From NCBI GenBank assembly GCA_010093815.1, contig ML996571.1: a stretch of 20,000 nucleotides of DNA. One strand, 5' to 3'. The position numbers and the translations under genes were made by a program. Shown in pieces: positions 1 through 20,000 of this stretch (its first letter is position 1; the number at the start of each line of letters is the position of its first letter). Source of the stretch: Pseudovirgaria hyperparasitica (lineage: Eukaryota). The notes beneath the pieces are model-generated. The model had not been told where the DNA came from, made no database searches, and worked only from the letters and a program-made list of their open reading frames with translations.

Positions 1-264
1 GATAGTGCCTTCCTCGAGGGTAGAGTTAAATAGAGAGAATTCCTTTAATAATTCTTCACGTAGCGTGGCCTACTACTATTTCTAAAACCTACTTATTCCT
101 TTAATAGTAGGACGGAGATAGTCCTTATAGTATAACGGTAGGGAGGTTATCTTCTTATTAGACGGAACTTCGTAGTTTATATATATGTTCTCGTACTTCC
201 GAAGGAAGGCCGTAATGTTTATTCCTTTAAAGCGCTTAGGGGCTAGGGTAGGTAGAGGTACCAT
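1..264 (-). pseudogene. RIP-inactivated gag-like ORF (N-terminus) of an LTR retrotransposon, runs off the left edge
   Basis: ORF 82-264 (MVPLPTLAPKRFKGINITAFLRKYENIY...) resembles fungal retroelement gag N-termini (F.G.N.T.FL..YE). The frame continues past RIP-type TAG stops as K***ATLREELLKEFSLFNSTLEEGTI to position 1. It lies downstream of a putative LTR. Confidence 0.65.
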
Positions 265-966
265 GCTTCCTTATCGCGCAAATGCTACAAAGAAGTTAAG
301 CATCTCTCTACGAGTTACTAGGTCGTTATTTTAAGCTTCTATCGCACTATTACTAGTAGTAGGTATACTAGTAGAGACGCTAGGGGTAAGGTTATTAGTT
401 AAGGGATTACCTTAACTAAAGGTTGGCCCAATGCGTCTACCTATAACATCTATCATCCCTTCTCTATATTAACTAATCCCTTTATAAGGTGAACTATTAC
501 TATCGTCTTCATCGATATAAGGTTTACGGTATTCTACTTATATTATTATCTTCGTGTGAGGCGTTCCTAAAGTAGTATACTTATATGGCCGTATTTATAA
601 ATGATAGCTATAGTAGCACTAAATAGGTTATATTTGTCGTTTTTAAACTCTTCTTTGCTGCTTTATCTAGCCCTATTTTATATCCTATTCCCCTAAGACA
701 TTTTCGAGTCGCACTATCACCCGTGTTAGCATGCGTATACTTTTTATAGCTACTTTTAAGAGGCTAGCCCCTAGCGACTCCGGACTCCCTGTTTTCCGGA
801 CTCGTGGCTTCGATCTAGTAAGTCTAGACTACCTTATTAGGCACGCTATATACTTCCCCTAAGCTAGTTTCGGAGTCCTAATCTCCCTCTATAAGTTTAT
901 AGTCCGGGTACGACCTCTAAAATTATAGTAAGCTATTGCTACGTGTATCCCTTTTATAAATAGCTA

Positions 967-1411
967 TGTTCCTAGTATAGTAGTCGACGACGAACTCACA
1001 AGTATCTCTCCCAGGTATTATGAGTTCTCTTTGAACGCACGACTTCTTATTAGTTCTCTTTTACGATAGGACGGGTCTATATAATACTCTTAATCAATTC
1101 TTCAATAGCTAAGCCTAATAATCAATACCCATAGAGGCCCATGAACGTAAGGAAAGGTTAAATAGTCGAATATTAGTGATGGGGGAAGCGCGCCGAGCAG
1201 AATGACCAAGGAAAACGCCCTCCTTAAATATACAATGAAGCCATGTAATCGAGCTAGGGACACATACATGTGGGGCTGTAGGAGCGGCCTTCCATAATAG
1301 TTAGTAATTAAACGTGTCCTAGAACATAGTAATAGTATAATACTCCTTAGCCTTAGATAGAATATAGATGGTATACCCAAAGTAAAACGAAATATAAAAC
1401 AGCGACTAACA
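967..1411 (-). mobile_element. Putative 5' LTR (~445 bp) of the minus-strand retrotransposon
   Basis: Bounded by TGTT (967-970) and AACA (1408-1411). On the minus strand it is followed by TAGCTA, a possible RIPed TGG- primer-binding site, then a leader and the gag ORF. The partner LTR is not in the window, so boundaries are inferred. Confidence 0.5.
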
Positions 1412-1769
1412 TATAATAGTATAGACGGCTATATATAGGTTACGCTTAAATAAATCCGTCTCTCTATCTCTAATACTATACTTACTATAACTAGTATAAT
1501 AATAGTAATAGAAAGCTACCGCCTATAACGGTAGAGATACCCACGAAGATAGTATTATAGGTAGTAGATAGTATTACCTAAACGACTCGACCCTTCCTCT
1601 AGTAATACTATATATACTACTATCGGCACTTAGAAAGCCGTAAGACTAATCTATAAACTCTAAAGATAGTAACTTTAAAAGTCTTAGAAGCACCTTAGAT
1701 ATAGAGGATATAGATCTCGATTATAAAGAGTAATAGAATAATAAAAAGAGTGCTAGGGGTAGTAAGAGT

Positions 1770-1965
1770 AGCGCGTGTATTTAGCTAAGGTAATATAATA
1801 CTAATATAAGACGGGTTCTATCTATAGTATATTAGTATATGCCCGATTCTACTAGCTATATAACCGTGGCGCGCATGTTTAATCAAGATATTAACATACC
1901 GGCATAAGCCGGCGTCTACCTGTTTTATATTAGTATACGCCCGGTTCTACTAGCTATATTATTAC
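1770..1965. repeat. Two imperfect ~98-bp direct repeats upstream of the helicase gene
   Basis: GCGCG...TATATTAGTATA.GCCCG.TTCTACTAGCTATA occurs twice. TTCTACTAGCTATA starts at 1847 and 1945. Confidence 0.75.
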
Positions 1966-2135
1966 TATGATTATATTCGTATAAGATCTATACTAATAAT
2001 TAAATATTTACTTATATACTTTACTTTCTCTATACTTTATAAAATTATATTATAATTAGTAAACGTGGTAACTTAACCTCTACTACCTAAATATAGCTTT
2101 TAACTCTTATTACTACTAACTCCGTCTTATTACTC

Positions 2136-5100
2136 ATGACCTAAGTCGTATATAGAAATATATAAGTATAGCGACAGTCACGACCGTCCTAGCTTAACTA
2201 CTAGCTATAGAATAGCTAACTATAATATATACGTACGACGTACGGAGGCCTTAAGCGTTAGCGCCTTTCTACCATATATCTAGTATCTCTAAGGCCTACA
2301 CTAACTACCTAAAATAAGTTATAGTATATATAGGGATACTATTATTAAGATAGCACGCGGAAAAGTATTATAAGAGCTTAAAAATAGTAGTATAGATACT
2401 ACTATACTTATTAGAATAGTTAAGGAAACCATTACTAAAGAATTTAATTAGTATATTACGGCTATAGATAGTAAGTTAGTACCGATAGTTATAGCTATAG
2501 ATATAACGGAGGCTAAACTAGATATAGATATACTAGCTATAGATACCTAGTTATAGTCGCTATTAGAATATAAAGAGAAAGAGAATATAGAAGATACTAA
2601 AATAGAAGACGACGTAATAAGTATACTTAGACATATATATATACTTAGTACTAGATACTAATATTAGAGTAGTATCGAAGATAGGTACGGCCATGCTCGC
2701 CGACTTAGATAATCTCTCTATAAGTACTATCGTGCCTAGTAAAGCTTATATACGCGTAAACATACTAGCTATAGATATATAGTTATAGTTACTATCGGAA
2801 CATAAAGAGAAAGTAGTTATAGAAGATACTAAAATGGAAGATAACGTAATAAGTATACTTAAATATATATATATACTTAGTACTAGATACTAACATTAGA
2901 GTAGTATCGAAGATAGATGCGGCTATACTCGCCGACTTAGATAATCCCTCTACGAGTACCGTTATACCTAGTAAAGCTTATACACGCGTAAATATACTAG
3001 CTATAGATATATAGTTATAGTTACCGTCAGAATATAAAGAGAAAGAGAATAGAGAAGATACTAAAATAGAAGACGATATAATAAGTATACTTAGACATAT
3101 ATATATACTCGGTACTAGATACTAATATTAGAGTAGTATTAAAGATAGATATAGCTATAATTACTAACTTAGATAATTATATAACGGATGCCGTTATGCC
3201 TCTAGATACTAGCGAAGCTTACCTATAGTTACTAGTAGTAAAGAGGATACTCTTAAATAATATAGTAAACCCCATAGATTCTTCTAAACGCTTAAAACTA
3301 GAATATAGTATACTACTAGATATCGACTGGCGGATACTTAAGTACTAGAATCTAATCGAGTTAATAGACGATTTATATAGTAGAAATATATTAGATATAT
3401 TAGATAATACATTAGTAGACGATATTATCTTTATTATCTATTCTCTAGGTAACGAGCCTAACAAAGACGAAGTAAAACCAGATATAGATAACGATCTTCT
3501 AGTAGATAATAACCTTAGTATAAAACTTTAGGAAGTATAAGTTATACTAAGTAGCGAGTAGGAATATATACTACTATACTAATATATCTATAGAGTATTT
3601 ACCGTTAATAACTCTAATAAAGTAATCTAAGCTATCTCTTATTATACGGAAGAGATATAGTTACTTACTATAAGTATATTTAGGCTCGCGCTAGATAATC
3701 TAACGAAGGACTTTGGCTATACACCTATTCTATATCTAGCCTTTAGTATAAGTAGGTTATATAGACTATAGGCCGGCCAATTACTCGCGGTAGTTACTAT
3801 GTTTAAGTAGCGGGCGGGTCTATAAAACTACTAGATCTTAGTAGATAGTCTAGGGCTAGAGAAGACTATTATACTTATAACGTTTATCTACCTCGCATTC
3901 TATTAGGACTTTCTACGCGATAATATAGAACTATACCTAGAAAAGTATCTACTATCGACTTAAGACCTAGGTATAGATAGAAAGTACCTAATATAATCTC
4001 TATATCTAATTAAATATCCGTGTAGCTAGACTAATAAATTTAGCAAGGTGCCCCGTCTTCAAGGACCATTTATACTATACTATCTAAGGAACCTCCTAGT
4101 ATTATATTAGCCATAGCACTTTAACTAGATATACTATAATACGGATAGTATGTTCACTAATAAAATTAATAAACGGAACCTAATAAAGATAGTAGTATGG
4201 TTAGTATACTTAAAAACCCTTCTTAACGCCCCTAATATCTAATAACTCTTGTCTATAGACGTATACTATCTAGCTAAGAGGTGCCCTAACCCCGAATAGG
4301 AACACCGTAACGATATTAGTAATCCTATAAAATATAAGACCGGCAAGAAGTATATTACTAAGGAGTAGTTGATTTACGTTAATAAGACTACTACTATTAA
4401 ATTCCCGTTATAATACGTAAAGAATAATATAGTCTATACTACCGTCTAAAGTATAGAGACCTAATATATTATAAACTTTACTAGACGCGTGGTTCTAAAA
4501 GAGAAGAAGGCAAAAAAATTTAGCGCTAATATTATTTAAACTTATAACATGGTATTCATTAGTATATTTATAGTAGATAAGTTCTATACCTTAAAAAAAC
4601 CTATAATAAAATAGTATAGGTATACGTAACTTAATCCCTTTATATTTAGTATATAGATTAGTATAACGCCCCTCTTAAATAGTCTATTAGATATTCTATT
4701 AGCTATTGAAACGGGTATCCCGGATTGGTTATCTAACTACGTTAATAATAATACTACTAAATTGGTATTTAAGAGTATATAGAAGGGATCTATAAGAAAG
4801 ATAGTTATAACATGGTCGAATAAACTCCTCTCTTAAATAAAAAACAAGCCGGCGGAGACGATAGCTAGTATAGTTAGTATAGTATTAGAAACTATAGACG
4901 GTAAGCGTACACTATATATAGTAGTTAATTAGTATTTACTATTCGTCCTATAAAGGGGATAACTAAGTAAGTAGTTTAATAGAAAGAACTATCTATCTAT
5001 AATAGTAACCCTAGTAGTAGATATTATATATATTACCGCTATAGATATAGAGAAGCGGGTCGTATAGTTATATAAGGATAAAGGCCAAAGGCTCCTTAAA

Positions 5101-6100
5101 TAAGCTATTACCTAGGGTAAATTAAATAGGCTCGGGTATAACACGTACTACTATAAGGCTAGGCTAGCTACTACGTATATACTACTTATATACCTTACCG
5201 ATAAAAGGATAAGTAAGGAATATATTAAAATTAGGCTTATACGTCCGTTAATAGATAATAATAGTATACTAGATAGAGTAATTATTAATCCCATGCGCGA
5301 ATTGCTTCCCTAGCTAGATAATAGTATATAAAAGGATATAATCTTACTAGCTTTAAAAGGAGTCGCTTCGAAGGCAAACTAGCTCCGTAAGCTTATTAAT
5401 GAAAAGGTTTATAATAAAAATACTAAACGCGCGCGTTAAACGTTTACTAACTAACTAGAGAAAATTATAATTGCATCTACTATACTAGTAACCGTAATAT
5501 TCCTATATATGGTAAGTATTTACATTAGTACTTACTAGTAACATGATTTACTAATATATATATAGGCACTACGTTTATACGTAAAATCGAAAATATTAGT
5601 ATATTTACCGGCTGGCCTAAGTACGTCTAGTATAAATAAGGTATACTAAGATTTTAGGTTAAATAAGTTAGATTCTCCGTGTATTTTACTAGCCTTAGCT
5701 TCGTAAGTCTATAAGGGATAAGATCTAATAGTTACCGGTTATATTATATTAGTAGACTAATGCCTACGTAAGGAGACGTGGCCGTAGATAAGTATAAGAT
5801 ATTATTACCATAGATAATATTAGCCTATAGTATATGTATATACTTTAGTTTTAGACTATTTAGAGGTTAAGAGTAGACTTACCGCGTTAGGCTAGGTAAT
5901 TAAAAGCATAAGGAAATAAGCCTTAGACCTAGGAAAAGAAGATATAGCTATGGTAGCAACGACTATACCTAATATACTAGTATTAGGCGTATACTTTAGT
6001 AATCCCATAGAGATATAGAAGTAAGTAAGGTAGTAGGTTAAGTAGCTTCTAAGAGACTAGATAGTATAGTAGTATAAATATAAACCGCTATTTACTTATA
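2136..6100 (+). pseudogene. RIP-inactivated SNF2/Swi2-family (SF2) helicase/ATPase gene, spliced; ends approximate
   Basis: Motif I at 3835-3867 reads ILVDSLGLEKT (de-RIPed ILADGPGLGKT). Motif II at 4576-4587 reads DKFY (DEFH). Motif III at 4660-4671 reads SITP (SATP). Motif IV-like EKIIIAS at ~5458. GTAAGT intron 5512-5565. Motif V-like G*DL at ~5716. Motif VI at 5785-5817 reads *ISIRYYYHR* (QISARCHRHGQ). Order and spacing match SNF2 ATPases. Confidence 0.85.
2529..3200 (+). repeat. Three tandem copies of a 232-bp unit in the helicase N-terminal region
   Basis: TACTAGCTATAGATA starts at 2531, 2763 and 2995. GAAGATACTAAAAT starts at 2590, 2822 and 3054. Period is exactly 232. Confidence 0.95.
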
Positions 6101-6147
6101 AATATATATCTATATATATCTATATGTAAAGAGAAATAAGATATTTA

Positions 6148-6361
6148 TTCTATGCTAGTATATAGTAGAACGTTACTATATATGCCAGTATATAACGGGA
6201 TATTCTAACATACGCCGGTATATTATAGGATATTCCTAGATACTTAAAATATAGTTATAATATAAAGTAGTATCACTATTATATACCGGCATATAGTAGA
6301 ACGTTACTATATATACCGGTATATAACGGGATGTTCTAACATGCGCTAGTATATAACGGGA
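6148..6361. repeat. Degenerate ~28-bp tandem array with a ~131-bp higher-order duplication
   Basis: Repeated (AT)GCCGGTATATAACGGGA-like units. TATAGTAGAACGTTACTATATA starts at 6161 and 6292. Confidence 0.8.
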
Positions 6362-6394
6362 TTAAACGTTTTCTTAACGTTTAATAGAATGATT

Positions 6395-6560
6395 CTAGAA
6401 GAATAGGGACGGCTCTAGGAGAACTAGGATAACTCCGGGAGGACTAAGATAACTTAAGAAGTACCGGGACAACTCCGGGAGGAATGGGACAACTCTAGAA
6501 GTACCGGGACCTATTTAGGATAACTTTAGGAGTACCGGAAGACCTAGAAGTACTAGGAGC
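6395..6560. repeat. ~20-bp minisatellite (about 8 degenerate copies), relatively GC-rich
   Basis: Units resemble CTCCGGGAGGACCGGGACAA / CTCTAGAAGTACCGGGACAA. Confidence 0.8.
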
Positions 6561-6729
6561 GCCGTATCTTTTCTAATGAAGGTAGAATTAGTATTCCTAA
6601 AGTATATCTATATAACTAAGGTATATGAGTAGAGGATTAATATACTATATATCCTTAGTTATAGTATAGAGAATTAAATAGCCCTATTACTCTCTAGAGG
6701 TAGGGTATTAATATATAAATACTACTATT

Positions 6730-8989
6730 ATATAGATAGAAACTTAGAAGAAACGGGAAAATACTTATAGATAGGTATGAATAGCGATTTTATTAAAGGT
6801 TCTCTACTATCTACTAATAAATTCTTTGGTATATTTAAGAAGATACTTATTTCGTATTATAAAGTTTATATCCTAATTAGATTATATTCGATTCTATTAG
6901 CTTAATAACTCTTCTCTAGATATATTATAATTAAGGGCTTATTTCTTTTATTTCGGCTGGCTAGATATAGTATATTTCCTAGAAATATTAATAAAGATAG
7001 TAAGGTATCTATAAGCAACGTATACAGAGATAAACTAGTTAAATACTTAGAAAAATTAAGCTTAAGCTATAATAGACTATAGACTTATAACTAACTCTTA
7101 AGAGTTACTATTAATCTAATATATTAATCTACCTATATAGTATATCCCATTTACTCTAAGATTATATCTCTACTTAGTTAGTCTAGATATAATATACTAT
7201 ACTCTACTTACCCTACTTAGTAAGGAGTAGTAGTAGATCTAGAGTTATAGTATAAAAGCTAAGACTCCGCCTTACCTTTATTAGAAAATATAGTTACTCT
7301 TATAGAGGACCTAGTAGCTAAGAGAGAGACTATTTCTAGAGAATTAAAAATTCTATTCTTAAGATATTACCTTAAACCTTTTAATACCTCTTTTCTTAGT
7401 ATATTACCTCTAGTCTATACGGCTAGGTATATTAGTTCTACTAATAATTCTTCTAGATCTTAACGGAATATCTAGGGAAGATCTATATCTATCCTATAGT
7501 ATTATATCTAATCTTTAGAATATAGTCCTTAATATAGAGCTTAAGGAATAGCTATAGAATATAGATAAGCTTATTTAATCTTTAAATTATAATTATATAT
7601 AAAATCCCAAGTAAAACGGTCTAGATCCCTATTATTCTAATAAATTTAGATATCTCTATAAGGCCGCTAAGGGTATACTTACCCTAAGTATACTAAAAGA
7701 ATACTAAGGGTAGTTTAATTAATTTACTAATATATAATTCTACGTCTAACGGTTATCTAGATAATATATAAAGTTTATTTACTTCGTTAAGAAGAAGTAT
7801 CTATACTATAGAGACTCTATATAGACGCCTATAATATATATACCTTAGCTTATTTCCTCTTAGATTAACTACTAATATAGAAAATCTAAAAAGGATAGTA
7901 ACTTCTAGCTTTTATAAGAAAGAAAGGATAGTTTCTAGTTATATATAATAAAAATACGTGCTACTATATCTTACTACTACTTATATATTATCTACTAAGG
8001 AGAGGGTTTGTTTATTTAGAAGACTAATAGTACTTTCTTAGGAAATCTAATTTATAGTAACCTTATAGCCTATACTATAAAGGTACTATACTAGATAAAG
8101 GTACGTGGTAGAGAGGTATAGAAGAGTATATAGTCTATAATATCGTTTTATCTAAAGAGTCTCTATAAGTATAATATAAATATTAAGACCTTAGACTATT
8201 CTATCTAAAACCTAGATAGTAAGGAAGGAAGAGTTTAGGCTAGTACGTAATAACGTATAATAATATACCTTTTATATATAATTACCTTTTAATATCTTCT
8301 TAGAATTAACGAAGCTTTACGTATTAAAGTTTAATATATCCGAATTTATAATATAAAGTCTAGAAAGGTTAAGATCTTACTTAACTTTCGGAAGTCGGCC
8401 TAGATAGATAGTATATTTCCTATAATATCTAATATCCATACTCTAAAAGAACATATATATAAATATTAAACTATTCTTCCTCTACTTTAATCGAATAGAG
8501 CTATAGCTTAATATTCTAACTCTACTCCTTAAGTAGCTATACTAATTAAAGATCCGTAATAGATTCCTTTTTTACGGTTTTACTATATATAATTAACTAA
8601 AGCTTAATAAAGCTAAATACCTTATACGTATATCTATAGACGTATATTCGGTGCCTAGTTACTAACCTATTATTATTACCTAGTCTACGTCTTTATTTCT
8701 TTAGAACTTCCGATAGAACCTTATAGATATCTAGCTTAAAAGTAGTCTCTATAGTAGCTACTTGTTTTAATAAGACGGGGTTTAATTTCTTTCTAGTAAA
8801 AAGTACTAGAATCTTTAAAAAATATACGACTAGGGAGGATAGAGTATAGATAGTAAGTATTTTATAGTACTTTGGTATCTCTTTAGCGTAAATAACAACT
8901 CTATTTACCTACGGGAGGTATTTATAAATCCCTATATTACTATAGCTATTTGATATGGTTATTATAGTCGAAGTTATTAATACTTATAG
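6730..8989 (+). pseudogene. RIP-inactivated tyrosine recombinase (YR) gene with introns; 5' end approximate
   Basis: 8281-8322 reads ITF*YLLRINEALR (IAFQCLLRIDEALR; catalytic R at 8302). 8386-8403 reads FRKSA* (FRKSAQ). 8750-8785 reads YSSYLF**DGV* (YGSHSFRRGGVQ, the HxxR motif). 8831-8845 reads *GG*S (WGGWS). Candidate nucleophile Tyr at 8876-8878. C-terminus de-RIPs to RCGHCGRSCQCS* ending at 8989. Introns with CTAAC branch sites at ~7710-7760 and ~8624-8683, plus one starting at 8411. Confidence 0.85.
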
Positions 8990-9019
8990 TTATATTAGAA
9001 TACTTATTATTATTTAAGA

Positions 9020-11140
9020 TCCATACTATCATGCTCCCGAAACTAGGAAAGAGCTCTAACTCCCTAAAGGGATAGAGACCAATCGCCCTTCTCTCCTACC
9101 TAGATAAGATACTAGAGGCCATGATAGCGAAGAAGATAAGTACCGCGGTATAGGAATACAATCTCCTCCCTCCGAACCAGAAGGCAAAGGTAGATAGCTC
9201 CCTAATAATAGCTATCTAATATATTATCGAAGTCGTCTAGGCCGCATAGAAATAGGGACGGGTAGTATCGCTCCTCTCCCTCGATATAGCCGGAGCGTTT
9301 AATAAGGTAAACCATATAAGACTTATTTATAACCTCTAGATAAGACGAATACTAGAATAGATTATATACTTTATATAGTCATTCCTTACAGGAAGAATAA
9401 CTTAGATATATATCCCTAGGTACTAGAGTAAATATAAAGAGACGGTATACGGCATCCTATAAGGGAGTACCATCTCTCTAATCCTATTCCTCTTCTTTAC
9501 GGTAGACCTTCTTTAAGGAATAAAGTATATAGAGATAGTCGGATACGCTAATAATATATACCTTCTAGCTATTAATAATAATACTAACCGAACATATAGA
9601 TAACTAGAATAGAATAATAAGAGGTACCTCTAGTAGGTAAAACGCCACGGAGTAAAGTTCGCCCTAGAGAAATACTAGCTCATACACTTCATTAATTATT
9701 AAGGGAAATAGGTAACTAGGGAAGGCGAACGACGCCCCCGAATCGACGTATTTAATAAACTACTAGTATAAAGTATACGCGCGCTCGGAGTCATACTAGA
9801 TAGTAAGCTTAAATAGGGACTATAAGTAGTATACGCCGTCTCTAGGGCCCTCTAGGTAGAAGCTACTATATAATGGATTATAGTCTCCACGTAGGGAACC
9901 GCCCGGGATAAGGCACGCTAGCTATATATATCTATAGTACGACCCGCCTTTACGTACGGACACGAGTGCTAGTACACGGCCCTTATATAGACTAGGCGAA
10001 TAAAGCTCGAATCCATATAGAACCGCATACTCCGTCTTATATTAGGCGTATATAAAGCTACTAATACGGTGCTACTACGACGCGAGATAGACGTTATAAG
10101 TATATATAACTTCTACTAGACATAGAGGGTAGTATACTTCACTAAATAATAAGTATAGGAACGTATAGGAAACGTAGAATATACTTTCGCCGCACTACGT
10201 GCACGAATTAGTATATATTACCGCGCACTCCTATATATAGGCTAGAATTAAATATGGTATAGATACTTAATAGAAGCCGACTCTAGCTAAGTAGTATAAG
10301 AAGTCCAAGATAACCCGGACGCTCTTCTAGACTAGTAGAGCCTTTAAGAACTCGTGAAAAATATACGGTCGTAGACTTAAGATAAGTAGAAAGAGATACT
10401 CTATGCCCACTAGACCTTCTAGTAGAATAGGTACCTAGAGTAGATTCAAGGGCCATAGAAGAAACTAAGTAAATAGATATATAAAGGGCTAACGAAAGCC
10501 TAAGTATCTATACTTATCTAAGCCCGAACGGGCGCCATAGAACTTCTATACTATATCTATAAGAGAGACGTTCCCGATACCTCTCTATAGTATAAGGCGT
10601 GCGGCCGGAGAGGTATAATACGCTACTATCTAGCTATATACCCTAACCTCTATATATAATGGTAATGGCTTATCTACGTTACGAAGACTTTAGATATTAT
10701 ATAATAGCTTAATAAGTACCCTAAGGACGTCTCCCGATAGATACTTATATATCTACTACTTCTCTAGTACTAGTGGACCTAGAAATATATGCCGGAAGAG
10801 ACCCGGTATACGCTAGTAGTAACCCGATATATACCGGAAGAACCCTAGGAGAACCCCGATTATTAGTCGAGGGCAGCCCTTAACTAATAACCTCCGCACC
10901 TATACGTGCTACCTAAGGGTAAAATAACGGTAATATAGGCTATAGGCTAATAGGCGTACCCTATAGCTATATACTTAAGATAAAATAGAGGTTTAACGAG
11001 ATATAGTTATAGATATAAGGAAGTTTTTTCCCTATAGGGTTTCTTCTTATATAGTGGCTTAGACTAGAGGAGGCATAGGCCTATAGAGTACTACTCTACC
11101 TAGTTATATAATATTATTATTATTATTATTATTATTATTT
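9020..11140 (+). mobile_element. 5'-truncated Tad1-like LINE (RT domain to 3' UTR), RIPed, with (TTA)n tail
   Basis: Begins in RT at TIMLPKLGKS...*RPIALLSYLDKILEA (WRPIALLSCLGKILEA). SLDIAGAF at ~9280. GIL*GSTISLILF (GIPQGSTISPILF) at ~9451. YANN (YADD) at 9544-9555. (TTA)n tail at ~11114-11140. TSD-like TTATTATTATTTAAGA at 9004-9019 and 11129-11144. Confidence 0.9.
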
Positions 11141-11289
11141 AAGACTTTACTTAAGCTTTCCGTTTTATATATACTCTAGTATATATTTCTCTAATAATAA
11201 AACGAGTGTACTTTTTTAGTATTTATAGGAAACCATTAATATTATACTAGGATATAGAAAATACCTCTTTATATATAGCTATATTTAGA

Positions 11290-11750
11290 TAGATGTTTCT
11301 AAATATATAACTTAAATAAATTAATATAGAATAAGAATATATTAAAATATAGTTATAAATAATAGAATATTCTAAGTATAAATTAATATATAGAAAGAAA
11401 AAGCTAATATATAGCTATATATAATAGAATATATTAAAGTAGACATTATTATATTAGAAAGAATATATTACTAGATAGATATATGTAATAGTATATATCT
11501 AAGTAGAAGTTACTATATAATAAGAATAGATTAATATATAGCTATATATAGTAGTATATATCTAAGTATAAGTTAATATATAATAAGATTAGATTAATAT
11601 ATAGAAAGAATATATTAATATATAGCTATATATAATAGTATATATCTAAGTATAAGTTACTATATAAATAAGAATAAGTTAATATATAACTATATATACT
11701 AGTATTATACTAAGTATAAGTTACTATATAGCTATATATACTAGTATAAA
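11290..11750. repeat. Extremely AT-rich hierarchical minisatellite (~21-bp subunits, ~63-bp blocks)
   Basis: GTATATATCTAAGTA starts at 11491, 11554 and 11638, with a variant at 11702 (spacings 63, 84, 64). Confidence 0.8.
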
Positions 11751-12139
11751 TTAGGGTTAAGGTTTACTATAGCTTATTATGTTTTTATCGGAATATTAGA
11801 GATCCAAATATATTTAGCTTAGAAAAAACGATAAACTATACTAAGTTTAGTAGCTACTATATACTACTAGGTATCTTAGGAATCTAGATAAATAGTTCTT
11901 AGAAACTTACTAATATTAAGAAAAAACCGCCCCGAATCTAACTAGGTATAATAATAATAATATTATATAACTAGGTAGAGTAGTTTACTCTATAGGTATA
12001 TACCTCCTCTAGTCTAAGCTATTATATAAGAAGAAACCTTTATAAAAGGAAAAACTTCCTTCTCTCTATAACTATATCTCGTTAAGCCTTCGCGTTATTT
12101 TAAGTATATAGCTATTAGGGATACCTATAGGCCTATAGC

Positions 12140-15100
12140 CTATAGTACTATTATTTTACCCTTAGGTAGTACGTGTAGAGTACGTGGGTTATTAGTTAAG
12201 GGCTACCCTTAACTAATAATTAGGGTTCTCCTAGGGTTCTTCCGGTATATACTAGGGCTTATCTAGTATATACCTAGCTTCTTCCGGTATATATATCTAG
12301 GTCTACTAGTACTAAGGAAGTAGGAAGTATATAAGTATCTACTAGGCGGTCTTCTTAGGGTACTCGTTAAGCTAGCGTGTAATATTAGAGGTCTTTATTA
12401 CGTAGATAAGTATTTATCTTAGTGTATAGAGGTCCGTATATATCGTAAGGTAGTATTATATTATACCTCTTTGGCCGTATACTTTATACTATAGAGACGT
12501 GTTAGGGACGCCCCTCTAGTATAGATAGTATAGAAGTTCTATAGCTCCCGTTTAGGCCTAGAGGAGGATAGATATCTAGGCTTTCGTAAGCCCCTTATAT
12601 ATCTATTTACTTAGTTCCTTCTATGGTCCTTAAATCTACTCTAGGTATCTATTCTATTAAGATATCTAGTAGGTCCGGAGAGCCTCTCTCTATTTATCCT
12701 AGGTCTATATCTTTATAGCCCGTATAAGCTCTTAAGGGTCCTACTAGTCTAGTATAATAAACCTTCTCTAATAAGGATGCGGCTTATCCCTAGAGTAGTC
12801 CGTTCCATAGAGTGTCCCGGCTTTCCTAAAGGTAAAGGTACTTAGAAGGCTTAGAGGAGTATAAGTAGGTTTATAGTAAGTATTAATAGGGTATAAATGG
12901 TAACTAGCTAGTAGGCGAGTGAAGTAGTAATTATATCGGTATAAGTTTAAATTAATTACTATAGAACTATCTCTAGAGATCGGGTCTAAAGGGTCTATAT
13001 AGTTCTACTAAGGTCCTCTAATTAGAATGCTTATTCTAAGCGTTTAGTACGTTACTTAGAATACCGATATTCTATTCCTAATTACCTAGTAGACTACTTA
13101 GAATACCTATTCTAAGTATCTATGATTGGCTCTCCCCATAGGTGTCTATCTTGGCCTTGGGTTACTACCTAAGGCTACCTATTATATCATAGGCACCTCT
13201 TCTACATGCTATGCTATTTCTTACGCTACTTATGCTAGAGTCTACGTATCCCTCTATGGCTCTAGCTAGTAATTTATTACATCTAGAAAGGCGTCTAGAT
13301 TATCCTCTATCTCCTACATAACCTAATTTAAGTCTATCTCTATTGGGCACCTATATTGTATCTAGGTTTAGTCTATATATAGTAGCGCTTAATAGTAGGT
13401 ACTAACTCATGCGCGTAGTACGGTAAAGGTATATTCTACATGTCCCCCGCGTTCCTATACTTATTATTTAGTAAAGTATATTACCCTCTATATCTAGTAG
13501 AAGTCTTATATACTTATTACGTTAGTCTCGCGTTATAGTAGCCCTATATTAGTAGCTTTATATATACTAGATATAAGGCGGAGTATACGGTTCTATATAG
13601 ACTTAACCTTTATTTATCTAGTCTATATAAGGGCCGTATACTAGTACTTGTATCCGTACGTAAAGGCGGGTCGTACTATAGAGATATATAGCTAGCGCGC
13701 CTTATCCTAGGCGGTTCTCTACGTAGAGGCCGTAATCTAGTATATAGTAGCTTCTACCTTAAGGGCCCTAGATATAGTATATATAATCTATAGGCCCTAT
13801 TTAAGTTTCTTATCGATTATAACGCTAAGTATATATATACTCTATATTAGCGGTTCGGCGAAAGCGTCTATTCTAGAATATCGCTCTCCTTCCTTAGTAG
13901 CCTATCTTCTATAGCGGTTAATAAAGTATATAAGTTAGTATTTCTTAGAGGTAAACTTTACTCCGTAGCGCTTTACCCACTAGATATATCTCTTATAGTC
14001 TTATTTAAGGCGTTTATATATTAAACTAGTATTATTATTAATGGCTAGAAGGTATATATTATCGGCGTATCCTACTACCTCTATATATTATATTCTCTAT
14101 AGAAGGTCTACGGTAAAGAAGAGGAAGAGAATTAGAGAGATAGTACTTTCTTATAGGATACTATATATTATTCTCTTATATTTACTTTAGTATCTAGGGA
14201 TATATATCTAGGTAATTCTTTTAATAAGAAAGAACTATATAAACTTCGTAATCTATTTAGGTATACGTCTCCTCTATAAGTTATAGATAAGTCTTATATA
14301 GTTTACCTTATTAAATACGCCGGCTATATTAAGAGAGAGTAATATTACTACGCGTCCCTACTTCTATATAGTCTAGATAACTTTAAGAATATATTAGATA
14401 GTAGTAATTAGGGAGCTCCCGGTCTTCGTCTTCTAGTTTACTAGAAGGAGATTATATTCTCGTGCTACGGTACTTATTTTCTTTGCGACCGTGGCCTTAA
14501 GTATCTTACTAAGATAGAAGAGAAGGGCGATTAGTCTCTATCCTTTTAGTAAGTTAGAGCTCTTCCCTAGCTTCGGGAGTATAATATTATAGGCTATCTA
14601 GAAGCTTTAGGGGTGGTATCTATTCTTAGTATATATCTAGAAGATAAGACTAATAAGTAGTAAGGTTACCTATATAGTATGTTTAAGGCATCTATTTAGT
14701 ATTCTATCTAGTCTAGGCGCTTTATCGTTTAGGAGTACTTTAATAGCGTTAAGTATATTCTCTTCCGTAATCTCTATAGAGATATTAACCACGTCTAGAT
14801 ATATAGTACCGTTAATATTAGATAGGTCTACTAGCTCTAGGGGGGGAAATATAACTTCTTAGAGGATCTCTATCTTTTCGGGGCTCATAGTATATATTCT
14901 CCCCTAGTATATTAGGGGAGGCATTAGTAGTAGTAGCGTTGGCGCGTCCACGCTCTTAGCCTACTTTACTATATACTATAGCTCTACGGCTTATCGTGTG
15001 TATTTATTGGTAATTATATACTAGTATTTATATCATTTATTATGGAGGGCCCTATTATAAGATCGGATTATCTCTTTCTATTTCTTCTATACCTTAGCTA

Positions 15101-16049
15101 TCCGGATATAGTATATACGTATATATAGTCTCTAGACTTCCCGTCTACTTTTATATATTTAAGATATACCCCTTACGTCTAGGGGCTTATACGTTTAGTA
15201 TAGTATATATTTATCTCTTAAGTCTTAGAAGGCTTAAAGAAGGACTTATACGGCTCTATCTATGGCCGGGCCGTTAGATACGTCGACTATAGAGAGGTCT
15301 AGGATTACCGATCCTAGGTTCTCCCTATACTTCTCCTAGTTAGTATCTTTCTAGAGCTATCTCCCCTATTATTTATTAGACGTAGATACGTCTATCGCGG
15401 TCTCTATATACTTATAGTTAGAGTCTATCTATGTCTTACTAGGGTAGTAGTATTATACTCTATAGCTTATATATTCCGTGGCAAGGATAAGGTTAAGTAT
15501 AGATCTCTCCTCGTTCTATTTATATTTCCTCTACGTAATCTATCCGACTAGTATAAGGAGGTATAGAAGGTCTTAGTATCTTATATATAGTTCTCTTACC
15601 CTAAGCTCTTCTCTAATAACTATCGGACCTCTCTACTATCTATAGTAGAGGTTAAAGTCGCCTAGAAGGATATATTATTCTAGTACCGTAATGCCCTCTA
15701 GCATAGCGTCCGGTATAAGTAATTCTCTTTAGTTATAGATATTATAGATATAGAGGGGCCCTATATTTATCTAGAGATATAGTATTATCTAGAGGTTATC
15801 TTAGTCTATATAGGACTATTCTAAGAGCGGGATTAATTTATATATATAGAATAGGACTCTCCTACCTAGGCCTAGGGAGTAGATAGTATAGTATTCTAGG
15901 TGTATCGTGGGTTTATTGGTTTAGTAGTATTTATATAGCTCCTAGATAGCTATTATTACGGTATCTATCTCTTCTAGAAGCGTGGCCTAGTTTTCTTATT
16001 TATATTATACGTTTGCCTATATAATAATAAGTATATCTTAGCTCCTTAT
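12140..16049 (-). pseudogene. LINE ORF2 (APE endonuclease + reverse transcriptase), RIPed and interrupted by a solo LTR; 3' end approximate
   Basis: N-terminus reads III*ANV...IIAI*ELY (IVQANV...IAIQEP), the APE signature. RT motifs mirror copy 1, including GYADN at ~14060-14075. The de-RIPed start overlaps the ORF1 stop (ATGA). Confidence 0.85.
12753..13281. mobile_element. Solo LTR (529 bp) inserted in LINE ORF2
   Basis: Termini TATAATAAA (RIPed TGTAATAAA) and TTTATTACA form a 9-bp inverted repeat. A 5-bp TSD TCTAG sits at 12748-12752 and 13282-13286. The segment is absent from the homologous site in the 9020-11140 LINE (~10330). Confidence 0.9.
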
Positions 16050-16431
16050 TAGGTACTAGGGAATGCTCGAGCCTATATACTAGTGGCGTTAAGGCGTAAC
16101 TATCCCTACGCGGTAGCTGCCTTAAGAATACCCTAGGGTCGCTCTATCTTTCTCTATATGGTATACTATTACGTGTTAGTCCCGCCTCCTTATAGATTAG
16201 TTAGTATAGTTACGGGTAAGGTTAGAGTAGGTAGTAGAGGCCTCGTAGCTTAGTATATCTACCTCGCCTCTCTTACCTTTATAGTATTAATATACTTAGT
16301 AACTTATCTATATTTTATACACGTCGCTAACTATAATAGATAGTTTCTATTATAGTTAGAGTACTTAGTAGTGTCTTTATTACGTGTATAGTCTTCCTAT
16401 CCTTTATATAGGTATTTCTAGATACGGTAGT
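16046..16431 (-). pseudogene. LINE ORF1 (gag-like) C-terminal part with CCHC zinc knuckle
   Basis: Reads KYSNYNRNYLL*LATC (KCSNCDGNHPSWSATC) at ~16320-16367 and ends ...AFPST** (STQ*) overlapping the ORF2 start. Confidence 0.75.
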
Positions 16432-16645
16432 TGTTAGGACTTAGCCTTAGGTAGAACCTAACCTATACGTACCTTAGCTAACAGGGTTAGAAGGTGACGT
16501 GAAGGGCGGTAAATAGTTACGTGCTAGATAGATTAGCGTCTCTTTATATATATACTCTCGGATTTCTACCGAAAGGGTTTAGTAGTAATTCGTTCTATAA
16601 TAGAATATACTCTATTATTCTATCTAACTATACTACTATCTAATA
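16432..16645 (+). repeat. Putative 5' LTR of the gypsy element (3' boundary tentative)
   Basis: TGTTAG start. CTAATA ending at 16645 could be a RIPed CTAACA, the inverted terminus. Gag begins about 50 bp later. Confidence 0.45.
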
Positions 16646-16693
16646 ACCCTATTCTTATATTCGAATTACTCTCTATATAGTACTATAGTTAAG

Positions 16694-18007
16694 ATAGTCT
16701 AACTAGAACCGAGAAGGTCGATACGATCTACTATAGGGATAAGTAATACTATATTAAATAATAGGGATTCTCTATAATTAGTATTAATCCTAGCCGTTTC
16801 TAACCGAGAAGTAGAAATATTAGACTAAATCACGGAGCTTTTAGATAAAGAAATGGTAGATATACTAAGTAACTTCTAATAATATAAAGTCGGATAATAA
16901 GTCGTGGCGGAGCTACGTAAGGTATTATAATAAACCATCGCCGAACTTTAGAAATACGTCGCGAATTAGGCTTAAGAGATTTAAACTCTTAAAGAATAGA
17001 TAGAACGCGCGAAACTCCTTATAAAGAGACGAGAACTTAAGGAGTCTCTTAAAGAACTACGCCGAACGATAGTAGGTAGACGACTTCCTATACTAATTTA
17101 GGCGGAATTAGTTTATCTACCATTAGAGTTATAATAATCCACCGTATACCCGGCCGCTTCGTTACCGATTTACTCTACTTCTTCCCTAGATATACTAAAA
17201 TCTAAAGACCTAACTATATTTATAGGGAAGAACTAAAAGGAGTAGAAAGACTAGAAGAGAGACTACGAAAAGTACTTCCTCGATAACCCTCTACTCTTTT
17301 CTACTAAAGTATAACGCATTTCGTTTAGAGAACGATACCTAGACTTATAATCCCGCAATTAATAGAATAGATAGAAGGAAGTATAGCTACTATCTACAAT
17401 AACCTAGGAACATTTAGCTATATTTATACTAAACACCCTCGGAACGGATAGAGAATATAAAAGAAAGGTACTATCTAAGTTAAGAAGCGTGGTATAACGA
17501 CCGAACTAGACACCTACTTAACTACTATAATACCTATAAAACCTATAGAATAATATCCCTACGCTATAGAAAAATATTTATATATTCTAGTTTCGCGAAG
17601 TACTACTTCCGTTAATCCGCGAAAGACTAGAAATAGTATTATTAAGTTTTAACTATCTATATAAATTAGAGGAGAAAGCTAATAAATACTACCGTATCCT
17701 TAAGAAACGCGGCTCTCTAGGTAAAACCGATAAACCCTATACGGGTTAGAAATGAGGTCGATCGAATACGTTCGATTAAGAGTAACCTTACCGTAATTAG
17801 CGCTAGAAGAGTATAAATCGGGGTAGAAAGGCGTTAAGAGGATACTAAAATAATTAAGGTAGTACTTCTTAACGTAGAAAAGGATAAGGCATAGGCTTAA
17901 ATATAACGTCTATTATAAAATAGTAGGATTATAGTATACTTTATTACTATAAGTATAGAGAAATAGGATATATTTCACCTAACTATAAGAATCCGAAAAA
18001 AGAATAG
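16694..18007 (+). pseudogene. gag: Gypsy gag, RIPed
   Basis: One frame from ATA (de-RIPed ATG) at 16694 through a coiled-coil-like region. CCHC knuckle at 17945-17986 reads YYKYREIGYISPNY (CYKCGEIGHISPNC). Ends KNPKKE* at 18007. Confidence 0.8.
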
Positions 18008-20000
18008 GCTAGTATATAAGACCTAACCATATTCTTAGCTAAATTATATATACTTAGAAGGAGCTATAGCGCCTTCTGGCGAGTAAAGACCTAATATTAC
18101 TAAAAGTATTATTACCTATAGTAAATAGTAATAAAACTATATAGGCCCTCGTAGACACTAGTATAGAAGATAACTATATTTTATTAATTCTTATAAAGGA
18201 GTATAGATTATTATACGATTTTAGTAAAGTTAGCCGAACTATTATAGTTAATAGATATAAAGTTAGAACTTTAGGTAAAGCTATAACGAATTATGAAGTT
18301 CATGACTTAAAGATAATAAAATAGTAGATATCTAATAAATTCATCGTGGCTAATATTAGCTAATAGAATATAATTCTAGGGATGCCTTAGCTTAGACGCC
18401 TAAACCCTATTCTTGATTTTTAGAAGGAGATATTAATATTCCGACGATACTATAGTAAATTATACTAGTAAATTATAACTATTAGTAAGGAGGCATAGAA
18501 CCTTACTATGTGGACCCGATTATTACTAATCTATTTTATATTCTTATTAATTATTAATAAAGACGAGGATAATAGTAATAATTAGGGCGAAGACACGCTA
18601 TCTAATATATATTCATAGTATACGGATGTGTTTTCGGTAGGAGATATATTACTTCTCCCTAATCACGGGCTATATAAGCTAAAGATCGAGCTCGAAGAGG
18701 GAGTAGACGTCCCTTATAGCCTACTTTACCTACTTTTAAGACTAGAACTTAAAGTTCTTCGTAAATATATTAAAGAATACCTTAGAAGAGGCTAGATATA
18801 TCATAGTACGTTATCGGCTAGTATATCTATTCTCTTCGTAAAGAAGAAAGACGGAAGTTTATATCTATATATCGACTATTAGGTACTAAATATAGTAACT
18901 AAGAAGAATCGTTATCTATTACCGCTAGTTAGTAAATCTTTAGACTAATTAATAAAGGTAAAGTACTTTATAAAGCTAGATTTATAAGATATATATTACT
19001 AGCTTCGAATTCGTCGCGGAGATAAGTAGAAAACCGCATTTCGGACTAGATATAGTTATTTTAAGTATACTATTATACTATTCGGGCTAATAAATATACT
19101 AGGAGCGTTTTAAGAATATATTAACACTATACTTATAGGATTACTTAACGTGATTTACGTAGTTTATCTCAATAATATACTAATTTACTCTAATAGTATA
19201 TAGAATTATAAAGAACACGTGAAATTAGTACTAAATCATCTAAGGTAGTATAAACTCTACGTAAAATTATCTAAATACGAGTTTTACTAATAAGAAGTTA
19301 GATTTCTCGGCTTTATTATAATATATAGCGGTCTAAAAATAGAGCCGGAGCGTGTAAAGACTATTATAGAATAGCTAGAACCTACTACTATATATTAAAT
19401 TAGAATATTTATAGGTTTCGTAAACTATTATTATAAATTTATTATAGACTTCTTACGAATTACGGCGCCACTTAATAAACTTATAGAGAATAGCGGTAAA
19501 ATCCCTATAGGTAGGTAAGTATAGCGTAAAGCTAAGTCGGTTAAGATATAGTTAATGCCGGAAGCGTAAGATACGTTCCGATTATTAAAGAATTACTTTA
19601 TAACTACGCCGATTCTTAGGTATTTTAATTCCGAGAAGTATATTTAGGTTAAAACTAATGCGTTAGAATTTATAATTACTAGAATTATTAGTTAACTATA
19701 TAAAGATATAAAAGATAAGGTATAATAGTACCCGGTCGCTTTCTTTTCCTATAAAATAGTAGATATAGAGACGCGTTATAACACGCACGACTAGAAACTA
19801 CTTATAATCGTTAAGAGTTTTAAGTAATAGCGATATTATTTAGAAGGCTCTATATATTAGATTGAATTATTATCGGATTACGTAAATCTATATTACTTTA
19901 TATCGACTAAGGTCCTTAATTACCGATAAGTACGTTAGGCTAAGTAGATATTAATATTTAACTTTAAAATCTTATATAAAGCTAGAAGAGAGAATAAAGC
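18001..20000 (+). pseudogene. pol: Gypsy pol (aspartic protease, RT, RNase H), RIPed, partial; -1 frame relative to gag
   Basis: ALVDTSIEDNYI (ALVDTGAEDNYI) at 18145. IILGMP*L at 18370. FVKKKDGSLYLYIDY*VLN at ~18835. YLNN (YLDD) at 19165-19176. VKTNALEFII (VETDASEFAI) at ~19648. YNTHD*KLLIIVKSFK**RYYLEG at ~19777. Confidence 0.92.

Follow-up and report, generated by a model that had tools for sequence, protein, structure and literature searches.

Features of the locus

The stretch of DNA analysed here (20,000 nt, hereafter the window) is composed of LINE and Gypsy relics. From about position 7600 its plus strand carries the remains of a three-exon tyrosine recombinase gene with two candidate introns, and the start of a LINE lies 30 nt past the stop codon of this gene (Table 1). 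Repeats are also present just upstream of the recombinase gene (6146-6510). Two DNA sequencing runs, both from one study, contain the stretch; they may belong to the source assembly and do not count as independent support.

Table 1. Coordinates of the recombinase relic and of the adjoining LINE in the window
Feature	Position (nt)	Strand	Basis and remarks
Exon A	7600-8409	+	Codon starts = 1 mod 3; RIP-aware DP path, HMM columns 45-302
Candidate intron 1	8410-8461	+	52 nt; alignment gap at HMM 302/303, shifts frame 1 to frame 2
Exon B	8462-8626	+	Codon starts = 2 mod 3; DP path, HMM 303-356; P0147 residues 298-352
Candidate intron 2	8627-8683	+	About 57-63 nt; gap at HMM 356/357
Exon C	8684-8989	+	DP path, HMM 357-456; hmmsearch 8687-8944
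H-x-x-R box	8759-8770	+	Exon C
W	8840-8842	+	Exon C
Nucleophile Y	8876-8878	+	Exon C
C..CGR.C.C motif	8954-8983	+	Exon C
Last codon	8984-8986	+	Exon C
Stop codon TAG	8987-8989	+	Exon C
Possible 16-nt target-site duplication, left copy	9004-9019	.	TTATTATTATTTAAGA; repeat search
LINE, 5'-truncated non-LTR retrotransposon	9020-11128	+	RVT_1, (ATT)n tail
Possible 16-nt target-site duplication, right copy	11129-11144		

Identification of the recombinase relic

The sequence-only reading had proposed a hidden tyrosine recombinase gene that the ORF track misses, and such a gene was indeed recovered: no ORF of at least 60 aa is present in 1381-20000, and X-read translations of 6001-9000 have no Pfam match on either strand. 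Pfam searches with X-read frames returned nothing for the recombinase region in 6001-9300 (both strands), and nothing for a recombinase in 2701-6300 (+), 2701-6000 (-) and 1-2700 (+). Likewise, a phmmer search of PDB with the X-read frame gave no match at E<=10, and none of the 130 candidates from a word-indexed protein search reached E<=10. When the X-read frame was compared by phmmer with 1.84 billion proteins, the best match was to fungal tyrosine recombinases (E = 3.4e-11), and 15 of the 16 matches at E<=1e-3 belonged to one fungal recombinase family. The sixteenth, a HAMP-repeat chemoreceptor (P0007), was rejected as a composition artefact.

A family HMM of 457 columns was prepared from 60 homologues and run over the six X-read frames of the entire 20 kb. 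Two collinear matches were found, one in plus frame 1 (nt 7945-8454, HMM 144-318, 68.4 bits, i-E 1.5e-22) and one in plus frame 2 (nt 8687-8944, HMM 358-443, 35.9 bits, i-E 1.1e-12), and no third place in the window was matched. With RIP-aware scoring, in which reversal of C>T/G>A is allowed in the profile match, the family match of the window copy rises from 144 to 287 bits (286.6), whereas 22 other tiles scored on both strands reach 25-43 bits and reversed or permuted profiles 27-44 bits. Chance is excluded as the source of the match, because 286.6 bits compare with at most 44 in the tile and profile controls. The RIP-aware scan gave no further family match in the window. The gene had been proposed to extend over 6730-8989; this is upheld from about 7600-7654 onwards, and homology is undetectable in the part from 6730 up to there. 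A weak upstream block (7305-7343) was worth just 0.3 bits and was dropped.

Gene structure and catalytic residues

Among named proteins, the one nearest to the window copy comes from an ascomycete: the hypothetical protein GX50_09006 of [Emmonsia] crescens (PGH15757.1; P0147), itself uncharacterised. Encoded in exon A are the N-terminal domain, of core-binding type, and the leading half of the catalytic domain (with R 8302 and K 8392); residues 64-297 of P0147 align to nt 7654-8409, and the exon is firm from 7654 (pairwise alignment) or 7945 (plain HMM), with 7600-7653 weaker. For the window copy, neither the RIP-aware nor the P0147 alignment revealed a start codon or the initial 45-63 residues. 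Exon B represents the middle of the catalytic domain. Residues 353-451 of P0147 align to 8687-8983 in exon C, followed by its residue 452 and then the stop.

Candidate intron 1 has GTATAT at 8411-8416 and a TAA end at 8460-8462; these splice sites are approximate. In candidate intron 2, GTATAT occurs twice (8628 and 8642), and a TACTAAC branch box without mismatch (8660-8666) and CTAG at 8680-8683 are present. With the most convincing of these splice signals the reading phase is not properly restored; either a short, 42-nt version was used or a 1-nt indel occurred. Both positions coincide with conserved intron sites, as judged from 69 loci of relatives (of at most 7 kb each): a jump of 46-74 nt between HMM 301/302 and 304/305 is present in 52 of the 58 loci that span the first site, and a jump of 49-79 nt between HMM 355/356 and 358/359 in 58 of the 63 that span the second. 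The relatives have six conserved intron sites, two of which are kept in the window copy. The introns claimed from the letters alone are hence borne out as gaps at conserved sites (8410-8461 and about 8627-8683), and the word refers to these two gaps only.

The six catalytic positions that the sequence-only reading had named are all correct against the family alignment. R 8302 (AGA), K 8392 (AAG) and Y 8876 (TAT) are intact in the window copy; H 8759 has become TAC (Y), R 8768 TAA and W 8840 TAG, and one or two C>T/G>A changes separate each of these three codons from the residue of the family. The upstream motifs that it had restored agree with the family consensus ('AqKmRAamty' and 'GnPsvs..vstYmvsLrrrkvraGe.atsaraits'), and in the Cys-rich tail the four family Cys positions now read TAT or TAC, the G has become AGT, and the R is preserved. 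As read, the tail is Y-G-Y-Y-S-R-S-Y-stop-Y, with the stop codon of the gene one codon further.

Decay of the window copy

RIP is the cause of the decay. The dinucleotides CA and TG together number 12 in 7600-8990, compared with 292 for TA. The family consensus residue is identical as read in 106 of 405 codons and reachable by undoing C>T/G>A in 197 of 405, while controls gave 114 for the opposite direction and 65-72 for shifted alignments. There are 38-39 in-frame stops, and at 24 of 38 P0147 has W, R or Q. As it stands, the gene is dead and functionless. Only one recombinase copy lies in the window; this copy was probably once repeated itself, rather than reached by RIP that spread from neighbouring repeats.

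The recombinase family

The family comprises hundreds of database proteins, yet it has no Pfam model of its own; its database labels are just 'DNA breaking-rejoining enzyme' or 'Tyr recombinase domain-containing protein', and no description of it was found in the literature searched. Pfam PF00589 is reached by 23 of the 60 members at E<=1 (best 1.2e-5), NDC10_II is touched by two of 60 (E 0.0066), and DUF3435, DUF3504 and GCR1_C are each reached by none of the 60 at E<=1; GCR1_C is also absent from P0147, P0148, P0150, P0161, P0203 and P0009.

The family has the catalytic order of the tyrosine recombinase superfamily, and its two-domain fold was seen on an AlphaFold model of the relative P0010 of Mycena kentingensis, not on the window copy (pLDDT 84.2, pTM 0.76). 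With this model, Foldseek gave 40 PDB matches at E<=1e-3, of which the top ones are all Cre (E 4e-9), followed by XerH, XerA, lambda Int and XerD. The family profile matched 18 PDB sequences at E<=1, 17 of which are Cre or Tre (best 6.9e-7). Both results agree with the earlier assignment to the tyrosine recombinases, and the predicted fold of the relative is Cre-like. Cre of phage P1 (PDB 1crx and 1ma7, among others) and the family share the two-domain fold over about 390-407 aligned columns, and LLR..E, H-S-x-R, GGW and the nucleophile Tyr are aligned, with W, not H, at the sixth position. Identity to Cre is about 16%, however, the fungal N-terminus is longer, W and Y are 12 residues apart in the fungal family and 9 in Cre, and Cre lacks the C-terminal four-Cys motif, whereas the fungal family consists of intron-bearing eukaryotic genes.

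The catalytic residues are kept in most members of the family: R in 238/266, K in 262/266, H in 219/223, the second R in 202/223, W in 216/218 and Y in 214/218. The CxxCGRxCxC tail proved to be a family trait as well (106 of the 134 proteins that reach the C-terminus); as a guess, this four-Cys tail might serve in metal binding or in subunit contact.

The adjacent LINE

RVT_1 (nt 9064-9711, E 8.4e-13, from model position 6) starts 75 nt past the recombinase stop codon on the same strand, so that the earlier statement that no reverse transcriptase (RT) is linked to the recombinase is literally wrong; this RT belongs to a separately inserted LINE, not to the recombinase element. The LINE begins abruptly at 9020-9023 inside pol and ends in a tail of (ATT)9 (11112-11139), and the flanking 16-nt duplication is of uncertain length, since the tail itself is (ATT)n. 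A second, inverted LINE copy is located at 11948-14590 (79.7% identical over 2101 nt), and its similarity to the first stops exactly at 9023. A RIP context test with the two copies was uninformative, with CpA exhausted in both (316 transitions vs 111 transversions). By eye, the second and longer copy shows an endonuclease-type 'GDFN' motif upstream of the RT, for which there is no Pfam match.

Distribution and nearest relatives

Members of the family abound in mushrooms and are scarce among ascomycetes. In the best 120 of 357 matches to P0010, the named proteins are all from Agaricomycetes, which accords with the mostly basidiomycete distribution that the sequence-only reading had associated with these motifs. 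Agaricomycetes have the family in multiple copies: a cluster drawn at 90% identity contains four proteins of Mycena polygramma, three of M. vitilis and three of M. albidolilacea on different contigs, and another contains five proteins of Pisolithus orientalis. The ascomycete members lie on contigs of 1.8-1.9 kb (P0147, 1891 nt; P0148, 1790 nt).

P0147 and the window copy have the same length plan (residue 64 to the last residue, then the stop) and the same C..CGR.C.C tail, and score 404 bits by RIP-aware alignment (control maximum 47); they agree outright at 123 of 388 aligned codons, and reversal of C>T/G>A would yield the P0147 residue at 249. They differ in that P0147 has an open reading frame whereas the window copy is interrupted by its in-frame stops, and nothing detectable in the window copy corresponds to residues 1-63 of P0147. 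The unnamed metagenome proteins P0009, P0161, P0016 and P0017 rank beside P0147 among the closest relatives of the window copy. The Agaricomycete proteins (e.g. P0010 and the Lactarius protein P0015) have the family HMM, the catalytic residues, the Cys tail and intron sites in common with the window copy, but score at most 227 bits RIP-aware, and their genes contain four extra intron sites that are absent from the window copy; the median over all 53 full-length proteins scored is 180 bits.

In the tree, the Agaricomycete clade (55 rows) has SH-aLRT support of 98 and the window copy falls outside it, the row of the window copy having a very long branch (3.19) and a skewed composition. Horizontal transfer, which had been suggested as one possibility, is unsupported: the nearest named relative is the ascomycete Emmonsia crescens protein, with 404 bits against at most 227 for any Agaricomycete, and a recent transfer from mushrooms therefore finds no backing, the position outside the Agaricomycete clade being in line with this. 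RY-coded (transition-blind) distances to 80 metagenome loci were all 0.27-0.39 and singled out no close DNA relative.

Relation to known classes of elements

DIRS and Ngaro elements carry a recombinase together with RT and RNase H in one unit (DIRS also a methyltransferase) and have split or inverted repeats. In 18 long loci of relatives, none of 131 ORFs (of at least 140 aa) contains an RT, RNase H or DDE transposase domain, and X-read Pfam scans of 1-9000 (+) and 2701-9300 (-) found no RT, although RIP could hide one there. The conserved spliceosomal introns of the family and the lack of RT and RNase H in these 18 loci bear out the view that it is not of DIRS/Ngaro type, and the result for DUF3435 (0/60) agrees with the view that it is not a Starship captain. 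Starship captains are also the first genes of very large elements that carry cargo; the contigs on which the relatives lie are short.

Cryptons have sharp ends with short direct repeats of 4-6 bp and show insertion polymorphism. Family and window copy resemble Cryptons in having an intron-bearing gene with no RT or DDE partner; further likenesses are the recombinase-only gene of eukaryotes, the multicopy state, and that no terminal inverted repeats were seen. The Crypton groups CryptonF, A, I and S are those of Kojima & Jurka (2011, PMC3212892), and Glomhopper/CryptonA is treated in PMC13465315. The mark of CryptonF, a GCR1_C domain after the recombinase, and that of CryptonA and CryptonI, a DUF3504-type domain, are both absent from the family (0/60 each), and the C..CGR.C.C tail, a feature of the family, is not mentioned for Cryptons in those parts of the two accounts that are drawn on here (PMC3212892; PMC13465315). 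Among language-model look-alikes, NDC10_II clusters lead (0.97-0.98), DUF3504 clusters rank lower, and a DUF3435 cluster stands at rank 4; NDC10_II is said to derive from CryptonF recombinases. The family is placed among eukaryotic recombinases solely by its domain content, its fold and its look-alikes in the language model.

A search for element ends, terminal direct repeats and empty sites revealed none, either at the window copy or in the loci of relatives. Between metagenome pairs of 79-94% identity, similarity ends 8-104 nt past the stop codon in some cases and runs on for 200-1700 nt in others.

Proposed element and alternative origins

The window at about 7600-8989 (+) is probably a dead copy of an under-described, Crypton-like recombinase element. 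With a probability of roughly 70%, we read the locus as the RIP pseudogene of a Cre-like recombinase of about 450 aa, encoded in three exons, which would have been the sole gene of such an element. This small DNA element would encode no other protein and would move by conservative site-specific recombination. By analogy with Cre, the two domains of the enzyme would bind DNA and the Tyr (8876) would cleave it with the R-K-H-R-W pocket; the element would be excised as a circle and reinserted where short sequences match, without passing through RNA. In the genome of a RIP-competent ascomycete, its repetition would have exposed it to RIP, and the change of CpA/TpG to TpA would have gone on until this copy was inactivated; the LINE would have landed later, 30 nt behind the dead recombinase gene.

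An unlikely alternative is that the locus is a dead copy from a domesticated or cellular recombinase gene family of the host; the many copies in mushrooms would then have arisen as this family expanded. Some pairs of 83-92% identity are similar only from 27-29 nt before the start codon to 8-44 nt past the stop codon, the neighbours in the long loci are ordinary fungal genes (kinases, DWNN, UDPGP), and no element termini were found, all as expected of a host gene. Against this stand the several proteins of at least 90% identity on different contigs within one species, the RIP-saturated state of the window copy amid LINE and Gypsy relics, which is the fate of repeats, the short contigs of the ascomycete members, as is often seen with collapsed repeats, and the patchy distribution over fungi. 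Somewhat less likely again is that the gene was part of a larger composite (cargo or two-gene) element, the rest of which would lie in 1-7600 or past the LINEs. The 6 kb upstream are devoid of recognisable domains and could conceal genes wrecked by RIP, the repeats just upstream of the gene would fit, and a second repeated unit of about 1.5 kb lies near the gene in relatives (3356-4843 in locus L024 and 12585-14057 in locus L028); however, no second conserved Pfam-bearing ORF recurs beside the gene in the 18 long loci, DUF3435 is absent from the members, and the RIP-aware family scan gave nothing else in the window. That the recombinase belonged to a DIRS/Ngaro-type retrotransposon and the adjacent RT was its own is highly improbable despite the proximity and shared strand of RVT_1, given that the RT element starts inside pol, has its (ATT)9 tail, a possible 16-nt duplication, a second copy whose similarity stops at 9023 and, in that longer copy, the GDFN motif seen by eye, that no RT was found in the 18 long loci of relatives, and that two introns persist in the recombinase gene, whereas copying through RNA would have removed them.

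For the Crypton-like element, a broader reading is tentative but deserves consideration: the locus may be the relic of a superfamily that has yet to be described, made up of compact transposons with introns, a Cre-like recombinase and a metal-binding-type C..CGR.C.C tail, recently active and multicopy in many mushroom genomes and with its own old ascomycete branch (Eurotiomycetes, Dothideomycetes) that RIP keeps removing, standing beside and not inside CryptonF/A/I/S, DIRS/Ngaro and the Starships. Tyrosine-recombinase elements are few in eukaryotes and little understood, and Crypton groups may have arisen separately (PMC3212892; PMC13465315); the family is a candidate for recognition as a new group among the small DNA transposons, and its ascomycete branch is invisible to ordinary annotation because RIP erases it. 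Its proteins are eukaryotic Cre-like enzymes with a complete catalytic set and might be of use as recombination tools. RIP-aware profile scoring, as applied to this relic, doubled the signal and left the background at its level.

Recombinase relic

The window contains a LINE-flanked relic: a dead copy, saturated with RIP mutations, of a Cre-like tyrosine recombinase gene from a fungal family that is under-described and probably mobile. No functional consequence attaches to the copy in the window; the family, rather than the copy, represents a lead of moderate interest.

The 20-kb window is fungal DNA wrecked by repeat-induced point mutation (RIP). Its GC content is 0.20-0.39, and every 1-kb bin shows a TpA/ApT ratio of 1.4-2.0 and a (CA+TG)/(AC+GT) ratio of 0.06-0.43; only two ORFs of at least 60 aa are found, both 5' of nt 1381, which agrees with the sequence-only reading that the gene is hidden from the ORF track. 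Within 7600-8990, only four CA and eight TG dinucleotides are left versus 292 TA, with 29 CG retained; this is the CpA-directed pattern of Pezizomycotina RIP.

Pfam gave zero matches in the recombinase region (translations of 6001-9300 through stops, 'X-read', both strands), and searches of PDB sequences and of a word-indexed protein database with the X-read frame gave no match. A phmmer search with X-read frame 7600-8700 against 1.84 billion representatives yielded 16 matches at E<=1e-3 (best 3.4e-11), 15 of which fall in one protein family; the remaining match was rejected as a HAMP-repeat artefact. An HMM of 60 family members was run against all six X-read frames of the entire window, and matched + frame 1 at 7945-8454 (HMM 144-318, i-E 1.5e-22) and + frame 2 at 8687-8944 (HMM 358-443, i-E 1.1e-12), with no further match.

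Codons were also scored against the HMM in a RIP-aware manner: T may derive from C and A from G, TpA context is weighted higher, and introns and frame changes carry a flat penalty. The recombinase region scored 286.6 bits, versus 143.9 bits for the plain reading; controls gave 25-43 bits in 22 other 3-kb tiles (both strands), 27 bits with the reversed profile and at most 44 bits with ten column-permuted profiles. Of 405 window codons, 106 encode the consensus residue without change and 197 can be returned to it by reversing C>T/G>A, versus 114 in the opposite-direction control and 65-72 in shifted pairings; 43 of the 47 strongly conserved columns were reachable. The RIP-aware gain, these controls and the conserved columns together argue that the divergence of the relic from its family is largely due to RIP, in the RIP direction.

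The core of the sequence-only reading, a hidden tyrosine recombinase, was thus correct, as judged from the HMM matches, the RIP-aware score and the catalytic columns: all six proposed catalytic positions (R 8302, K 8392, HxxR 8759-8770, W 8840, Y 8876) align with those of the family. The motifs that had been de-RIPed by eye (among them H-S-F-R-R-G-G, W-G-G-W-S and a terminal C..CGR.C.C) are present in full-length proteins of Mycena kentingensis (P0010), Lactarius (P0015) and an unnamed metagenome source (P0009).

Gene structure

Coordinates of the recombinase relic and of the adjacent LINE copy
Feature	Position (nt)	Strand, frame	Remarks
Exon path 1	7600-8409	+, frame 1	HMM 45-302, RIP-aware alignment
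Gap 1 (52 nt)	between 8409 and 8462	+	frame 1 to frame 2, HMM 302/303
Exon path 2	8462-8620	+, frame 2	HMM 303-356
Gap 2 (63 nt)	between 8620 and 8684	+	HMM 356/357
Exon path 3	8684-8983	+, frame 2	HMM 357-456
Stop codon TAG	8987-8989	+	one codon beyond 8983
RVT_1 domain	9064-9711	+ (same as recombinase)	Pfam E 8.4e-13
LINE, + copy	abrupt start at 9020-9023; (ATT)9 end at 11112-11139	+	sequence
LINE flanking repeat TTATTATTATTTAAGA	9004-9019 and 11129-11144		both sides of + copy

With its RIP model switched off, the aligner was applied to metagenome loci of up to 7 kb that encode relatives (69 of 80), and jumps of 45-79 nt recurred at HMM 79/80, 120/121, 196-198, 210-212, 302/303 and 356/357. 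Since the two window gaps lie at the last two of these positions, they represent conserved intron sites of the family, and the introns proposed earlier correspond to these two gaps. The gaps contain GTATAT, a branch box (CTAAT or TACTAAC) and TAA or TAG. With the best splice signals, intron 2 fails to restore the reading phase, and its candidate borders are approximate. The proposed start at 6730 found no support: homology is traceable only from about 7600-7654, and neither a start codon nor homology 5' of this point was found in the alignments with the HMM and with P0147, a protein of Emmonsia crescens (PGH15757.1).

Database proteins P0006, P0016, P0017 and P0161 read through the intron at HMM 302/303, and P0161 also through that at 356/357; since these predictions run through introns, the additional residues are spurious inserts, and part of the family is thus misannotated in public databases. 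Four loci (L001, L003, L010, L021) lack introns altogether in stretches that are interrupted by introns in their closest relatives; L040 is the sister of L001 in the tree, yet it has introns at both window-kept sites and L001 has none. Either spliced transcripts within the data set or copies that lost their introns could account for the intron-free loci.

The recombinase family

Named members are labelled only 'DNA breaking-rejoining enzyme' or 'Tyr recombinase domain-containing protein'. Among 60 members, Pfam at E<=1 detected PF00589 in 23 (best 1.2e-5), NDC10_II in two, and DUF3435, DUF3504 and GCR1_C in none; the six members nearest the window had no significant Pfam match. The absence of DUF3435, the mark of Starship captains, bears out the assignment to a non-Starship type. 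Tyrosine-recombinase nature is supported by the AlphaFold model of P0010 (family alignment as input; pLDDT 84.2), for which the top PDB matches were exclusively Cre (E 4e-9), ahead of XerH, XerA, lambda integrase and XerD, and by the family profile, for which 17 of 18 PDB sequence matches at E<=1 were Cre or Tre, with which the profile aligns at R, E, H-x-x-R, W and Y. About 90-99% of members keep the catalytic residues; the Cys-rich tail noticed earlier is a family feature (106 of 134 members). Language-model look-alikes were other eukaryotic recombinase families, NDC10_II clusters first, and serve as leads only.

No description of the family was found in the literature with queries including database names and motifs; it may already have been described under a Crypton name. 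Passages of PMC3212892 (Crypton groups and domains), PMC13465315, PMC3783388, PMC3411680 and PMC10799480 do not mention it.

Distribution and ancestry

In line with the mostly basidiomycete distribution proposed earlier, every named protein in the best 120 of 357 matches to P0010 comes from Agaricomycetes. A profile from the window-nearest matches retrieved 232 proteins at E<=1e-5, including P0147, P0150 of Cryoendolithus antarcticus and P0203 of Amoeboaphelidium; the cluster of P0148 contains a protein of Elaphomyces granulatus. Emmonsia crescens, Cryoendolithus antarcticus and Elaphomyces granulatus belong to the Pezizomycotina.

Horizontal transfer had been considered, and nothing suggests a recent one from mushrooms. 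When 53 full-length members were each scored against the relic in the RIP-aware manner, P0147 reached 404 bits (controls <=47) and the Elaphomyces protein and P0148 245, versus 227 for the best Agaricomycete and a median of 180 over all 53. The alignment with P0147 covers 388 window codons, of which 123 match it as they stand and 249 can be brought to match by reversing C>T/G>A (66-74 with shifted pairings); 24 of 38 in-frame stops lie opposite W, R or Q. In a quick maximum-likelihood tree (71 rows), the 10-row group that holds the window copy (SH-aLRT 93) also includes P0147 and unnamed metagenome proteins and lies outside a 55-row Agaricomycete clade (SH-aLRT 98); this position is tentative because the branch of the window copy is very long. 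An old ascomycete branch of the family, including the window copy, is the simpler reading of these comparisons.

Mobility

One 90%-identity cluster comprises four Mycena polygramma, three M. vitilis and three M. albidolilacea proteins on separate contigs, and another five Pisolithus orientalis proteins. Reverse transcriptase (RT), RNase H, methyltransferase and DDE transposase were absent from 131 ORFs of at least 140 aa in 18 long metagenome loci, and the retention of introns argues against copying through RNA; the proposed non-DIRS type is upheld on both counts. Multicopy clusters, the lack of an RT or DDE partner, introns, window context and RIP saturation fit a Crypton-like, recombinase-only DNA element, for which mobility is inferred and ends are not defined in pairwise comparisons: between diverged relatives, similarity ends 8-104 nt past the stop codon in some pairs and runs for 200-1700 nt in others.

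A second repeated unit (about 0.7-1.5 kb, 81-82% identical) recurs in the neighbourhood of recombinase genes, its distance and orientation differing between loci (L024 3356-4843, L028 12585-14057, L008 3417-4107), with ORFs of about 200 aa without Pfam match. In long metagenome contigs, genes neighbouring the recombinase (L008 7111-8979, L062 6842-8320, L029 6066-6638) include some for protein kinases of fungal type and one for a protein with a Crinkler N-terminal domain.

Adjacent reverse transcriptase and other repeats

The RT adjacent to the recombinase belongs to a LINE, 5'-truncated at the start of the RT domain and inserted 30 nt 3' of the recombinase stop codon. A longer, inverted copy occupies 11948-14590 (-) and beyond; the copies lie tail to tail, are 79.7% identical over 2101 nt, and their similarity stops exactly at 9023. 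The RT was rejected as a partner gene of the recombinase; taken literally, the earlier statement that no RT is linked is wrong, as an RVT_1 domain does adjoin. In the - copy, an endonuclease-like 'GDFN' motif was seen by eye, with no Pfam match there.

The 800 nt between the LINE tails (11145-11947; about 20% GC) are filled with degenerate 63-, 84- and 127-nt tandem repeats and presumably continue the DNA that surrounds the recombinase copy. A RIP-damaged LTR-retrotransposon pol at about 18838-19945 (+) reaches past the window end (RVT_1, 1.2e-15; RT_RNaseH_2, 1.4e-13; RT_RNaseH, 1.5e-10). A head-to-tail array at 2528-3177 comprises 2.8 copies of a 232-nt unit (85% matches), with no protein-domain match in its surroundings. 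Just 5' of 6730, two 86-nt repeats (84% identical, 131 nt apart) lie within 6146-6510, and a less AT-rich tandem array of 20/40 nt spans 6401-6510.
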